From positions 36,970-100,969 of the forward strand of contig WOUR01000015.1 of assembly GCA_009772935.1 (NCBI GenBank): 64,000 nucleotides of DNA, in the 5' to 3' direction. Source of the stretch: Rhodospirillaceae bacterium. GTDB taxonomy: Bacteria > Pseudomonadota > Alphaproteobacteria > Reyranellales > Reyranellaceae. The notes under the pieces are model-generated. The model was not told the origin of the DNA, searched no databases, and was given only the letters and a program-made list of their open reading frames with translations. The position numbers and the translations under genes were made by a program. Shown one piece after another: positions 1 to 64,000 of this stretch. Position 1 is the first letter of the stretch; the number at the start of each line of letters is the position of its first letter.

Positions 1-222
1 CCCTACGGCCTGCTCGGCCCCAAGGGCATGCCACCGGCCATCGTCGACACGCTCTACCGGGCCTTCAAGCAGGCCTCGACCGAGCCGAAGGTGACCGAGT
101 ATCTCGCGAAGTTCATCCAGGTCCCGTGGGACAAGAACCCTGCCGAATTCCGCGCCTTCGCCGAGAAGTATTATGCCGAAGTGAAGCCGCTGCTCATCAA
201 GGCCGGCCTCGCGAAGCCCTGA
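1..222 (+). CDS. Bug/TctC-type tripartite tricarboxylate transporter substrate-binding protein, C-terminal fragment (runs off window start)
   Basis: In-frame YGLLGPKGMPPAIVDTL...PAEFRAF...KAGL resembles the Bug/TctC C-terminus; compare 35712..36677. Confidence 0.75.
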   Translation, partial: PYGLLGPKGMPPAIVDTLYRAFKQASTEPKVTEYLAKFIQVPWDKNPAEFRAFAEKYYAEVKPLLIKAGLAKP

Positions 223-235
223 ACAGGAGATTGTC

Positions 236-574
236 ATGGCGTTGAAGAAGGTGGCCCTCGAGATCGGCATGGGCACCGACATAAGGGGCGGCGACTATAC
301 CAAGGCCGCGGTCCGCGCCCTGCGTGATGCGCTGTGGCACAACTCGCTCACCGTCGCGACGGCGCTCGGCAAGTCGAGCGACGACATGGTGGTCGAGGTC
401 CTGATCGGCGTGCCCCGGCCTGACAAGGTCGACACCGCCCAGGTGCTGGCGGTGCTGCCGCACGGCACCGGCACGGTGAAAGTGGTCGAGGGCGGCCTGG
501 AAATCACCAACGAAGCCGGCACGGACAAGACGGTGATCGCCCAGGCGGCCGCCATCGTCCGGCTCGATCTGTAA
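236..574 (+). CDS. Lin0512 family protein (copy 1)
   Basis: LEIGMGTDIRGGDYTKAAVRALRDALWHNSL motif; GGAGA RBS upstream. Confidence 0.8.
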   Translation: MALKKVALEIGMGTDIRGGDYTKAAVRALRDALWHNSLTVATALGKSSDDMVVEVLIGVPRPDKVDTAQVLAVLPHGTGTVKVVEGGLEITNEAGTDKTVIAQAAAIVRLDL

Positions 575-587
575 GGGAACCAAGACC

Positions 588-938
588 ATGACCGCCAAGC
601 GCGTGATCCTCGAACTCGGCACCGGCAACGATCTGCACGGCGGCGACTATACCAAGGCCGCCCTGCGTGCCGTGCAGGATGCCCTGCACCACTCCTCGCT
701 CGCGATGATCCGGACCCTCAAGATCGACACCAAGACGGGCATGTTCGTCGACGTCACGATCGGCGTGCAACAGCCCGACAAGGTCGACGCCGAGAAGGTG
801 AAGGCCTCCCTGCCGCACGGCATCGTGACCGTGAAGGTGGTCAAGGGCGGCCTCGACATCGCCGATCCGGAGAACAACGATCCGGCGGTGATCGCCAGCG
901 CCGCCATCGCGGTGCGCATGGAGATCCCGGAACGCTGA
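588..938 (+). CDS. Lin0512 family protein (copy 2)
   Basis: LELGTGNDLHGGDYTKAALRAVQDALHHSSL; clear paralog of 236..574. Confidence 0.8.
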   Translation: MTAKRVILELGTGNDLHGGDYTKAALRAVQDALHHSSLAMIRTLKIDTKTGMFVDVTIGVQQPDKVDAEKVKASLPHGIVTVKVVKGGLDIADPENNDPAVIASAAIAVRMEIPER

Positions 939-954
939 GACCGCCTCGGAGGCC

Positions 955-1179
955 TCAGCCGCGCGCGGCGCGGCCCATGAACAGGAGGCCGGCGCCGGCG
1001 ATCACGGCGACGATGCCGGCGATGGTGGGAATGGGAATGGTGCGCTGTTCGTCGGCCGTGACCTTAAGGGGGCCGGCATCGACGATGGTCTTGCGCTCGG
1101 TGAACGAGATATTGTCGATCGCGAGGCCGGCGATACCGATCGCGATCAGAAGGACGCCCAGAATTGCCATCGGCTTCAT
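955..1179 (-). CDS. small membrane protein (DUF3185-like)
   Basis: Two hydrophobic helices flanking SFTERKTIVDAGPLKVTADE. Confidence 0.65.
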   Translation of the reverse strand: MKPMAILGVLLIAIGIAGLAIDNISFTERKTIVDAGPLKVTADEQRTIPIPTIAGIVAVIAGAGLLFMGRAARG

Positions 1180-1201
1180 GCCGTAAACTCCCCTATTGGC
1201 T

Positions 1202-1230
1202 CCCCGGACAACGCAAGTCGTCGTCCGGGG
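1202..1230 (-). terminator. hairpin CCCCGGAC...GTCCGGGG just after the selenoprotein stop; probable terminator
   Basis: 8-bp GC-rich inverted repeat about 16 nt downstream of the stop at 1246. Confidence 0.5.
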
Positions 1231-1245
1231 TTGCCGAATGGGGAT

Positions 1246-1773
1246 TCAGGCCTCGGACCGAACCAGCATCGCCAAGCCCTGCTCGATGGCCGTGCGGGCC
1301 ATGGCGCGGAGCTGGTCGTCGGTCGCGCTGCTGACCGGATGGCCAATCTGGGCGAAGGCATAGCCCGGTATGCCGAGCACGCGGCTCATCATCTCGGCGG
1401 CACTCGCGAACCGCGTGGTCATCACGCTGAACGCCGGAACTTCAAGTCTTTCAGCGGTGACTGAGTCGTGCAGACTGCACGATGAGCAGGAGCCTCAATC
1501 CCCTAAACCAGAAACCACGGCATCCCAGCCCTTGATCTCCGCTACGATGTGCGGATCCGCCGGCGCGCTGTAGTTCGACTTGGTGCGGCTCACCACCTTG
1601 GCGACGCCGTATTCCTCGCGCAGGATCTGGTCGAGGTGCTTGAAGAAGCCCTTCGTGCCTTCCTTGCCATTCGAGATGAAGCCCACCGTCTTGCCTTCCA
1701 GCGTGTCGAGGCGCGGTGCGAGCCGGCCGGCCGGCGGGGCGGTGCCCGGCGTGGGATCGAGAACTTCGAACAT
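1246..1773 (-). CDS. UGSC family selenoprotein (175 aa, Sec93 from in-frame TGA at 1497-1495)
   Basis: Manual translation MFEVLDP...VVSGLGD-TGA-GSCSSCSLHD...MLVRSEA* stays open across the TGA; UxxC plus CxxC; GAGG RBS before ATG 1773. Confidence 0.88.
1466..1482 (-). promoter_or_regulatory. putative bacterial SECIS hairpin (UCGUGCA-GUC-UGCACGA)
   Basis: 7-bp stem starting 12 nt 3' of the UGA; apical GCAGUCUGCAC resembles E. coli fdhF SECIS apical GCAGGUCUGCAC (recalled). Confidence 0.75.
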
Positions 1774-1784
1774 GGTGTTTCCTC

Positions 1785-2840
1785 TTACTTCTTGGGAGGT
1801 TCGCAATCGACGCAGACGCCGATCGGCAAGGTGACGGCATAGCTCTTGTTGCCGAGCCAGGGCGGGATGACGGCGCCGAAGCCGCCCGCGGGACCGCCGG
1901 CCGCCACGACCAGCAGCTGGTCGGGCGAATCCATCGCGGAATAGACACTGTCGCCGCGGTCGCGGACCACGGCGCCCTTGCCGACCTCGGCCCATTCGCG
2001 GCGATGGATGCGGGCGCGCTCATGGATGAAGGTGGCGACGTCGGCCTTGGTCCAGCCGCCCGCCTGCAGATGCTCGCGCAACTGCTTGGGAATGATCAGC
2101 GCGTAGTTGCCAGGATGGATCGAGTAATGGCGCATGTTGGCGCGCATCTCGGCCGCGAAGGTCTCGAGGATCTCCTCCGGCTTGGTCGTCCATTCGTTCA
2201 TCAGCTGGCGCGGCGCACCGGCCGCCATCACCGTCACGGAAGACGCGCCCTTCGGCACGCCGCGATGCTCGGCCAGCGGAAGCCAGGTCGTGTCCTCCTC
2301 GTCCTCGGCCACGCAGTAGCTGAACTTGCCGGGATGGCCGAGGGTCGAACGGTCTATCACGCCCGGCCGGTCGTCGAGCAGGTTGATCAGGCAGAGCCGG
2401 ATGGCGCGCCCGATGACCGCCGTTGCGCGATCGGAGTTGGCGAGCGCGTTGAACGAACCGCTGGCGCCGATCTCCAGGCGGATCGGCCCGTTCAGGATGA
2501 CCAGCACCGCGCAGCCACCGGTGCTTGCGGTGGCTCCATGCATCAGAAATTCCTCCTGCATCATGGCAGTCCAGGCCGTCACGACGACCGGGAAGTGCAT
2601 GGGCAGGCAACCCGCCATTACGGCGTTGATGGCGAGCTTCTCGGCGGTGATGGCCAGGCCCCGCACCGGCTCGATGCCGATCAGCTGGTCGGGCGGCATC
2701 ATCACCCATTCGAGGCATTCCTGAACCGCCTCGCGGGTCGGCGGCACGATGGGCAGGCCGTCGGTCCAGCCGTTGGAATGATAGAGTTCCTGGACGGCCG
2801 AGATGCTGTCGGCCGAGTAGGATCGGGATGCAAACTGCAC
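1785..2840 (-). CDS. conserved hypothetical protein (GWTDGLPIVPPT family, usual UGSC-protein partner) with C-terminal CVDC
   Basis: 351-aa ORF with GWTDGLPIVPPT and AVMAGCLP motifs; 11-nt gap to the UGSC gene. Confidence 0.75.
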   Translation of the reverse strand: MQFASRSYSADSISAVQELYHSNGWTDGLPIVPPTREAVQECLEWVMMPPDQLIGIEPVRGLAITAEKLAINAVMAGCLPMHFPVVVTAWTAMMQEEFLMHGATASTGGCAVLVILNGPIRLEIGASGSFNALANSDRATAVIGRAIRLCLINLLDDRPGVIDRSTLGHPGKFSYCVAEDEEDTTWLPLAEHRGVPKGASSVTVMAAGAPRQLMNEWTTKPEEILETFAAEMRANMRHYSIHPGNYALIIPKQLREHLQAGGWTKADVATFIHERARIHRREWAEVGKGAVVRDRGDSVYSAMDSPDQLLVVAAGGPAGGFGAVIPPWLGNKSYAVTLPIGVCVDCEPPKK

Positions 2841-2954
2841 GTTTTTCCTCCACCGCTCCGCGCACAGGACGCCGGACAGTCTTTTGCCAAGAATAGACCT
2901 CTCTGCGCCTATGCCAACCGCAACCTGATAGCCATGATTATTCCACTTGACGCA

Positions 2955-3875
2955 TCAAAGCCGGACGGGTTTCGGCCAGGCCCGTCGCGCCAGCGCCAGG
3001 AAGCCGGCCGCCGGCGGTGACGGCTCACGTTCCCGCAGGAGAACAATGCCGAGGCGACGCGAGAGTTTCGGCTCGCCGAGCGGGATGGCGCGCAGGTCGC
3101 GACCGAGGAAGAGACCTGTCGCGCCGGTCGGCACGATGGCGAGCCCTACGCCGGCCCGGACACACCCCATCAAGGTGGCGAACTGACTGACGATGACGAT
3201 CTGGCGCAAGGTGAGGCCCGCGACCGCGGCGGCGGCATCAATCGTCCGACGGGTGCGTGCGTCGCTGGGCAGCGCCACCAGGGGCTCGTCACGCAACTCC
3301 GCGAGTGCGATCGTGCGGCGCGAGGCCAACCGATGGCGCCGGGGTACGACCAGGCAGAACGTCTCGCGCTGCAGCGCCTCGCCTGACATCGCATCGGGCA
3401 ATTCATCGACATAGGCGAGGCCGATGTCGGCGATACCGCTGCGCACCGCTTCCAGCACGCTGCCATGCACGCCTTCCTGGACATGGATCTCGATGCCCGG
3501 CCGGTCGGCGCGGTAGGCGGCAAGCAGCAACGGCAGCGTACCGCTGGCCACCGACATGATGCTGGCAATCGCGAGCCGGCCGCGTTGTTCCTCGGCGACC
3601 TCGCGGATGGACCGCACCGTAATCCGCAGGTCGTTCAGCATGCGCTCCGCCACCGCCGCGAACTCGCGGCCGGCCGGCGTGATCTGGACATGCCGCGTGC
3701 TGCGCTCGAACAGGCGCACGCCCAAGGCCGTCTCGACCCGCTTGATCGTGCGGGTCAGCGCCGGTTGCGAGATACGCAGCCGCGACGCCGCGGCGATGAA
3801 GCTGCCATACTCGCCGACGGCGAGGACCGCCTCGAGCTGGCGGGCACTGAAATCCGGCAGGGTCGGCTGGGCCAT
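2955..3875 (-). CDS. LysR family transcriptional regulator
   Basis: N-terminal HTH GSFIAAASRLRISQPALTRTIKRVE...LFERSTR. Confidence 0.95.
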   Translation of the reverse strand: MAQPTLPDFSARQLEAVLAVGEYGSFIAAASRLRISQPALTRTIKRVETALGVRLFERSTRHVQITPAGREFAAVAERMLNDLRITVRSIREVAEEQRGRLAIASIMSVASGTLPLLLAAYRADRPGIEIHVQEGVHGSVLEAVRSGIADIGLAYVDELPDAMSGEALQRETFCLVVPRRHRLASRRTIALAELRDEPLVALPSDARTRRTIDAAAAVAGLTLRQIVIVSQFATLMGCVRAGVGLAIVPTGATGLFLGRDLRAIPLGEPKLSRRLGIVLLREREPSPPAAGFLALARRAWPKPVRL

Positions 3876-3904
3876 TGCAGCTCACGCTTGAGAAGAAGAA
3901 GGAA

Positions 3905-3993
3905 CCCTCACTGCGTTCGGGATGACACGGTTTTCTTCATCGGCGCACCACGCCTACCCCCCAGCAACTGTGTCATCCCGAACGCAGTGAGGG
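3905..3993. repeat. REP-like element: perfect 24-bp inverted repeat (3905-3928 / 3970-3993), 41-nt spacer
   Basis: CCCTCACTGCGTTCGGGATGACAC and its exact reverse complement. Confidence 0.9.
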
Positions 3994-4025
3994 ATCCTTG
4001 CTCATATCCGTGCACCCAGCGACGA

Positions 4026-5105
4026 CTAAGCCGCCAGCATGCGCCCGGGGTTGCGCTCGCGCAGGATCGGCATGATCCACTTGCCGAACCGCTCCGCCTC
4101 CTCGTCGTGCAGGTACCCTGACAGGCAAAAGGAGTGGCAGCCGAGATCGATGAACTTCTGCAACGTGTCGGCGCACTGTTCGGGATCGCCGACGATGGCG
4201 ATGCCGGCGCCTGGCCTGACCTGGGTGATGCCAGTCCACAGATGCGGCTCGATGGTCTCGCCGATCGCCGCCAGCTCGCGCACGCGGCGGTTGGCTTCGG
4301 AGGTCGCGAAGCGCTCCTTCACGAAGGCCTTCTGCGCCTCGCTGGCATGTTCGACCAGCCCGTGGGCGAAGTCCCAGGCTTCCTTCTCGGTCGGCCGGCA
4401 GACGACCTGCAGCCGCATGCCGAAGCCGATGTCCTTCTCCCGGCCGTGGCGCGCCGCCATCGACTTGATCTCGGCCATGTTGGCGCGGATGCGCTCGTAG
4501 GTGTCGCCCCAGAAGAGGTGCACGTCGGAATGCTTGGCGGAAATCTCCCAGGCCTGCTTCGAGCCGCCGCCGAGATAGAAGCGCGGATGCGGCTGCTGCA
4601 ACGGATAGGGCCGGATCTGCGCACCCTTCAGCTGATAGAACTTGCCGTCGAAGTTCACCGGACCCTTCGTGGTCCACAGCGCCTTCAGGATCGAGACTTC
4701 CTCGTCCATGATCTCGTAGCGCTCTTCCTTGCCCCACTTGATGCCTTCGGAGGCATTCTCGGCCTCGCTCTGGCCGGCGATCAGGTTGATGCAGATGCGC
4801 CCGCCCGAGAGCTGGTCGAAGGCGGTGATCATCTTGGCCAGCAGCACGGGGTTGATGTAGCTCGGCCGCGCTGCCACCAGCATGCGCATCGATTTGGAGC
4901 GCGCCACCATCATCGCGCTGGTGATCCAGGCCTCCCAGCAGGCCGTCTGGACCGGCACCAGCATGTACTCGAAGCCCGCTGCCTCGGCCGCGCCGACGAT
5001 CCTGTCGAACAGCTCGAGCGACGGCGGCACCTGCGCGCTCGGCAATCCATAGGCTGTCGTGTCGCCCGCGGTGGGCAGGAACCAGCCGAATTCGAGTTTG
5101 CGCAT
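4026..5105 (-). CDS. LLM class flavin-dependent monooxygenase (SsuD-like)
   Basis: FGWFLPTAGD, AEAAGFEYML, FDQLSGGRICINLIAG, FYLGGGS, FCLSGY motifs. Confidence 0.9.
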   Translation of the reverse strand: MRKLEFGWFLPTAGDTTAYGLPSAQVPPSLELFDRIVGAAEAAGFEYMLVPVQTACWEAWITSAMMVARSKSMRMLVAARPSYINPVLLAKMITAFDQLSGGRICINLIAGQSEAENASEGIKWGKEERYEIMDEEVSILKALWTTKGPVNFDGKFYQLKGAQIRPYPLQQPHPRFYLGGGSKQAWEISAKHSDVHLFWGDTYERIRANMAEIKSMAARHGREKDIGFGMRLQVVCRPTEKEAWDFAHGLVEHASEAQKAFVKERFATSEANRRVRELAAIGETIEPHLWTGITQVRPGAGIAIVGDPEQCADTLQKFIDLGCHSFCLSGYLHDEEAERFGKWIMPILRERNPGRMLAA

Positions 5106-5205
5106 GAGATCCGTTTCCTTCCGTTGGCAGCTTAGCGCAATTCATTGTGGTCGCGACCGTCTGGAAACGGCACGATCCGCGCCACCATAAGGGGGAGACG
5201 GGTAG

Positions 5206-6819
5206 ATGCTGCAACATGGCAGGCGTCCGACAATCGCATCGCGGCACGGCATGGTCGCGGCGGCCCATCCGCTGGCGGCGGCGGCCGGCGCGCGTATCTT
5301 GTCGAGCGGCGGCAATGCCTTCGATGCGGCGGTCGCAACTGCAGCGGCACTGAACGTCGTCGAACCCTACATGTCTGGGCTTGCCGGCCGCGGCGTCGCG
5401 ACCTGCTACATCGCCACCGAAAAGCGTGTCCGCACGCTCGACTTCGTCGGGCCGATCTCGAAGAACTTCCCGATCGACAGGCTGAGCAATCGCGCGCAAT
5501 TGCAGCGCGGGGCCGTGGCCGTCGGCGCGCCGGGCAATCTCGCCGGCTGGTGCGAGCTGAACAGCAGCCACGGCAAGAAGAAGCTGGCGGAGCTCTTCGC
5601 GCCAGCGATCGCCCTTGCACGCGACGGCTTCCAGCTGATCGAATTCAATCTCGAGGAAATGCAGGCCGTCGCGGGCGACCTTGCGACCCACAAGGCGCTG
5701 CATCCCGAATGGTCGCGGGTCTATACCGGCGGTGCCGGCACGGTGAAGCCGGGCTTCGTGCTGAAGCAGCCCGACCTTGCGCGCACCCTCGAGGCGCTGG
5801 CGAGCGAAGGGCCCAGCCTGCTCTACGGCGGCGCGCTGGGCCAGAAGATCCTCGACCGGCTGGACGAGTTGGGCGGCTGCATGGTCATGGACGACCTGCT
5901 GGCCGCCAAGGCCACCTGGCGCGACCCGGTCTCCGTCACCTATCGCGGCCGCACGGTCCACGTGCCGCCCCCGCCCTGTGAGGGTTTCCAGTTCCTGCTG
6001 ACCCTGCGCATCCTGGAAGGCTTCGACCTCGCCGCGATGAAGCGCAATTCGACCGAGCATCTCGACACGGTGCTGCGCGCCGTCCGCCTCGCTGCCGGCG
6101 TGCGCATCGCGGCCGGCGTGCCGTCGCCGCAGAAGCTGGCCGAGATCCTGTCGGACGGCCATGTCGAGATGCTGCGCGCCCGCGTGCGCGACGGTAAGCC
6201 GGTGGTCGGCCCCACCGAACAGTGGATGCCGCCTCAGCAGCCGGTCCCGGCGACCGACGAGAGCCACACCACCTCCTTCTCGATCGCCGACAACGAGGGC
6301 AACCTGATCTGCCTGACACAGAGCCTGGGCAGCGTCTTCGGCTCGGGCGTCGTGGTGCCCGGCACCGGCCTCTGCCTCAACAACTTCCTCTACTGGGCCG
6401 ACGTGAACCCGCAGAGCCCCAACCGCGTAAAGCCGGGCGACCAGCTGCCGATGTGCATGGCGCCGTCGATCTCGACCCGGGACGGCAGCCCGATCCTCGC
6501 GCTGGGCACCCCCGGAAGCTACGGCATCCTGCAGACCCAGCCGCAGGCGATGGTCCAGCATGTCGACTTCGGCCTGCCGCTGCAGCAGGCGATCGAGGCG
6601 CCACGCGGCCGCCTGACCGACGGCGCCGCCGTGCTGCTGGAGTCGCGCCTGTCGCCGGAGGTCCATGCCGACCTTCGCAAGCTCGGACACGACATCACGA
6701 CCGGGCCGGAATGGACCTGGAGCGTGGGCGGCATGCAGGGCGTCGCGGTCGACCCCGAGACCGGTATCTTCACCGGCGGCTGCGATCCCCGCCGCGACGG
6801 CTACTGCGTCCCGGCGTAA
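5206..6819 (+). CDS. ggt: gamma-glutamyltransferase family protein
   Basis: GGNAFDAAVATAAALNVVEPYMSGLAG; HTTSFSIAD (N-terminal nucleophile Thr); LNN; DPRRDG. Confidence 0.9.
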   Translation: MLQHGRRPTIASRHGMVAAAHPLAAAAGARILSSGGNAFDAAVATAAALNVVEPYMSGLAGRGVATCYIATEKRVRTLDFVGPISKNFPIDRLSNRAQLQRGAVAVGAPGNLAGWCELNSSHGKKKLAELFAPAIALARDGFQLIEFNLEEMQAVAGDLATHKALHPEWSRVYTGGAGTVKPGFVLKQPDLARTLEALASEGPSLLYGGALGQKILDRLDELGGCMVMDDLLAAKATWRDPVSVTYRGRTVHVPPPPCEGFQFLLTLRILEGFDLAAMKRNSTEHLDTVLRAVRLAAGVRIAAGVPSPQKLAEILSDGHVEMLRARVRDGKPVVGPTEQWMPPQQPVPATDESHTTSFSIADNEGNLICLTQSLGSVFGSGVVVPGTGLCLNNFLYWADVNPQSPNRVKPGDQLPMCMAPSISTRDGSPILALGTPGSYGILQTQPQAMVQHVDFGLPLQQAIEAPRGRLTDGAAVLLESRLSPEVHADLRKLGHDITTGPEWTWSVGGMQGVAVDPETGIFTGGCDPRRDGYCVPA

Positions 6820-6825
6820 AATCAC

Positions 6826-6902
6826 CTTCCTCCCCATTCAAATGGGGGAGGTAGCGGCGTATCGCGGCTTGTAACCAAGCCACTGAGCCGACGGAGGGTC
6901 AT
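6826..6902. repeat. intergenic palindromic element (CCTCCCC...GGGGGAGG...GACGGAGGG type)
   Basis: Hairpin CCTCCCCAT-TCAA-ATGGGGGAGG right after the ggt stop; resembles alphaproteobacterial intergenic repeats. Confidence 0.55.
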
Positions 6903-7062
6903 GCGTGATCGCTCAGTCTTCGGGGCTCACGGACATCGCCGTGCGATGTCCTGACGCTCGAGGAGCCGAGCTTTGCTCGGCCATTAGGCATTCCTCTTGC
7001 ACGTAGGCGCAAGGCAGGATGGAATGCGTTCCAACAAGAACGTTCAAGAAGGGGATGGGTTG

Positions 7063-8658
7063 ATGCGTAAACTGGCATGGCTCGCGATCGCCGCGATTGC
7101 CGTCATCGGCGCCGGCACGGCGAACGCGCAGCAGACGCCGCGCAAGGGCGGCACGCTCCGGATGACAGCCCCCTACGCCGCGAGCTTCGGCAGTCTCGAT
7201 CCGCACGTGACGCCGCGCGCTCAGGACGACATCGTCGGCAAGGCGCTGCAGCGCTCGCTCTACAACTGGGACACCGCCGCCAACAAGCTGACGCTGGAAC
7301 TCGCCAAATCGGTCTCGGCATCGGCCGACGGCCTCACCTACACCTTCAAGCTGCGCGACGACGCGTACTTCCACAACGGCCGCAAGATGACGGCCGACGA
7401 TGTGATCTTCTCCTTCACCCGCATCATGGACGGCAGCAAGGGCTATCCCGGCGCGCGCTACGTCCGCCTGATCAAGGGCGCGGTCGATGTCGAGAAGGGC
7501 ACCGCCAAGGAAATCTCCGGCCTGAAGAAGATCGACGACTACACGCTCGAGATGACGATCACCGACCGCGTCGACCCCGGCTACTATTTCTTCGGCGGCT
7601 CGACCGCGATCCTGCCCAAGGAAGAGGTCGAGAAGGGCAACTATGCCTCCAATCCGGTCGGCCTCGGTCCCTTCAAGTTCAAGGAGCACATCCCGGGCTC
7701 GCGCGTCGTGATGGACCGCTTCGACAAGTTCTACAAGACGGGCCAGCCCTACCTCGACAAGCTTGAGGTGCTGATCATGGCCGAAGCGGCCGCCCGCGAC
7801 GTCGCCTTCCGCAACAAGGAGATCGACACCTCGATCCTGGGCCCGGCGCAGTACGTCGCCTATCGCGCCGATCCGCAGCTCTCGAAGGGCATCCTCGAAG
7901 TGGCCGAGATGTTCACGCGCTCGATGCACATGAACCTCAATTCGATCAAGCCGTTCCAGGACAAGCGGGTGCGCCAGGCCTTCAACTACGCGATCGACTC
8001 CAACCTGATCATCTCGCGCCTGGTCAAGGACAAGGCCTATCGCGCCACCAGCTGGCTGCCGCCCTCGTCGGCCGCCTTCGACAAGACCATGAAGCCCTAC
8101 CCCTACGATCCCGAAAAGGCCAAGAAGCTGCTGGCCGAGGCGGGCTTCCCCAACGGCTTCGAATTCGAATGGACGACCAGTCAGAACGAGAGCTGGGGCC
8201 TGCCGATCGTCGAGGCGGTGATCCCGATGCTCGCCAAGGTCGGTATCAAGGCCAAGCCGAAGCTGGTCGAGGTCACGGTGCTGACCGAGATCCTGATGAA
8301 GGGCGACCACCAGGCCCTCATCGGGTCCAGCCTTACCGGACCCGATTCACTCGCGACGCTGCGCTGCTACTACTCCAAGACGCCGCGCACGGCCTGCAAC
8401 TACACCGGCTTCAACAACGCCGAGTTCGACAAGCTGCTCGACGCGGCCGCGCAGGAAGGCGACATGGCCAAGCGAGACGAGATCCTGAAGAAGGCCAACA
8501 ACCTGCTCTACGACGAGGCGCCGGTCTGGTTCTTCAACTACAACAAGGCGGTCCTGGCCTTCCAGCCGTGGGTCCACGGCCTGCAGCCCAACCCGACCGA
8601 GATCACGCACCAGTACCCGGAGAACATCTGGGTCGACGCAAGCTCGCCGGCCAAATAG
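7063..8658 (+). CDS. Opp/Dpp family ABC transporter substrate-binding protein
   Basis: Signal peptide, LDP, YTFKLRDDAYFHNG, PVGLGPFK, RVRQAFNYAID; ATG 7063 preferred over the track start. Confidence 0.92.
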   Translation: MRKLAWLAIAAIAVIGAGTANAQQTPRKGGTLRMTAPYAASFGSLDPHVTPRAQDDIVGKALQRSLYNWDTAANKLTLELAKSVSASADGLTYTFKLRDDAYFHNGRKMTADDVIFSFTRIMDGSKGYPGARYVRLIKGAVDVEKGTAKEISGLKKIDDYTLEMTITDRVDPGYYFFGGSTAILPKEEVEKGNYASNPVGLGPFKFKEHIPGSRVVMDRFDKFYKTGQPYLDKLEVLIMAEAAARDVAFRNKEIDTSILGPAQYVAYRADPQLSKGILEVAEMFTRSMHMNLNSIKPFQDKRVRQAFNYAIDSNLIISRLVKDKAYRATSWLPPSSAAFDKTMKPYPYDPEKAKKLLAEAGFPNGFEFEWTTSQNESWGLPIVEAVIPMLAKVGIKAKPKLVEVTVLTEILMKGDHQALIGSSLTGPDSLATLRCYYSKTPRTACNYTGFNNAEFDKLLDAAAQEGDMAKRDEILKKANNLLYDEAPVWFFNYNKAVLAFQPWVHGLQPNPTEITHQYPENIWVDASSPAK

Positions 8659-8677
8659 CGCCGGACAAAGAAAGTTA

Positions 8678-8742
8678 AGGGTCCCTCGCTACGCGCGGGA
8701 TGACAGCGCCTTTGTCATCCCGAGCGCCAGCCAGGGACCTTT
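8678..8742. repeat. REP-like palindrome, same GTCATCCCG...GGGA(T/C)C family as 3905-3993
   Basis: GGTCCCTCGCTACGCGCGGGATGACA...TGTCATCCCGAGCGCCAGCCAGGGACC. Confidence 0.8.
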
Positions 8743-8754
8743 AGAATCCTCGCA

Positions 8755-9690
8755 ATGCTCCTCGTCCTTGGCCGCCGCCTCGCCAACATCATCCCGACGA
8801 TGCTCGCCGTCGTGGCGCTCGTCTTCCTGCTCTTCTCCGTCCTGCCGGGCAGCTTCATCTCGGGCATGAACGAGGACGGACGCTCGACCATCGACCCCGC
8901 GGTCATGGAACGCATGCGCAAGGAGATGGGCCTCGACGACCCGCTGGTCGAGCGCTTCGCCAAGTACGTGGCCGCGACCGCCACGGGCGACCTCGGCACC
9001 TCGTTCCGCACCCGCGAGCCGGTCACCAAGATGCTGGCCGGGCGGATCTGGCCGTCGCTGAAGCTGGTCTTCGCGGCCATGACCTTCGCCATCCTGGTCG
9101 GCGTCACCCTGGGCTTCCTGGCCGCGCTCAAGCCCGGCAGCCTGATCGACACCGCCGCCATGGTCGGCGCCATATCGGGCCTCTCGCTCAGCCAGTTCTG
9201 GTTCGGCCTGATGCTGATGTACCTGTTCGCGCTGAAGCTCCAGTGGCTGCCGAGCTTCGGCTACGGCGATGGCGGCCTGCGCAACCTCATCCTGCCGGCC
9301 ATCGCGCTGGGCGTCGGGCCGATGGCCCTGCTTGCCCGCACCACGCGCGCCGCGGTGCTCGACGTGCTGAATGCCGACTTCGTCCGCACCGCGCGCAGCA
9401 AGGGCATGAGCGAGCGCCGGGTCGTCGAATGGCACGTGCTGCGCAACGCGCTGGTCCTCGTCATCACCATCGTCGGCCTGCAGTTCGGCTCGCTGATGGG
9501 CCAGGCGGTGGTCGTCGAGAAGCTGTTCGCCTGGCCGGGCGTCGGCTCGCTGATGGTCGACTCGGTGTTCCAGCGCGACATGCCGACGGTCCAAGGCTGC
9601 ATCCTGATGATCGTGCTGTTCTTCCTCGTCATCAACACGCTGGTCGACCTGGCCTACGTCGTGATCGACCCCCGGATCCGCTACCGATGA
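8755..9690 (+). CDS. ABC transporter permease (OppB/DppB-like)
   Basis: GDLGTSF, FVRTARSKG EAA-loop, HVLRNA, VVVEKLFAWPGVG. Confidence 0.92.
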   Translation: MLLVLGRRLANIIPTMLAVVALVFLLFSVLPGSFISGMNEDGRSTIDPAVMERMRKEMGLDDPLVERFAKYVAATATGDLGTSFRTREPVTKMLAGRIWPSLKLVFAAMTFAILVGVTLGFLAALKPGSLIDTAAMVGAISGLSLSQFWFGLMLMYLFALKLQWLPSFGYGDGGLRNLILPAIALGVGPMALLARTTRAAVLDVLNADFVRTARSKGMSERRVVEWHVLRNALVLVITIVGLQFGSLMGQAVVVEKLFAWPGVGSLMVDSVFQRDMPTVQGCILMIVLFFLVINTLVDLAYVVIDPRIRYR

Positions 9691-10541
9691 GCCTCGCCCT
9701 CAAGCTTCCCCGCCTGCGCCTGAAGGGCGGTACCTCCCTCTGGGTCGGTGGCGGGCTGGTGGCCATCGCCATTTCGTCGGCGATCCTGGCGCCGTGGATC
9801 GCGCTGACCGATCCCGTGCTCGACGCCAACCTGATGAACGCCGAACTCCCGCCGAGCTGGGAGTTTCCCTTCGGCACCGACGCGCAGGGCCGAGACATCT
9901 ACTCGCGCATCGTCTGGGGCGCCCGCGTGTCGCTGAGCGTCGGCATCATCAGCCAGATCTGCAACAGCCTGATCGGCGTCACCCTGGGTCTCACCGCGGG
10001 TTACTGGGGCGGCTGGTGGGACGATCTGGTGAGCGGCCTCACCAACCTGATGCTGGCGATCCCGTCGCTGGTCTTTGCATTGGCCATCATGGCGATCCTC
10101 GGGCCCGGCCTCGTCAGCCTGGTGATCGCACTCGGCCTCACCAGCTGGTCCTATTCCTGTCGCATCGCACGCGCCCAGGTCCTGTCGCTGAAGAGCCAGG
10201 GCTATATCCAGGCCGCGCGCATCCTGGGTTATGGCGACCTGCGCATCATGTTCACGCAGGTCCTGCCCAACATCCTCGGGCCGCTGATCGTGATCGCCAC
10301 CCTGGGCATGGGCGGCGCCATCCTGGCCGAAGCGGCGCTGTCCTTCCTCGGCCTCGGCATCCGCCCGCCCTTCCCGAGCTGGGGCAGCATGCTGTCGGAA
10401 GCGCGCGACCAGATCACGACGGCGCCCTGGCTCTCGGTGTTTCCGGGCCTCGCCATCTTCTTCACGGTGCTCGGCCTCAACCTGCTGGGCGACGGCCTGC
10501 GCGACTATCTCGACCCGCAGTCGACGACGCGGCGCGGATGA
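9687..10541 (+). CDS. ABC transporter permease (OppC/DppC-like)
   Basis: PFGTDAQGRDIYSRIVWGARVSL; EAALSFLGLG...PSWG; ATGA overlap with upstream stop. Confidence 0.92.
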   Translation: MSLALKLPRLRLKGGTSLWVGGGLVAIAISSAILAPWIALTDPVLDANLMNAELPPSWEFPFGTDAQGRDIYSRIVWGARVSLSVGIISQICNSLIGVTLGLTAGYWGGWWDDLVSGLTNLMLAIPSLVFALAIMAILGPGLVSLVIALGLTSWSYSCRIARAQVLSLKSQGYIQAARILGYGDLRIMFTQVLPNILGPLIVIATLGMGGAILAEAALSFLGLGIRPPFPSWGSMLSEARDQITTAPWLSVFPGLAIFFTVLGLNLLGDGLRDYLDPQSTTRRG

Positions 10542-10551
10542 GGCCACGCGC

Positions 10552-11529
10552 ATGACGACACCCCTCCTCAAGGTCGAGAACCTGCGCATCGCGCTGGCCG
10601 GCGACGGCGTCACCTACGATGCCGTCGAGAACGTCTCGTTCGAGATCGGCCGCGGCGAGGCCTTCGGGCTGGTGGGCGAATCGGGCTGCGGCAAGAGCAT
10701 CACGGCGCTGTCGGTGATGGGCCTGCTGCGCCGGCCGCTGTCGCTGGCCGGCGGCAAGATCATCCTCGACGGAGAGGAGATCCAGAACGTCTCCGCCGCC
10801 GAGATGCGCCGCCTGCGCGGCAAGCGTATCGCCATGATCTTCCAGGAGCCGATGACGGCGCTCAATCCGCTGTCGCCGGTCGGCCGGCAGATCGCTGAGA
10901 TGTTCGTGCTGCACCAGGGCGCCAACTGGAACGAGGCGATGGACCGCGCCGAGGATGCGCTGCGCCAGGTCCGCGTGCCCTCGCCCGAGCGGCGCATCAA
11001 GGATTATCCGCACCAGCTCTCGGGCGGCATGCGCCAGCGGGTGATGATCGCCATCGCGCTGGCCTGCGGTCCCGACCTGCTGGTCGCCGACGAGCCGACC
11101 ACGGCGCTCGACGTCACGGTGCAGGCCGAGATCATCGACCTGATGGCCGAACTCTGCGCCGCCAAGGGCACGGCCGTGCTGATGATCAGCCACGACCTCG
11201 GCCTGGTCGCCAACATGTGTCAGCGGGTCGCGGTAATGTATGCCGGCCGCATCGTCGAGAGCCAGGTGGCCGACGCGATCTTCGCCACGCCGACCCATCC
11301 CTATACCCAGGGCCTGATCGATTCCCTGCCGCGGCTCGGCGAACGCGCCCGTCGCGGTCGCCAGAAGCTGCGCGAGATCTCGGGCGTCGTGCCCTCGATC
11401 GCCAATTACCCGTCCGGTTGCCGGTTCAATCCGCGCTGCCCCGCCGTCACCGACGTCTGCCGCACCATCGTGCCCGAGGCCACGCCGTTGCCGGCCGACG
11501 GCCTCGTGAGGTGCCATCACCATGGCTGA
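10552..11529 (+). CDS. ABC transporter ATP-binding protein (OppD-like)
   Basis: [40 protein letters not shown]. Confidence 0.95.
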
Positions 11530-12499
11530 GTCCCTGCTTTCGCTCGACGACCTGGCCGTCCATTTCAAGGTCGGCAACGCGCTGGCCGGCGGCATCAAGA
11601 CCCTGAAGGCGGTCGACGGCGTCACGCTCGACGTGAAGCCCGGCGAGTGCCTGGGCCTGGTGGGCGAATCCGGCTGCGGCAAGTCCACGCTCGCGCTCGC
11701 CATCATGGGCCTGCTGCCGCCGACGCGCGGCACGATGAACGTCGACGGCCAGCAGATTTCCGGCGCCACGCCGCCCGACCGCATGAAGATGGCGCGCACG
11801 GTCCAGATGGTCTTCCAGGACCCCTACGCCTCGCTCAATCCCCGGCAGACGGTGCGCCGCACGCTCGCCGATCCGCTGCGCCTGCACGGCATCACCGACA
11901 AGGAAGAGGTCGAGGCGCGGGTCATCGACATGATGGCCAAGGTCGGCCTGCGCCCCGAACAGGCCGACCGCTACCCGCACGAATTCTCCGGCGGTCAGCG
12001 CCAGAGGATCGGCATTGCGCGCGCCCTGATCCTGAAGCCCAAGCTGGTGTTGTGCGACGAGCCGGTGTCGGCGCTCGACGTCTCGATCCGCGCCCAGATC
12101 ATCAACCTCCTGCTTGAGCTCAAGGACGAGATGGGGCTGGCCTACATCATGATCAGCCACGATCTCGGCGTGGTCGAGCATGTGAGCGACCGCGTGGCCG
12201 TCATGTATCTCGGCCGCATCGTCGAGCAGGGCGGCTGGCAGGAGATTTTCGAGAACCCGCGCCATCCCTATACGCGCGCGCTGATCGCCGCGATTCCCGA
12301 CCCGTTCCACCGCGCCGCCATCAGCGCCGATGCGAAGGCCCGCGGCGAGATCGCCAGCGCGCTCAATCCACCCCCCGGCTGCCATTTCAATCCGCGCTGT
12401 CCGCTGAAGACCGATATCTGCACAGCCGAATATCCCGCGTTCGGCGAAGTCTCGCCCGGCCATCGCGCGGCTTGTCATTTCCGCGAGAGGACTCAATGA
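11522..12499 (+). CDS. ABC transporter ATP-binding protein (OppF-like)
   Basis: [36 protein letters not shown]. Confidence 0.95.
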   Translation: MAESLLSLDDLAVHFKVGNALAGGIKTLKAVDGVTLDVKPGECLGLVGESGCGKSTLALAIMGLLPPTRGTMNVDGQQISGATPPDRMKMARTVQMVFQDPYASLNPRQTVRRTLADPLRLHGITDKEEVEARVIDMMAKVGLRPEQADRYPHEFSGGQRQRIGIARALILKPKLVLCDEPVSALDVSIRAQIINLLLELKDEMGLAYIMISHDLGVVEHVSDRVAVMYLGRIVEQGGWQEIFENPRHPYTRALIAAIPDPFHRAAISADAKARGEIASALNPPPGCHFNPRCPLKTDICTAEYPAFGEVSPGHRAACHFRERTQ

Positions 12500-12581
12500 A
12501 GAACGCGCCATTGCCGGCGCGTTCTTGCACAACTTAGAGCCTTTACGGGCAAGATCGAACCGAGCCGAGCATCCCCCCAGA

Positions 12582-12691
12582 CCTCACCCTGAGGAGCGAA
12601 CGCCGTAAGCGTCTCGAAGGGTGGGCACGCGCACCCCGTCTGTTGCCCATCCCTCGAGACGCCGTGCTGCGCACGGCTCCTCGGGATGAGG
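12582..12691. repeat. intergenic palindromic repeat (CCTCAxCCTGAGGAGC...TCTCGAAGG...CTCGAGAC...GCTCCTCGGGATGAGG type)
   Basis: Nested inverted repeats; resembles the element common between convergent genes in Rhizobiales. Confidence 0.8.
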
Positions 12692-12738
12692 TGAATGGTT
12701 CAATGTGAGACGGAAGGACTCCAGAGTTTACGCTTCGA

Positions 12739-13155
12739 TCATGACCCAATCGGAACGGTGCGACCTGCCGCTGTTCGCGTAAGGGTCTTGGGCCCGACGA
12801 ACCCGAATAGGGCCGATTTCCGGAACCGCATCAGCACATACATGTTGGTGAAGTGCATGATGCCCAGGAGCACGACAACGAGACCGATCTTCGTGCTGAG
12901 ATATTCGACGGCTTCCACAAGTCCGTCCGGTCGGCCGCCGTAGCGCAACATCAGCGTGATGAAGCCGACGTTGATGAGATAGAAGCCGACGAGCAGCAGA
13001 TGATTGACGCTGCGCGCAAGTTCTTCCCTGCCCTCGAAATTCTCCACCAGGAAAACCAACCCGTTCTTGCTGAGCGTGTTTCCGACCCAGACCGTGATGC
13101 CTAGGCTCAGCGCGACGTAGGCGGCGTAATAGGCCATGAAATACTGAATGGACAT
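12739..13155 (-). CDS. conserved hypothetical membrane protein (about 3 TM)
   Basis: Hydrophobic segments; SVNHLLLVGFYLINVG and KIGLVVVLLGIMHF motifs; GGAGA RBS. Confidence 0.7.
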   Translation of the reverse strand: MSIQYFMAYYAAYVALSLGITVWVGNTLSKNGLVFLVENFEGREELARSVNHLLLVGFYLINVGFITLMLRYGGRPDGLVEAVEYLSTKIGLVVVLLGIMHFTNMYVLMRFRKSALFGFVGPKTLTRTAAGRTVPIGS

Positions 13156-13180
13156 GATTGTCTCCCCTCTTCGCCTTGTG

Positions 13181-13246
13181 CTAATTAGAGAGTTAATTAG
13201 CGTATTAGCTAATTATTGATTATTAGCTAATTCGTCCACTAGCTAA
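13181..13246. promoter_or_regulatory. AT-rich divergent promoter with repeated palindromes (CTAATTAG; ATTAGCTAAT x2)
   Basis: ATTAGCTAAT at 13204-13213 and 13222-13231; CTAATTAG at 13181-13188. Confidence 0.6.
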
Positions 13247-13265
13247 ACAAAGGATCCGGCGGCGT

Positions 13266-13580
13266 ATGATCGACAAGGTTTTCGAGGCGCTCTCGTCCTC
13301 CGTGCGGCGCAAAATTCTCGCCTATCTGTCGTCTACGGACCTGACGGCCGGCGAGATCGCCGATCGTTTTGACATCTCGAAGCCCTCGATCTCCAAGCAC
13401 CTCGCCCTACTGGAAGGCGCCGGCCTGATCGCCAGTGAGAAGAAGGGCCAGTACGTCCATTATCGTCTCGTACGCGACAATCTCGCCAACACGCTGAACA
13501 GCTTTGTTCAGGAAGTGTGCCCGGTGTCACGCCCGCTAAAGAAAGAGAGCCAGCGCCTGGCGAAAGCAAAGGCCAGCTAG
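13266..13580 (+). CDS. ArsR/SmtB family repressor (SdpR-like)
   Basis: VFEALSSSVRRKILAYL...TAGEIADRFDISKPSISKHL..LEGAGLI. Confidence 0.9.
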   Translation: MIDKVFEALSSSVRRKILAYLSSTDLTAGEIADRFDISKPSISKHLALLEGAGLIASEKKGQYVHYRLVRDNLANTLNSFVQEVCPVSRPLKKESQRLAKAKAS

Positions 13581-13595
13581 CGCGAGCTCGCCGAC

Positions 13596-14813
13596 ATGAC
13601 TCCCCTCGACACCGATATCCTGCTCGACTGGATCGTTCGCCGCGGCCTCGACGGCCTGGACGAGGGCGAGCTGCTGCGCGAGTTCTGCGAGAAGTGCCGC
13701 GAAGCCGGCCTGATGGTGTCGCGCGCGCTCTCCTTCATCGACACGCTGCATCCCGTGCATGAAGGCCGCATCTACCGCTGGCGCGACGATTCGGTCGAGG
13801 AAGAGGCGGCCATGGACTATGCGCGCACCGACCAAGGCGGGCCCGCCGCCGAGTCCTGGCAGCGCAGCCCGTTCTTCCATCTGCTGCAGACCGGCGAGGA
13901 GGAGCTGCGCCGCCGCATCGGCTTCGGCGAGGATCCTGGCTTCAGCGTCATCCAGGAGATGAAGGACCTCGGGCACACCGATTACATCGTCTTCATCCAC
14001 CGCTTTGCCGGCGACACCAAGATCGGCGACATGGACGGAGTCTATTCGGCCTGGTCGACGCGCCATTCCGAGGGCTTCAGCGATGCCAACATCGCAGCCC
14101 TGCGCCGCCTGGTGCCGGCGCTGGCGCTCGCCCTCAAGAGCGCGGCCCTGGCGCGCATCGCCGATACGCTGGTCCGGGTCTATCTCGGACGCGACGCTGG
14201 CCGGCGCGTGCTGGAGGGCAGCATCCAGCGCGGCGTCGCCGACCGGGTCGAGGCGGCGCTGTGGTTCTCCGACCTGCGCAGCTACACCGCCATCACCGAC
14301 ACCGCGAAACCCAGCGAGATCATCCCGCTCCTGAACGACTATGCCGAGGCGGTGATCACCTCTATCCATGAGGCCGGCGGCGACGTGCTAAAGCTGATCG
14401 GCGACGGCACGCTCGCGGTCTTCCGCGCCGACGATCCGGCCGAGGCCTGCCGGTGCGCGCTGCGGGCCGAGGAGAATTTGCGAGTCCGGATGACGGAGCT
14501 GAACGAACGTCGTCTCGCCGCGGAGCAGCCGGTTACGACGGCCTATATCGGCCTGCATATCGGCGAGGTCTTCTACGGCAATATCGGCAGTTTCGACCGC
14601 CTCGACTTCACCGTCGTAGGGCCGGCGGTCAACGAGACCAGCCGCATCGCCTCGATGTGCCGCTCTGTCGACCGGCCGGTCCTCGTCTCCTCGACATTCG
14701 CCGATGCGCTTCCTGCGGGGGAACGCGCCCGTCTTGTTTCCGTCGGCCGCTTCGCCCTGCGCGGCGTCGGCAAGGCGCAGCATCTGTTCACCATCGATCC
14801 GGAGCTGCTCTGA
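13596..14813 (+). CDS. class III adenylate/guanylate cyclase domain protein
   Basis: FSDLRSYT, LKLIGDGTLAVF, GLHIGEVFYGNIGS, FTVVGPAVNETSRI. Confidence 0.88.
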   Translation: MTPLDTDILLDWIVRRGLDGLDEGELLREFCEKCREAGLMVSRALSFIDTLHPVHEGRIYRWRDDSVEEEAAMDYARTDQGGPAAESWQRSPFFHLLQTGEEELRRRIGFGEDPGFSVIQEMKDLGHTDYIVFIHRFAGDTKIGDMDGVYSAWSTRHSEGFSDANIAALRRLVPALALALKSAALARIADTLVRVYLGRDAGRRVLEGSIQRGVADRVEAALWFSDLRSYTAITDTAKPSEIIPLLNDYAEAVITSIHEAGGDVLKLIGDGTLAVFRADDPAEACRCALRAEENLRVRMTELNERRLAAEQPVTTAYIGLHIGEVFYGNIGSFDRLDFTVVGPAVNETSRIASMCRSVDRPVLVSSTFADALPAGERARLVSVGRFALRGVGKAQHLFTIDPELL

Positions 14814-14880
14814 CCCCTGACATGGTTGCCGATGGCACGGACGCTGCTACGTTCGCGGCCTGACCCAAGAGGAGCAGCCC

Positions 14881-15363
14881 ATGGCCAAGACACCCGCCAT
14901 CTCGATCGGCATCAAGGAAGCGGACCGCAAGAAAATCGCCGAGGGTCTCAGCCACCTGCTGGCCGACACATATACGCTCTATCTCACGACCCACAATTTC
15001 CACTGGAACGTCACCGGACCGATGTTCACGTCGCTCCACACGATGTTCATGACCCAATACACCGAGCTCTGGAACGCGGTCGATCCGATCGCCGAGCGCA
15101 TCCGCTCGCTGGGCTATCCGGCTCCCGGCTCCTACGGCCAGTTCGGCAAGCTGAGCTCACTCGCCGACGCGCCGGCCAAGCCGCCGAAGGCGCTCGAGAT
15201 GGTGAGCATCCTCGTCACCGGCCACGAGGCGGTGGCGCGCACCGCCCGCGGCATCTTCCCGGTGGCCGAGAAGGCCGGCGACGAGCCGACGGCGGATCTG
15301 CTGACCCAGCGCCTCACCGTGCACGAACAGTCGGCCTGGATGCTGCGCTCACTGCTCGAATAG
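14881..15363 (+). CDS. dps: DNA starvation/stationary-phase protection protein Dps
   Basis: [20 protein letters not shown]...[14 protein letters not shown]; [10 protein letters not shown]. Confidence 0.95.
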
Positions 15364-15492
15364 CACTCGACAGGCGAGATCAGATCTCGCTCGGAAAAAT
15401 TCCGGATCCCGGCTTGCGCAGCATCCCTGCAGATGCCTACGATGACGGCAATACAAAGCCGTCCCGTGAGGCGGCAGTCCCGGGAGGACAAC

Positions 15493-16812
15493 ATGGCCAA
15501 GACTAAGCGTCGTAGCGTGCTTAAGCTTGCTGGCGGCGCTGCCGCTGCGTCCATGGGCGGCATGGCCGCCATTCTGGCAACGGGCCGCATGCCGGCCTTT
15601 GCCCAGCAGAGGACGGTCCACTGGCTGAAGTGGGTCGACTTCGTCCCGGCGTCCGACGCCCTTCTCCGCAAGGAGATGCTGCCGGAGGCCGAGAAGGCGC
15701 TGGGCATCAAGATCAATCTGGAAACGGTGAACGGCAACGATCTGCAGCCGCGGGTGACCGCGGGCATCCAGTCGGGCGCCGGTCCCGACCTGATCATGGC
15801 CTTCAACAACCAGACCTATCTCTATGCCAACAGCGTGGTCGATCTGACCGAGATCGCCGAAGCCGTCGGCAAGGCGCAGGGCGGCATGTACAAGTACGCC
15901 CGCGCGGTCTGCAGCGACGGCAAGATGTTCATGGGCATGCCCTGGGCGGTGATCGGCGGCATGATCGCCTATCGCAAGTCGTGGTTCGAGGAAGTCGGCG
16001 CCACCAAGTTCCCCGAGACCTGGGAGCAGTACCGCGAGGTCGGCAAGAAGCTGAAGGCCAAGGGCCGGCCGATCGGCCAGACGCTCGGCCACACGTTCGG
16101 CGACGCGCCGGGCTTCACCTATCCCTACCTCTGGTCGTGGGGCGGCATGGAGGTCGATCCCTCCGGCAAGGTGATCATGAACAGCAAGGAGACGCTGGAA
16201 TCGGTGAAGTTCATGCAGGCCTTCTGGAAGGACGCACATGACGAGGGCGGGCTCGCCTGGGACGACACCAACAACAACCGCGCCTTCCTGTCACAAACGA
16301 TCTCCGCCACCCTGAATGGCGCGTCGATCTATATCGAGACGCTGCGCAAGCCCACCCAGTACAAGACCGAGAAGGGCGCGCCGATGCACACCGACATCCT
16401 GCATTCGCCGCTGCCCAAGGGACCGGCGGGTCAGTTCGGATTTCACCTGCTGCAGTCGCACATGCTGATGAAGTACTCGAAGAACCAGGACCCCGCGAAG
16501 GAGTTCCTGAAGTGGATCCACACCGAGAAGAACTTCGAGAAGTGGTTCGTCTCGCAGAAGGGATTCGCCACGCCCTGCACGGAAAAGTGGGAAGGTCACA
16601 AGGTCTGGTCCGACGACCCCGTCATGGCGCCCTTCAAGGTCGCGGCCAAGCTCGGTCAGGCGCCGGGCCATGCCGGGCCGCCGAATGCCAAGGCTGCGGA
16701 AGCCCTCTCGAAGTACATCGTCACCGACATGTACGCGAAGGCCGTCCAGGGCATGCCCGCCGAGGACGCCGTGAAGTGGGCCGACGCCGAACTCAAGAAG
16801 ATCTACGGCTGA
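15493..16812 (+). CDS. carbohydrate ABC transporter substrate-binding protein with Tat signal
   Basis: KRRSVLK twin-arginine leader; GPDL, PETWE, WDD..NN.AF; GGAGG RBS before ATG 15493. Confidence 0.88.
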   Translation: MAKTKRRSVLKLAGGAAAASMGGMAAILATGRMPAFAQQRTVHWLKWVDFVPASDALLRKEMLPEAEKALGIKINLETVNGNDLQPRVTAGIQSGAGPDLIMAFNNQTYLYANSVVDLTEIAEAVGKAQGGMYKYARAVCSDGKMFMGMPWAVIGGMIAYRKSWFEEVGATKFPETWEQYREVGKKLKAKGRPIGQTLGHTFGDAPGFTYPYLWSWGGMEVDPSGKVIMNSKETLESVKFMQAFWKDAHDEGGLAWDDTNNNRAFLSQTISATLNGASIYIETLRKPTQYKTEKGAPMHTDILHSPLPKGPAGQFGFHLLQSHMLMKYSKNQDPAKEFLKWIHTEKNFEKWFVSQKGFATPCTEKWEGHKVWSDDPVMAPFKVAAKLGQAPGHAGPPNAKAAEALSKYIVTDMYAKAVQGMPAEDAVKWADAELKKIYG

Positions 16813-16840
16813 TCCCGGCCCGGCACACGGCGTCCGGATC

Positions 16841-17767
16841 ATGGCTGTGACCGCACTCGCGACCGCGGAGGGCAAGCGTCCCTCCCGGCTGCGACGCCTC
16901 GAGGACGAGCGCTGGCTGGCGCTCGCCCTTCTCACGCCGACGGCCGTGCTGCTCGGGTTGTTCATCGCCTATCCCTTTTTCGAGGGCGTGATGCTGTCGC
17001 TCAGCAGCACCCGCGTGGGCGAGCCTGGCCATTTCGTCGGACTGAAGAATTTCCACAAGATCTGGAACGACAGCATCTTCCACACGACCATGTGGAACAC
17101 GTTCTGGTACACGGGCGTGACGACGGTGTTCAAGCTGGCACTGGGTCTGTGGCTGGCGCTGCTGCTCAACCGGCATTTCAGGGGCAAGGCGATCATCCGC
17201 GCCTTCATCCTGCTGCCCTTCATTATCCCGACGGTGCTGTCGACCTTCGCCTGGAAGTGGATGTTCGACCCGACCTTCAGCGTCATCAACTGGACGCTGT
17301 TCCAGCTGGGCCTGATCACCGCCCGCATCAACTGGCTGGGCGATCCCGACCTCGCGATGACGTCGATCATCGTGATCAACGTCTGGCGCGGCGTGCCGTT
17401 CTTCGCGATCACCCTGCTGGCCGGCCTGCAGACCATCAGCCCGGAGCTCCACGAGGCCGCGGCCATCGACGGCGCGCGGCCCTGGTCGCGCTTCTGGCAC
17501 GTCACCTGGCCGCTGCTCATGCCGGTGACGCTGGTGGTGGTGCTGTTTTCGGTGATCCAGACCTTCGCCGACTTCCAGCTCGTCTACGTCATGACCGGCG
17601 GCGGCCCGGCAAACGCCACCCACCTGTTCGCCACCTATGCCTACCAGCTCGGTATCGGAACCGGCTTGCTGGCCGAGGGCGCGGCGATCTCGCTCGCGAT
17701 GTTCCCCTTCCTCTTCATCATCGTGGTGGTGCAGCTCCTCTACATTCGCCGGGTGGAAACCAGATGA
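16841..17767 (+). CDS. carbohydrate ABC transporter permease
   Basis: ELHEAAAIDGA EAA motif; multiple TM segments. Confidence 0.92.
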   Translation: MAVTALATAEGKRPSRLRRLEDERWLALALLTPTAVLLGLFIAYPFFEGVMLSLSSTRVGEPGHFVGLKNFHKIWNDSIFHTTMWNTFWYTGVTTVFKLALGLWLALLLNRHFRGKAIIRAFILLPFIIPTVLSTFAWKWMFDPTFSVINWTLFQLGLITARINWLGDPDLAMTSIIVINVWRGVPFFAITLLAGLQTISPELHEAAAIDGARPWSRFWHVTWPLLMPVTLVVVLFSVIQTFADFQLVYVMTGGGPANATHLFATYAYQLGIGTGLLAEGAAISLAMFPFLFIIVVVQLLYIRRVETR

Positions 17768-17783
17768 GCCGGGAGACCCGCTG

Positions 17784-18635
17784 ATGATCGAAGGCGCACT
17801 GTGGCGGCGATGGGTCTTCTACAACATCCCGCTGATCCTGTTCGTGTTCGTCCTGCTGTTCCCGTTCTACTGGATGATCATCACGACCTTCCGGCCGGAC
17901 GGCGAGCTCTATCGGCCGTGGAACGCCGTCAACTACATGCCGTTCTGGACCAACGATCCTACCCTCGAACACATCCTTTATCTGTTCGAGGAGACCAACT
18001 TCATGCGCTGGATGTTCAACACGATGTTCATCGCGCTTGTGTCGACGGTGATCTCGCTATTCTGCGGCGTGCTGGCGGGCTATGCGCTGGCCCGCCTCAA
18101 CTTTCCCTACGCCGGGGGTCTCGGCACCGCGATCTTCGTCACCTACCTGGTGCCGCAGACGCTGCTTTTCATCCCCCTGGCGGAGATCATCCGCAACTTC
18201 CAGCTCGGCGACACGCCCTGGTCGCTGATCCTGACCTATCCGACCTTCCTCATCCCGTTCTGCACGTGGCTGATGATGGGCTACTTCAAGGCCATCCCGA
18301 AGGAACTGGAGGAGTGCGCGCGCATCGACGGCGCGTCGCGCTGGAAGGCGATGGTCTACATCGTCATCCCGGTCGCCGTGCCCGGTATCCTGTCCTCGGG
18401 CATCATCGCTTTCACGCTCTCGTGGAACGAGTTCATCTATGCCCTCGTCTTCCTCTCCTCGCCTGACCAGAAGACCGTCCCCGTCGGCGTCACCTCGGAA
18501 CTGATCCGTGGTGACGTGTTCTTCTGGGGGCCATTGATGGCCGGCGCCCTGCTGGGCTCGATCCCGGTGGCGATCGTCTATTCATTCTTCGTCGAACATT
18601 ACGTCTCGGGCCTGACCGGGTCGGTGAAGGGGTAG
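17784..18635 (+). CDS. carbohydrate ABC transporter permease
   Basis: IPKELEECARIDGA, FTLSWNEF; start MIEGALW at 17784. Confidence 0.9.
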   Translation: MIEGALWRRWVFYNIPLILFVFVLLFPFYWMIITTFRPDGELYRPWNAVNYMPFWTNDPTLEHILYLFEETNFMRWMFNTMFIALVSTVISLFCGVLAGYALARLNFPYAGGLGTAIFVTYLVPQTLLFIPLAEIIRNFQLGDTPWSLILTYPTFLIPFCTWLMMGYFKAIPKELEECARIDGASRWKAMVYIVIPVAVPGILSSGIIAFTLSWNEFIYALVFLSSPDQKTVPVGVTSELIRGDVFFWGPLMAGALLGSIPVAIVYSFFVEHYVSGLTGSVKG

Positions 18636-18641
18636 CGCGTC

Positions 18642-19733
18642 ATGGCCGAGGTCAGCATCCGCAAGCTCAACAAGATGTTCGACGTCACCCATGTGGTGAA
18701 GGACGTCGACCTCGAGATCCGCGACAAGGAGTTCGTCGTGCTGGTCGGGCCCTCCGGCTGCGGCAAGACCACGACCCTGCGCATGGTGGCCGGTCTCGAG
18801 GCCATCACCTCGGGCCAGATCCTGATCGACGATTCGGTGGTGAACGAGGTGCCGCCGATGGATCGCGACATCGCCATGGTGTTCCAGAACTACGCGCTCT
18901 ATCCGCACATGAGCGTCGCCGGCAACATGGCGTTCGGCCTGAAGATGCGGAAGTTCGCCAAGCCGGAGATCGAGACGCGCATCAAGCGCGCCGCCGCCAT
19001 CCTCGGCATCGAGAATCTTCTGGAACGCAAGCCGCGCCAGCTCTCCGGCGGTCAACGCCAGAGGGTTGCGCTGGGCCGCGCGATCGTGCGCGACCCCAAG
19101 GTCTTCCTGTTCGACGAGCCGCTCTCCAACCTCGACGCCAAGCTGCGCGTGCAGATGCGGGTGGAGTTGAAGAAGCTGCATGAGCGGCTGGGCACGACGG
19201 CGATCTACGTCACCCACGATCAGGTCGAGGCGATGACCCTGGGCGACAGGGTGGTGGTGATGAAGGACGGCTGGGTCCAGCAGGTCGGCGAGCCGCTCGA
19301 ACTCTACAACACCCCGGCCAACCGCTTCGTCGCGGGTTTCATCGGTTCCCCGGCGATGAACTTCATCGAGGCGACTCTCGGCGAGAGCAACGGCGCCGTG
19401 GTGGCCGAGGCGCCCGGCCTGCGCCTCTCCCTGCCTGGCCCGCTCGCCGCACGGGCCCGCGCCAAGGCCGGGCGCGCCATCACCCTCGGCATCCGTCCGG
19501 AGGATGTTCACGTCGCCACGGACTCCGATCCAGTCGACCTCTGCTTCGACGTCATCGTCGAGGTCGTGGAACAGCTCGGCTCCGAAATCCTCCTCGATAC
19601 CCGGGTCGGCCCCGCGACTGTGGTCGCCAGCGTCGAGCCCACGATGCGCATCCGCAGCAACGAGAGGCTGCGCATGTCCCTCAAGCCGGAGCGCCTGCAC
19701 CTGTTCGACGCCGAGACCGAAGCGGCGATTTAG
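18642..19733 (+). CDS. MalK/UgpC-like ABC ATP-binding protein
   Basis: [51 protein letters not shown]. Confidence 0.95.
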
Positions 19734-19784
19734 AAGCCACTCCGCTCAGGACGGCGGCACTTTTCGTGACGGGTTCAATGCGCT

Positions 19785-20639
19785 TTAGGGCGTCGGCCCG
19801 CTCCAAGACTCAAGCGCATCCCACTTCGCCTTGCGCTGCTCGCCGCGAGGCTTCTTGAAGTCGTGGCCGTACGCGGCCGTGTCGAACGACCCGTAGGTCG
19901 GGTTGGGCAACATCAGCCACTGCTTGCCCCAATAGGGCATGCCGGCCTCGAACGCCTTCACCCGTTCGGCCTCGCTGCTGCGGTAGCGATCGTCGAAGTC
20001 GCCCAGATTGTCGCCGATGTTCAGCAGGATGCGATAATCCTTCGCGATCGTGGCGCGGCGCGTGCTCTTGGCGCCGGTCCAGTCCGGCTTCTCGCCCTGC
20101 ATCAGGAACGTGTCGACATTGCCGCCCAGGGGAAATCCGAGCTTCTCCATGTTGGCCCGCGTGTCCTTCTCGGTCTCGATGCCCCGGTTGGTGACGTAGA
20201 AGACCTTCACGCCCTTCGACTCGGCGTACTTGGTGAACTCGACGGCGCCGGGAATGGCCGCCGAGATCTGGGCGGCGCAGAACAGGTTCCAGCTCTTCGT
20301 GCTGAAGCTCTGGTCTGCCCGCATCAGCCAAACCTGATATTTCGAGTTGTCGAGCACGGTTTCGTCGACGTCGAGCACCACGGCCGGCGGCAGGTTCTGG
20401 AAATCGCCCGTCTGCTCGCCCGGGGCGGCCGTCCAGCTCCTGTCGGCCAGCGCCTCGTCGAGACGCAGGCGCGCCAGCGCATACACCGTCAAAGCATTGG
20501 CCTTGTACTCGACGGCGCGCTGCATCCACAGATTGGCGAGCAGCAGGTCGTGCGCCGGCGGGACATCCTGGGCGCGGACCGCGCCACCGGAGAGGATGGC
20601 GAGAAGAAGACCGAGAAGCAAAGTCTTGCGGGCGGTCAT
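19785..20639 (-). CDS. class C acid phosphatase / 5'-nucleotidase, e(P4) family (HAD)
   Basis: DVDETVLDNS, FYVTNR, IGDNLGDF, LPNPTYG; N-terminal signal peptide. Confidence 0.9.
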   Translation of the reverse strand: MTARKTLLLGLLLAILSGGAVRAQDVPPAHDLLLANLWMQRAVEYKANALTVYALARLRLDEALADRSWTAAPGEQTGDFQNLPPAVVLDVDETVLDNSKYQVWLMRADQSFSTKSWNLFCAAQISAAIPGAVEFTKYAESKGVKVFYVTNRGIETEKDTRANMEKLGFPLGGNVDTFLMQGEKPDWTGAKSTRRATIAKDYRILLNIGDNLGDFDDRYRSSEAERVKAFEAGMPYWGKQWLMLPNPTYGSFDTAAYGHDFKKPRGEQRKAKWDALESWSGPTP

Positions 20640-21595
20640 GGCGATATCCTCTCCAGCAGCTGCCGCCTGGTTGCCTCGTCGGCAAAGGAGGCCTCGATCG
20701 TCGTGCGGACGATGCCGCGCAGTTGTCCCTCGTCGAGCCCGGCGAGATCGTATTCGGTGCCGAGTGTCGTGTGGAAGAAGGGTGGATCGTCGGAGTTGAG
20801 CGTGACTCGCACACCCGCATCGATCAACCGATGCAGCGGATGCACGGCCCGATCGGGATAGAGGCCGAGCGCGACGTTGCTGCCTGGACAGACCTCGAGG
20901 ACGATGCCACGCCGCGCCAGTTCCTCCATCAAGGCCGGATCGTCCGCCGAGCGCACGCCGTGGCCGATACGGGTCACCGGCAGGTCACGGATCGCGGCCC
21001 AGACGCTCTCCGGTCCCACGACTTCGCCGGCATGGACGGTGCAGCCATAGCCATTCTCATGGGCGAGGCGGTAGGCGGGTGCGAAGTCGATGGGCGCGAA
21101 CCTGGCTTCGTCGCCGCCCATGCCGAAGCCCACGACATAGGGATGCGGCTCGGCCAGCATAGCACGGACCATCGCCTCGGCCCGCTCCGGCCCGAGATGG
21201 CGGATGCAGATGATGATGATGCGGCCTTCGATACCGAACGCGCGGCGGGCGTCGTCGATGCCCTCAGCCAGCGCCTCCAGCCAATGGGCGTAGGAGATAC
21301 CGAGCGCGGCCGGCCGCTCGGGCGAACAGAACATCTCGACATAGACCGCACCCTCCCGCGCCGCGCCGGCGAGATAGGTGTAGATCACATCGCGGAAGTC
21401 GCGCGGCGTCTTCAGCGCCGTGCAGACGCGGTCGTAGGCGTCGAGGAAGCTCCAGAAATTCGTCCAGGCGTAGTGGCCCTTTGCATCCAACAGGTTCGGA
21501 GGCAGCACCAGGCCATTTCGTTCAGCCAGTTCGAGGGCCAGCTTGGGCGGGATCGAGCCTTCGAGATGGCAATGGATTTCGGCCTTGGGAATCAC
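20636..21595 (-). CDS. add: adenosine/adenine deaminase
   Basis: KAEIHCHLEGS, HAGE, RIGHG, NSDDP; GTG start overlapping the upstream stop. Confidence 0.92.
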   Translation of the reverse strand: MIPKAEIHCHLEGSIPPKLALELAERNGLVLPPNLLDAKGHYAWTNFWSFLDAYDRVCTALKTPRDFRDVIYTYLAGAAREGAVYVEMFCSPERPAALGISYAHWLEALAEGIDDARRAFGIEGRIIIICIRHLGPERAEAMVRAMLAEPHPYVVGFGMGGDEARFAPIDFAPAYRLAHENGYGCTVHAGEVVGPESVWAAIRDLPVTRIGHGVRSADDPALMEELARRGIVLEVCPGSNVALGLYPDRAVHPLHRLIDAGVRVTLNSDDPPFFHTTLGTEYDLAGLDEGQLRGIVRTTIEASFADEATRRQLLERISP

Positions 21596-22383
21596 GCGAA
21601 TCCTCGCAGCGGCAGGTCGGGGCGTTGCAGCCAGTTGTCGGCAGGATAATCGGCCCGACCGTCGATCAGGTGCAAGCTGTAGGCATGGCGCGGACGCGAC
21701 GAGCGGTTGGCCGTGCTGGCATGAGGCAGGAGCCCGTGCAGGACGATGACGGTGCCGCGCCGGACCTCCAGCGCGACAGGATCGACCGGCGGCCATGGCG
21801 TCGAATCGATGGTGCGACTGACGAGTTCTCCACCCTGATAGCCGAACCACTCCCGCAGCGGCCCACGATGGGCACCCGGCAAAGCGATCAGACAGCCATT
21901 GTCCCGGTCGGCATCGTCGAGGGCGATCCAGAAGCCCGTGACGCTGGGCGGCTCGGTGCGCAGGAACGTCGCGTCCTGGTGCCAGCCGACCTCGGCGCCT
22001 ACATGGGCATGCTTGAACAGGTACATCGACTGCAGGAGCAGCGGCGCTTCGATGCCGAGCGCATCCGCGAGCGCGGCCAGCCGCGGCTGCCGCGAGAAGC
22101 GGTCGAACACCGGGTCGAGATCGTGCAGGGCGTGGCCGATCTTGTTCAGCTGCGAGGGCGCCTCCGCCTCGACGAAGAAACGGATATCGCCGCCCGATTC
22201 ACGAAAGTAGCGATCTCTGGCATGGGCCTGGTCGACGGTCGAGAAGATCGTGGACGCAGCGCCGCGGTCGAACCCGGCCAGGAGTGCGTCGGCGCGCGCC
22301 TTGAGCGCCTCGCAGTCGGCCACCGACACAAAATCCGGCAGGACCATGAAGCCATCGCGCGCATAGGCGTCGAGGTCGATCAC
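21592..22383 (-). CDS. phytanoyl-CoA dioxygenase family Fe(II)/2OG enzyme (PHYHD1-like)
   Basis: QSMYLFK, WHQDATF (HxD), [16 protein letters not shown], distal His in [10 protein letters not shown]. Confidence 0.88.
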
Positions 22384-23702
22384 AACGCGACCCGCTCGAG
22401 GATGGCGGGTGTCTCGGACGGCGCCTCCTCTTCGATGCGGACGGCACGGCGTATCAGGGCAATCGCCGCGTCCGCATCGGCCTCGCTGGCGGCATGGACG
22501 AGGCAGAGCGGTTCGCCGCGCTGTATGTGCCGCCCGACATCGACGAATTCCGTGAGACCGACCGAGGTATCGATGGCATCGTCGGCGTGGCGCCGCCCGC
22601 CGCCCAATTCGACGACGGCAATGCCCACCTGCCGGGCGTCCATACCGGTGACATGGCCGGACCGCTCGGCCGTGCAGGGCTTCACGACGGCGGCATGGCC
22701 GAGATAGCGGGCACTGTGTTCGAGGAAATCGCCGGGACCTCCCAGTGCCGAAACCATGCGAGCGAAGGTCTCGGCGGCGCGGCCGTTAGCCAGCGCCGTT
22801 TCGGCCTTGGCCCTTCCTTCGGCGGTGTCCGCCGCCAGCCTGCCGAGCACCAGCATCTCGCCCGACAGCGCCATCGTGATCTCATGCAGGCGCGGCTCGC
22901 GCGCACCGCTGCCGGTGAGATAGGCCACCGTCTCCGCGACTTCGAGCGCGTTGCCGACCTCACGGCCCAGCACCCGGTCCATGTCGGTGATCAGCGCCGC
23001 CGTCGGCAGGCCGGCCCTGTTGGCGACATCGACCAGGCTCTGCGCGAGGTCACGCGCCATCTCGGGAGTGTCGCAGAAGGCGCCGGAGCCGCACTTCACA
23101 TCCATCACCAGCCCGTCCAGCCCCTCGGCGACCTTCTTGCTCAGGATCGAACTCACCAGCAGCGGGATCGATTCGACGCTGCCGGTGACGTCGCGCGTCG
23201 CATAGAGACGCCGGTCGGCCGGCGCCAGATCGTCGGTCTGGCCGATCACCGCGCAGCCGACCTCGCGCACGACGCGACGGAACGCGGCGATGTCGGGCTG
23301 GGTCTCGTAGCCCGAGATGGCGGAGAGCTTGTCGAGCGTGCCGCCGGTGTGGCCGAGGCCGCGGCCGGAGATCATCGGCACGAAGGCGCCGCAGGCGGCC
23401 ACGATCGGCGCCAGCATCAGACTCACCTTGTCCCCGACACCGCCGCTCGAATGCTTGTCGAGCACCGGCCCCGGCAGGGCCAGATCGCGCCAGTCGAGCA
23501 TGATGCCCGAGCGCGCCAATCCGAGAGTCAGCGCGACCCGCTCCGGCACCGTCATGCCTCGGAAGAACACGGTCATCGCGAAGGCCGCCACCTGGCCCTC
23601 GCTCAGGCTGCCGTCGTGGATGCCGCGCACGATGAAGGCGATCTCCGCGTCGGAGAGTTCGTGCCCGTCGCGCTTCCGGCGGATTATCTCCTGCGGCAGC
23701 AT
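22380..23702 (-). CDS. deoA: thymidine/pyrimidine-nucleoside phosphorylase
   Basis: [55 protein letters not shown]. Confidence 0.97.
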
Positions 23703-23704
23703 GT

Positions 23705-24496
23705 TCAGGCGCACCGTTCGAGAAAGGTGCGCAGCACGAGGCGCACCTTGTCCGCCGCCGCGGTCGCCACCGACAGCGTCTGCTCATGGGCGAGCGCACC
23801 CGGCACGAGGCCGGCGGCGTAGTTCGTCATCAGCGACAGCGCCGCCACCCTGAGGCCGGCGTGGCGCGCCAGGATCGTTTCGGGGGCCGTCGACATGCCC
23901 ACGGCATCGGCGCCCAGCACCCGCGCCGCGCGGATCTCGGCCGGTGTCTCGAAGCTCGGCCCGCTGAAGAAGATGTAGACACCCTCGTGGCAGGCGACAT
24001 TGGCCGCGCGCGCCGCTTCCATCAGCTTCGTGCGCAAGACCGGATCGTAGGCATCGACCATGTCGACGAAGCGGCTGTCGCCCGTCCCCAGGCCGAACAG
24101 CGGATTGGCGCCGGTGAAGTTGATGTGATCGCCGATCGCCATCAACGAGCCCGGCGGCATGTCGAGCCGCAGGCTGCCGGCGGCATTGGTCTGCAGCAAT
24201 GTTTCGCAACCCAGTCCAGCCATCGCATCGATGGCGCCCTTCATCTCGTCGGCCCGGCCGCGTTCATAGTAATGCGCGCGGCCCTGCAGCACAGCAACCG
24301 GTGTCGGACCGACATGGCCCAGCACCAGCCGCCCGGCATGACCGCCGACCGTCGGCCGAGGGAAGCCCGGCAGGTCGGCATAAGGAATCGTCGCAACCGC
24401 CGCGACTTCGTCAACGAAGCCGCCGAGGCCGGAGCCGAGGATAACCGCGACCTTCGGTCGAAAGCCCGGGGCGACCTGCTTGAGAGTGCTGCTCAC
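23705..24496 (-). CDS. punA: purine-nucleoside phosphorylase (trimeric PunA/XapA type)
   Basis: [41 protein letters not shown]. Confidence 0.92.
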
Positions 24497-24888
24497 GACG
24501 ATGCGAAGTGCTGCGGACCGAAGGACATCGGCAGGAGCTGCCCCAGGGTTACCGTGCGATGCAGCCCGTCGGGACCGCAGAGATGGACCGGCACATCGTC
24601 GGCCGCGAACTCGCGCAGCTTCTGCCGGCAGCCGCCGCAGGGCGTGATGACTTCAGGACCGGGACCGACCACGACGCATTCGAGGATGCGCTTGTGTCCT
24701 GCCGCGACCAGGGCCGCAATGGCGCTTGCCTCGGCACAGAGGCCCTGCGGATAGGCCGCGTTCTCGACATTGCAGCCGCCATGGATCGAGCCGTCCGCGG
24801 CCCGGAGCGCGGCGCCGACATGGAACTTCGAATATGGCGCATGGGCGTGCAACATCATCCGCTGAGCCAGGTGGAGAAGGTCGTTCAT
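24493..24888 (-). CDS. cdd: cytidine deaminase
   Basis: APYSKFHVGAA, NVENAAY, CAE, PCGGCRQ. Confidence 0.97.
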   Translation of the reverse strand: MNDLLHLAQRMMLHAHAPYSKFHVGAALRAADGSIHGGCNVENAAYPQGLCAEASAIAALVAAGHKRILECVVVGPGPEVITPCGGCRQKLREFAADDVPVHLCGPDGLHRTVTLGQLLPMSFGPQHFASS

Positions 24889-24889
24889 C

Positions 24890-25810
24890 TCAATGCTCCT
24901 TCTCGTAGGGCACGCCGGCCGCCTTCGGCGCGACCGTGCGGCCGATGAACCCGGCCAACAGGAACAGCGTCAGAAGATAAGGCATAGCCTGGATCAGTTG
25001 CACCGGGACTTCGCCGACACCCGGCAGTTTCACGCCCTGCAGGCGGATGGCAATGGAATCCAGGAGGCCGAAGGCAAGGCAGGCGCCGAACGCCGGCATC
25101 GGCCGCCAGCGCCCGAAGATGATCGCGGCCAGCGCAATGAAGCCCTGCCCCGCCGTCATGTCGCGGCTGAACCCGGCATTCTGGGCGATCGAGAGATAGG
25201 CGCCCGCGAGACCGGCGAACAGGCCGCAGATCAGCACCGCCCGATAGCGCAGCCCCGACACCGAAATGCCGGCGGCATCGACCGCCAGGGGCACCTCGCC
25301 CACGGCACGCAGCCTGAGGCCGAAGCGCGTGCGCTCGATCACCCACCAGGCGAAGGGCACGGAGAGCAGCGCCACATAGACCAGGACATTGTCGCCGGCG
25401 ACAGGGAAGAAGATCGGATTGAGACGCTCCGCCGCGGCCAGCGGCGGCGTCTGGCCGCCGCGGCCAAACCATGCCGCGCCCAGCACCACCGTAAGGCCCA
25501 TTGCCAGGATATTGATCGCGATGCCGCTCACCACCTGGTTGCCGCGATGGGTGACACAGGCAAAGCCGTGCAGCAGGGCCAAAACCTCGGCCGCGAGGAT
25601 CGCGGCGCCGACACCGGCCCAGGCGGAGCCGGTGAGCGACGCCGTGGCCGCCGCGAAGAAAGCCGCCATCAGCATCTTTCCTTCGAGGCCGACATCGATG
25701 ATGCCGCTCTTCTCGGAGAACAGCCCGCCCATGGCGCAGAGCACCAGCGGCGTCGCCACGCGCAAGGTGGCGGCGAGCGTCGCAACGACGAGGGTGAGCG
25801 TCTCCTCCAT
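24890..25810 (-). CDS. nucleoside ABC transporter permease
   Basis: EKSGIIDVGLEG, GLRLRAVGE, GFIALAAIIFGRW, PYEKE. Confidence 0.92.
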   Translation of the reverse strand: MEETLTLVVATLAATLRVATPLVLCAMGGLFSEKSGIIDVGLEGKMLMAAFFAAATASLTGSAWAGVGAAILAAEVLALLHGFACVTHRGNQVVSGIAINILAMGLTVVLGAAWFGRGGQTPPLAAAERLNPIFFPVAGDNVLVYVALLSVPFAWWVIERTRFGLRLRAVGEVPLAVDAAGISVSGLRYRAVLICGLFAGLAGAYLSIAQNAGFSRDMTAGQGFIALAAIIFGRWRPMPAFGACLAFGLLDSIAIRLQGVKLPGVGEVPVQLIQAMPYLLTLFLLAGFIGRTVAPKAAGVPYEKEH

Positions 25811-25811
25811 C

Positions 25812-26905
25812 TCAGCCCTTCCGCGCGAAGAGCGCCTGAAGCCACGGCCGCGGCAGATGAACGAGCGCGCCCGAGAATAGGATCACCAGCCCCTGGATCA
25901 CCACCACCATCTCTCGCGTGATCTTCGGGATTTCGAAATTCAGTTCGGCCCCGCCCTGCTGCAGCGCACCAAACAGCAGCGCCGCCAGAACGATGCCCAG
26001 TGGATGCCCCCTTCCCATCAGCGCCACCGCGATGCCGGTGAAACCGTACCCGGCGGCGAAGTCGAGGACGAGCCGGTGATGCACGCCCAGCAGTTCGTTG
26101 ACGGCGACGCCGCCGGCCAGCGCGCCGGACAGGCACATCGCCAGCATGGTCATGCGCTTCAGGTTGGTGCCGGCATAGAGGGCCGCTTCCGGATTATGCC
26201 CCATGGTGCGCAGCGAGTAGCCCCACGGCGTGTGCCACAGGAAGATCCAGACGCCGACGCAAGCCACAAGCGCGAGCAGCAGCGACAGGTTGAGCGCCGA
26301 CGGCGCGACCGCGATGCCGATCCACTGCAGCGCCGCCTGCATCGACGGCACCGCGGCAGAGGCGGTGAAGCCCCGGCTCTGCGGCGTCATCGAGCCCGGC
26401 GCGATCAGCACGTTCACCATCAGGTAGACCATCAGGGCCGAGGCCACGAAGTTGAACATGATGGTGGTGATGACGATGTGGCTGCCGCGCCAGGCCTGCA
26501 TCCAGGCGGGAATGGCGGCCCAGGCCGCACCGAAGGCCGCTGAGGCGAGAATGGCCAGCGGGATCACGAGCAATGTCGGCAGGTAGCGGTCGAGTGCCAG
26601 CACGGCAAGGCCGCAGCCCAGCCCGCCGATATAGGCCTGACCTTCGCCACCGATGTTGAACAGGCCGGCATGGAAGGCCACTGCGACGGCGAGGCCGGTG
26701 AAGATGAAATTGGTGGCGTAATAAAGCGTGTAGCCGATCGATTCGGACGAACCCAAGGCACCCAGCACCAGCAGCTTGAGCGCATGGAAGGGATCGACGC
26801 CGATGACCGCCACGATCAACCCGACGAGCAGGAACGCCATCGCGATATTGGCCAGCGGCAGCAGGCCTATCTCGACCCAGCCGGGCAGCGGACGGCGCGA
26901 CGCGC

Positions 26906-26909
<4 letters not shown>
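25812..26909 (-). CDS. nucleoside ABC transporter permease
   Basis: FHAGLFNIGGEGQ, VITTIMFN, GFTGIAVALMG. Confidence 0.92.
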
Positions 26910-28428
<1,519 letters not shown>

Positions 28429-28441
<13 letters not shown>

Positions 28442-29448
28442 GAATTGTTGCTCATATAGTCGTGGACGACGATCTGGCCCGAGATGATGCCGGCCTTCGC
28501 GGCCTCGACCGCGGCCTTCATCTGCGGCGTGATGAGTTTTTCGTTGTCCTTGTCGAGCGCCCAGTCGACGCCGCCTTCCTTGAGACCCAGCACCTGCACG
28601 CCCCCCTTCCACTCGTTGTTCCGGGCAGCCTTGAAGCTGTTGTAGGCCGCAAGATCGACGCGCTTCAGCATCGAGGTCAGCATGTTGCCGGGATGCAGGT
28701 GATTCTGGTTGGAGTCGACGCCGATCCCGAGCTTGCCGCGATCCTTGGTCGCCTGGAGGATGCCGAGACCGGTGCTGCCGGCGGCGGCATAGACGACGTC
28801 GACCCCGCGATCGAACTGTCCCTTGGCCAGTTCCGCGCCACGGCCCGGATCGTTCCAGGCGGCGGGGGTCGTGCCGGTCATGTTGGTGATCAGCTCGGCG
28901 TTGGGACTGGCGTATTTGATGCCCTGCTCGAACCCGCACTGGAAGCGGCGTACCAGAGGGATGTCCATGCCGCCCACGAACCCGATCTTGCCGGTCTTCG
29001 AGGCCATTGCCGCCAGCACGCCGACGAGGAAGGAGCCTTCCTGCTCCTTGAACACGACCGACTGGACGTTGGGCAGGTCGACGACGCTGTCGATGACGGT
29101 GAAATGGATGTTGGGGAATTCCCGGGCGACCTTGTCGAGGGCGACCGCCTGCGCGAAGCCGACGGCGATGATCGGATCCTGGCCACGCTGGGCGAAGCGC
29201 CGCAGCGCCTGCTCGAACTGGGTCTCGTTGCTGGGCTCGAACTCGGCAACGGCGATGTTCGTCTCCTTCTTGAAGCGCTCGGCGCCCTGCCAGACACCCT
29301 CATTGAACGACTTGTCGAACTTGCCGCCGGTGCTGAAGACGATGGCCGGCTTGACGGCGACGGTCTGTGCCTGCGCGAGAGCACCGAGACCGACGACGGC
29401 CAGCACGGAGATCACGGAGCCAACCCAGCGTTTCATTGCCATTCCCAT
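28429..29448 (-). CDS. BMP family nucleoside ABC transporter substrate-binding protein
   Basis: GGKFDKSFNEG, FKEQEGSFLVG, IGVDSNQ, TSMLKRVD; start may be a few codons later. Confidence 0.92.
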
Positions 29449-29562
29449 GTTGTTGGCGAGAGTTTGGACCGTGCCGCGTCCCCGGTCTAGGCGCAGAAGG
29501 GGCCACCGGAGACGGGCACGGGACTTGCTATACTACAGCGCAAAGCCGCCCCGGGAGGATTC

Positions 29563-31008
29563 ATGGCCGAGTATGATCTCGTCATCCGCAACACGACGAT
29601 TGCCACGGCCTCCGACGTGGTGAAGGGCGACATCGGAATCGTCGGCGGGCGCGTGGTGGCGCTGGGCGAAAAGCTCGACAAGGGACGCCGCGAGATCGAC
29701 GCCACCGGCCTGATCGCGGTGCCCGGCGGCATCGACGCGCATGTCCATTTCGACCAGGACACGGCCGACGGCTCGGTCTTCTGCGACGATTTCGAGAGCG
29801 GCAGCCGCGCCGCCGCGGCCGGTGGAACCACCACCATCATTCCCTTCGCCTACCAGAACAAGGGCCAGCCGCTGCGCGACGCGGTCAACAAGTATCACAA
29901 GCGCGCCGAGGGCAAGTCGCTGATCGACTATGCGTTCCATGTGATCCTGTCGGATGCCAGCGAGAAGATAATGGGCCAGGATTTCACCGCCCTGGTCGCC
30001 GACGGCTACACCTCGTTCAAGGTCTATATGACCTACGACGACGTGAAGCTGACCGACCGCGAGATGCTGGACGCGCTGGCCGCCGCCCGCCGCGAGCAGG
30101 CGATGCTCATGATCCACGCGGAAAATTCCGACTGCATCACCTGGCTGACAGAGCGGCTGGAGCTGAAAGGCATGACGGCCGCGAAGTTCCATGCGACCTC
30201 GCGCCCCTTCGTGGTCGAGCGCGAGGCCACGCACCGCGCCATCTCGCTGGCCGAACTGCTCGACGTGCCGATGCTGCTGGTCCACGTCTCTGCCAAGGAG
30301 GCGATGCACGAGATCCAGCGCGCCCAGGCGCGGGGCCTCAGGGTCTATGGCGAGACCTGCCCGCAATACCTGTTCCTGAGCGAAGAGGATTTCGAGAAGC
30401 CGGGCGAGGAAGGCGCCAAATGCGTCTGCTCGCCGCCGCCGCGCGGCACCGACAACCAGGAACATATCTGGACCGGCCTCTCGGCCAACACCTTCCAGGT
30501 CCTTTCGTCCGACCATGCCGCGTTCAAATTCGATGATGTGCGCGGCAAGAAGCTGCCGGGTGCGGCCCAGAGCTTCCGCAAGATCCCCAACGGCGTGCCA
30601 GGCGTGGAGACGAGATTGCCGCTGCTCTTCTCCGAAGGCGTCAACAAGGGCCGCCTCACCCTGCAGCAGTTCGTGGCGCTCAGTTCGACCAATGCCGCCA
30701 AGATCTACGGCCTGCACCCGCGCAAGGGCACGATCGCGGTCGGCTCGGATGCCGATATCGTACTGTGGGATCCCGAGCGCCGGGTGAGCCTCACCAATTC
30801 GATCCTCCATCACAATTGCGACTACACGCCCTACGAGGGACGCGAACTCACCGGCTATCCGGTGATGACCCTGTCGCGCGGCGAGGTGGTGATGGAGGAA
30901 GGCCGCATGAGCGGCTCGGCCGGCCGCGGCGTCTTCCAGAAATGCGACCGCCCCGAAGCCGCCCGCCCGCGCGGCCGGCCCCTGATCGATCCGTCGATCT
31001 TCAATTAG
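29563..31008 (+). CDS. hydA: dihydropyrimidinase / D-hydantoinase
   Basis: PGGIDAHVH, SFKVYM (carboxy-Lys), HAEN, ETCPQYL, SSDH, PNGVPGVETR, GSDADIV. Confidence 0.92.
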   Translation: MAEYDLVIRNTTIATASDVVKGDIGIVGGRVVALGEKLDKGRREIDATGLIAVPGGIDAHVHFDQDTADGSVFCDDFESGSRAAAAGGTTTIIPFAYQNKGQPLRDAVNKYHKRAEGKSLIDYAFHVILSDASEKIMGQDFTALVADGYTSFKVYMTYDDVKLTDREMLDALAAARREQAMLMIHAENSDCITWLTERLELKGMTAAKFHATSRPFVVEREATHRAISLAELLDVPMLLVHVSAKEAMHEIQRAQARGLRVYGETCPQYLFLSEEDFEKPGEEGAKCVCSPPPRGTDNQEHIWTGLSANTFQVLSSDHAAFKFDDVRGKKLPGAAQSFRKIPNGVPGVETRLPLLFSEGVNKGRLTLQQFVALSSTNAAKIYGLHPRKGTIAVGSDADIVLWDPERRVSLTNSILHHNCDYTPYEGRELTGYPVMTLSRGEVVMEEGRMSGSAGRGVFQKCDRPEAARPRGRPLIDPSIFN

Positions 31009-31042
31009 AGAAGGATGACTTTAGGTTCGACCCAAACCACTT

Positions 31043-31166
31043 CGTCGTCTCGACCGGAGCGCGCAGCGCGGAGCGGAGAGACCTCTTCTCCACCAAAAGC
31101 CGTCAAATCGGGGAGAGAAGGTCTCTCCACTCCGCCTCGCTACGCTCGCCTTCGGTCGAGACGACG
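31043..31166. repeat. large intergenic palindrome (GTCGTCTCGACCG...GAGAGACCT / AGGTCTCTC...CGGTCGAGACGAC)
   Basis: Nested inverted repeats between convergent hydA and isochorismatase genes. Confidence 0.82.
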
Positions 31167-31210
31167 GGGTGCCTTTTAGCTGGTGGTTCTTTTACGGACG
31201 CGACTCCAGA

Positions 31211-31894
31211 TCATCCACTTGAGGACTCCGCTGTATAGCCCTCGAGGAACTCGACCACTTCGACCACCGGCAGGACGTCGGCGTATTTCGCCATCATGTC
31301 GTAGAGGTTTGCGAAGTGCGGGCTCTCATGCTTGTCGGCGACGCATTCCTCCGGAACGATCATGCGGAAGCTGCGCGAAAGACCATCAACCACGGTGGCG
31401 CGCACGCAGCCTGAGGTCGAGCCGCCGGTGACGATCACCGTATCCACCCGGTGAAAGGTGAGCAGCGACCCCAGGTTCGTCTCGAAGAAGGCCGACGCCA
31501 TGCGCTTGTTCAAGACGATGTCATGGCCGCGGTCGACTTCGCAGCGATCGTCGAGTTGGGCCCGCCGGTCGCCGGCCGTGATGCTGCGTAGCGCCTCCGA
31601 CATGTCGGCACGCGTTCCCCAGACGCCGCAATCCTCGCCGGAGCCGAGATAGGCGACGAAGGTCCAGACCACGGGACAGCCGCGAAGGCGCAGCAGCCGC
31701 GCCAGCCTGTTCACATGCTCGATCTGGCGTGGATCGGTCTCGTAGGCGGTCCCGAACTCAGAGGGCCGCGTATAGCCGTTCTGGAGATCGATGTTCACCA
31801 GGGCGAGCTTGCGCCCGAAGCCGAAACGCGGCCGCTGCGGATCGGCCTTCAGGGCCTCGTAGAGTTGGCGCGCCGTCTTGGTCGACGTTTCCAT
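31211..31894 (-). CDS. isochorismatase-family cysteine hydrolase
   Basis: NIDLQ, KRMASAFFET, GGSTSGCVRATVVD; start METSTK at 31894. Confidence 0.88.
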   Translation of the reverse strand: METSTKTARQLYEALKADPQRPRFGFGRKLALVNIDLQNGYTRPSEFGTAYETDPRQIEHVNRLARLLRLRGCPVVWTFVAYLGSGEDCGVWGTRADMSEALRSITAGDRRAQLDDRCEVDRGHDIVLNKRMASAFFETNLGSLLTFHRVDTVIVTGGSTSGCVRATVVDGLSRSFRMIVPEECVADKHESPHFANLYDMMAKYADVLPVVEVVEFLEGYTAESSSG

Positions 31895-31932
31895 GCCAGG
31901 TGCCGGGGGATGAGGGTGGGTTACCTCCCAGC

Positions 31933-32715
31933 TTACCGAACGCGCGGTGTCGCGGCGACTCCTGGAACGTGGTTGAGCACCGAATGGACGAGACCGCCAT
32001 CGACCAGCAGCGACTGGCCGGTGATGTAGCTGGCCTGCGGGCTCAGCAGGAAGGCGATGGCATCGGCGATGTCGCCGGGCTTGGCGACCCGGCCGAGCGG
32101 CACCATCCTGGCGCGTCCGCGCGCCAGGATGGGCTTGCTGTAGATCGCGTCCGTCATGGAGGTATGGACGAAGCCGGGGCAAACAGCGTTGGCCCGGATG
32201 CCGTCGGGCGCCCATTCCTGCGCCATCATCTCGGTCAGCATGATCAGCGCCGCCTTGGTCGGGCTGTAGGCGCCGGTCGGAAGCTGCGGCACGACGCCCG
32301 CCATCGACGCCAGCATCACGATCGCCCCCTTGGAGCGCTTGAGATGCGGATGGGCGGCCTTGGCGAGCAGCCAGTTGGCGCGCAGGTTGATATCGAACAC
32401 GCGGTTCCAGGTCGCGAGATCGAGATCGACCAGCTTCGAGGGTGCGGTGATGCCGGCATTGCCCACCAGCGCGTCGATGCCGCCCATCGACTTGACGGCG
32501 GCGACGATCACCTTGGCAGGCTCCGTCGGCTTGGCCATGTCAGCCTTGAGCGTGCGCACCTTGCAGCCCGAGGTGCGCAGGTTGGTTGCCAACGCCTCGA
32601 GCTCGTCGAGATAGGCCACGTCGCAGAGGGTCATCGCCTCCGCGCCGTCGGCGGCCAGTTTCAAGGCGGTCGCGCGACCGATCCCACGGCTTGCGCCGGT
32701 AATGACGACCCGCAT
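31933..32715 (-). CDS. short-chain dehydrogenase/reductase
   Basis: TGASRGIG, NAG, YSPTK (YxxxK), NAVCPG, SYITGQ. Confidence 0.93.
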   Translation of the reverse strand: MRVVITGASRGIGRATALKLAADGAEAMTLCDVAYLDELEALATNLRTSGCKVRTLKADMAKPTEPAKVIVAAVKSMGGIDALVGNAGITAPSKLVDLDLATWNRVFDINLRANWLLAKAAHPHLKRSKGAIVMLASMAGVVPQLPTGAYSPTKAALIMLTEMMAQEWAPDGIRANAVCPGFVHTSMTDAIYSKPILARGRARMVPLGRVAKPGDIADAIAFLLSPQASYITGQSLLVDGGLVHSVLNHVPGVAATPRVR

Positions 32716-32741
32716 GATCTTGCCCCCCCCTTTTGCCTTTC

Positions 32742-34193
32742 TTATGGGGAGGATGGTGGCACGGTTCCCGGCCTCGGGTCGATGGGCAGCAGTCGATCGA
32801 ATCCCACCATTTTCTCGTAGAGCGCCGCGGCCTGCAGGAGCGCGGCCTCGCCGCGCGGCTTGCCAACGAGCTGCAATCCCACCGGCCGACCGAAACTGTC
32901 GAAGCCGCAGGGCACGGCGATCGCCGGGCTGCCGGTGACCGTGATGGCGGAGTTGAGCGTCGAGCCCGACATGTAGTTTTCCAGCTTCTTGCCGGCGATG
33001 GTCGCGGGCGCGCGCAGGTTGACGTCGAAGGCGGCGGTGGGTGCGCCGGGCGTCACCAGCAGGTCGTAGGTCTGGAAGAAGCCGAACATCCGCCGGTACA
33101 GCGCCGCGCGCTCGCGCTCGGCCCAGGCCAACTGGCTCGTCGTCTGCTTCTGGCCAAGCTCGGTGTTCCAGATGATGTCGGGTTTGAACTTGTCGCGATG
33201 CTGCTGGATCTGCAGCTCGCGATCGACGAGGAATTGCTGGCTGCGGAAGGCCATGAAGACCTCGTCGACGGGTCCGAAATCCGGCGAGACTTCCTCGACG
33301 ATGCAGCCCAGCTCCTCGAAGCGTTGCGCCATCTTCGTGCAGATCTCGCGGATCTCGCGATCGACCTCGAACCGGCCGCCGAAGTCGATGGTGAACGCGA
33401 CGCGTTTGGGCAGGACGGGATTGGCCACCGCGGCGCTGAACGACACCGCCGGAGCATCGAAGGTCATGGCGTCGTGCGGACAGAAGCCCGCCATCGTGTC
33501 GAGGAACAGTGCCAGGTCGGTGACGTTGCGCGCCATCGGCCCCTGCACCGACTGCGGCGAATAGAGATTGTTCGAGGTGCCGCGGGTCACGCGACCGGCC
33601 GACGGGCGGAGGCCGACCGTCGAGCAGTAGGTGCCGGGCCGCCGCAGAGAACCGCCATGGTCGGAGCCGTGCGCCAGCCAGACCTCGCCGGTCGCCACCG
33701 AGACGGAGCCGCCGCCGGTCGAGCCGCCGCAGGTGAGCGAAGTGTTCCAGGGATTGCGCGTGCGGCCGAAGACTTCGTTGAAGGTGCTGCCTCCGGCGCC
33801 GAACTCCGGCGTGTTCGACTTGCCCATCACGATGCCGCCCTTGCGCTCGATGCGCTCGACCAGCGGATTGGACTTCTCCGGCACATGGTCGGCGAAGATC
33901 GGCGAACCATAGGTGGTGCGCACGCCGGCCACGTCGGTCAGGTCCTTGATCGACACGGGAAGGCCGGCCAGCCAGCCTGCCTCACCCTCGGCCTCGTTGG
34001 CCTTGCCTTCCATGATCCGCTTCGCGTGATCGCGCGCGCGGTCGAGGCAGTGCGTGGGCATGGCGTTCACGGCAGGCTCGACCTGGGCCATGCGTGCTGC
34101 CGAAGCGTCCACCAGGTCGAGGGGCGAAATCTCCTTCTTCTTGAGGCGCGAAACGGCCTCGACTGCGGTAAGACGCCAAAGTTCGTTGCTCAT
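32742..34193 (-). CDS. amidase signature family protein
   Basis: GLPVSIKD, GKSNTPEFG, GGSTGG, GSDHGGSLRRP. Confidence 0.92.
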   Translation of the reverse strand: MSNELWRLTAVEAVSRLKKKEISPLDLVDASAARMAQVEPAVNAMPTHCLDRARDHAKRIMEGKANEAEGEAGWLAGLPVSIKDLTDVAGVRTTYGSPIFADHVPEKSNPLVERIERKGGIVMGKSNTPEFGAGGSTFNEVFGRTRNPWNTSLTCGGSTGGGSVSVATGEVWLAHGSDHGGSLRRPGTYCSTVGLRPSAGRVTRGTSNNLYSPQSVQGPMARNVTDLALFLDTMAGFCPHDAMTFDAPAVSFSAAVANPVLPKRVAFTIDFGGRFEVDREIREICTKMAQRFEELGCIVEEVSPDFGPVDEVFMAFRSQQFLVDRELQIQQHRDKFKPDIIWNTELGQKQTTSQLAWAERERAALYRRMFGFFQTYDLLVTPGAPTAAFDVNLRAPATIAGKKLENYMSGSTLNSAITVTGSPAIAVPCGFDSFGRPVGLQLVGKPRGEAALLQAAALYEKMVGFDRLLPIDPRPGTVPPSSP

Positions 34194-34327
34194 GCAGTGC
34201 CTCCAGCGACCACTCTGCCAGCCTTCGCCCGCGCCTGTCTGCCTTCTCTGTCGCGCAAAGCTGGTTTAGCTGCCCTGACCGCCTCGCATGCGCTTCGGCC
34301 CGATATTCGCCAACGAGGAAACGCACG

Positions 34328-35542
34328 ATGACAAACAATCCCGCCGAAGCCGCCGGACCGCTCAAAGGCCTGCGCATCGTCGACATCTCGACAGTCGTGG
34401 CCGGTCCGTTCGCGGCAGGACTGTTGGGCGACTATGGCGCCGAGATCGTGAAGGTCGAGATGCCGGGCGTCGGCGATTCGCTGCGCGCGCTGGCGCCTCA
34501 CAAGGATGGCGTGCCGCTGTGGTGGAAGGTCACCAACCGCAACAAGAAGGGCGTCACGCTCGATCTTCGACTGCCGGAAGGCCGCGAGCTGTTCGCGAAG
34601 CTGGTCGCCGATGCCGACGTGCTGGTCGAAAACTTCCGCCCGGGCACGCTCGACGGCTGGGGCATCACGCGCGCCTGGCTGCAAGGCCTCAATCCGCGTC
34701 TGACGATCCTACGCGTTACCGGCTTCGGCCAGAACGGGCCCTATGCCGGTCGGCCGGGCTTCGCCCGCATCTTCGAGGCGATGAGCGGCTTCACGCAGAT
34801 CTGTGGCGAGGAGGACGGGCGGCCGCTGCATCTCGGCTATCCGATCTCCGACGCCGTCGCCGGCCTGTTCGGCGCGGTGGGAATCCTCGCCGCCCTGCAC
34901 GATCTCGCGCAGCATCCCGAGCGGCGCGGCCAGGAGATCGACTGCTCCGCGACCGAAGCGATGATGCGCACGCTCGAATTCCTGGCCATCGAATACGACC
35001 AGCTCGGCGCCGTGCGCACGCGCTCGGGCAACCGCAGCCAGTATGCCGCGCCGGGCAACGTCTATCGCACCGCCGACGACAAGTGGGCGTCGATCGCGGC
35101 CTCGACCCAGAGCATTTTCGTGCGGCTCTGCGCGGCGCTCGACCTCAAGCACCTGCTGGAGGATCCGCGATTCGCCCTCAATCCGGCACGGGTGAAGAAC
35201 TATCGGGAACTCGACGAGATCGTCGGCGACGCCATCGGCAGACTGACCCTGGCCGAGCTGCGCGAGACCTTCACCCGTCACGAGGTCGGCTTCTCGCCGA
35301 TCTACGACATCGCCGACGTCTTCGCCGATCCGCAGTTCCAGGCCCGCCAGGCGATCGTAAGCGTGCCCGACGCCGAACTGGGCTCGGTGCGGATGCAGGG
35401 CGTGGTCCCGCGCTTCTCCGAGACGCCAGGCGCCGTGCGACATGCCGGCCCGGGGATGGGGCAGCACAACGAAGAAGTCTATGGCGGCCTGGGCCTGTCC
35501 GGGGCGGAGATCGCGGCGCTGAGGGCGCGCAAGGTCATCTAG
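34328..35542 (+). CDS. CaiB/BaiF family III CoA-transferase
   Basis: GPLKGLRIVD, RNKKGVTLDL, ADVLVENFRPG, GFGQNGPY. Confidence 0.93.
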   Translation: MTNNPAEAAGPLKGLRIVDISTVVAGPFAAGLLGDYGAEIVKVEMPGVGDSLRALAPHKDGVPLWWKVTNRNKKGVTLDLRLPEGRELFAKLVADADVLVENFRPGTLDGWGITRAWLQGLNPRLTILRVTGFGQNGPYAGRPGFARIFEAMSGFTQICGEEDGRPLHLGYPISDAVAGLFGAVGILAALHDLAQHPERRGQEIDCSATEAMMRTLEFLAIEYDQLGAVRTRSGNRSQYAAPGNVYRTADDKWASIAASTQSIFVRLCAALDLKHLLEDPRFALNPARVKNYRELDEIVGDAIGRLTLAELRETFTRHEVGFSPIYDIADVFADPQFQARQAIVSVPDAELGSVRMQGVVPRFSETPGAVRHAGPGMGQHNEEVYGGLGLSGAEIAALRARKVI

Positions 35543-35571
35543 CGGGCCGTCGAAAAAGCCCAGTCCTCGCG

Positions 35572-35598
35572 AATAAACGAAATAAACGCAATAAACGA
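35572..35598. repeat. three tandem 9-bp repeats AATAAACG(A/C)
   Basis: AATAAACGA-AATAAACGC-AATAAACGA read directly from the sequence. Confidence 0.85.
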
Positions 35599-35711
35599 AA
35601 CAGACAAAGGGAAAAAGGCAGGCGCTGATCTTAGGTATCATGGTACCGCTGTCGGGTCGTATTTCCTGCGGGCGCATGCAAAAACCCTCTTCCAACGGCC
35701 TGCCAGGGAGG

Positions 35712-36677
35712 ATGACGATGCTACGACGTGCGTTTGGTGCGCTTTCGCTCGCCACGTTGGCCGCGCCCTCGGCCCATGCGCAGGGCGAGAAGGTCGCGAA
35801 GCTGGTGGTCGGCTTTCCGGCCGGCCAGGCGACCGACATCGTCGCCCGGCTGCTGGCCGAGGCGCTGAAGCCCGAACTGGGCGAGACCGTCATCGTCGAC
35901 AACAAGCCGGGTCAGGGCGGCAGCATCGCGCTCGGCCTGGTCGCCCGCGCGGCGCCGGACGGCAGCACCTTCGTCCTGTCGCCGCTCGCCGCCCTGGCCA
36001 TCAATCCGCACCTCTACAAGAACGTCACCTACCAGAGCCTGACCAGCTTCGAGCCGGTGGCGCGCGTGTGCGATCTGCCGCTCGTGCTGGTGGTGCATCC
36101 GTCCCTGCCGGTGAAGACGCTGCCCGAGCTGATCGCCTACGCCAAGGCGAACCCCGACAAGCTCAGCCATCCCTCGTCGGGCAACGGCACGCTGAGCCAT
36201 GTCGCCATGGAGGAGCTGAAGGCCAAGGCCGGCATGCGCATTCTTCACGTGCCCTATCAGGGCAGCCCGCCGGCGATGAACGACCTCGTCGCTGGCACGG
36301 TGCAGGTCGCGATGGATACCGTCACCGTCACCAGGCCGCACATCGATGCCGGGCGACTGCGCCTGATCGCCGTCAGCACGCTCGACCGCCTGACCTTCTT
36401 CCCCGACACGCCGACCATCGCCGGGCAGGGCTTCCCCGGCCTCGAAGCCAGTGCGTGGCTGGCCGTCCTCCTGCCGGCGCAGACGCCCGCCGACAAGGTC
36501 AAGCGCCTGTCGGACGCCGTCGTGAAGGTGGTCGGCCTGCCGGACATCCAGAAGAAGTTCCTGGCCGTGGGCGCTATCCCGCACCCGATGGACGCGGCCC
36601 AGTTCACCGCGTTCCTGAAGAGCGAGGATCAGCGCTGGAGCAAGGTGATCTCCCAATCCGGCATCAAGGCAGACTGA
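35712..36677 (+). CDS. Bug/TctC tripartite tricarboxylate transporter substrate-binding protein
   Basis: VGFPAGQATDIVAR, DNKPGQGG, HVPYQGS, PDTPT; start approximate. Confidence 0.92.
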   Translation: MTMLRRAFGALSLATLAAPSAHAQGEKVAKLVVGFPAGQATDIVARLLAEALKPELGETVIVDNKPGQGGSIALGLVARAAPDGSTFVLSPLAALAINPHLYKNVTYQSLTSFEPVARVCDLPLVLVVHPSLPVKTLPELIAYAKANPDKLSHPSSGNGTLSHVAMEELKAKAGMRILHVPYQGSPPAMNDLVAGTVQVAMDTVTVTRPHIDAGRLRLIAVSTLDRLTFFPDTPTIAGQGFPGLEASAWLAVLLPAQTPADKVKRLSDAVVKVVGLPDIQKKFLAVGAIPHPMDAAQFTAFLKSEDQRWSKVISQSGIKAD

Positions 36678-37884
36678 CCATCTGCCGCCGGCGCTGGGCC
36701 GTGTAGAGAATGCCCAGCAGCATCAGGTTGAGCAGGTTGAAGGCGAGCGCGGACTGGAACGCCGACGTATAGGAAAGCGTCGCGTCGAAGATGAAGCCGC
36801 CCAGCCAACCGCCGGCCGCCATGCCGGCCATCGCGAACAGCATCACCACGCCGAGCCGCCAGCCGGCGATCGTCGGGCCGTAGAGGAAGCGCAGGTTGAG
36901 CGCATAGCCCTGCACGATCGCGATGAAGGGGATGCCGTGCAGCAGCGACAGCGCGTAGATGCCGTTGATGTCGCGCACGTAAAGGAAGCCGACCAGCGAG
37001 CCGATCTGGATCACCGAACAGAGCAGGCTGACGGGCAGCGGGCCGATGCGCTGGGCCAGGCGCGCCATGACGAAGGTGGCGACGATGGCCGACACCAGCA
37101 CCAGCGACACCGCCTCGGTGCCACGGGCCGCCGGATAACCGAGGTCGCCGCAGAACGCCACCATGTGCACGAAGGGGATCGCCATTGCCGCGCAGCAGCA
37201 GAAGCCGGCCGCCGACAGCAGCAGCATGATCGTCGAGGAGGGCAGCGGCAAATGAACCTTCTCCTCGCGCCGCCGCCCGCCCGGCCCGCGCAAGGTCGGC
37301 GCCGCGCGGACATAGAGTGCACCCAGCATCAGAAGCGCACCGGACGCCAGCCCGTAGACGAGCAGCGTGTCGCGCCAGCCGATCTCCGGCAGGAGAACGC
37401 GATAGACCTGCGGCCAGACCGAGCCGGCCACCGCCGGTCCGATGGAGATCAGCGCGACGGCCATGTTGCGGCGCTTCTCGAACCAGCCCTGCACGTTGTT
37501 CATCGCCGGCGTGAAGGTGCCGGCATTGCCGAAGAAGCCGAGCAGTATCGCGTAGCCGGCGTAAAGGGCGATCTCGCCGCCGCGCGAGGCGACCCATCCA
37601 CCCAGCGCGATCGAGAGGCCGGCGATCAGCAGCGGCACCCTCGGGCTGGTGCGATCGGCCAGCCAGCCCATGAAGACGCCGCCCACGCCCATGCCGAAGA
37701 AGCCCACCATGTAGGCAAAGGACGGTACGGCGCGCTGGTCGCCGAAATCGGCCGCCATTTCCTTGAGGCCGACCATGGGCAGGTAGATGCCGCCGCCGCC
37801 CAACGCGACGCAGGCCATAGAGACCAGCGCCAGCCGCCACGCATAGGCGCTGTCGATGCCCCTCCCCGGCGGGGCGACGCTCAC
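36664..37884 (-). CDS. MFS transporter
   Basis: About 12 TM segments; GWLADR motif. Confidence 0.85.
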   Translation of the reverse strand: MSVAPPGRGIDSAYAWRLALVSMACVALGGGGIYLPMVGLKEMAADFGDQRAVPSFAYMVGFFGMGVGGVFMGWLADRTSPRVPLLIAGLSIALGGWVASRGGEIALYAGYAILLGFFGNAGTFTPAMNNVQGWFEKRRNMAVALISIGPAVAGSVWPQVYRVLLPEIGWRDTLLVYGLASGALLMLGALYVRAAPTLRGPGGRRREEKVHLPLPSSTIMLLLSAAGFCCCAAMAIPFVHMVAFCGDLGYPAARGTEAVSLVLVSAIVATFVMARLAQRIGPLPVSLLCSVIQIGSLVGFLYVRDINGIYALSLLHGIPFIAIVQGYALNLRFLYGPTIAGWRLGVVMLFAMAGMAAGGWLGGFIFDATLSYTSAFQSALAFNLLNLMLLGILYTAQRRRQMVSLP

Positions 37885-40121
37885 TCGCGGGCCAGCGCCG
37901 CCGCAGCCGCCTTCTCGGCGTCGAGCACCTGGTCGTCATCCATCAGCACGGTGACCTTGCGCAGCTTGCCGGTGAAGGCGAACGGCGCCTCATAATGCGA
38001 GACCGGGCTCGACCGGTCGCGGCCGATGTCGAGGCCCGACCAGGAGATGAAGCTCACGAAGCCGTTCTGGGTGTCGAAGCTGCCCGCCGGCTCGCCGTCG
38101 ATCAGGATCGTGGCGAGGTTGCGCCCCTGGTTGCGGCGCATCCGGACCGCCAGCCTGCGGTTGCCGGCCGGAACAGGACGGTCGGAGACGATCAGGTGAT
38201 GCTCGCCGCCGATGTTCATGTCGTAGGCGAGCTTGCCGTCCTTCATGTAGAGCGAGTAGCCGGTGGTGGCATCGCCATGTGCGATCAGCACCCCCTCGGT
38301 CATCGGCCCGTCGACCTGCACATCGGCTTCGATCGTGTAGGTCCGGTTGCGCACGTCGGGCGCCACGTCGGTCGGGACGTGGCCCATGCCGGCATGGAAC
38401 ACGAAGCGGTTGCGCGGCCCGTGGAAGCGCTTGGCATTGTCGGCGAAGCGCGGCGCGAAGCGGTCGTCGAGCGGCAGCACCTTGCTCGCCTCGGCCTGCC
38501 GCCACCATTCCTCGATCATCGCCTTCAGGCGCTCGGGCTCCTTCTCGGCGAGATCGTTGGTCTCGTTGAAGTCCTGGTCGAGATGGTAGAGTTCCCACTT
38601 GTCGTTGGCAAAGTCGGCGCCCGGCGGGTGGAAGGAGACCGCCTTCCAGCCGTCCTGCACCAGGCCGCGATGGCCGAACATCTCGAAGTATTGTGGCTTG
38701 GCCTTGGACTTGGCCTTGGCGTTCTTCAGGCTCTTCGCGAAGCTGGTGCCCTCGAGCGGCATCTGCTTGACGCCGTTGATCACCTTGGGCGGCTTGATGC
38801 CGACGACGTCGAGCAGGGTCGGCACGAGGTCGCTGGCATGGCAGAACTGGTGGCGCAGCTCGCCGCGCGCGGCGATGCCCTTGTCCCAGGCCATCACCAG
38901 CGGATCGCGGATGCCACCGCCATGGGTGTTCTGCTTGTAGCGGCGCAGCGGCGTGTTGGCCGCCATCGCCCACCCCCACGGGAAGTTCGAATGCGTGTCG
39001 GGGCCGCCGATATCCTCGATACGCGCGATCTTCTCCTCGAGCGATTCGCGACGGAGGTTGTAGGGACCCATGGCGTTGATCATGCCGAACGGGCCGCCTT
39101 CCTGGCTGGCGCCATTGTCGGACATGACGATGACCAGCGTGTCGTCGAGCTGGCCGCTGCTCTCGAGGAAGGCCATCAGGCGGCCGATATGCTGGTCGGC
39201 ATGGTCGAGCATGGCGGCGTAGGCGGCCTGGAGCCGGGTGAAGAGGCGGCGCTCCGGCTCGGCGATCTCGGTCCAGGCACGCACGGAATCGTTGCGCGGC
39301 GGCAGCTGCGTGCCCTTCGGCACGACGCCCATCTCGATCTGGCGCGCGAGGCGCTTTTCACGCTCGGCGTCCCAGCCTTCGGCGAATACCTGGTCGTACT
39401 TGGAAACGAGGTTGAATGGCGCCTGGTGGGGCGCATGGCAGGCGCCGAAGGCCACCCAGGTGAGCCAGGGAATCTCGGCATTGTCGGCGACGTGATCGGC
39501 GAGATAGCGGATCGCCTGGTCGACCAGGTCCGATGTCAGGTGATAGCCGGTGGCGAAGGTGCCCGGCGGATCGACCGGCGTGTTGTCGCGCACCAGCTCC
39601 GGCGCAAACTGATCGGTCTCGGCATCCATGAAGCCGTAGTAGCGGTCGAAGCCGCGGCCGAGCGGCCAGCCATCGAACGGCCCGGTCGCGCCGGACTCGG
39701 TGAGCGGCGTCACATGCCACTTGCCCAGCATGTAGTTGCGATAGCCGTGCGGGCGCAGCATCTCGGCGATGGTGCCCGCCTCGCGGCTGATCTTGCCGCG
39801 ATAGCCCGGATAGCCCGAATCGAAGTTGGCGAGGCAGCCGACGCCGACCGAATGATGGTTGCGGCCGGTCAGAAGGGCCGCCCGCGTGGTCGAGCACATG
39901 GCCGTCGTATGGAAGCCGGTGTAGCGAAGGCCGCGCTTGGCGATGGCGTCGATGGCGGGTGTCTCGATCGGCGAGCCGTAGCAGCCGAAGTCCGAGAAGC
40001 CGACATCGTCGAACAGGATGACCAGGATATTGGGCGCGCCTTTGGGCCGCTTGGGTCCTTCGGGCCAGTGGGGCTGCGAGTCCTGGACCGTCTTGCCGAT
40101 CTTGCCGCCGTGTTCGGTCAT
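37881..40121 (-). CDS. arylsulfatase-family protein
   Basis: PNILVILFDDVG, CSTTRAALLTGRNHH, GKWH, SDNGAS, ELYHL..DFNE. Confidence 0.92.
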   Translation of the reverse strand: MTEHGGKIGKTVQDSQPHWPEGPKRPKGAPNILVILFDDVGFSDFGCYGSPIETPAIDAIAKRGLRYTGFHTTAMCSTTRAALLTGRNHHSVGVGCLANFDSGYPGYRGKISREAGTIAEMLRPHGYRNYMLGKWHVTPLTESGATGPFDGWPLGRGFDRYYGFMDAETDQFAPELVRDNTPVDPPGTFATGYHLTSDLVDQAIRYLADHVADNAEIPWLTWVAFGACHAPHQAPFNLVSKYDQVFAEGWDAEREKRLARQIEMGVVPKGTQLPPRNDSVRAWTEIAEPERRLFTRLQAAYAAMLDHADQHIGRLMAFLESSGQLDDTLVIVMSDNGASQEGGPFGMINAMGPYNLRRESLEEKIARIEDIGGPDTHSNFPWGWAMAANTPLRRYKQNTHGGGIRDPLVMAWDKGIAARGELRHQFCHASDLVPTLLDVVGIKPPKVINGVKQMPLEGTSFAKSLKNAKAKSKAKPQYFEMFGHRGLVQDGWKAVSFHPPGADFANDKWELYHLDQDFNETNDLAEKEPERLKAMIEEWWRQAEASKVLPLDDRFAPRFADNAKRFHGPRNRFVFHAGMGHVPTDVAPDVRNRTYTIEADVQVDGPMTEGVLIAHGDATTGYSLYMKDGKLAYDMNIGGEHHLIVSDRPVPAGNRRLAVRMRRNQGRNLATILIDGEPAGSFDTQNGFVSFISWSGLDIGRDRSSPVSHYEAPFAFTGKLRKVTVLMDDDQVLDAEKAAAAALARE

Positions 40122-40209
40122 GCGTTTCCTCTTTGGTTGCCGTGGTTGTCCAACACTTGGGCAGCGCGATCAACCTTGTCGCGGTTCATGCCACTTGTTA
40201 GGGAAAGTC

Positions 40210-40974
40210 ATGGCTCATTTCACGTCTGACGGCCTCGACCTCGCCTACGACGAATTCGGTCCGGCCGACGGCCGCAAGGCGATCGTGCTGGTGCACGGCT
40301 TTTCCGCCAACCGCACTGAGAACTGGAAGCGCATGGGCTGGTACGACGCCATCTCCGCCAAGGGTCTACGCGGCTTCGCGCTCGACAATCGAGGCCATGG
40401 CGAGAGCGCCAAGCCGCACGATCCTGCACTCTACGATCGCGAGGCGATGGCCCGCGATGTTTTTGCATTGATGGACCATGCCGGTGTCGAGCGCGCACAC
40501 GTGCTGGGTTTCTCGATGGGCGCGCACATCGCGCTGACGGCCGCCCTGCTCGATTCCGGCCGTATCGATCATCTCGTGGTCGCGGGCGTGGGCGGCAGAC
40601 TGTTCGATCCGCCGCGCGCCGAAGGCGCCATGGCGGAGGCCATGGAAGCCGCCATCCCCGACGACATCGCCGATCCGATGCTGAAGAGCTTCCGCCACTT
40701 CGCCGACGAACAGAAGGAAGACCGGCTGGCGCTGGCCGCCTGCTCGCGCGGGCCGCGCCTGCCGCTCACCCGCGACTCGCTGATGGCGATCCGCCGCCCG
40801 ACGCTCGTCGTCGCCGGCGCCCGCGATCAGCTCGCCGGCCCGCCGCAGGGACTGGCCGACGCCATCCCCGGCGCCAAGGCGGTTACCCTGCCGGGCTGCG
40901 ATCACTTTTCCTGCATCGGCCATCCGATGTTCAAGGCCACCGTGTTCGACTTCTTCGACGGCTGGCTCGAGTAG
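40210..40974 (+). CDS. alpha/beta hydrolase
   Basis: LVHGF, DNRGHGES, GFSMG nucleophile elbow, C-terminal His. Confidence 0.9.
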   Translation: MAHFTSDGLDLAYDEFGPADGRKAIVLVHGFSANRTENWKRMGWYDAISAKGLRGFALDNRGHGESAKPHDPALYDREAMARDVFALMDHAGVERAHVLGFSMGAHIALTAALLDSGRIDHLVVAGVGGRLFDPPRAEGAMAEAMEAAIPDDIADPMLKSFRHFADEQKEDRLALAACSRGPRLPLTRDSLMAIRRPTLVVAGARDQLAGPPQGLADAIPGAKAVTLPGCDHFSCIGHPMFKATVFDFFDGWLE

Positions 40975-40978
40975 CCGC

Positions 40979-41698
40979 GTGGCACGCGTCAGCTTCAAGT
41001 CGATCCAGGCGCGCGCCGCCAGGCGCAAGGGCGGCGAGCAGGCGCTGGCGGCCCTGTTGCCGAAAAAGCGCGACAACAAGGAACTGGCGAAGCTGACCGA
41101 CGACCGCGTGCTGGCGGAGATGGCGCGCCGCGTCTTCTGCGCCGGCTTCGTGTGGAGCGTCATCGACAAGAAGTGGCCGGGCTTCGAGGAAGCCTTCCTC
41201 GGCTTCAACCCGAAGCGGCTCCTGTTCCAGCCGAGCGAATTCTGGGAGGGCCTTACGCGGGATACGCGCATCGTGCGCAACCCGACCAGCATCAGGTCGG
41301 TGCGAGAGAACGCGAAGTTCGTCACCGAGGTCGCGGCGGAGCATGGCAGCTTCGGCAAGTTCCTCGCCGCCTGGCCGGCCGACGACCAGATCGGCCTGCT
41401 GGAAGTCTTTGCCAAACGCGGTTCCCGGCTGGGCGGCTTCTCCGGCCAGTACCTGCTGCGGTTCCTCGGCCGCGATTCCTTCATCCTGACCGGCGATCTG
41501 ATGATGTGCCTGCGCGATGCCGGCGTGCCGATCAGCGAGAAGGGGACTTCCAAGAAGGACCAGAAGCTTGCCCAGGCGCAGATCAATGCCTGGGCGGCGG
41601 AGAGCGGCCTGCCCCTCACCCACATTTCCCGGATCTGCGCCCTGTCGATCGGCGAGAACCACGATGCCGCGCGCCTCGCGGAAACCATGCGGACGTGA
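40979..41698 (+). CDS. DNA-3-methyladenine glycosylase I (Tag)-like protein
   Basis: FCAGFVWSVIDKKWPGFEEAF.GF, IVRN; GTG start. Confidence 0.75.
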   Translation: MARVSFKSIQARAARRKGGEQALAALLPKKRDNKELAKLTDDRVLAEMARRVFCAGFVWSVIDKKWPGFEEAFLGFNPKRLLFQPSEFWEGLTRDTRIVRNPTSIRSVRENAKFVTEVAAEHGSFGKFLAAWPADDQIGLLEVFAKRGSRLGGFSGQYLLRFLGRDSFILTGDLMMCLRDAGVPISEKGTSKKDQKLAQAQINAWAAESGLPLTHISRICALSIGENHDAARLAETMRT

Positions 41699-41700
41699 CC

Positions 41701-42444
41701 ATGACGAATATCCTGCTGATCAATCCCAACACCACGAAGTCGATCACCGATCTCGTCCTCAAGACGGCCAAGGGCTTTGCCTCCAAGGGCACGCGCCTGC
41801 GGGCGCTCACCGGTTCCTTCGGCCCCCGCTACATCGCCTCGCGCGCGGGCTATGCCATCGCGAGCCATGCGGCGCTCGACGCCTACGCCAACGATCGCGG
41901 ACCGAAGGATGCGGTCGTGTTGGCCTGCTTCGGCGATCCCGGCCTCGCGGCCCTGAAGGAGGTCAGTCCGGTGCCGGTCGTGGGCATGGCTGATGCGTCG
42001 ATCCTGCAAGCCTGCGCCATGGGCAACCGCTTCTCGATCGTCACCGGCGGCGAGCGCTGGAAGTCGATGCTGGAAGAATTCGTCGCCAACCACGGCCTCT
42101 CCTCGCGCCTCGCCTCCGTGCGCACCGTGGCGCCGACCGGCGCCGACATCGCGCGCGACCCCAAGGCCGCCATGGAATTGCTGGCACAAGGCTGCTCCGC
42201 CTGCGTGAAGGACGGCGCCGACGTCGTGATCCTGGGCGGCGCCGGACTGGCCGGCCTTGCCGCCAAGCTGAAGCCGATGGTCGACGCCCCTCTTCTCGAT
42301 GGGGTGGCCTGCGCCATCTCGATGGCCGAGGGGCTCGCCCTGCAGAAGCTCGCCAAAGCCACCAATGGTGCACTTGCGAAGCCGGGCGCCGTCGACAGCA
42401 TCAAACTCTCCAGGGGACTTTCGAAGCTGCTGCAATCGCCCTAG
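41701..42444 (+). CDS. Asp/Glu/hydantoin racemase family protein
   Basis: LINPNTT, LACFGDPG, VILGGAGL (second catalytic Cys apparently absent). Confidence 0.85.
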   Translation: MTNILLINPNTTKSITDLVLKTAKGFASKGTRLRALTGSFGPRYIASRAGYAIASHAALDAYANDRGPKDAVVLACFGDPGLAALKEVSPVPVVGMADASILQACAMGNRFSIVTGGERWKSMLEEFVANHGLSSRLASVRTVAPTGADIARDPKAAMELLAQGCSACVKDGADVVILGGAGLAGLAAKLKPMVDAPLLDGVACAISMAEGLALQKLAKATNGALAKPGAVDSIKLSRGLSKLLQSP

Positions 42445-42455
42445 GGTCCGTCCTC

Positions 42456-43298
42456 ATGCGGTTGGTCAGCTTTCGCCATGCGGGCGCGAACAAATTCGGC
42501 GCGGTCGTGGACGGCGGCATCGTCGATCTGTCGGCGCGCACGAACGGGCGCTGGCCCGGCTTGCGCGACGTCATCGCAGCCAAGGCGCTCGATGAACTCC
42601 GCGCCACGACAAAGGGTGCAGCGGCAGATCTCGCATTCGAAGACGTCGAGCTGCTGCCGGTCATTCCCGATCCGGGCAAGATCCTCTGCGTCGGCCTCAA
42701 CTATGCGAGCCATGTCGGCGAGGTCGGACGCCAGATGCCGACCGTGCCCAGTGTCTTCTCGCGGCTGCACGACACGCTGTTGCGCCACGGCGGCGACATC
42801 GTGCGGCCGCGCGCCTCGACCCACTTCGACTACGAAGGCGAACTCGCCATCGTGATCGGCGAGCGTTGCCGGCACGTCCCGCGCGCCGGCGCCCTGTCGG
42901 TGATCGCGGGCTACACCTGCTTCATCGACGGCAGCGTCCGAGACTTCCAGAAGCACTCGGTGTTCGCCGGCAAGAATTTTCCGGCCACCGGGCCTCTCGG
43001 GCCGTGGATGGTCACGGCGGACATGGTCCCCGATCCGCAGCGACTCGAACTCACGACGCGGCTGAACGGCACCGTGGTACAGCACGACACGACCGATCAC
43101 ATGATCTTCGATGTCGCCACCATCATCGAATATCTCTCGACGATTGCCTGGCTGGAGCCGGGCGACATCATCGCGACCGGCACGCCCGACGGCGTGGGCA
43201 CCGGTCGCAAGCCGCCACTCTGGATGAAGGCCGGCGACAGGCTGGAAGTCGAGATCTCGGGCATAGGGACTTTGGGCGTCAATGTCGTCGACGAGTGA
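42456..43298 (+). CDS. fumarylacetoacetate hydrolase family protein
   Basis: CVGLNY, DYEGELAIVIG, GKNF, GPLGPW, PGDIIATGTP. Confidence 0.93.
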   Translation: MRLVSFRHAGANKFGAVVDGGIVDLSARTNGRWPGLRDVIAAKALDELRATTKGAAADLAFEDVELLPVIPDPGKILCVGLNYASHVGEVGRQMPTVPSVFSRLHDTLLRHGGDIVRPRASTHFDYEGELAIVIGERCRHVPRAGALSVIAGYTCFIDGSVRDFQKHSVFAGKNFPATGPLGPWMVTADMVPDPQRLELTTRLNGTVVQHDTTDHMIFDVATIIEYLSTIAWLEPGDIIATGTPDGVGTGRKPPLWMKAGDRLEVEISGIGTLGVNVVDE

Positions 43299-44526
43299 TC
43301 CATTCGACGTGCCGGCCAGCGACGCCGGCACCGATGCGAGGAAGGTCCGCGAATTCAAGGTGATCGCGCTGATCGCCGTGGCGCATTTCGTGAGCCACGT
43401 GCACATCATGCTGCTGCCGCCGCTGTTCGCCGAGGTGAAGGACGCTTTCGGCGTGGGCTATGTCGAGATCGGGCTGGCGCTGGCGGCCTTCAACACCGCC
43501 TCGGCCCTGTTGCAGACACCGGCGGGCTTCCTGATCGACCGCGTCGGACCGCGCATCATGTTGACCGGTGGCCTGATCCTGGGTGGCTTGGCCGTCGCGG
43601 CGGCAGCGCTGCTGCCGGGCTACTGGACCTTCGTCATCGCCTACGGCTTCCTCGGCCTCGCCAACACCGTCTATCACCCGGCCGACTATTCGATCCTCTC
43701 GGCCACGATCGACCACAAGCGCATCGGCAAGGCCTTCTCGATCCATACTTTCGCGGGCTATCTCGGCTCGGGCATCACGCCGGCCCTGGCATTCGCCTTT
43801 GCGGCAATGTGGGGCTGGCGCGGTGCCTTCCTGTTCGTCGCCGGCCTCTCGATCGCGACCGCCTTCGTGCTGATCGTGGCCGGCAGTATCCTGCCGCGCA
43901 TCTCGCACAAGCCCGGCCAGGCAACCGCGAAAGGCGACCAGAAGGTCGGGCTTGATCTGCTCTTGAGCGCGCCCATCCTGCGCAACCTGCTGTTCTTCTT
44001 CTGCCTTGCCATGGCCAATGGCGGAATCCAGACCTACACCATCGTCGGCATGGCGAAGATCCACGGAACGCCCGCCGACATCGCCAGCACTGCGCTGTCG
44101 GCCTTCCTTCTGTGCAGCGCCGGCGGCGTGCTGCTGGGCGGCATCATCGCCGACCGTACGCCGCACCATGAGCGCGTGGCGGCCATCGGCTTCGCCTGCA
44201 CCTCGACCATGGCCATCCTGATGGCCTGGGTGAACATGCCAGGGGTGATCCTGATCGGCGTGATGTCGGCGGGCGGCCTGCTTAACGGCATCATCCAGCC
44301 GTCGCGCGACATGATGGTGCGCGCCGTGACGCCGCCCGGCTCGTTCGGCAAGGTCTTCGGCTTCGTCAGCACCGGCTTCAACCTGGGCGGCATGGTCGCC
44401 CCGCTGCTCTACGGCTTCCTGATGGACCATGGCGAGCCGCGCGCTATCTTCATGATCGTCACCGGTTTCATTTTCCTCGCGCTGGTCACCGCGATCACCC
44501 GCCGCAAACCCGAGAGCATTGCCTGA
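43282..44526 (+). CDS. MFS transporter
   Basis: AHFVSH, PAGFLIDRVG, YHPADYSIL, GGIIADR. Confidence 0.9.
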   Translation: MSSTSDPFDVPASDAGTDARKVREFKVIALIAVAHFVSHVHIMLLPPLFAEVKDAFGVGYVEIGLALAAFNTASALLQTPAGFLIDRVGPRIMLTGGLILGGLAVAAAALLPGYWTFVIAYGFLGLANTVYHPADYSILSATIDHKRIGKAFSIHTFAGYLGSGITPALAFAFAAMWGWRGAFLFVAGLSIATAFVLIVAGSILPRISHKPGQATAKGDQKVGLDLLLSAPILRNLLFFFCLAMANGGIQTYTIVGMAKIHGTPADIASTALSAFLLCSAGGVLLGGIIADRTPHHERVAAIGFACTSTMAILMAWVNMPGVILIGVMSAGGLLNGIIQPSRDMMVRAVTPPGSFGKVFGFVSTGFNLGGMVAPLLYGFLMDHGEPRAIFMIVTGFIFLALVTAITRRKPESIA

Positions 44527-45365
44527 TGGACTCCCTGACGCCCGCCACGCCTCCCAAGACGGAAGCCCTCGCCCGCCGCTATGGTGCGGACACACTGCCC
44601 GCGGCCGGACCGTGGAACGAGACCATCGCCACGATGCTCGATCACCGCTCGGTGCGCAGCTACAAGCCCGATCCCGTCCCGGCCGGTGCGCTGGAGAGCA
44701 TGATCGCCGCCGCCCAGTCGGCCGCCACCAGTTCCAACATGCAGTGGTGGTCGGCCGTCGCCGTCACCGATCCCGCCAAGAAGAAGGTCCTGGCCGAGAT
44801 CGCCGGCGGCCAGAAGCATATCGAGCAGTGCCCGCTGTTCATCGCCTGGATCGCCGACATGTCGCGCAACCAGCGCATCTCGGACGCGACGAAGACCCCG
44901 TTCGAGACCATGCCCTGGCTGGAAACCTTCATGGTCGCTTCGATCGACGCCGCGCTGGCGGCCCAGAATGCGGTCGTCGCCGCGGAATCGATGGGCCTGC
45001 GCACGGTCTATATCGGCGCCATGCGCAACGACCCCACACGCGTTGCCGAGCTGCTCGGCCTGCCGCCCCAAGCCGTCGTCGTGTTCGGCCTCTGCGTCGG
45101 ATACGCCACGGAGAAGGGCGAAGGCGAGGTGAAGCCGCGCCTGCCGCAGGCGGCCGTGCTCCACAGCGAACGCTACGACGCGAGCCGGGAAGAGGCCCTG
45201 CGCGCCGCCTATGACGCCGAGATGAGCAAGTTCTCGGCCCGGCACGAGCTCCAGGCCGCGACCTGGACCCAGCGCGTGCTGAATCGGCTGGGCCCGATCA
45301 AGGCCATGAACGGCCGCGAAACGCTGCGCGCCGCGCTGGCGAAGATGGGATTCGAAATCCGGTAA
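44526..45365 (+). CDS. NfsA/NfrA-like NADPH-dependent nitroreductase
   Basis: HRSVRSY, AATSSNMQ, AESMGL.TVYIGAMRN, GLCVGY, KPRLP. Confidence 0.9.
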   Translation: MDSLTPATPPKTEALARRYGADTLPAAGPWNETIATMLDHRSVRSYKPDPVPAGALESMIAAAQSAATSSNMQWWSAVAVTDPAKKKVLAEIAGGQKHIEQCPLFIAWIADMSRNQRISDATKTPFETMPWLETFMVASIDAALAAQNAVVAAESMGLRTVYIGAMRNDPTRVAELLGLPPQAVVVFGLCVGYATEKGEGEVKPRLPQAAVLHSERYDASREEALRAAYDAEMSKFSARHELQAATWTQRVLNRLGPIKAMNGRETLRAALAKMGFEIR

Positions 45366-45375
45366 CGGAAGCTCG

Positions 45376-46029
45376 TCAATCGAACTTGCCGCTCTTCAGC
45401 CGGTCCACCATCGGGTTCCGGGCCGGCGCCGCGACGCGCCGCAGCGTGTTCGTGTCGCGGTGGTCGAACGCCGGTGTCTTGCCGCGCACCGCCAGGTCGG
45501 TGCGCGTCACGTAGGTCCAGCTGCCGTCATCGTTGAAGGTGATGTCGATGCGATAGTAGTCGGTGCGGAACGCCTGCTCGAGGAAGGTGGTCGAGCAGAT
45601 GCCGAAGCGGGTGTCACCGCGCTTGGCCTCCACCGAAATGGTCCTGTCACCGGGCTTCGCGGTTCCCCCCGCCAGGACGACCTGGCCGCGCGGGATTGCG
45701 ATGGATTGCATGATCAGGCCGGTGGCCGGCTCCCACAGCCAGTAGCCGACCTGGTCGTGGAAGGTGATGGCTTCCTCGTCGGTGTTGATGTGGATGTGGT
45801 AACGCAATCCATAGAGGAGCTGCGGTCCGTTGGGCTGCGGATCGATCGGTTCCATCCGGATATGTTCCCGGAAGTTGCGCTGCTCCGGGCCGGCCGCCTT
45901 AGGCGCAATGTCGATGCCCTTGTCGGATTCCCATTCGCCGGCGAGGCGGGCCAGCGGACCGAGATTGGCCAGCGTATCCGGGGAAAAATCCTCGGGCTCG
46001 GTAAAGACGTCTTCGGGAATATTCGACAT
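45376..46029 (-). CDS. nitrobindin/FABP-like beta-barrel protein (DUF1794-like)
   Basis: LGPLARLAGEWES.KG, FHDQVGYW, IAIPRG. Confidence 0.75.
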   Translation of the reverse strand: MSNIPEDVFTEPEDFSPDTLANLGPLARLAGEWESDKGIDIAPKAAGPEQRNFREHIRMEPIDPQPNGPQLLYGLRYHIHINTDEEAITFHDQVGYWLWEPATGLIMQSIAIPRGQVVLAGGTAKPGDRTISVEAKRGDTRFGICSTTFLEQAFRTDYYRIDITFNDDGSWTYVTRTDLAVRGKTPAFDHRDTNTLRRVAAPARNPMVDRLKSGKFD

Positions 46030-46096
46030 GGGCTCCTCGGGCTGCACTCGGCCGGAATGTGCAGACCCGCCCTCGCATTAACAAGCGCGCCGCTTG

Positions 46097-46417
46097 TCAC
46101 GCATCGCGCCAGTCGAAGGCGAGCGGCGCCTCGCGGAAGGCGAAGCGATCGAGGTGGCTGGCGACGGCGCCCTTGAGAGCTTCGAGCTGACCGTCGGCAC
46201 TAGCCTCGAGCCGGCACTCCAGGGCGTCGCCATGCGCCGCCAGCAGGAGAGTGGCATCGCCCGGCCAGTCGGCGCCGCGGGCGTTGCGTGGAAACACGAC
46301 CCTGCCCTTGTCCGGCGTGAACTCGACCTCGAGATTGTGGCTCCAGTGCTTGCAGAGCTGCTGGAGGTACCGGCTGCCGTTGGCCGTCGGCACCCGTGCG
46401 ATGCTGGTGGTGCTCAC
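46097..46417 (-). CDS. DUF2218 domain protein
   Basis: SRYLQQLCKHWSH; HLDRFAFRE. Confidence 0.85.
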   Translation of the reverse strand: MSTTSIARVPTANGSRYLQQLCKHWSHNLEVEFTPDKGRVVFPRNARGADWPGDATLLLAAHGDALECRLEASADGQLEALKGAVASHLDRFAFREAPLAFDWRDA

Positions 46418-47007
46418 AGGCGTTCGATCCTCTGCGCCGCCTCGTCGATGATGGCGACGGCGTCGTGGACCGTCTGCTTCTGCACGCCATCGCGCCCGAG
46501 GCGGTTGATCAGCGCCTCGCGAAGATTGCCCATGGCCCGGCGCACGGGCGCCGAGTCGGTGCGCTCCTGCACGTTGGCGAGTTCCGCCAGCCTCGCGAAC
46601 AAGGCGTCGACCTCTCCCTTGCGTTCGGTCAGATGGACGGTGCCGTCGGGCGTGATCGCGAAGGCCTTGCGCGAACCTTCCGACTTGGTCTCGGCGATGT
46701 GGCCCATTTCGTCGAGCAGGGTCAGCGTCGGATAGACCATGCCGGGACTAGGCACGTAGCTGCCACCGGTCAGCTCCTCGATGGCGCGGATGAGTTCGTA
46801 GCCATGCCGCGGCTCGTCGGCGATCAGCTTCAGCAGGACCAGACGGAGCTCGCCCGAATCGAAGACGCGCCGCCGCCCACGCCCGCCGCGCCCTTCACCC
46901 GGGTCGCCGCGCCAACCGTGGCCCGGCCCGCCGAAACCGCGTCGGCCGAAATGATGTCGTTGAGCCTCTTCGCCGCAATGGCGATGAGGGTGATGGAAAG
47001 ACCTCAT
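46414..47007 (-). CDS. PadR family regulator with His-rich N-terminus (YqjI/NfeR-like)
   Basis: LRLVLLKLI...RHGYELI..IEE..GG.Y.PSPG.VYPTL; HHPHRHC N-terminus; GAGG RBS before ATG 47007. Confidence 0.88.
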   Translation of the reverse strand: MRSFHHPHRHCGEEAQRHHFGRRGFGGPGHGWRGDPGEGRGGRGRRRVFDSGELRLVLLKLIADEPRHGYELIRAIEELTGGSYVPSPGMVYPTLTLLDEMGHIAETKSEGSRKAFAITPDGTVHLTERKGEVDALFARLAELANVQERTDSAPVRRAMGNLREALINRLGRDGVQKQTVHDAVAIIDEAAQRIERL

Positions 47008-47038
47008 GGCCTCATCCTCTATATGATTGAACATATCT

Positions 47039-47050
47039 AAGATATATCTT
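47039..47050. promoter_or_regulatory. perfect palindrome AAGATATATCTT, candidate PadR autoregulatory operator
   Basis: About 32 nt upstream of the padR ATG; flanked by TTGAAC (47027) and GTTCAA (47055). Confidence 0.55.
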
Positions 47051-47106
47051 GATTGTTCAAAAATACAAGCCCCCACCTGTTTTTCTTTGGAGTTTGAAGG
47101 GGGGCG

Positions 47107-47436
47107 TTAACGCCGGCCGGCGCGATTCACCGGACCGCCGCGGTTGACGTCCCCGTCCCCGGGATGTCCGGGGGCAACCCCTGCGCCGGGAGCGCCCGCG
47201 CCCACGCCGGGCGCGACCCCCACACCGGGAGCCCCGACGCCGACGCCCGGCGCGACGCCAACGCCGGGCGCGCCGGCGCCGACACCGGGAACCACACCCA
47301 CTCCCGGCGCTCCGGCGCCGCGGGGGGCCCAGACGCAGCCATGCGGCACGCCCTCGGCGCGGCAGTAGACCTGAGCTTCGGCCGAGCCGGCTACCAGCAA
47401 GAGCCCCAGAGACGTGCCAATGATTGTGCGGATCAT
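47107..47436 (-). CDS. small secreted Gly/Pro/Val-rich protein with four 13-aa repeats
   Basis: Signal peptide ending AEA-Q, Cys pair, GAPGVGVxPGVGx repeats, C-terminal [12 protein letters not shown]. Confidence 0.72.
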
Positions 47437-47480
47437 GAGTTACTCCCGGAATGGGGTCATCGTACTTGGAGAACCAGCGT

Positions 47481-50375
47481 CTACCACGTCACGCGGAGCC
47501 CCGCGCGAAGTGTCTGCGCCGTGGAGGACGAGCCGATCGCCGCCTGCCATCCGGCAAAGAAGGCCACGCCATCCTCGAGGGCGAAATCGGCGGAAAGACC
47601 CACCAATACCGAATCCGGCGAGATCGGCGCGCTGGTCGACGCAAAAGGCACCGCGGGGGCAGCAGCGAAGGCCGCCTGCGTAGTCGCCGACACGTCGGCG
47701 AATTCGTGCGCCCAACCGAGCAACCCGCGCAAGGCGAGCGAGCGCTGGTCGGCCAGCATGAGAGTCCGGTTCACCGGCAGCGTCAGGGTGCCGCGCAGGC
47801 TGGTAAGCGACTGCCCGTCGATCTCCTGGGCAAGTCCGTTGCTGTTCTGCTCGACGGTGCGCGGCGAGGAGAATCCCGCTGCAGCGAACCCCACCGTGGG
47901 TTCCACCGCCCAACCCTCCCAGGCCAATCGCAACCCTGCGGCGACCTGACCACCCACCCCGGTCGTCACGAGACTGTCCCGCGAGACGCTGTTCCACGCT
48001 CCCAGCGGACGGGTCGTGGTCTGATCGACGCGCAGATAGGACGCCTGGCCGCCGACGAAGAATGATCCGGCGGTGTACTCACCGTAGACCGTTGCCTGCA
48101 TCGCCGATCCGAGGGCCGTCGCACCGTTGCCGGCGAAGGTGTTTGCGCTGCCGCCTCCCAGAGCGACCCCACCGACGAAGCCCGGCGCCAGCTCCACATC
48201 GAGCCCCGCCATCACGCCGGCAAGCGACGATTGGAAGCCCGGGGCGGCCGCCGCGGCGACCTGCGTCCACTGCCCGAAGCCCGAGAGCCAGGCCGTCGTG
48301 CCAAGCGGCCCCGCCACCGTGTTGGGCGCGGCGTTGGGCAGTCCCCCGCAGGCATCGCCACAGGCCATGGCAATGTCTTGGCCACCGCCCTGTCCGGTAC
48401 GGCGGGTGCCCAGCCGCTGGCTGACCTGATCTGCAAAGCCGTAGAAGCCCTGACGTGCCGACAGGATCATGTCGCCATAGAGGCTGGGCGAAAGCTGATC
48501 CAGTGCCTGCGGGATCGATGCGGCCGGCAGGCTGTAGAGCGGCGCGAAGAGCGACTGCGCAAGGCCGCTCATCCGCACGCCTGCCGCGGGACGAAGCACG
48601 TCGAGCGCTTGCCCGACCGAGGCCTGGCTGGCCGTCTGAGGCAGGCCGGCGGCACCGAGGTTGCCGTAGGAAGCGGGCGTTACCACCAGCGAAACAGAGG
48701 ACGGCGCATAAAGAGCATCGAAACGCGTTCCCGCCCCCAAACCGGCCGGCTGGGTAAGGCCGGCGAAGCTTCCCTGCACGCCGCCCTCGGCCGCGACGAC
48801 CATGAACTGCTGCCCGATGGACGGCGTGAAGCTGTTGGTCGCGGCGCCGGTGATGCCGCGCAGGACCGGCTGCAACGTGCCGCCGGCGGTGAAGCCGTTG
48901 CCTGCACCCGACACCACCACGCGGCTGAAGTTGCCGGCCCCGTTGCCGGTTGCCGTTCCGTCGATATCGAGGGAGAGCGTGCTGGCCGCCGCCATGACCA
49001 CCGGCGCGCCGAAAGTGAGGGTTCCCGGGCTGTTGCCCGGCGCCAGCGTGCCACCGCCCAGCACCGTGGTAGCGCCCCGGATCGTTCCCGTGCCCCGGAG
49101 CGTGCCTTGCGCAGAGACCGGCGAGACGATCAAACCATCAACGGACAGGGCGGCGCCGGCCTCGATCGTCGTGATACCGGTATAGGTGCTGTTTCCGGCG
49201 AAGGTGACGCTTCCGCCAAGTCCGCTGTTGGCGATGATGAGGTTGCCCGGCGTACCGGGCACCGCATCGGAGAGCACGCCGGTCAGGACAGCCGCGTTGC
49301 CGCGCAGGTCGAGGCGGTTCGTGGCCGATCCGTCGACCAGGAAATTCCGGCTGTTGACGCCGAAGGTCTCGTCGACCTGGAGCGTGCCGCCGGTGAAGGC
49401 CGGGATGACGGTCGATCCGACATTGCTCAGGAAATAGGTCTGCCCCGCAGCGATGGTCGAAACCGGCATGATGCTGGCCGTTGTCGGAGCGCCGACAGGG
49501 CCGGACAGGGTGTAGGCCCTAAGGGCCATGTTGCCAGTCGTGGCATCTCCCGTGATCTGGCCCGAAAGACTGTCGTACGTCACCCCGAACAGCAGGTTGA
49601 AGAAGAGGTTTCCCTCGGGTGTCATCGAGCCCAGCACGGTAAAATTGCCAACCAGGCTGTCGAGCGGTGCGGCGCCGACGCCCCAGTAGTATCCGTTGCT
49701 GTAGCCCGTGATCTTGAAGGTGCCGGGCGTCGCCGTGCCGAACACGGTGGGGCTCGAGACCTGCCAGGTGGTGCCGGCGGTCCAGCGCCATTCCGGGGAG
49801 GTGATGTCGGCGCTGATATACTGCGTCGGCGAAGGCGGCGTGAACACGGCCGGATTGTAGGGCGCCATGTAGGCCCAGTGCGTGACCAGCAGCGAGGTGC
49901 CGGTGATCATCTGCATTTCCATCAGCGGCACGCCGCCGATTTCCCGCATCTGGCCGATGCCCACGATGGTCGCGCTGTCTGGAGACGTGAATTCGATCCG
50001 GATCTGCCCTGTCTCGGTCACGAGTCCATGCATGGCCGAGAAGGTGGGCGGCGTGACGGTCGGACCGATGGCGAACGTCGCCGCGCTCTGCCCGGTGAAC
50101 GAGCCGTTGGTGACGGTTCCCAGGGACCACAGGGTCTGGTCGCCGATCGAAAAGGGATTGGTGATGTTACTCCGGTTGCCGCTCGCGTAGGCGACCAGGT
50201 TGGGGATCGCCACGTACCAGTTCGTGTTGGACAGAAGCGCGTCCCAGCGCGTGTCCTGCGCGGACGCGGTTGCCGTCGAGGATACGACACTGGCCAGGAC
50301 CAATGCCGACAGGCGCGCGCCTCTTCCCGTACCCCTTGCGCTCCTGCGGCGCCTCCCGCTACGCGACGCGTCCAC
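47481..50375 (-). CDS. autotransporter (type Va) with passenger, beta-strand repeat and C-terminal beta-barrel
   Basis: Signal peptide; TFAGNSTYTGITTIEAG repeat; GWAHEF; C-terminal GLRVTW; start approximate. Confidence 0.9.
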   Translation of the reverse strand: MDASRSGRRRRSARGTGRGARLSALVLASVVSSTATASAQDTRWDALLSNTNWYVAIPNLVAYASGNRSNITNPFSIGDQTLWSLGTVTNGSFTGQSAATFAIGPTVTPPTFSAMHGLVTETGQIRIEFTSPDSATIVGIGQMREIGGVPLMEMQMITGTSLLVTHWAYMAPYNPAVFTPPSPTQYISADITSPEWRWTAGTTWQVSSPTVFGTATPGTFKITGYSNGYYWGVGAAPLDSLVGNFTVLGSMTPEGNLFFNLLFGVTYDSLSGQITGDATTGNMALRAYTLSGPVGAPTTASIMPVSTIAAGQTYFLSNVGSTVIPAFTGGTLQVDETFGVNSRNFLVDGSATNRLDLRGNAAVLTGVLSDAVPGTPGNLIIANSGLGGSVTFAGNSTYTGITTIEAGAALSVDGLIVSPVSAQGTLRGTGTIRGATTVLGGGTLAPGNSPGTLTFGAPVVMAAASTLSLDIDGTATGNGAGNFSRVVVSGAGNGFTAGGTLQPVLRGITGAATNSFTPSIGQQFMVVAAEGGVQGSFAGLTQPAGLGAGTRFDALYAPSSVSLVVTPASYGNLGAAGLPQTASQASVGQALDVLRPAAGVRMSGLAQSLFAPLYSLPAASIPQALDQLSPSLYGDMILSARQGFYGFADQVSQRLGTRRTGQGGGQDIAMACGDACGGLPNAAPNTVAGPLGTTAWLSGFGQWTQVAAAAAPGFQSSLAGVMAGLDVELAPGFVGGVALGGGSANTFAGNGATALGSAMQATVYGEYTAGSFFVGGQASYLRVDQTTTRPLGAWNSVSRDSLVTTGVGGQVAAGLRLAWEGWAVEPTVGFAAAGFSSPRTVEQNSNGLAQEIDGQSLTSLRGTLTLPVNRTLMLADQRSLALRGLLGWAHEFADVSATTQAAFAAAPAVPFASTSAPISPDSVLVGLSADFALEDGVAFFAGWQAAIGSSSTAQTLRAGLRVTW

Positions 50376-50462
50376 TCAAGCATCTCCCGTACTCGAACCG
50401 GGGCAAAGTTGGCATCACAGCCCGTGCATTTGCAACAGGACGGCACGACTGTCGTGTAACGA

Positions 50463-51653
50463 TTACTGTGTCACAACGTAGGTCCTCGGCGGATGACGGC
50501 GCATCGCCGCCTCGTCGGGTTCGACACCCCAACCCGGCCCCTTGGGCAGGAGATAGTCGCCGTTCTCGAAGACCGGCGGATGATCGACGATCTCGTCTCG
50601 CCACGGCACCCCGTCGATGTCGATCTCCATGATCCGAAAATTCGGCACGGCGGCGCAGAAATGCGCCGAGATGGCGCTGGCGAGGTGGCCATAGAAATTG
50701 TGCGGCGCCACGTTCACCTCATAGACGTCGGCCATCGCCGCGATCTTCAGCGACTCGGCGAAGCCGTTCCAGATCACGTCGACGATTGCCGTATCGAAGG
50801 CATAGGCTTCGAAGTACGGGCGGAAGTCGCGGCGTTCCAGCAGGGTTTCACCGGAGGCGATGGGACAGGGCGCGTCGCGGCGGATCATCGCGATCGACTT
50901 CGGATCGTGGATGTCGAGTTCCAGCCACGTGAGGCCGGCCGGTCCCACCGCGCCGGCGATGCGCTTGAAGCCCTCGGTGCGGAAATGGAAATTGGTGTCG
51001 AGCATGATGCCGACGTCGGGCCCGGCGCCGTCGCGGAACGCTTCGACGGTCTTCGCCGCACTGCGCGCGATGAAGGCGTCCCAGTTGCGTTCGGGGAATC
51101 CCTTGCCGACGACGAAGCCCGGACGATAGGCGCGCAGCCTGCCGTCGACCTCCATGGCGATGTTGGTCTTGCAGGCGGTGAAGCCCTTCTTCCGCACCTC
51201 CTCGCCGGTCCGCGCCATGTCGTCGTAGGAGCGCACCGGCGGCGTGCCGCAGAGATCGGGATTGCGCATGCGATAGGAGCCGCAGTGCGACCAGTAGACG
51301 GGAATGCGGTCGCGCAGCTTGCCGCCGAACAGCTGGTAGACCGGGACGCCCAGCGCCTTGCCCTTGATGTCGAGTAGCGCGTTCTCGATGGCGGCGATCG
51401 CCTGTCGCACTACGCCGCCGCGCGACTGGGTCGACTTGGTGGCGAGCACGGCGTTCACCAGCTCGATGTCCATCGGGTCCATACCGATCACGCCCGGCAT
51501 CAGGTTCTCGATGACGCCCGAGAGGCCGGGACTGCCGAAGCTCTCATTGTATTCCGACCAGCCGACGGGGCCCGTGTCGGTCACCAGCTTGAGGAACGAG
51601 AACAGGCGCCAGCCCGCATCGCAGCGAAAAATCTCGTAGGCCTTGACCTTCAT
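50463..51653 (-). CDS. mandelate racemase/muconate lactonizing enzyme family protein
   Basis: AAIENALLDIKGKALGVPVYQLFGG, ASGE, APHN, PGWGVE; start MKVKAYE at 51653. Confidence 0.9.
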   Translation of the reverse strand: MKVKAYEIFRCDAGWRLFSFLKLVTDTGPVGWSEYNESFGSPGLSGVIENLMPGVIGMDPMDIELVNAVLATKSTQSRGGVVRQAIAAIENALLDIKGKALGVPVYQLFGGKLRDRIPVYWSHCGSYRMRNPDLCGTPPVRSYDDMARTGEEVRKKGFTACKTNIAMEVDGRLRAYRPGFVVGKGFPERNWDAFIARSAAKTVEAFRDGAGPDVGIMLDTNFHFRTEGFKRIAGAVGPAGLTWLELDIHDPKSIAMIRRDAPCPIASGETLLERRDFRPYFEAYAFDTAIVDVIWNGFAESLKIAAMADVYEVNVAPHNFYGHLASAISAHFCAAVPNFRIMEIDIDGVPWRDEIVDHPPVFENGDYLLPKGPGWGVEPDEAAMRRHPPRTYVVTQ

Positions 51654-51911
51654 TTCCCCCCCCGTCGATTCACCCGAATCGCAGGAGTGTAGCCCGTTCC
51701 GGTCCAGGCGGGACCGCCGGGATTTCGCCCGGCGGCAACTGAATGGCCGCCAGCCCGCCCGCTGTTCGTCGACGATATCGTCCATACTGAGACGGTGAAA
51801 TTCGTCCTGCTGGCCAATCCCCGCAGCCCCTCCATAGGACACTTCATGAAGTGCCCCACAGGAATCGATCCGGAAGACGCACGGGAACTCGAAGGGCGGT
51901 GCGTCCGGCAG

Positions 51912-52853
51912 CTAGCCGGCTTTCAGACGGGCGGCCACTCGCCGCATCGTTCGCCGCCTGAGTTGGCGGCGCGCCCACATCCATGTCCCGGTCACGATCA
52001 GACCAGCCAGGATGATCGAGGTGACCACGTTCATCAGGGCCGACCATGCGCCGGCGAAATTGCCTTCGTGCCAGAGTCTCGGCCAGTTGCGCGGCAAGGC
52101 GACCGTCCCTTGGGGCGTGATCGCATAAAGGCGATATTCCCCACCCTCCGCGAGACGCGCCACCATGCGGCCGCCCAGGGAGCGCAGCCATACCAATGTC
52201 GAGAGATCATGGCGTTCGCCGACGACGCGCACCGCCTCGGCGAGAGTCACTGCGGGGCCGCGGGTCGACGGGGCGTTCCCGGCTGGCGTGGCAAGGGTGA
52301 TGCCGAACGCCAAACAGAGGCCGGTCAGCGGCGACAGCAGGATTAAGGGTAGCACGCCCCAGGCCATGCCCTTGTGCCACCCGGAAAGGGTATTCGACAC
52401 GCGGGGCACGCCCAACAGCAGGCCGAGGATGGCGACGGCCAGCATCGCCACCGTCGAACTCACGACCAGCCAGCCTGCATCGATCAACAGCTTCTCGTGC
52501 AGGCGCCTTGTCAGGCCAAGCACCATTGCCAGGGACGACGGCGCGGGCAGCAACTCGCCAGTCGCGACATCGACGACTTTCCCGGCGTTGCGCGCGATGC
52601 TGATCGTGACGGTGCGATCGTAGCTGCGATACGCCAGCATTTGCGCCTGGCCGCTCGGGTCGTGCCGGCCGAGCAGGGCGGTGACCCGGTCGCTCGTGAG
52701 GGACTTCGGCCCAATGGACTCGACGACCAGCCAGGGCTCGAAGGAAAGGATCAAGCCGCTCGCGACAACCAGGAGAAGCGGAAGCGCGAAGAGGAGCGCG
52801 ATCCATCTGTGCAGTTTGAGGAGCCTGGCCTTCACGCAATATCTCCGCGACAC
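51912..52853 (-). CDS. PepSY-associated TM helix domain protein
   Basis: KLHRWIALLF..PL...ASG; RRLHEKLL; WHK; RLWHEG. Confidence 0.8.
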   Translation of the reverse strand: MSRRYCVKARLLKLHRWIALLFALPLLLVVASGLILSFEPWLVVESIGPKSLTSDRVTALLGRHDPSGQAQMLAYRSYDRTVTISIARNAGKVVDVATGELLPAPSSLAMVLGLTRRLHEKLLIDAGWLVVSSTVAMLAVAILGLLLGVPRVSNTLSGWHKGMAWGVLPLILLSPLTGLCLAFGITLATPAGNAPSTRGPAVTLAEAVRVVGERHDLSTLVWLRSLGGRMVARLAEGGEYRLYAITPQGTVALPRNWPRLWHEGNFAGAWSALMNVVTSIILAGLIVTGTWMWARRQLRRRTMRRVAARLKAG

Positions 52854-53009
52854 GATGCCCGCTCTTCTCGCCCGAACCGGCCAACGCCATCAAGACGCGG
52901 TTCGTTGCTGCAAGGTAAAGAATCGTGAAGCGGACTCAGCACCGATGGAGAAATCGTGGCCCGGTCGATAGTGACCAGGTGCGGCACGCGAGGTTAAGTC
53001 CTGGCCGCG

Positions 53010-53810
53010 TCATTCCCTTTCTCCGCGTTCAGCGCCGTCGGCGTCCTGGAAGCGCGAGAAGACGTCGCGCAACAGGTCCGGCGCCGTCCGTGCAGGGACG
53101 CGCGACGGCACCTCGTCGGCGTACCGCAGTGCATAGACGAGAGGCATCCAGGACACGCCCGCGTCCTCGCTGTCGGCCAGCAACAACGCCCGCGAGGGGC
53201 GCGCCGGAAGCGCGACCGTCTCGATGGTATCGGGTGCAGGCGACACGCACTTGGCCGCGGGTGAGGTGACGAGATATTGCCGGCAACTGAGCGGCCGGTC
53301 GGGATGGATGGAACAGGCCTCGTTCTCGAGAAACGGGCAGGCAACGCCTTGCCGGAAGTAGCGCATGCCGAGACCGGCGGTCGAATCAGTTACTTCCTCT
53401 CTCGCGGCGTCGATCTCTCTGGTCACGCCACCGGAATGAAGCGTCTGCAATGCCGCGGCGAAGCGGCGTCGAATCTCTTCGCGCCGCGGCCCCGGCATGG
53501 CGGCGACCAGCGCGGCGAGTGCGCGCGCTTCGGCTTGCGATATCGGCACGAGCTGGCGGCAACAGGCTCCGCAGCCCGCGCGGCAGGAGATGGTGCGCCC
53601 CGCTGACTCGGCGACCTCGACACCCCGGTTGACCACGAAATCGGTCAACCCCTGCAAGATCGGCAGCACGTCCTCGAAGCCGATGGGGCCGGAAGGCACG
53701 GCCATTTCGAGCGTGACCGGCTCCCCGCCGAGAACCAGCACGACCCGTCCGACGACCAGCGCGTCACGCGCCGGGTCGCCTGCCAGAAGCTGCAGCGTCG
53801 CTTCGCTCAA
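53010..53810 (-). CDS. YkgJ family Cys-cluster (putative Fe-S/Zn) protein
   Basis: CRAGCGACC, CPFL..EACSIHPDRPLSCR; TTG start overlapping the upstream stop. Confidence 0.85.
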   Translation of the reverse strand: MSEATLQLLAGDPARDALVVGRVVLVLGGEPVTLEMAVPSGPIGFEDVLPILQGLTDFVVNRGVEVAESAGRTISCRAGCGACCRQLVPISQAEARALAALVAAMPGPRREEIRRRFAAALQTLHSGGVTREIDAAREEVTDSTAGLGMRYFRQGVACPFLENEACSIHPDRPLSCRQYLVTSPAAKCVSPAPDTIETVALPARPSRALLLADSEDAGVSWMPLVYALRYADEVPSRVPARTAPDLLRDVFSRFQDADGAERGERE

Positions 53811-54109
53811 CGCCGCTGGGGCGACGGGGTGGCGGTCGCCGGGCCGGTCGTGGAGGGCAGCGCGGTGGAGGCGCCCGCCTTGTCGGTGCGGCAGTACTTG
53901 TCGCCCTTGTACTCGACCAGTGTCCCCTTGCCGGCGACGCAGGCATTGGATGACGCCAAATCCCTGATGTCTATTTTCTGGAAGTTGAAGGAATTGGGAA
54001 GAGCGTCCATCTTCAAGTAGATTGGGTCCGCCGCTTGCGCTGGCACGATGACTGTTCCCAGGTCGAAGGCGACCGCGCCCATCATGATGAGGCCGAGTTC
54101 CTTGCGCAT
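53807..54109 (-). CDS. hypothetical secreted protein (Cys pair, Thr/Pro-rich tail)
   Basis: Signal peptide ending AQA; GGAGAG RBS. Confidence 0.6.
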   Translation of the reverse strand: MRKELGLIMMGAVAFDLGTVIVPAQAADPIYLKMDALPNSFNFQKIDIRDLASSNACVAGKGTLVEYKGDKYCRTDKAGASTALPSTTGPATATPSPQRR

Positions 54110-54131
54110 GTTGCTCTCTCCTTGCTGGCGA

Positions 54132-54590
54132 TCAGCGGATTGCGGGTCTCTGCCCTGATGGCGATTCGAGTGACACGGCCTCGCGGCAGACCTTCTGACC
54201 GTTGGCCATCGCCACCATCACGGGCTTGACGGTAACATTGTATGTCGACGTCGCCGCTGTCTGATTGGAGACACCGACCGGATACTTGACGGTGAAGGAA
54301 TAGTTGCCGGCATTGTTCAGCCGGATTGGCACTTCCTCGCCGGCATGGAGGAGGCCCATCATCTGGTCATGCACGACCTGCTGGTTTGCGACGTTGGTGA
54401 AGATGAACCGGTAGGTTGTCGTATTCGGTCCGACCTTGACGAGGATGTTGTAAGCATTGCCGTGGCGCATGAAGCACCCGGCCTGGAAACCGAGTATCTG
54501 CGGGTTCGGCGCCTGTGCTTCTGCCGTCGCCGGCGCCAAGGCAAGCATCGCCACGCCCGGTAACGCGGCCGAAAAGATCCTGAAAAGCAT
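54132..54590 (-). CDS. hypothetical secreted beta-rich protein (two Cys)
   Basis: Signal peptide ending AEA-Q; alternating hydrophobic pattern. Confidence 0.6.
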   Translation of the reverse strand: MLFRIFSAALPGVAMLALAPATAEAQAPNPQILGFQAGCFMRHGNAYNILVKVGPNTTTYRFIFTNVANQQVVHDQMMGLLHAGEEVPIRLNNAGNYSFTVKYPVGVSNQTAATSTYNVTVKPVMVAMANGQKVCREAVSLESPSGQRPAIR

Positions 54591-54686
54591 GGGCCCCCAC
54601 TCGTCACGCCATGGCAGCGTGACCCGGCAATAGTTGCATATAACGTGAGTGTTTTGTTAGTCCGAATAGCGGCGTTTTCAGGCCGC

Positions 54687-55793
54687 TCACGTCAAGCCCG
54701 CCCTGTGGGCGCACGCCAGGGCCAGCTGCCATTTGGCCCGAAACTCAAGGCATTCCGGCGCAAGCGCGTGCGCCCGGCCATACCAGCTTGCGCTCTCCCC
54801 GTATCGCTCCGCCCGGAAGAGCGAAAGTCCGGCTTCCGCCAGAGCACCAGCGCCAAGGATATTCCTGTCGTAGGCGAATTCGCCGACCAGTGTATCGGCA
54901 TCGATGGCAGCCAGCCGCTCGAAGATCTCGAGAGCCTCGTGCCAGCGGTGCAGGGCAGCGAGCGCCCGCGCCTCCAGACAATCGAGCAGGAGATTGTTCC
55001 CCAGCAACGAGCGTGTTTCACCGATCAGATCGAGCGCCTCGCCGCTCGCGCCTGCGACCAGCCTCTGCCTGGCCAGTTCGGTGAAACACAGCGATTGCTC
55101 CGCCAGCCGACGCGGCGATCGGCGTGCTGCCTCGATGCCCGAATGCCAGGCCCGCTCGGCTTCCGGCAGGCAACCCTTCTCGAGATGGATCGAACCGAGA
55201 TGCCACCAGAGATAGGACCGGTCCGGATCGATCTTCACCTGGCGCGCCAACATGGCCAAGTCGCGCTCGTGCTTGCGGACCGACCCTCCATCATAGCCCA
55301 GGTGATCGATCGTGAGGTCCGTACAGCCCATGGCGCCGCCTTCCCTGTCGACCAGCCGCCCAAGCGAGGGCACGATCGTCTCGTGGAATGCCCCCTCGAA
55401 TCGAATGTCGGGATGGCGTCGGAACAGGCGCAGCTCGCGATAGGCCGTAAGGCCGGTCTGCGGATAGAAGCGCAGACGGGCCGCGCGCAAACTTGGAGCA
55501 GCGAGCTCGTGGTCGAGCATTGCGCGCGTGTACGGGCGAATGCGCTCATCGGCATCGATCTGTAGAATCCAATCGCCGGACGCCCGGTCGAGCGCGAAGT
55601 TGCGCGCCGCGGCGAAATCCTCGCGCCAGACGAAGTCGTGAAGTGTCGCGCCACGGTCAAGCGCAATGGCACGCGTGCGGTCGGTCGATCCGGTATCGAC
55701 GACCACGATCTCGTCGGCGAAGCCTTGCAACGAGTCGAGACAGTCGGGGAGGAATTTCTCTTCGTTCCGGACGATCAGGGTTGCCGAAAGCAT
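54687..55793 (-). CDS. GT2 glycosyltransferase with C-terminal TPR-like helices
   Basis: IVRNEE..L..CLDSL, DEIVVVDTGSTDRT, DFAAARN, DADE (DxD), HLGY; helical repeats after. Confidence 0.9.
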   Translation of the reverse strand: MLSATLIVRNEEKFLPDCLDSLQGFADEIVVVDTGSTDRTRAIALDRGATLHDFVWREDFAAARNFALDRASGDWILQIDADERIRPYTRAMLDHELAAPSLRAARLRFYPQTGLTAYRELRLFRRHPDIRFEGAFHETIVPSLGRLVDREGGAMGCTDLTIDHLGYDGGSVRKHERDLAMLARQVKIDPDRSYLWWHLGSIHLEKGCLPEAERAWHSGIEAARRSPRRLAEQSLCFTELARQRLVAGASGEALDLIGETRSLLGNNLLLDCLEARALAALHRWHEALEIFERLAAIDADTLVGEFAYDRNILGAGALAEAGLSLFRAERYGESASWYGRAHALAPECLEFRAKWQLALACAHRAGLT

Positions 55794-55831
55794 TCCTTGG
55801 CGTCCAACGGCAGCGCGTCGCCAACAGCGGC

Positions 55832-56101
55832 TTAGCGCTTGGCCGGCTCGTTCGCTCTGCCGGTATTGCCGGGAATCGCCGGATCGCCCTGCTTGCTCGC
55901 ACCGCCCGGATTGGAGCGAATGACCGCGTCACCCACGCCGTTGAAGGTCCGGATCGGGTTCTGGGTCTCGGCGAGAGCATCCATCGGAAAGGAGGCCACG
56001 GCCGGCAGCACGAAGGCGCTGTTCAGCAGGAGCTTGCGGAGAAGGTCACGTCGCGATTTGTCGACGCTGGCCAACACGCGAGGATCGATACCGTCTTCCA
56101 T
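55832..56101 (-). CDS. small twin-arginine-leader peptide; candidate RiPP precursor or modified secreted peptide
   Basis: MEDGIDPRVLASVDKSRRDLLRKLLLNSAFVLPAVASFPMDALA followed by a polar Gly/Pro/Asn tail; lies between kinase and GT2. Confidence 0.7.
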   Translation of the reverse strand: MEDGIDPRVLASVDKSRRDLLRKLLLNSAFVLPAVASFPMDALAETQNPIRTFNGVGDAVIRSNPGGASKQGDPAIPGNTGRANEPAKR

Positions 56102-56114
56102 GGACACATTCGTA

Positions 56115-56936
56115 TCAAAGGAGGCCCCTCATCGCAATGACGGCCGACTCCGGATCGCCCAGTTCGACGAGGCAGGTGCGGGCCCCGTCCAGCATGCGGG
56201 CGATGTCACCGATCCATTGCCCCCGTGCCGACGGCGGCGCCGTCGCCTGCGCGAGCAGGCGGCGGGCCATGTCGAGCTTGCCCGTTTCGATCACCCGACT
56301 CCGCGAGCCATGGTTCGCCTCGAGGTAGAAAACCGCGGAAACGGTCGCGGCTGCGATGTTCCAGTTTCTGCCGAAGTCGGTTGGATCGACGGGAAACCAC
56401 CAGTCGCGTGCCGAAGCCCCCTTGCGGGCGACGACGACGGGAAGATCCCGCAGTTGCGGCAGCAAGGCCACGCTGGGCTCGTTCACCCTGAACCGCCAGG
56501 GAAAGGCCATCGCCTGGCCATCGGCCACCAGCACGAGATCGTCGCCGCTCACGTCGTAGCCCTCGAACAGCAAGCGTAGGGCGAGCGTCGTCTTTCCCGA
56601 GTTTCGAGGCCCGGCGATGAGGAAACTCCCGCCGGCAGCTCGCCCGATGGCCGCTCGCAACCGGACATGGTCGGGCAAGGCGGCCAGTGCGTCGCGATGC
56701 ATCCGCCGAAGAAGATTCTCGGCGGCATAGAAGGCGGTCAGTTCGAAGTCGTCGCCGTCCGACCCGCCGCTGATCCTGAATTCGCCGTCGAGTTGCCGGG
56801 CGGCGAGCGTAAGGCGCCGCAGGATGGCCATTGCCTGGTGGGGCGACGGCGCTGCTTCCCGCAGGCGACGGCGTACGTCGTCGCACTCCGTGTCGATCGT
56901 GAACTCCGTGGCAAGGAGCTGGATTCGATCGGACAC
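56115..56936 (-). CDS. HPr kinase (HprK)-related P-loop kinase
   Basis: LIAGPRNSGKTT Walker A, SGDDLVLV, FPWRF; 1-nt gap to pqqD. Confidence 0.72.
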   Translation of the reverse strand: MSDRIQLLATEFTIDTECDDVRRRLREAAPSPHQAMAILRRLTLAARQLDGEFRISGGSDGDDFELTAFYAAENLLRRMHRDALAALPDHVRLRAAIGRAAGGSFLIAGPRNSGKTTLALRLLFEGYDVSGDDLVLVADGQAMAFPWRFRVNEPSVALLPQLRDLPVVVARKGASARDWWFPVDPTDFGRNWNIAAATVSAVFYLEANHGSRSRVIETGKLDMARRLLAQATAPPSARGQWIGDIARMLDGARTCLVELGDPESAVIAMRGLL

Positions 56937-56937
56937 G

Positions 56938-57207
56938 TCAGCCGATCAGGCCTTCGCGTGTGAGCGTCTCCAGGCAGGTCGCGACCGCCTCGATCGGCGG
57001 TTCCGCGAGATCGAACGCCAGTTGCAGCAACTCGGGAAGATCGCCGACGGAATTCCGGCCGTTGCACAACTCGAGGACGACGGCCGCCGTCGCATTGAGA
57101 TAATGGATGCGATCGCGAGCCGGCTGATAGACTATGTAGCCGTCGGCGACGGGATTGATCTCGAGGCCGGATACGGAAGATGGGCATTCGAGCGAGCGCA
57201 TGGGCAT
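56938..57207 (-). CDS. stand-alone PqqD family / RiPP recognition element (RRE) protein
   Basis: GYIVYQPARDRIHYLNATAAVVLELCNGRNSVGDL...LETLTREGLI; only the last ~89 aa of track ORF 56938..58206. Confidence 0.85.
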   Translation of the reverse strand: MPMRSLECPSSVSGLEINPVADGYIVYQPARDRIHYLNATAAVVLELCNGRNSVGDLPELLQLAFDLAEPPIEAVATCLETLTREGLIG

Positions 57208-57270
57208 CGACGGAAGGATGCCCAAGCCCCTATCGGATGGCAAGGTTCGGGGGGACCGGTAACCGTGCCG

Positions 57271-58800
57271 ATGACACGCGACGAACTGGCAACTGCGCTG
57301 AGAGCGGCTGCTGCGTCGCGGGAAGACTTTCCCGAGGATCGTTTCGACGGACGCGGCATCGTCATCTGTGCCGGCGGCGCGCGAATGTTCACCTGCGCCT
57401 GGATATGCATCGGCATGTTGCGGCGCCTCGGTTGCACCCTGCCGATCGAGGTATGGCACCTCGGGAGCGAGGAGATGGGGCCGCCGATGCGCGGCTTGCT
57501 CGCCGAACTCGGCGCCGAGACGATCGATGCGCATGAAGTCGCCAAGCATCACGCCGTCCGCAGGCTCGGCGGCTGGGAACTCAAGCCCTACGCCCTTCTT
57601 CATTCGCGCTTCCGCCAAGTGCTGTTGCTCGATGCGGACAACGTGCCCGTGAAGGATCCGACCGGACTTTTCGACGATCCGGGTTTCCGCGAGACGGGCG
57701 CGATGTTCTGGCCGGATCTGCTGCGCCTGTCGCGCAGCAACGCGATCTGGGCCATCGCCGGCCTGGAGCGCCGCGACTGCGTGTCCTTCGAGTCCGGGCA
57801 GCTTCTGCTCGACAAGTCGAGATGCTGGCGGGCGCTGTTGCTCGCCCACTGGATGAACCAGCGGTCCGAGGACTTCTACGGTATCCTCCACGGCGACAAG
57901 GACACGTTCCTCATCGCCTGGCTGATGCTGGGGCAGCGCCATCATCTCATTCCACACCAGCCCAAGCAGCTCGAGGCGACGATTTGCCAGCGCGGTCCCG
58001 ACGGCAGCATCCTCTTCCAGCATCGCAACGGCGCGAAGTGGGTACTGAGAGGGATCAATCCGGCCATTGAGGGTTTTCGGCGGGAAGCCGACTGTTTTGC
58101 GCTGCTCGCAGACCTCGACGAAAGATGGGACGGCTATGTCTTCAACCCGCCGGGGCGTTCCGGCGCGGCCAAGGCGCTGGAGCGCGGTCTCGCCGCAGTC
58201 CGCCACTTCCGCTACGTTCGCGTTTCATCCGACGAGCGCCGGGTGGAACTGCTGGCCGACCATCGAATCGGTGGTGCCGGCGGCGATGAATTCTACTGGT
58301 ATGTGACCGAGATCGACGCTTCGCCGGTGCTGGTCCTGGCCGGGAACGGCGCAAGCAGCAACCGGCTTCGCCTCGATCCCGATGGCGTGTGGCGCGGTCG
58401 GCTGCCCTACGGCCCCGGCACGCCCGTCGAGCTGGTCCCGCTGACGCCTGGCGCCGTCGCCGTCGCCGTCCGACAGGCGCCGGCGACCGGACAGTGCTTC
58501 GTGCGTGCCCTCCTCGAGCGCGCGTTCGCTGCCTACGAGTCGCTGCCTCGTGATCGGGAGACGACCCGCGATTTCATGGGCTTCCTGCGCACACTCTCGA
58601 TCCTCGATCCCACGGTCAAGGACGATCTGGCCCTGTCGGCGCCCGGCGAGGTCGGAGAAAAGCGCCGCCAGATGATCTCGCTCGCACTCGATGGATGGGC
58701 AGACCATGTCCAGCGACCGGACGGCAGCGGCGGCATCTCGTCGGGCCACGGCTGGAACCGGCATTCCTTCCCGCTCGCGGGTTATGACCCTGCCTCCTGA
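57271..58800 (+). CDS. GT71 (Mannosyl_trans3; Mnn1/Mnn2-like) glycosyltransferase with C-terminal extension
   Basis: RGIVICAG, LPIEVW, KPYALLHSRFRQVLLLDADN, FWPD, ESGQLLLDK, GDKDTF. Confidence 0.85.
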   Translation: MTRDELATALRAAAASREDFPEDRFDGRGIVICAGGARMFTCAWICIGMLRRLGCTLPIEVWHLGSEEMGPPMRGLLAELGAETIDAHEVAKHHAVRRLGGWELKPYALLHSRFRQVLLLDADNVPVKDPTGLFDDPGFRETGAMFWPDLLRLSRSNAIWAIAGLERRDCVSFESGQLLLDKSRCWRALLLAHWMNQRSEDFYGILHGDKDTFLIAWLMLGQRHHLIPHQPKQLEATICQRGPDGSILFQHRNGAKWVLRGINPAIEGFRREADCFALLADLDERWDGYVFNPPGRSGAAKALERGLAAVRHFRYVRVSSDERRVELLADHRIGGAGGDEFYWYVTEIDASPVLVLAGNGASSNRLRLDPDGVWRGRLPYGPGTPVELVPLTPGAVAVAVRQAPATGQCFVRALLERAFAAYESLPRDRETTRDFMGFLRTLSILDPTVKDDLALSAPGEVGEKRRQMISLALDGWADHVQRPDGSGGISSGHGWNRHSFPLAGYDPAS

Positions 58801-59563
58801 ACAAGCCCGCCTCCTCGTCCTCACGCCCGTCAAGGATGCGACGCGCCACCTCGACCTCTATTGGCACAACCTCGCGAAGCTGACCTACCCGGCCAAGGCG
58901 ATCTCGGTCGGATTGCTGGAGAGCGACAGCCGGGACGACACATTCGAGCGGCTTCGCAACAGGCTGGGCGAATTGCGCGCCCGCTACGCGGACGTGGGAC
59001 TCTGGAAGAAGGATTTCGGCTTTCGGATGCCGGAGGACGTCCCGCGCTGGAGCCACCCCTGGCAACTCGAACGCCGGCGCGTGCTCGCAAAGGCCCGCAA
59101 TCATCTCCTCTTCCGGGCAATGGCCGATCACGATTGGATCCTCTGGCTCGATGTCGATGTGGTCGAGTATCCGGCCGACCTTCCACAGCGCCTGATTTCT
59201 ACCGGCCGCGGCATCGTGCATCCCCATTGCGTCCATGACTATGGTGGCCCCACCTTCGACCGCAACGGCTGGCGCGAGCAGGGTCTCGTCCACATGGATG
59301 CGCTGCGCGGCGGACCCGACCTTGTCCGCCTCGACAGCGTCGGCGGAAGCGTGCTGCTGGTGCGCGCCGACATCCATCGCGACGGCCTGATCTTCCCGCC
59401 TTTTCCCTATGGCAAGGGTCATCCCGCCGTGCGCCGGCCTGGACCGTGGGGAGCGCAGATGGAAGGGGAAATCGAAACCGAAGGCCTCGGCATCATGGCG
59501 ACCGAGATGGGACACCAGTGCTGGGGCATGCCCAACCTGGAAGTCCTGCACGCCCGGAACTGA
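58784..59563 (+). CDS. GT62 (Anp1/Mnn9/Van1-like) glycosyltransferase
   Basis: LTYP, KKDFG, ARNHLL, WILWLDVDVVEYP, DSVGG..LLVRADIHRDG..FP, IETEG, GMPN..VLH. Confidence 0.88.
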   Translation: MTLPPEQARLLVLTPVKDATRHLDLYWHNLAKLTYPAKAISVGLLESDSRDDTFERLRNRLGELRARYADVGLWKKDFGFRMPEDVPRWSHPWQLERRRVLAKARNHLLFRAMADHDWILWLDVDVVEYPADLPQRLISTGRGIVHPHCVHDYGGPTFDRNGWREQGLVHMDALRGGPDLVRLDSVGGSVLLVRADIHRDGLIFPPFPYGKGHPAVRRPGPWGAQMEGEIETEGLGIMATEMGHQCWGMPNLEVLHARN

Positions 59564-60810
59564 TGCCGCGGCGGCGGCTTCTCCAGGTGACTCCGGTCAT
59601 GCCGGCTCCCACCGGCGGCGGCCTCGCGATGCGTGCGGCCTCGACGCTGAAGGCCCTGTCGCGTCATTTCGATGTCGACCTGCTCGTCGTGCCGGTCGCC
59701 GGCGCGGCCACGATACCCTCGGATTTCGTTCTCCGGCATGCGGCGACGGTCCAGTGCCTGGACCTGGAGGGCCATCTGGATCCGCACTTCGCCCTGATCG
59801 CCCGCCTGAAGGATCCCGCGCATCGGGAGCAGGCCCTGCGCGCCTATCCCAAGCCCCATCTCAGCCGCTACTGCACCGGCGACGGCGCCCGGTACCTCTA
59901 CCAGTGGCGCGACCGGCGAGCGGTCGCGGCCATACACGTCATGCGTCTCTACCTGGCGCCCTTCGCCGACCTGTTCCTGCGTCTCCCGGACGGCGAACGG
60001 CCGCTCTGCGTCCTCGATCTCGATGACGACGAGCCCCTGACGCGACGCCGCCTGGCCGATCTCCACCTCAGGCGGGGCGACCGCGAGAGCGCCGAACGGG
60101 AACAGAGCGAGCTGCGGAAATACGCCGCCTTCGCCGCTCGGTACCTGCCGGCCTTCGATCGTGTCACGGTCTGCTCCACCACCGACGCGGATCGCCTGGC
60201 CCGGCAGCACACTCGCGCGCGCTTCGCGGTCGTGCCGAACGGCTATGACATGGAGAAGGTGAACCGGCCTACGCCGTCGGCGTCCGGCCCGCTTCGCCTG
60301 CTGTTCGTCGGCACCCTCGACTACTTTCCCAACAGCGACGCCGCGCGCTTCCTCTGCACAGACGTTGGCGAGGCGCTGCACCGCCTTTCGGACCGTGAAA
60401 TGGAGATCGACATCGTCGGCAGCGGCGGCGACGGACTGGCCGGCGACCTCGACGACAGCGGCGCGCGTGTCCACGGTTATGTGCCGAGCGTCACCCCTTT
60501 CTACGCGGCAGCAGACGTCGCCATCATCCCGATTCGTGCCGGCGGCGGCACGCGCATCAAGATCCTGGAAGCGTTCGCCCATCGCGTCCCCGTCGTCAGC
60601 ACGACGATCGGCGCGGAAGGGCTCGACGCGATCGACGGCCAGCACCTGCTTGTCGGCGACGATGCCGAAAGCCTTGCCCGCGCCTGCCTTCGGGTGAAAT
60701 CGTCGCCGGCACTTGCCCACTCCCTTGCGGAGCAGGCCGCGGCCCTGTGCTCGGCGTCGCATGGCGCGGCTGCCATCGAGAAGGCGATCGGCGACGTCTA
60801 TCGCCTGTAG
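59563..60810 (+). CDS. GT4 glycosyltransferase
   Basis: VVPNG, LFVGTLDYFPN.DA, GGGTRIKILEAFA..VPVVST.IGAEG; 1-nt overlap with the upstream stop. Confidence 0.92.
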   Translation: MPRRRLLQVTPVMPAPTGGGLAMRAASTLKALSRHFDVDLLVVPVAGAATIPSDFVLRHAATVQCLDLEGHLDPHFALIARLKDPAHREQALRAYPKPHLSRYCTGDGARYLYQWRDRRAVAAIHVMRLYLAPFADLFLRLPDGERPLCVLDLDDDEPLTRRRLADLHLRRGDRESAEREQSELRKYAAFAARYLPAFDRVTVCSTTDADRLARQHTRARFAVVPNGYDMEKVNRPTPSASGPLRLLFVGTLDYFPNSDAARFLCTDVGEALHRLSDREMEIDIVGSGGDGLAGDLDDSGARVHGYVPSVTPFYAAADVAIIPIRAGGGTRIKILEAFAHRVPVVSTTIGAEGLDAIDGQHLLVGDDAESLARACLRVKSSPALAHSLAEQAAALCSASHGAAAIEKAIGDVYRL

Positions 60811-60820
60811 CGACGCGGAG

Positions 60821-61990
60821 TCAGTCCCGGCAGGACCACTCCAGCATGCGCTTCATGAAGGCCTCGCCCGCCTCGACCTGGGAGGCGAGGATGAATTCGT
60901 TGGGCTGGTGCGCCTGGGCGATGTCGCCGGGACCGCAGACCACGGTCGGGACGCCCAGCACCTTGCGGAAGATGCCGGCCTCGGTTGCATAGACCACGGC
61001 GCCGACGGTGTTGGAGCCAGACCAGCTTCCCGCCAGCGCCTTGGCGTCGTCGTTGCCCTCGGGCGAGAAGGCCGGCGTCGAGGCGCGCAGTTCGGTCTCG
61101 ATGCCGGCCGCCGGGTGCTTGGCCTTCATCCTGGGCAGCAGCTCTTCCTTCAGCCACTTCTTGGCGCGCTCGCCCAACTCCTCGATCGGGCGGGTCGGCA
61201 GCTCCCGGTAGCCCCACAGGACCTCGCACTCGCGCGCCAGGATGTTGCCGGCGGTGCCACCGATGATGGTGCCGACGTTGAAGGTCGCGGCGGCCGGCAT
61301 GAACTCGCTGTCCTTGGGCGCCGCGGCCTCGAGTTCCTCCTGCACCGTATTGAGGTAGTGGATGAACTCGCCGGCGAAATGGATGGCGCTGACCCCGAGA
61401 TGGGTCATCGAGGAATGGGCCTCAAAACCGGTGAACTTGGTGACGTAGCTCTGGCTGCCCTTGTGGGCGTGCACCACCGTCATCATGGTCGGCTCGCCGA
61501 TGATGATGACCCGCGGCTTCGGCACTTCGCTCGCCATGCGGGCGGCCAGCGAATGCGCACCGAAGCAGCCGATCTCCTCGTCATAGGAGAGCGCGAAGTG
61601 GATCGGCTTCTTGAGCGGCGCCTTCTGGAACTCCGGCAGCATCGCGAGGCCGATCGCATAGAACGCCTTCATGTCGCAGGTGCCGCGGCCGTAATACTTG
61701 CCGTCCTTGAGCGTGAGCGTCCACGGGTCGGTGACCCAGGGCTGGCCGTCGACCGGCACGACGTCCGTATGGCCCGACAGCACGACGCCGCCCGGGACGT
61801 TGGGACCGACCGTCGCGAAGAGATTGGCCTTCGAGCCGTCCTCGTTGGGCACCAGCTTCGACTCGACGCCGTGGCCTTTCAGGTAGGCCTGCACGTACTC
61901 GATCAAGGCGAGGTTGGAATTACGCGAGGTGGTGTCGAAGGCCACGAGCCTGCGCAGCATTTCGATGGAATTGACGGTCTCTCCGGCCAT
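60821..61990 (-). CDS. argE: acetylornithine deacetylase (M20)
   Basis: LSGHTDVVP, YGRGTCDMK, SYDEEIGC, IGEPT, GHSS-equivalent AHSS, EAG, AHQPNE. Confidence 0.92.
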   Translation of the reverse strand: MAGETVNSIEMLRRLVAFDTTSRNSNLALIEYVQAYLKGHGVESKLVPNEDGSKANLFATVGPNVPGGVVLSGHTDVVPVDGQPWVTDPWTLTLKDGKYYGRGTCDMKAFYAIGLAMLPEFQKAPLKKPIHFALSYDEEIGCFGAHSLAARMASEVPKPRVIIIGEPTMMTVVHAHKGSQSYVTKFTGFEAHSSMTHLGVSAIHFAGEFIHYLNTVQEELEAAAPKDSEFMPAAATFNVGTIIGGTAGNILARECEVLWGYRELPTRPIEELGERAKKWLKEELLPRMKAKHPAAGIETELRASTPAFSPEGNDDAKALAGSWSGSNTVGAVVYATEAGIFRKVLGVPTVVCGPGDIAQAHQPNEFILASQVEAGEAFMKRMLEWSCRD

Positions 61991-62043
61991 GATGTCCCTT
62001 GTTCACTCTGTTCCGACCTCACCTCTGACGGATGAGGTAGACG

Positions 62044-62670
62044 CTAAATCGACGATCGACCGATCATGCTCAGGAATTCGCGCCGTGTCTCGCCATTGTC
62101 GCGGAAAGCCCCCAGCATGCGGCTGGTGACCATGGTCACGTCCGACTTGTGAACGCCGCGCGTGGTCATGCACTGGTGCGCCGCCTCGATGACCACGGCG
62201 ACGCCGCGCGGCTGCAGCACCTCCTGCAGCGTATTGGCGATCTGCGCCGTGAGCTTCTCCTGGATCTGCAGGCGGTGGCCGAAGGCATCGACCACGCGGG
62301 CGAGCTTGCTGATGCCGACGACGCGCTTGTCCGGCAGGTAGCCGACATGGACCCTGCCGATGATCGGCACCATGTGATGCTCGCAGTGCGATTCCAGGCG
62401 AATGTCGCGCAGCGCCACGACCTCGTCGTAGCCCTCGACCTCCTCGAAAGTGCGTTGCAGCATGTCGCGCGGATCCTGGTCGTAGCCGGCAAAGAACTCC
62501 TCGTAGGAGCGCACGACCCGGTCGGGCGTGCCGGCTAGGCCTTCGCGACCGGGATCGTCGCCCGCCCACCGGATCAGCGTGCGGACGGCCGCCTCGGCCT
62601 CTTCGCGCGAGGGCCGGGACAGGCCGGTGGCGAGCGAAACGACCTCGCGCGGCTTCGCCATCTTGTTCAT
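62044..62670 (-). CDS. folE: GTP cyclohydrolase I
   Basis: TPDRV, SHCEHH, GISKLAR, RLQIQE, HQCM..RGV. Confidence 0.96.
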
Positions 62671-62696
62671 CTTCTTACTCCCTTGATCCGGGCGGC

Positions 62697-63089
62697 CTAG
62701 TTGAGGCTGCGCTGCACCGTCGGCGTGTCGAGCGAAAAGGTCGGAATCTCGATGTCGAACTTCACGCCCGCCTCGTCCACCATCTGATACGTGCCGCCCA
62801 TGATGCCGGATGGCGTGGAAAGTGGCGTCCCGGAAGTATACTCGAACACCTCGCCCGGGCGCAGCAGGGGCGTCTTGCCGACGACGCCCGGTCCCTTCAC
62901 CTCCTGCACCCGGCCGAGACCGTCGGTGATCTTCCAGTGCCGGCTGCGCAACTGCACCGCGACATTGCCCCTGTTCTCGATGCGCACCGTATAGGCCCAC
63001 ACGAATTGTGACTTTTCGGGCTCCGACTGGTCCGGCAGATATTGCGGCTGCACCGTCACCTGGATGGCACGGGTTGTGGCTTTGTACAT
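62697..63089 (-). CDS. apaG: ApaG (Co2+/Mg2+ efflux-associated) protein
   Basis: [44 protein letters not shown]. Confidence 0.96.
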
Positions 63090-63150
63090 GCGCGAGTGAA
63101 TTCCTTCCGGTCCCTGACATGGGAGTTTCAGGCCGAAAGGTCAAACCCGA

Positions 63151-64000
63151 CTAAAGCCACCGCGGATCGGCGGTGAAGTCGATCGTGAGCCAGCGGTGCG
63201 GGCTTTCGCCACCGATCGCCTCCGCGATCTCGCGCCGGATGGCATCGGCCTCACCCACGCTGTCGATCGGACTCTCGGGCGGCACGACGACATGGATCTC
63301 GATGAACTGGGCGCGGCCGACCTTCGCCACGTAGCTGGTGTAGGTCTTGAAGCCATGCCGCGCGATCACCTCGTCCAGAACCTGCCGGACCTGGGCATCG
63401 AGTTCGGGCGGCGTGATCAGCAGGATTTCGGTCAGCGCCCGGCGCACTGTGTGAATCGGCACAAAGACGAGGAAGAGGGAAAGCACCGCCAGGATGAGCG
63501 GATCGGCATAGGGAGTGAGATGGGCGTAACGGGTACCTTCGAGGGTCCACGCGACTGCGAACGCCAGCAGCAGCGCCGAGGTGATGGCGGCTGACATCAG
63601 CCAGCTCTGCACATCGAGGCGCACGAAATCCGACCCGATCTGCCGATTGCGGTGCCGGGCGTAAAAGAACATGCCAAACGCCACGACGCCGACGGCGGCG
63701 GCATAGGCCATCGCCCAGTCGAAATCCAGCCGGCGCCCGCCGTCCAGGAAGCTGCCCGATGCGTTCAGGAAGGCATAGAAGCAGAGCAGCATCAGCGTGC
63801 CGCCGTTGAAGGCCAGCACCATGGGCTCGATGTGCCAGTAGCCGAACTGGAAGCGCCGATTGTCGACCACCCGGCTGACCAGGCGCGACACGAGCAGGGC
63901 GAGGCCGGACATGGCTGCGTCGATCGCTGAGAACACGCCGTCGAACACGATCGACATTGACCCCGACAGCAGACCGAATAGGACACCGACCGCCGCCACC
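63151..64000 (-). CDS. cation diffusion facilitator family transporter (5' end beyond window)
   Basis: SMSIVFDG..S..D, RRFQFGY..IEP, ADP, FIEIHVVV. Confidence 0.85.
   Translation of the reverse strand, partial: VAAVGVLFGLLSGSMSIVFDGVFSAIDAAMSGLALLVSRLVSRVVDNRRFQFGYWHIEPMVLAFNGGTLMLLCFYAFLNASGSFLDGGRRLDFDWAMAYAAAVGVVAFGMFFYARHRNRQIGSDFVRLDVQSWLMSAAITSALLLAFAVAWTLEGTRYAHLTPYADPLILAVLSLFLVFVPIHTVRRALTEILLITPPELDAQVRQVLDEVIARHGFKTYTSYVAKVGRAQFIEIHVVVPPESPIDSVGEADAIRREIAEAIGGESPHRWLTIDFTADPRWL

What the first reader, a model, noticed from the sequence alone, without database searches (positions are those of the whole stretch)
54687..60810. Divergent RRE + kinase + Tat-like peptide + four-glycosyltransferase locus: candidate undescribed glyco/phospho-RiPP system
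Seen: seven tightly packed genes in two arms diverging from a gap of about 60 bp. Left arm (minus): PqqD/RRE, 1-nt gap, HprK-like kinase, 13-nt gap, 89-aa peptide, 38-nt gap, GT2-TPR. Right arm (plus, overlapping genes): GT71, GT62, GT4. Established: stand-alone RREs bind precursor leaders; HPr-kinase-like enzymes phosphorylate lasso precursors (paeninodin type); GT2-TPR enzymes (SunS type, flagellin GTs) glycosylate peptides and proteins. Inference: the peptide is RRE-bound, phosphorylated and/or primed by GT2, then extended by GT71/GT62/GT4. No lasso cyclase, radical SAM, YcaO, LanM, peptidase or ABC exporter is present, so it fits no RiPP class I recognise.
Basis: partly seen in the sequence, partly recalled or inferred. 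Interest (0 to 1): 0.92.

Follow-up and report, generated by a model that had tools for sequence, protein, structure and literature searches.

The report
Tat-leader peptide phospho-glycosylation gene cassette
A seven-gene island in a Reyranella genome encodes a small peptide with an export-signal leader, a leader-binding chaperone, a kinase-like enzyme and four sugar-adding enzymes; the same set recurs in other bacterial phyla, which points to a largely undescribed way of decorating peptides in the cell before export.

Summary
All seven genes, their order, spacing and family assignments are as described.

**Synteny.** The core PqqD/RRE, HprK-like kinase, small peptide and GT2-TPR recurs in about 20 loci. 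These come from Alphaproteobacteria, a "Deltaproteobacteria" MAG and Actinomycetota, with different flanks. GT71, GT62 and GT4 accompany the core in most proteobacterial copies.

**The peptide.** Its N-terminus defines an unannotated family of 978 clusters among 1.84 billion representatives:
- a twin-arginine signal (S-R/K-R-x-F-L-K);
- inside it, the lasso/LPP-type RRE box F/Y-x-x-P-x-V, with Pro invariant;
- an A-x-A cleavage site;
- four residues later, a near-invariant Asn, usually in S-N-x-T/S.

Cores are hypervariable, and some loci carry two or three tandem precursors.

**Best reading.** The RRE guides cytoplasmic phosphorylation and/or glycosylation next to the leader. The general Tat pathway and signal peptidase then export and process the peptide, which would explain the missing protease and exporter.

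**Closest characterised relative.** The Bacillota linear polyphosphorylated peptides (LPP, 2026), whose core also begins x-x-S-N.

**Limits.** No chemistry is shown. This window's core keeps the Asn but lacks the flanking Ser and the sequon.

**Earlier notes.** The scan has noted related cassettes on other genomes.

The parts
54687..55793 (-). GT2 (GT-A) glycosyltransferase with a C-terminal TPR domain; the proposed peptide-priming glycosyltransferase
   Evidence: Pfam Glycos_transf_2 2.3e-17, plus sub-cut-off TPR_2 (9.6e-6, 25.8 vs 27 bits). NCBIfam SunS model 1.6e-12, far below its cut-off. PDB sequence hits: GmaR 2.5e-25, ThuS-type 7msk 6.4e-11, SunS 1.3e-9. Present in every related locus.
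55835..56101 (-). 89-aa precursor peptide (stop 55832-55834; alternative GTG start at 56107)
   Evidence: Translation. Homologs start at the ATG (P0038). Leader profile hit E=1.5e-26. It is the only leader-family member in the genome. Metatranscriptome contigs cover just this gene.
55970..56101 (-). Leader, residues 1-44: L..VD box, S16-R17-R18 twin-arginine motif, h-region with RRE box F30-x-x-P33-x-V35, S37-F38, then A-L-A44 predicted signal-peptidase site
   Evidence: Column statistics on 150 family members: R18 148/150, P33 150/150, F38 149/150, F/Y30 147/150, A48 and A50 about 117/150. TatC is present in the genome.
55835..55969 (-). Core, 45 residues, hypervariable in the family. The conserved Asn (N54, codon 55940-55942) lies in R-T-F-N-G-V
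   Evidence: N54 is present in 109 of 111 aligned family members. Reyranella-type cores share R-T/N-x-N. This copy has no Ser at -1 and no S/T at +2.
56115..56936 (-). 273-aa P-loop protein of the HprK/PEPCK-like fold (proposed peptide kinase)
   Evidence: AlphaFold pLDDT 91.1. Foldseek: PEPCK 1e-5, HprK/P 5e-5. hhalign to the genome's own HprK: 94%, E=1.5e-7. Invariant G114 K115 T117 and G131 D132. Only 23 homologs in 5.8 billion proteins.
56938..57207 (-). 89-aa stand-alone PqqD-family RRE
   Evidence: Pfam PqqD 33.5 bits against a 23.4 cut-off. The profile of 15 orthologs has the lasso RRE TfuB1 (6jx3_B) as best PDB hit, E=6.9e-4 over nearly its full length.
57208..57270 (.). 63-bp divergent intergenic spacer between the two arms
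   Evidence: Sequence. No sigma-70 consensus was found, which is uninformative for this organism.
57271..58800 (+). GT71-type (Mannosyl_trans3) glycosyltransferase, 509 aa, no TM segment
   Evidence: Pfam PF11051 1.9e-36. No PDB sequence relative. Hydropathy. 56-67% identical orthologs in the cassettes nearest this one, 37-41% in the Bradyrhizobium-type loci.
58784..59563 (+). GT62-type (Anp1/Mnn9) glycosyltransferase, about 259 aa, no TM segment
   Evidence: Pfam Anp1 3.5e-47. Yeast Mnn9 3zf8 7.6e-23. Hydropathy.
59563..60810 (+). GT4 (GT-B) glycosyltransferase
   Evidence: Pfam Glyco_trans_1_4 4e-21. Best NCBIfam model is the PEP-CTERM/XrtA system GT TIGR03087, 5.6e-27, below its cut-off. 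The island ends 10 nt after its stop.
54132..54590 (-). Possible accessory eighth gene: a Sec-signal 152-aa secreted protein with an invariant [VI]-S-N-Q-[TS] box
   Evidence: 50%-identical homologs lie directly downstream of GT2-TPR in L015 and L017 but not in L009, L011 or L016. No Pfam family.

Best explanation
This is a self-contained, horizontally mobile peptide-modification cassette, a Gram-negative and actinobacterial cousin of the lasso-tailoring and LPP systems.

**Shown**
- The gene set is conserved across phyla.
- The peptide has a conserved leader and a variable core.
- The leader combines a twin-arginine signal consensus, an F/YxxPxV RRE box and an AxA site.
- All six enzymes lack membrane segments.

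**Inferred**
1. The stand-alone PqqD/RRE binds the F30-x-x-P33-x-V35 box inside the signal peptide's hydrophobic region. This holds the precursor in the cytoplasm.
2. The RRE presents the box that follows the cleavage site ([Q/A]-x-[S/A/G]-N-x-[T/S]; here R-T-F-N-G-V) to the HprK-like kinase and to the SunS/GmaR-like GT2-TPR enzyme.
3. GT71, GT62 and GT4 then build an oligosaccharide, probably mannose-rich.
4. The bulky product leaves through the general Tat pathway, and signal peptidase I removes the leader. That is why no dedicated protease or exporter is encoded.

The acceptor residue is not determined. It could be the conserved Asn, the neighbouring Ser/Thr, or a phosphate placed on one of them.
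For: **Synteny**
- The identical seven-gene order with different flanks occurs in L009, L011/L012 and L015-L017.
- Rearranged versions hold the same families in L010/L018, L014, L019-L021, L023, L028-L031, L055 and L060.
- The four-gene core occurs in Actinomycetota: L013 and L024-L027.

**Leader family**
- 978 clusters at E<=1e-3, with the leader always N-terminal.
- Invariant or near-invariant positions: R18, P33, F38, N54.
- An N-x-S/T sequon occurs in 92 of 149 members against 35 expected, peaking at one fixed distance.
- Tandem precursors in L021 and L060.
- Leader pairwise identity is 37% against 24% for the core, and core length ranges from 7 to about 180 residues.

**Enzymes**
- RRE: Pfam PqqD, and TfuB1 as best solved relative.
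- Kinase: fold and hhalign to HprK.
- GT2-TPR relatives are all protein or peptide GTs.
- No enzyme has a TM segment. TatC is present.

**Precedents**
- The LPP core starts A-Q-S-N, with S3 polyphosphorylated by an HprK-like kinase and the leader cut by a signal-peptidase-type enzyme after RRE presentation.
- Pseudomycoidin carries hexoses added after phosphorylation.
- Bufferins use a Sec signal peptide on a RiPP precursor.

**Transcription**
- Contigs from three metatranscriptomes cover the precursor gene selectively.
Against: - No modification, binding or export has been observed.
- The kinase reaches no curated HMM threshold.
- This window's core lacks Ser at -1 and S/T at +2 of the conserved Asn, so it may be an atypical or poor substrate.
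- About a third of leaders have K-R rather than R-R.
- A Bradyrhizobium branch has lost the Arg pair and the hydrophobic stretch while keeping P33, S37-F38 and N54. Tat export is therefore not universal in the family.
- One leader protein (P0050) is an orphan, far from any such enzymes.
- The RNA evidence comes from assembled contigs of metatranscriptomes, which can contain DNA.
Confidence: 0.62

Rival explanations
1. Strictly LPP-like chemistry. The class-defining step is (poly)phosphorylation of a Ser or Thr next to the conserved Asn by the HprK-like kinase. All sugars are attached through that phosphate (phosphoglycosylation), not directly to Asn, Ser or Thr. The N-x-T/S pattern is then a kinase or RRE recognition feature, not a glycosylation sequon.
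For: The LPP core A-Q-S-N is phosphorylated on S3, and the family consensus here is Q-x-S-N at the same positions. Pseudomycoidin hexoses require prior phosphorylation. Actinobacterial and some proteobacterial relatives carry the PsmN/LppN-type NTP_transf_5.
Against: Ser at -1 occurs in only about half of the members and is absent here (F53). S3T was not phosphorylated in LPP, yet Reyranella-type cores offer only Thr. This cassette has no NTP_transf_5. GT2-TPR relatives glycosylate side chains directly.
Confidence: 0.25
2. It is a protein glycosylation and sorting system, not a RiPP pathway. The conserved N-terminus is a specialised Tat signal. PqqD acts as a Tat proofreading chaperone that delays export until a glycan is attached. 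The real purpose is to glycosylate secreted or surface proteins; the short peptides are minimal carriers.
For: The same leader precedes full domains: pentapeptide-repeat domains rich in N-L-T/S, PEP-CTERM tails, Peptidase_S74 and Hint domains. GmaR is the closest solved relative of the GT and is a protein GT. The best NCBIfam model for the GT4 is a PEP-CTERM/XrtA system GT.
Against: Half of the 150 best-scoring members are under 100 aa, and a quarter are 65 aa or shorter, with cores as short as 7 residues. There are tandem variable precursors. The RRE box is of lasso/LPP type. This genome has a single 45-residue core as the only substrate.
Confidence: 0.2
3. It is a polysaccharide (EPS or LPS) glycosyltransferase island, and PqqD, the P-loop protein and the small ORF are unrelated passengers.
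For: Four of the seven genes are glycosyltransferases. LPP and paeninodin clusters are themselves embedded in capsule loci. The GT4 resembles exopolysaccharide-system GTs.
Against: The cassette and its flanks hold no initiating phosphoglycosyltransferase, flippase, polymerase, chain-length regulator, exporter or sugar-nucleotide gene. The small ORF, PqqD and P-loop gene travel with GT2-TPR across phyla even where GT71 and GT62 are absent.
Confidence: 0.05
4. This particular copy is decaying or inactive. The cassette family is real, but the Reyranella window copy has a core that has lost the acceptor motif.
For: The core reads R-T-F-N-G-V. Its closest database relative (P0038, 75% identical) has N-Q-T and N-I-T. 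The cassette sits in a 9-kb strain-specific replacement region.
Against: All seven frames are intact, with conserved catalytic motifs. N54 and the whole leader are retained. Near-identical copies occur in many aquatic and groundwater metagenomes. Precursor-gene contigs appear in metatranscriptomes.
Confidence: 0.1

Closest known systems
Linear polyphosphorylated peptides (LPP; lppAKBSDN) of Bacillota, Popov et al., Nat Commun 2026 (PMC13381572)
   Same: Both have a discrete PqqD-type RRE, an HprK-like kinase, precursors with a conserved leader and variable 35-200-aa bodies, one to three precursor genes per cluster and an aromatic-x-x-P RRE box. Leader removal is of signal-peptidase-I type. The core begins x-x-S-N (A-Q-S-N in LppA; consensus Q-x-S-N here). 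Both are embedded among glycosyltransferases and both are patchily distributed.
   Different: This cassette has no dedicated SpI-like peptidase and no MsbA-like exporter, and the window copy has no NTP transferase. The leader is a twin-arginine signal (S-R-R-x-F-L-K ... A-x-A), not YxxPxVLxHQxIxFETxxS. A SunS/GmaR-like GT2-TPR is part of the conserved core, and GT71 and GT62 accompany it. The hosts are Proteobacteria and Actinomycetota, whereas LPP is stated to be restricted to Bacillota.
Paeninodin/pseudomycoidin-type lasso peptide tailoring (HprK-like kinase PadeK/PsmK; nucleotidyltransferase PsmN), PMC6993621
   Same: An HprK-family kinase acts on a ribosomal precursor that is bound by a split-B1 RRE. 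Phosphorylation is followed by hexose addition. The best solved relative of the RRE is a lasso B1 protein.
   Different: There is no lasso cyclase and no B2 peptidase. The proposed modified box lies at the N-terminal end of the core, not at the C-terminal Ser. Classical GT-A and GT-B glycosyltransferases take the place of PsmN.
Glycocin glycosyltransferases SunS/ThuS and the flagellin O-GlcNAc transferase GmaR
   Same: An N-terminal GT2 (GT-A) catalytic domain is fused to a helical or TPR substrate-binding domain. Sequence similarity is significant (GmaR 2.5e-25, ThuS-type 6.4e-11, SunS 1.3e-9).
   Different: The SunS NCBIfam model scores 47 bits against a cut-off of 350. Glycocin precursors are Cys-rich helical hairpins with double-glycine leaders and C39-ABC exporters. 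Here the core has no Cys, an RRE and a kinase are present, and the leader is Tat-type.
Bufferins (MNIO-modified RiPPs with Sec signal peptides), PMC11626156
   Same: The RiPP precursor's N-terminus is a general-secretion signal peptide. Export and leader removal are left to housekeeping machinery, and the partner protein carries an RRE-like domain.
   Different: Bufferins use a Sec signal, not a Tat signal. The signal peptide was dispensable for bufferin modification, whereas here the RRE box lies inside the signal peptide. The chemistry is unrelated (thiooxazoles).
Fungal Golgi mannan enzymes Mnn9/Anp1 (GT62) and Mnn1/Mnt2 (GT71)
   Same: Pfam Anp1 3.5e-47 with yeast Mnn9 7.6e-23, and Mannosyl_trans3 1.9e-36. 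In yeast (from my own knowledge of the pathway) the two families together extend and branch protein-linked mannan.
   Different: The bacterial proteins are soluble and have no membrane anchor. The sugar donor, linkage and acceptor are unknown.

Membership tests
RiPP biosynthetic gene cluster (general definition) | Gene-encoded precursor with a conserved leader and a variable core next to the modifying enzymes | tested here: met
   Leader 37% against core 24% pairwise identity; cores of 7 to about 180 residues; tandem precursors.
RiPP biosynthetic gene cluster (general definition) | RiPP recognition element (PqqD-like wHTH) present | tested here: met
   Pfam PqqD is above its gathering score. 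The profile hits lasso RRE TfuB1 at E=6.9e-4.
RiPP biosynthetic gene cluster (general definition) | Post-translational modification of the core demonstrated | not testable with these tools
   Needs mass spectrometry.
LPP family (Popov et al. 2026) | HprK-like kinase plus discrete RRE | tested here: met
   Fold and hhalign support. PqqD.
LPP family (Popov et al. 2026) | Archaeal-type SpI (SipW-like) leader peptidase LppS in the cluster | tested here: not met
   None of the seven genes or the flanking genes is a peptidase of that type.
LPP family (Popov et al. 2026) | MsbA-like exporter and PF14907 NTP transferase in the cluster | tested here: not met
   Absent from the window cassette. PF14907 is present in the relatives L025 and L060.
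LPP family (Popov et al. 2026) | Leader motif YxxPxVLxHQxIxFETxxS | tested here: not met
   Only the F/Y-x-x-P-x-V part is shared. The rest is a twin-arginine signal.
Lasso peptide cluster | Asn-synthetase-like macrolactam cyclase (C) and transglutaminase-like B2 peptidase | tested here: not met
   No such domains in the cassette or in related loci.
Glycocin cluster (SunS/ThuS type) | SunS-family S/O-glycosyltransferase by curated model | tested here: not met
   TIGR04195 scores 47 bits against a cut-off of 350. Only the GT domain aligns.
Glycocin cluster (SunS/ThuS type) | Cys-containing hairpin precursor with double-glycine leader and a C39-ABC exporter | tested here: not met
   The core has no Cys. 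There is no GG leader and no ABC transporter.
Twin-arginine (Tat) signal peptide | S/T-R-R-x-F-L-K motif, moderately hydrophobic h-region, A-x-A site, and Tat machinery in the genome | tested here: met
   The family consensus is S16-R/K17-R18-x-F20-L21-R/K22-K23, with A48-x-A50. The window copy reads S-R-R-D-L-L-R-K ... A-L-A. TatC scores 225 bits in the genome. No curated Tat model reaches its threshold.
Twin-arginine (Tat) signal peptide | Tat-dependent export | not testable with these tools
   Needs reporter fusions in wild type against a tat mutant.
HPr-rel-A system (NCBIfam TIGR04352/TIGR04353) | Kinase and PqqD score above the equivalog cut-offs | tested here: not met
   HprK_rel_A scores 12.7 bits against 200. 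PqqD_rel_X scores 21.3 against 35.
Polysaccharide biosynthesis locus | Initiating phosphoglycosyltransferase, Wzx/Wzy or ABC export, chain-length control | tested here: not met
   None within 47.5-64 kb of the window or in the conserved cassette elsewhere.

The most novel reading that the evidence does not exclude
The conserved Asn four residues after the signal-peptidase site, mostly in N-x-T/S, is N-glycosylated in the cytoplasm. The enzyme would be the leader-guided GT2-TPR, a cytoplasmic N-glycosyltransferase unrelated to OST/PglB and to HMW1C-type NGT. The glycan would then be extended by soluble homologs of the fungal mannan enzymes GT62 and GT71. The finished mini N-glycoprotein would be exported folded or bulky through Tat. 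That would be a lipid-carrier-independent, RRE-targeted bacterial N-glycosylation pathway. Its targeting tag could be fused to other cargo, as nature already does with pentapeptide-repeat, PEP-CTERM, S74 and Hint modules.
Probability: 0.2. Interest if true: 0.95.

Novelty: new variant of a known kind. Interest (0 to 1): 0.8.

Why it matters
If the model holds, the finding would matter in four ways.

- **A dual-purpose leader.** It would show a RiPP-style leader that doubles as a twin-arginine export signal. The RRE box sits inside the signal's hydrophobic core. This is a compact answer to how a cell modifies a peptide in the cytoplasm and then hands it to general secretion and processing machinery.
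- **A wider reach for the LPP logic.** It would extend the recently discovered LPP and lasso-tailoring logic (RRE plus HprK-like kinase) to Proteobacteria and Actinomycetota. It would also couple that logic to classical glycosyltransferases, including bacterial homologs of fungal mannan enzymes.
- **A function for an unannotated family.** It would give roughly a thousand unannotated small-protein clusters a testable function.
- **A possible tool.** The fixed tag (leader, AxA, then x-x-S-N-x-T) could become a portable handle for site-specific cytoplasmic glycosylation or phosphorylation of exported proteins.

Tried and rejected
- **Curated models for the kinase and peptide.** Nothing passed a threshold. 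A PDB sequence search with the kinase, alone and as a profile, returned only generic P-loops.
- **First related-loci scan.** It failed because alignment A1 was too divergent. It worked after I dropped the three most distant rows.
- **Loci L032-L040.** These share only the P-loop segment and none of the other genes, so I did not count them.
- **'ScmC' (PF27840).** This precomputed label sits on distant kinase homologs. I could not trace it in the literature or in the local Pfam copy. The ESM Atlas links it to 'HprK-related kinase A' clusters.
- **Literature searches.** Combinations of twin-arginine/Tat, RiPP, PqqD/RRE, HPr kinase and glycosyltransferase found no description of this cassette. 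They returned only the LPP and pseudomycoidin papers.
- **Promoter and terminator scan, tRNA scan.** Both were uninformative.
- **Prevalence.** The kinase subfamily was found in none of 24 congeners, apart from weak P-loop hits, and in none of 400 sampled Pseudomonadota.

Full report
**1. The observation**

The region holds exactly the genes described.

Minus strand:
- GT2-TPR, 54687-55793
- 89-aa peptide, 55835-56101
- 273-aa P-loop protein, 56115-56936
- 89-aa PqqD, 56938-57207

The gaps between them are 38, 13 and 1 nt. A 63-bp spacer separates the two arms.

Plus strand:
- GT71, 57271-58800
- GT62, 58784-59563
- GT4, 59563-60810

The plus-strand genes overlap at their ends.

Pfam confirms four of the assignments:
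- Glycos_transf_2 at 2.3e-17, plus TPR_2 at 9.6e-6 (25.8 bits, just under the 27-bit cut-off)
- PqqD at 5.5e-8, above the cut-off
- Mannosyl_trans3 at 1.9e-36
- Anp1 at 3.5e-47
- Glyco_trans_1_4 at 4e-21

The kinase label was the weakest claim. Curated models give only E=0.01-0.05 to HprK-related kinases A and B. It is supported in other ways:
- An AlphaFold model built from 15 homologs is confident (pLDDT 91.1).
- Foldseek matches that model to ATP-dependent PEP carboxykinase and HprK/P, which share one P-loop fold (E=1e-5 to 5e-5).
- hhalign gives 94% probability (E=1.5e-7) to the genome's own HprK over the Walker-A segment and the following Asp segment.
- G114, K115, T117 and G131-D132 are invariant in the family.

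No enzyme has a membrane segment.

**2. Genomic setting**

The genome is a Reyranella, judged from cluster names of the neighbouring ArgE-like gene. In the closest congeners, the stretch 51.66-60.82 kb (or 47.4-60.82 kb) is replaced by 0.9-1.7 kb of other DNA. The right border falls 10 nt after the GT4 stop.

The kinase subfamily is rare:
- not found in 24 congeners;
- not found in 400 sampled Pseudomonadota;
- 23 proteins in the 5.8-billion-protein set.

Near-identical copies of the island occur in aquatic, groundwater and wastewater metagenomes.

**3. Synteny**

*From kinase homologs outwards*
- The same seven genes in the same order, with unrelated flanks, occur in a 1.8-Mb JGI contig and in several Reyranella-like MAGs: L009, L011/L012, L015-L017.
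- At 39-44% kinase identity the set is rearranged but complete (L010/L018, L014, L019, L023). It is sometimes enlarged with NodZ, GT10, methyltransferases, a second PqqD and tandem kinase paralogs.
- Bradyrhizobium genomes, including two cultured strains, carry it (L021, L028-L031).
- Actinomycetota (Acidimicrobiia, Microthrixaceae) keep PqqD, kinase, small ORF and GT2-TPR. There the partners are GT4, GT32 and a PF14907 nucleotidyltransferase instead of GT71 and GT62.

*The small ORF*
- A leader HMM finds a leader-bearing ORF in every evaluable locus with the module.
- L021 has three tandem copies with 15-17-residue cores. L060 has two.

*From leader hits outwards*
- Three of four evaluable contexts show the same enzymes.
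- One is an orphan.
- One contig was too short to judge.

The conserved unit is therefore PqqD, kinase, precursor(s) and GT2-TPR, with a variable set of extending glycosyltransferases.

**4. The precursor family**

A 58-position profile of the leader retrieves 978 clusters at E<=1e-3, and 259 at E<=1e-10, from 1.84 billion representatives. The leader is always at the N-terminus of proteins of 54-329 aa. No Pfam or NCBIfam model covers it.

Column statistics on the best 150 hits:

| Position | Residue | Count |
|---|---|---|
| 10 | L | 137 |
| 13-14 | V-D | 103 / 126 |
| 16 | S | 74 |
| 17 | R / K | 98 / 51 |
| 18 | R | 148 |
| 20-21 | F-L | 84 / 112 |
| 22-23 | basic | |
| 27 | G | 120 |
| 29 | A | 127 |
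| 30 | F / Y | 136 / 11 |
| 33 | P | 150 of 150 |
| 35 | V / I | 102 / 28 |
| 37 | S | 143 |
| 38 | F | 149 |
| 40 | M | 110 |
| 42-43 | G-L | 124 / 122 |
| 48, 50 | A-x-A | 118 / 116 |
| 54 | N | 109 of 111 aligned |
| 56 | T or S | 57 of 83 aligned |

This reads as three things joined together:
- the Tat consensus S-R-R-x-F-L-K, with an h-region and an A-x-A signal-peptidase site;
- inside the h-region, the aromatic-x-x-P-x-hydrophobic box that lasso and LPP RREs bind;
- a fixed modification box at +3 to +6 of the predicted mature N-terminus.

An N-x-S/T sequon lies within 6-30 residues of the S-F-x-M motif in 92 of 149 proteins. Shuffled tails give 35 (maximum 52), and 40 of the 92 sit at one exact distance. 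The window peptide fits the numbering exactly: R17-R18, F30, P33, V35, S37-F38, A42-L-A44, N54. Its box reads R-T-F-N-G-V, with no Ser at -1 and no S/T at +2. Its nearest relative has N-Q-T and N-I-T.

A Bradyrhizobium branch has lost the Arg pair and the hydrophobic segment. It keeps V-D, P33, S37-F38 and N54, and ends two residues after the Asn. The enzymes' recognition features therefore outlast the export features.

Cargo after the box varies:
- nothing (cores of 7-15 residues);
- sequon repeats;
- pentapeptide-repeat domains full of N-L-T/S;
- PEP-CTERM or IPTL-CTERM-like tails;
- self-cleaving Peptidase_S74 modules;
- self-cleaving Hint modules.

**5. The enzymes**

- **RRE.** The profile's best solved relative is the lasso RRE TfuB1 (6jx3_B, E=6.9e-4, nearly full length), ahead of PqqD itself.
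- **GT2-TPR.** Its nearest solved relatives are the flagellin O-GlcNAc transferase GmaR (2.5e-25) and the glycocin enzymes ThuS-type 7msk and SunS. All of these act on proteins or peptides. It is not a SunS equivalog (47 against 350 bits).
- **GT62.** It matches yeast Mnn9 (7.6e-23).
- **GT71.** It has no solved sequence relative.

TatC is present in the genome. The cluster's peptide is the only leader-family member in the genome.

**6. Expression hint**

Four metatranscriptome runs were retrieved using the 4.1-kb left part of the region. In three of them, the contigs that map cover the precursor gene:
- 55756-56026 at 100% identity;
- 55818-56055 with one mismatch;
- 55543-56103 at 92% identity.

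Little else of the island is covered. This is what one would expect from a highly transcribed precursor. The evidence is weak, because these are contigs and DNA carry-over cannot be excluded.

**7. Comparison with what is known**

[quoted passage not shown] Other features of LPP:
- Precursors have a conserved leader with YxxP and variable bodies.
- The core starts A-Q-S-N-W-K, and S3 is polyphosphorylated.
- The RRE presents the cleavage site to the peptidase.
- The final, probably glycosylated, product is unknown.
- The authors state that LPPs are restricted to Bacillota. They do not mention Tat or glycosyltransferases.

The present cassette shares the RRE, the kinase, the aromatic-x-x-P logic and, strikingly, the S-N at core positions +3 and +4 in its family consensus. 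It differs in three ways. A Tat signal replaces the dedicated peptidase and pump. GT2-TPR is a core enzyme. GT62 and GT71 are recruited.

Two other precedents bear on it:
- Pseudomycoidin shows hexoses added after HprK-type phosphorylation.
- Bufferins show a RiPP precursor that uses a general (Sec) signal peptide.

Seven literature searches on these terms found no description of this cassette.

**8. Mechanism and confidence**

Shown:
- the gene set is conserved across phyla;
- the precursor has a conserved leader and a variable core;
- the Tat consensus, RRE box and fixed Asn box are present;
- the enzymes are soluble;
- the GT belongs to a peptide-acting family;
- the kinase has an HprK-like fold.

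Inferred:
- the RRE binds the F/YxxPxV box;
- the kinase and GT2-TPR act on residues 52-56;
- GT71, GT62 and GT4 extend the glycan;
- Tat exports the product and signal peptidase I removes the leader.

I put 0.62 on this overall model. Within it, I cannot decide between direct Asn or Thr glycosylation and phosphate-linked glycosylation. A plain polysaccharide locus is unlikely (0.05), because no initiating, flipping, polymerising or exporting genes are present and the small ORF, RRE and kinase stay with GT2-TPR even where the other GTs change.

**9. Verdict**

This is a real and interesting system. It is a new variant of the RRE/HprK-kinase peptide-tailoring kind, with a Tat-signal leader and a glycosyltransferase set not described in the literature I could search. 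The scan has flagged related cassettes on other genomes before. This window adds:
- the GT62/GT71 version;
- position-by-position statistics for the leader and the Asn box;
- the cargo spectrum;
- the reciprocal synteny test.

Noticed in passing
window 54132-54590 (-); L015:12378-12797; L017:12384-12803: A 152-aa secreted protein with a Sec-type signal lies 96 nt downstream of GT2-TPR. It has no Pfam family. It recurs at the same position in two other cassettes and carries an invariant [VI]-S-N-Q-[TS] box, the same as the consensus core box of the Tat-leader family. It may be a second substrate or a partner of the product.
   Followed up: partly
window 53807-54109 (-): A 100-aa ORF with a Sec-type signal peptide and a Thr/Pro-rich tail lies in the same strain-specific region. 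It has no family hit and no homolog in the other loci.
   Followed up: partly
window 47481-50375 (-); L030:3682-6423 (-): An autotransporter gene lies near the cassette in this window and immediately beside it in Bradyrhizobium sp. McL0616. Autotransporters are classic targets of cytoplasmic glycosyltransferases. This may be coincidence.
   Followed up: no
P0050, P0061, P0099, P0102, P0119, P0138 (S74); P0097 (Hint): Some leader-family proteins place a self-cleaving module directly after an 8-12-residue (S74) or roughly 60-residue (Hint) core. The module is a Peptidase_S74 intramolecular chaperone or a Hint domain. Autoproteolytic release or transfer of the short modified peptide seems possible.
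   Followed up: partly
P0039, P0114, P0156 (PEP-CTERM); P0157 and L014:6847-7158 (IPTL/PEP-CTERM-like): Other members combine the Tat-type leader and Asn box with a C-terminal PEP-CTERM or IPTL-CTERM-like sorting tail. This links the family to exosortase-type surface proteins. The cassette's GT4 is also closest to a PEP-CTERM/XrtA system GT model.
   Followed up: partly
L028-L031 about 10890-11075 (Bradyrhizobium spp.); P0085: This precursor variant has lost the Arg pair and the hydrophobic stretch, so it has no Tat signal. It keeps V-D, P33, S-F-P-I-D-G and the Asn, and ends in G-N-S-Y. Its route of export, if any, is unknown.
   Followed up: partly
L010/L018 (Alphaproteobacteria MAG, 972-kb contig): The locus has three tandem kinase paralogs, one apparently frameshifted. 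It also has a PqqD-Methyltransf_21 fusion beside a stand-alone PqqD. Its substrate is a 229-aa leader plus pentapeptide-repeat protein full of N-L-T/N-L-S.
   Followed up: partly
G000 contig C119:54138-54308 (L062:931-2091): A second HprK-like protein (about 387-aa frame; Hpr_kinase_C 35.9 bits) lies elsewhere in the same genome. It aligns to the cassette kinase profile over 83 columns (hhalign 93.7%). Its context was not examined.
   Followed up: no
window 51661-60820 compared with L052-L054: In the closest congeners a DgoK-like gene (frame of about 305 aa) sits beside the M20 peptidase, where this genome has the 9-kb island. The island looks like a replacement, not a simple insertion. No tRNA or integrase is nearby.
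   Followed up: partly
L060:8023-10263 (-): A 746-aa NTP_transf_5-radical SAM fusion protein lies at the edge of a GT62/GT71-containing cassette from a metagenome.
   Followed up: no

What the first reader, a model, noticed from the sequence alone, without database searches (positions are those of the whole stretch)
55832..56101. Precursor-like peptide whose leader reads as both a Tat signal and an RRE-binding motif
Seen: SRRDLL (compare Tat consensus SRRxFLK), a hydrophobic stretch LLLNSAFVLPAVASF, and an A-x-A peptidase site (ALA|E). The 45-aa remainder ETQNPIRTFNGVGDAVIRSNPGGASKQGDPAIPGNTGRANEPAKR has 3 Thr, 2 Ser, no Cys and no N-x-S/T sequon. FVLPAV resembles the YxxPxL motif that lasso RREs recognise (inference). 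If both roles hold, Tat plus signal peptidase I could replace a dedicated protease and exporter, which would explain why the locus has neither.
Basis: partly seen in the sequence, partly recalled or inferred. Interest (0 to 1): 0.78.

Follow-up and report, generated by a model that had tools for sequence, protein, structure and literature searches.

The report
Export-signal leader for RRE-guided peptide glycosylation
This small gene is real and belongs to a large unnamed family of secreted peptides and proteins whose conserved Tat-like export signal always sits beside a RiPP-type leader-binding protein and several sugar-adding enzymes, which points to an undescribed way of glycosylating proteins before export.

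Summary
The ORF at 55832-56101(-) encodes the 89-aa peptide exactly as described, and it is under purifying selection (leader dN/dS 0.10-0.16, core 0.47-0.78).

- **A shared module.** The first ~55 residues occur on at least 185 protein clusters of 54-463 aa. The cargo ranges from ~8-residue cores to pentapeptide-repeat, Ig-like and PEP-CTERM proteins.
- **Conservation beyond a Tat signal.** R 99%, F 94%, P 100%, S 96%, F 97%, with F-x-x-P-x-V inside the hydrophobic region. An AxA site follows, then an Asn at fixed spacing, often N-x-S/T.
- **Constant neighbours.** All 14 distinct loci with enough flank, and all three loci reached in reverse from the PqqD gene, pair a leader gene with a PqqD/RRE gene. 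GT4, GT62 and GmaR/SunS-like GT2-TPR genes accompany it wherever the contig reaches them; GT71 and an HprK-fold kinase are usually present.
- **Fusions.** The RRE is sometimes fused to the GT4 or to a methyltransferase.

Best reading: RRE-guided cytoplasmic glycosylation of a Tat-routed substrate, with signal peptidase removing the leader. It is not a lasso peptide or a glycocin. Binding, glycosylation and Tat dependence are all inferred, and I found no paper describing this system.

The parts
55832..56101 (-). Precursor/substrate gene, 89 aa plus stop. Leader is residues 1-44 (55970-56101); core is residues 45-89 (55835-55969).
   Evidence: Translation; codon-position GC; 14 homologs; dN/dS leader 0.10-0.16 against core 0.47-0.78. 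In two metatranscriptome runs the only contigs laid on a 3.6-kb stretch cover 55756-56055.
56048..56053 (-). Twin-arginine codons R17 R18, within S-R-R-D-L-L-R-K.
   Evidence: Across the family the first position is R 81% / K 19% and the second is R 99%.
55997..56014 (-). F30-V-L-P33-A-V35. This F-x-x-P-x-V lies inside the hydrophobic region and is the candidate RRE contact.
   Evidence: F 94%, P 100%, V/I 89% in 148 family members. It has the same pattern as the lasso leader motif YxxPxL (PMC10368454). Binding itself is inferred.
55940..55942 (-). Asn54, invariant in the close family. It aligns with the family's conserved Asn 16 residues after A-S-F and is the candidate modification site.
   Evidence: Invariant in A1. 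In the distant set, Asn is at this spacing in 76 of 149 proteins, 38 of them as N-x-S/T. Sequons in cargo: 193 observed against 104 after shuffling.
56938..57207 (-). Stand-alone PqqD-family RRE, 89 aa.
   Evidence: Pfam PqqD 29.7 bits against a cut-off of 23.4. Frame analysis. 56-74% identical across loci whose cargo is unrelated. AF2 pLDDT 82, three strands plus three helices; Foldseek matches 5sxy, 5v1u/5v1v and 6jx3.
56115..56936 (-). P-loop protein X with the HprK/PEPCK kinase fold. 273 aa from GTG 56936, or 238 aa from ATG 56831.
   Evidence: Walker A GPRNSGKT followed by SGDD. AF2 pLDDT 87; Foldseek matches PEPCK and HprK/P at E 1e-4 to 1e-5. The distant homolog P0043 scores 25 bits on Hpr_kinase_C. 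Present in most but not all related loci.
54687..55793 (-). GT2 glycosyltransferase with a C-terminal TPR domain, 368 aa, no signal peptide or membrane segment.
   Evidence: Pfam Glycos_transf_2 plus TPR. PDB sequence matches: GmaR 2.5e-25, 7msk 6.4e-11, SunS 1.3e-9. Hydropathy. Present in every related locus whose contig reaches that far.
54132..54590 (-). Y, a 152-aa protein with a Sec-type signal. Conserved only in the Reyranella-type loci.
   Evidence: Translation; homologs in L004-L007, L015 and L016 only.
57271..58800 (+). GT71 (Mannosyl_trans3) glycosyltransferase, divergent from the RRE gene across a 63-nt gap.
   Evidence: Pfam 4.1e-36; frame analysis; start codon. Present in most related loci.
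58784..59563 (+). GT62 (Anp1-like) glycosyltransferase. Overlaps the GT71 gene by 17 nt.
   Evidence: Pfam Anp1 3.5e-47; start codon. Present in all related loci with enough flank.
59563..60810 (+). GT4 (Glyco_trans_1_4) glycosyltransferase.
   Evidence: Pfam 4e-21. Nearest NCBIfam model is the TIGR03087 PEP-CTERM/XrtA-system GT, below its cut-off. Lies next to the RRE gene in most related loci and is fused to it in L010; no GT4 was found in L027.

Best explanation
The ORF encodes the substrate of a conserved, so far unnamed, leader-guided glycosylation pathway.

Proposed mechanism (all steps are inferred; none is shown by experiment):
1. The N-terminal ~44-50 residues do two jobs. They are a Tat-type export signal (S-R-R-x-[FL]-L-[RK], hydrophobic stretch, A-x-A). 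They are also the recognition leader for the neighbouring 89-aa PqqD-family RRE.
2. In the cytoplasm the RRE binds the leader, probably at the invariant G-x-A-F-x-x-P-x-V-A-S-F segment.
3. The RRE presents the residues just beyond the cleavage site to soluble glycosyltransferases. The GmaR/SunS-like GT2-TPR enzyme is the likely initiator. The GT4, GT62 and GT71 enzymes are the likely extenders. In most loci an HprK-fold kinase also acts.
4. The likely acceptor is the conserved Asn (N54 here, usually N-x-S/T in relatives) or a neighbouring Ser/Thr.
5. While the RRE is bound, the signal is masked. Once it is released, Tat exports the bulky modified product and signal peptidase I removes the leader. 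This would explain why no dedicated protease or exporter is encoded.

What is shown directly: the gene, its selection pattern, the conserved module, its strict synteny with the RRE and glycosyltransferase genes, the RRE-enzyme fusions, and the folds of the RRE and the kinase-like protein.
For: - **Real, selected gene.** Leader conserved, core variable.
- **Shared module.** A profile of the family finds 185 proteins (E <= 1e-3) of 54-463 aa that share only the N-terminal ~55 residues.
- **Conservation beyond a plain signal peptide.** L(-7) 93%, R 99%, F 94%, P 100%, S 96%, F 97%.
- **Site after the leader.** A-x-A at a fixed position in 46-65% of members. An Asn 16 residues after A-S-F in about half. 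N-x-S/T enriched 1.85-fold in the cargo.
- **Very short cores.** Some precursors have only ~8 residues after the leader: IVSNSTTS and SINSSTS.
- **Synteny.** All 14 distinct loci with at least ~440 nt of upstream flank carry the RRE gene next to the leader gene. GT4, GT62 and GT2-TPR accompany it wherever the contig reaches. In reverse, 3 of 3 loci reached from PqqD homologs carry a leader gene.
- **Fusions.** GT4-RRE in L010, RRE-FkbM methyltransferase in L008/L009, and a TPR-GT4-GT2 fusion in L011.
- **RRE fold.** Confirmed.
- **Initiator candidate.** The GT2-TPR enzyme is nearest to the protein/peptide glycosyltransferases GmaR, 7msk and SunS.
- **Cytoplasmic enzymes.** None has a signal peptide or membrane segment.
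- **Export is needed.** Several cargoes end in PEP-CTERM-type anchors.
- **Tat-like character.** tatC is in the genome. The only weak family-level resemblances of the module are to Tat-signal regions: TIGR02811 for 30/89 members, SoxL2 17/89, TAT_signal_seq 4/89. The one named hit in the ESM Atlas is a Tat-signal domain.
Against: - There is no experimental evidence for binding, glycosylation, cleavage or the export route.
- 19% of family members have K-R rather than R-R.
- Pfam TAT_signal hits 1 of 89 members and TIGR01409 hits 4 of 89, all weakly.
- The hydrophobic region is as hydrophobic as the Sec signal of neighbour Y.
- The window's own peptide has no N-x-S/T at N54.
- The kinase and GT71 are missing from some loci, so they are not core parts.
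- The contexts come from about 17 distinct loci. Many are metagenome contigs, and several belong to related lineages.
- The RNA evidence is two low-depth contigs in RNA libraries, which can contain DNA.
Confidence: 0.6

Rival explanations
1. The N-terminal module is only an unusually conserved export signal. The PqqD-like protein is a signal-peptide chaperone that guides no enzymes. The glycosyltransferases build a free or lipid-linked polysaccharide, and the small protein is an accessory periplasmic factor of that pathway.
For: The four glycosyltransferase families are typical of polysaccharide synthesis. The GT4 is nearest to PEP-CTERM/EPS-system GTs. Extra sugar genes (GT10, Stealth, epimerase) sit in some loci. 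The window's peptide has no sequon.
Against: No flippase, polymerase, Wzx/Wzy, ABC exporter or polyprenyl-phosphate transferase lies in the conserved block. The RRE is fused to the GT4 and to a methyltransferase. The GT2-TPR enzyme is nearest to protein and peptide glycosyltransferases. The conserved Asn and enriched sequons directly after the leader, and ~8-residue cores carrying N-S-T, are hard to explain otherwise.
Confidence: 0.15
2. The module is an RRE-recognised leader that also serves as a Sec signal or an uncleaved N-terminal membrane anchor, not a Tat signal. The R-R/K-R pair belongs to the RRE contact or to the positive-inside rule.
For: K-R in 19% of members. Curated Tat-signal models barely score the module. 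Hydrophobicity equals that of a neighbouring Sec signal. Bufferin RiPP precursors use Sec signals (PMC11626156).
Against: The family consensus S-R-R-x-F-L-[RK]-K matches the Tat motif. The n-region is 16 residues long and the signal about 50 residues in all. Every weak family-level hit is to a Tat-signal region. Glycans built in the cytoplasm and folded cargo such as pentapeptide repeats fit Tat better than Sec (inference).
Confidence: 0.17
3. It is a lasso-type or glycocin-type bacteriocin precursor, that is, a member of an already known RiPP class.
For: F-x-x-P-x-V resembles the lasso leader motif YxxPxL. A stand-alone PqqD-like RRE and an HprK-like kinase occur in some lasso clusters (PMC10368454). 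The GT2-TPR enzyme resembles SunS and the 7msk glycosyltransferase.
Against: No lasso cyclase and no B2 protease lie in any of the loci examined. The core has no G/A/S/C at position 1 paired with D/E at 7-9, and there is no Thr at -2. There is no Cys, no double-glycine leader and no C39/ABC exporter. The same leader sits on proteins of up to 463 aa. The SunS equivalog score is 47 against a cut-off of 350.
Confidence: 0.03

Closest known systems
RRE (PqqD-domain)-dependent RiPP biosynthesis, especially lasso B1 proteins binding the YxxPxL leader motif (TbiB1 5v1u/5v1v, TfuB1 6jx3)
   Same: A stand-alone 89-aa PqqD-fold protein sits next to a small gene with a conserved leader and a variable core. 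The leader carries an invariant [F/Y]-x-x-P-x-[V/I/L]. In relatives the RRE is fused to tailoring enzymes. An HprK-fold kinase accompanies it, as in phosphorylated lasso clusters.
   Different: There is no lasso cyclase and no B2 protease. The leader looks like a Tat export signal with a signal-peptidase site. The substrates include full-size folded proteins. The tailoring enzymes are GT4, GT62, GT71 and GT2-TPR glycosyltransferases.
Bufferins and chryseobasin-type lipidated RiPPs (precursors with Sec or lipoprotein signal peptides; PMC11626156, PMC13056109)
   Same: The precursor carries a general-secretion signal in place of a dedicated exporter and protease. An RRE-like partner is encoded nearby.
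   Different: In bufferins the signal is Sec-type and was shown to be dispensable for modification. Here the signal-like region is itself the most conserved, and presumably recognised, part. It is Tat-like, and the chemistry is glycosylation rather than MNIO oxidation.
Glycocins (SunA/SunS, ThuA/ThuS) and the flagellin O-GlcNAc transferase GmaR
   Same: A GT2 catalytic domain followed by a TPR-like domain that acts directly on a peptide or protein. These are the best PDB sequence matches.
   Different: The core has no Cys acceptor or helical-hairpin structure. There is no double-glycine leader or ABC/C39 exporter. An RRE and three further glycosyltransferases are present. The SunS equivalog cut-off is not reached.
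Accessory Sec (SecA2/SecY2) serine-rich-repeat glycoprotein systems (from my own knowledge)
   Same: A substrate with an unusually long, specially conserved N-terminal signal is glycosylated in the cytoplasm by a cluster of soluble glycosyltransferases and then exported.
   Different: Export there uses a dedicated accessory translocon and has no RRE. Here no translocon genes are present, and the signal is Tat-like.
Tat signal-binding proofreading chaperones (TorD, DmsD, NapD) (from my own knowledge)
   Same: A small cytoplasmic protein is proposed to bind a Tat signal peptide and hold the substrate until maturation is complete.
   Different: Those chaperones have other folds and serve cofactor insertion. 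Here the binder is a PqqD/RRE fold, and the maturation step would be glycosylation.
HPr-rel-A system (NCBIfam TIGR04352-TIGR04355: HprK-related kinases plus a PqqD-family chaperone)
   Same: A PqqD-family chaperone is paired with an HprK-like kinase. A PF14907 nucleotidyltransferase lies beside some related loci. There are weak hits to TIGR04353.
   Different: All scores are below the model cut-offs (21-29 against 35). X does not match the HprK-related kinase models. The glycosyltransferases and the Tat-like substrates are not part of that description.

Membership tests
Tat (twin-arginine) signal peptide | S/T-R-R-x-F-L-K motif at the boundary of the n- and h-regions | tested here: met
   The window has S-R-R-D-L-L-R-K. 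In the family the second R is 99%, the first R 81% (K 19%), F/L at +2, L/V/I at +3 and R/K at +4. Of 148 members, 90 match the relaxed motif and 31 the strict one.
Tat (twin-arginine) signal peptide | Hydrophobic region followed by an A-x-A signal-peptidase site | tested here: met
   LLLNSAFVLPAVASF, then A42-L-A44|E. A-x-A lies at a fixed position in 46-65% of the family.
Tat (twin-arginine) signal peptide | Recognition by curated Tat-signal models (PF10518, TIGR01409) | tested here: inconclusive
   PF10518 hits 1 of 89 members (E 0.095). TIGR01409 hits 4 of 89 (best E 0.065). Weak hits to the Tat-target families TIGR02811 (30/89) and SoxL2 (17/89). The window's own peptide has no hit.
Tat (twin-arginine) signal peptide | Tat machinery present and export dependent on it | not testable with these tools
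   tatC is present in the genome (E 1.9e-66). Dependence needs a tat mutant or an RR-to-KK experiment.
RiPP precursor recognised by an RRE | Small gene with a conserved leader and a variable core | tested here: met
   A1 has residues 1-44 nearly invariant and the rest variable. dN/dS is 0.10-0.16 for the leader against 0.47-0.78 for the core. Relatives have cores as short as ~8 residues.
RiPP precursor recognised by an RRE | Co-located protein with the RRE (PqqD-like winged helix-turn-helix) fold | tested here: met
   The Pfam PqqD score is above the gathering cut-off. AF2 gives three strands plus three helices. Foldseek best hits are PqqD, TbiB1-leader complexes, TfuB1 and RRE domains of cyclodehydratases and sactisynthases. 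Adjacent in all 17 distinct loci examined.
RiPP precursor recognised by an RRE | Physical binding of the leader by the RRE | not testable with these tools
   Only single-chain prediction was available. No complex model or assay was run.
RiPP precursor recognised by an RRE | Peptide-sized substrate (usually under ~100 aa) | tested here: inconclusive
   The window's protein is 89 aa and many relatives are 54-90 aa. The same leader also occurs on proteins of up to 463 aa with folded domains.
Lasso peptide | Asn-synthetase-like lasso cyclase (C) and transglutaminase-like leader protease (B2) in the cluster | tested here: not met
   No such domains were found in the window's block or in any related locus.
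Lasso peptide | Core starting with G/A/S/C with D/E at position 7-9, and Thr at leader position -2 | tested here: not met
   Neither the core from E45 nor the core from Q47 fits. No conserved Thr lies at -2.
Glycocin (SunS-type) | SunS-family S-glycosyltransferase (equivalog TIGR04195) | tested here: not met
   47 bits against a cut-off of 350, covering the GT2 region only. Related at the superfamily level to 7msk and SunS, but nearer to GmaR.
Glycocin (SunS-type) | Cys acceptor and disulfide-stapled core, double-glycine leader, C39/ABC exporter | tested here: not met
   The peptide has no Cys. No exporter lies in the locus.
HprK-like RiPP kinase | P-loop kinase with the HprK/PEPCK fold | tested here: met
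   Walker A GPRNSGKT plus SGDD. AF2 pLDDT 87. Foldseek matches PEPCK and HprK/P at probability 1.0, E 2.5e-5 to 1e-4, TM 0.37-0.56.
HprK-like RiPP kinase | Pfam Hpr_kinase_C match above the cut-off; Ser acceptor at the C-terminus of the precursor | tested here: not met
   The window's protein has no hit. The distant homolog P0043 scores 25 bits against 33.3. The window's peptide ends in K-R.

The most novel reading that the evidence does not exclude
This would be a natural pathway in which the Tat signal peptide itself is the RiPP-style leader. An RRE binds the signal and recruits eukaryote-like mannosyltransferase homologs (GT62, GT71) together with GT4 and GT2-TPR enzymes. These build an Asn- or Ser/Thr-linked glycan in the cytoplasm just after the cleavage site. 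The RRE also acts as a Tat proofreading chaperone, so that only finished glycopeptide or glycoprotein is exported. For the members whose cores are only ~8 residues long, the peptide would be little more than a primer and export handle for a glycan. That would be a protein-primed, lipid-carrier-independent route for secreting oligosaccharides.
Probability: 0.3. Interest if true: 0.9.

Novelty: new variant of a known kind. Interest (0 to 1): 0.8.

Why it matters
If the model holds, three fields that are usually treated separately meet in one small locus: RiPP leader/RRE recognition, bacterial protein glycosylation, and Tat export with proofreading.

- It would be a case in which the general-secretion signal is itself the recognised leader. 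In bufferins the Sec signal is dispensable for modification.
- It would be the first native example I know of in which multi-step cytoplasmic glycosylation is coupled to Tat export.
- It gives bacterial homologs of the fungal Golgi mannan enzymes (GT62, GT71) a defined protein substrate.
- The module is portable, since it is found on peptides, Ig-like proteins, pentapeptide-repeat proteins and PEP-CTERM proteins. It could therefore serve as a tag for making and exporting glycoproteins in bacteria.
- The family is large (at least 185 clusters at 50% identity, mostly soil and groundwater metagenomes) and entirely unannotated.

Tried and rejected
- **Pfam and NCBIfam on the peptide and on 89 leader segments.** No family model matched; only weak Tat-related hits.
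- **Profile search of 400 Pseudomonadota genomes and 40 relatives, 24 of them in the same genus.** The module was found only in the window's own genome. The locus is therefore a patchy accessory block. The first-look filter of that tool may also lose short matches.
- **The search for related loci.** The narrower A4 found only 4 genome loci and 7 metagenome loci, because a single strict pattern was used.
- **Search for a second copy of the leader in the own genome.** None found.
- **RNA hairpin or attenuator between the peptide gene and the GT2-TPR gene.** No better than shuffled sequence, z = 0.26.
- **Sequence-only PDB search with X.** It returned generic P-loop hits. The fold search was needed to see the HprK/PEPCK relationship.
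- **ESM Atlas.** 99 of the 100 nearest clusters are unnamed.
- **Literature.** I searched for PqqD with Anp1, PqqD with glycosyltransferase and twin-arginine, RRE with glycosyltransferase and Tat, and RiPP with twin-arginine. No relevant paper turned up. PMC7174548 proved irrelevant to Tat export of glycoproteins.
- **The 422-aa 'PqqD protein'.** Rejected as an antisense ORF artefact.
- **Lasso and glycocin membership.** Rejected on gene content and core features.
- **Complex model of RRE plus leader.** Could not be made with the single-chain predictor.
Full report
**1. The observation**

S-R-R-D-L-L is at residues 16-21. The stretch LLLNSAFVLPAVASF is at 24-38. A-L-A|E is at 42-45. The 45-residue remainder has 3 Thr, 2 Ser, no Cys and no N-x-S/T. 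The window is 66% GC. In this frame GC by codon position is about 0.65/0.45/0.76, which is the coding pattern.

The upstream gene's stop lies 13 nt before the ATG. Homologs begin with the same residues (M-E/T-D/N-G/D-I/V-D-P-R-V-L), which fixes the start.

Fourteen full-length homologs at 53-98% identity exist. In their alignment residues 1-44 are nearly invariant. The rest varies apart from N54, P65, P74, P86 and R89.

Against four homologous genes, the leader has dN/dS 0.10-0.16 with synonymous differences near saturation. The core has dN/dS 0.47-0.78. The gene is therefore translated and under selection, with a conserved leader and a variable core.

Two metatranscriptome runs each hold a single contig on the 3.6 kb I laid. 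Both contigs fall on the peptide gene (55756-56026 and 55818-56055). This is a weak sign of transcription, because depth is low and RNA libraries can carry DNA.

**2. The surroundings**

The '422-aa PqqD protein' is an artefact. Frame-specific GC shows a minus-strand gene only from 57207 down to 56938, an 89-aa PqqD protein. A plus-strand GT71 (Mannosyl_trans3) gene runs from 57271 to 58800.

The real layout has two arms that diverge from a 63-nt gap.
- **Minus arm:**
  - PqqD/RRE
  - P-loop protein X
  - the peptide
  - GT2-TPR
  - Y, a secreted 152-aa protein
- **Plus arm, with overlapping genes:**
  - GT71
  - GT62 (Anp1-like)
  - GT4

None of the enzymes has a signal peptide or a membrane segment.

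X gave a confident AF2 model (pLDDT 87). Its best PDB fold matches are ATP-dependent PEP carboxykinases and HPr kinase/phosphatase. It has a Walker A motif (GPRNSGKT) followed by SGDD. X does not reach the Pfam Hpr_kinase_C cut-off.

The PqqD protein passes the Pfam cut-off. It folds as three strands plus three helices. Its best structural matches are PqqD, TbiB1 bound to its leader, TfuB1, and the RRE domains of cyclodehydratases and sactisynthases.

The GT2-TPR enzyme is closest in the PDB to Listeria GmaR, a flagellin O-GlcNAc transferase (2.5e-25). Next come the 7msk glycosyltransferase and SunS (6e-11 and 1e-9).

**3. The leader is a widespread module**

A profile of the 15 close sequences, run against 1.84 billion representative proteins, found 185 proteins at E <= 1e-3. 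They are 54-463 aa long and share only the first ~55 residues.

Measured on 148 members with canonical spacing, the module reads as follows:

| Element | Conservation |
|---|---|
| L at -7 from the first R | 93% |
| V-D at -4/-3 | 78% / 64% |
| First R | 81% (K 19%) |
| Second R | 99% |
| F/L then L/V/I after x | consensus |
| R/K then K/R | consensus |
| G | 81% |
| A | 86% |
| F | 94% |
| P (F-x-x-P) | 100% |
| V/I after P-x | 89% |
| A | 82% |
| S | 96% |
| F | 97% |
| M (after one variable residue) | 76% |
| L (after two variable residues) | 86% |
| A-x-A further downstream | 46-65% |
| Asn exactly 16 residues after A-S-F | about half |

Of the 76 distant members with Asn at that spacing, 38 have it as N-x-S/T.

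Beyond the leader, N-x-S/T is 1.85-fold enriched over shuffled sequence, 193 against 104. Several proteins repeat it (GNMT, HPNST, SNQT).

The cargo is very diverse:
- ~8-residue cores that are little more than the sequon (IVSNSTTS, SINSSTS)
- Thr-rich and His-rich tails
- pentapeptide-repeat proteins
- He_PIG Ig-like proteins
- proteins ending in PEP-CTERM-type anchors

The PEP-CTERM anchors imply that the N-terminus really works as an export signal.

No Pfam or NCBIfam model covers the module. The only weak resemblances are to Tat-signal regions.

**4. Synteny**

I mapped the window's proteins onto every locus I could fetch. All 14 distinct loci with at least ~440 nt upstream carry the RRE gene beside the leader gene. 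They were reached from peptides as different as an 85-aa peptide, a 192-aa pentapeptide-repeat protein and a 463-aa Ig-like protein. GT4, GT62 and GT2-TPR are present wherever the contig reaches. GT71 and X are present in most loci but absent from L011/L012 and L020.

The reverse test started from PqqD homologs at 52-64% identity. It gave three more loci with DNA, and all three hold a leader-bearing gene. A fourth locus came without DNA. It has the same gene order, with a 169-aa gene in the substrate position.

Gene fusions tie the RRE to the enzymes:
- GT4-RRE in L010
- RRE-FkbM methyltransferase in L008/L009
- TPR-GT4-GT2 in L011

The RRE is 56-74% identical across loci whose leaders are ~40% identical and whose cargo is unrelated.

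The block is an accessory island. It was not found in 24 sampled genomes of the same genus or in 400 sampled Pseudomonadota. It does occur in Reyranella MAGs and a Deltaproteobacteria MAG; PqqD homologs are also annotated in Acetobacteraceae and Deltaproteobacteria MAGs.

**5. Mechanism**

The best-supported model is leader-guided cytoplasmic glycosylation of an exported substrate.
1. The RRE binds the leader.
2. The soluble glycosyltransferases, and where present the kinase, modify the first residues after the cleavage site. The conserved Asn or a neighbouring Ser/Thr is the candidate acceptor.
3. The product leaves through a general pathway, and signal peptidase I removes the leader.

Tat is the more likely route for four reasons:
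- The consensus S-R-R-x-F-L-[RK]-K matches the Tat motif.
- The n-region is 16 residues long and the signal about 50 residues in all.
- tatC is present in the genome.
- Cytoplasmic glycans and folded cargo suit Tat.

Three findings keep a Sec or signal-anchor reading alive:
- K-R in 19% of members.
- Poor scores on curated Tat-signal models.
- Sec-like hydrophobicity.

The invariant F-x-x-P-x-V has the same pattern as the lasso leader motif YxxPxL at positions -17 to -12 (PMC10368454). It is the best conserved part of the module. If the RRE and the Tat receptor both use this region, binding would mask the signal until modification is finished. That would resemble the Tat proofreading chaperones (inference).

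**6. Comparison with known systems and novelty**

It works like an RRE-dependent RiPP pathway, but it is not a lasso peptide. It has no cyclase, no B2 protease and the wrong kind of core. It is not a glycocin either. It has no Cys, no double-glycine leader and no exporter, and the SunS equivalog score is 47 against 350.

Bufferins set the precedent for RiPP precursors with Sec signals. There, however, the signal is dispensable for modification (PMC11626156).

Accessory-Sec glycoproteins and Tat chaperones are functional analogies that I draw from my own knowledge.

Four literature searches found no description of this gene set. All database names for its members are 'hypothetical protein' or 'PqqD family protein'.

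I class it as a new variant of a known kind (leader/RRE-guided modification). There is a real chance that it is something more distinct.

**7. Verdict**

Interest is high. Every biochemical step still has to be shown.

Noticed in passing
window 56938-58206: A 422-aa minus-strand ORF would mislead gene callers. Only its last 89 codons (the PqqD gene) are coding. The rest is antisense to the GT71 gene on the + strand.
   Followed up: yes
window 54132-54590 (-): Y is a 152-aa protein with a Sec-type signal and two Cys. It carries four N-x-S/T sequons, including V-S-N-Q-T (I-S-N-Q-S in the L004 homolog), the same S-N-Q-T that follows the leader in the wider family. It is conserved only in the Reyranella-type loci. 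It may be a binding partner of the secreted peptide, or a further substrate.
   Followed up: partly
window 53010-54109 (-): A 100-aa protein with a signal peptide and a 266-aa CxxCxxCC (YkgJ-like) protein follow Y. They are not conserved in the homologous loci, so they are probably not part of the system.
   Followed up: partly
L026 9654-10919, L027 9698-10945, and the locus without DNA: A PF14907 (NTP_transf_5) nucleotidyltransferase lies beside the GT2-TPR gene in several related loci. From memory, this family also accompanies the HprK-related kinase and PqqD gene sets (HPr-rel-A system) and some lasso clusters. This hints at a common ancestry for these RRE-kinase modules.
   Followed up: no
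L026 4786-5682, L027 5941-6840, L008 5798-7015: Related loci add further tailoring genes: a GT10 fucosyltransferase homolog, a Stealth-family protein and an FkbM methyltransferase fused to the RRE. The glycan therefore probably differs between lineages.
   Followed up: no
window 57271-59563 (+): Bacterial homologs of the fungal Golgi mannan enzymes (GT71 Mnn1-like and GT62 Anp1-like) lie side by side and overlap by 17 nt. The pairing recurs in most related loci.
   Followed up: partly
window 55756-56055: In two independent metatranscriptome runs (X18, X19) the only contigs matching a 3.6-kb stretch cover the peptide gene. A third run (X20) covers 56737-56943, the 5' end of X next to the PqqD stop.
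   Followed up: partly
window 47481-50375 (-): A 964-aa autotransporter (beta-domain E 5e-38) lies downstream of PepSY_TM and enolase-superfamily genes. It is unrelated to the conserved block.
   Followed up: no
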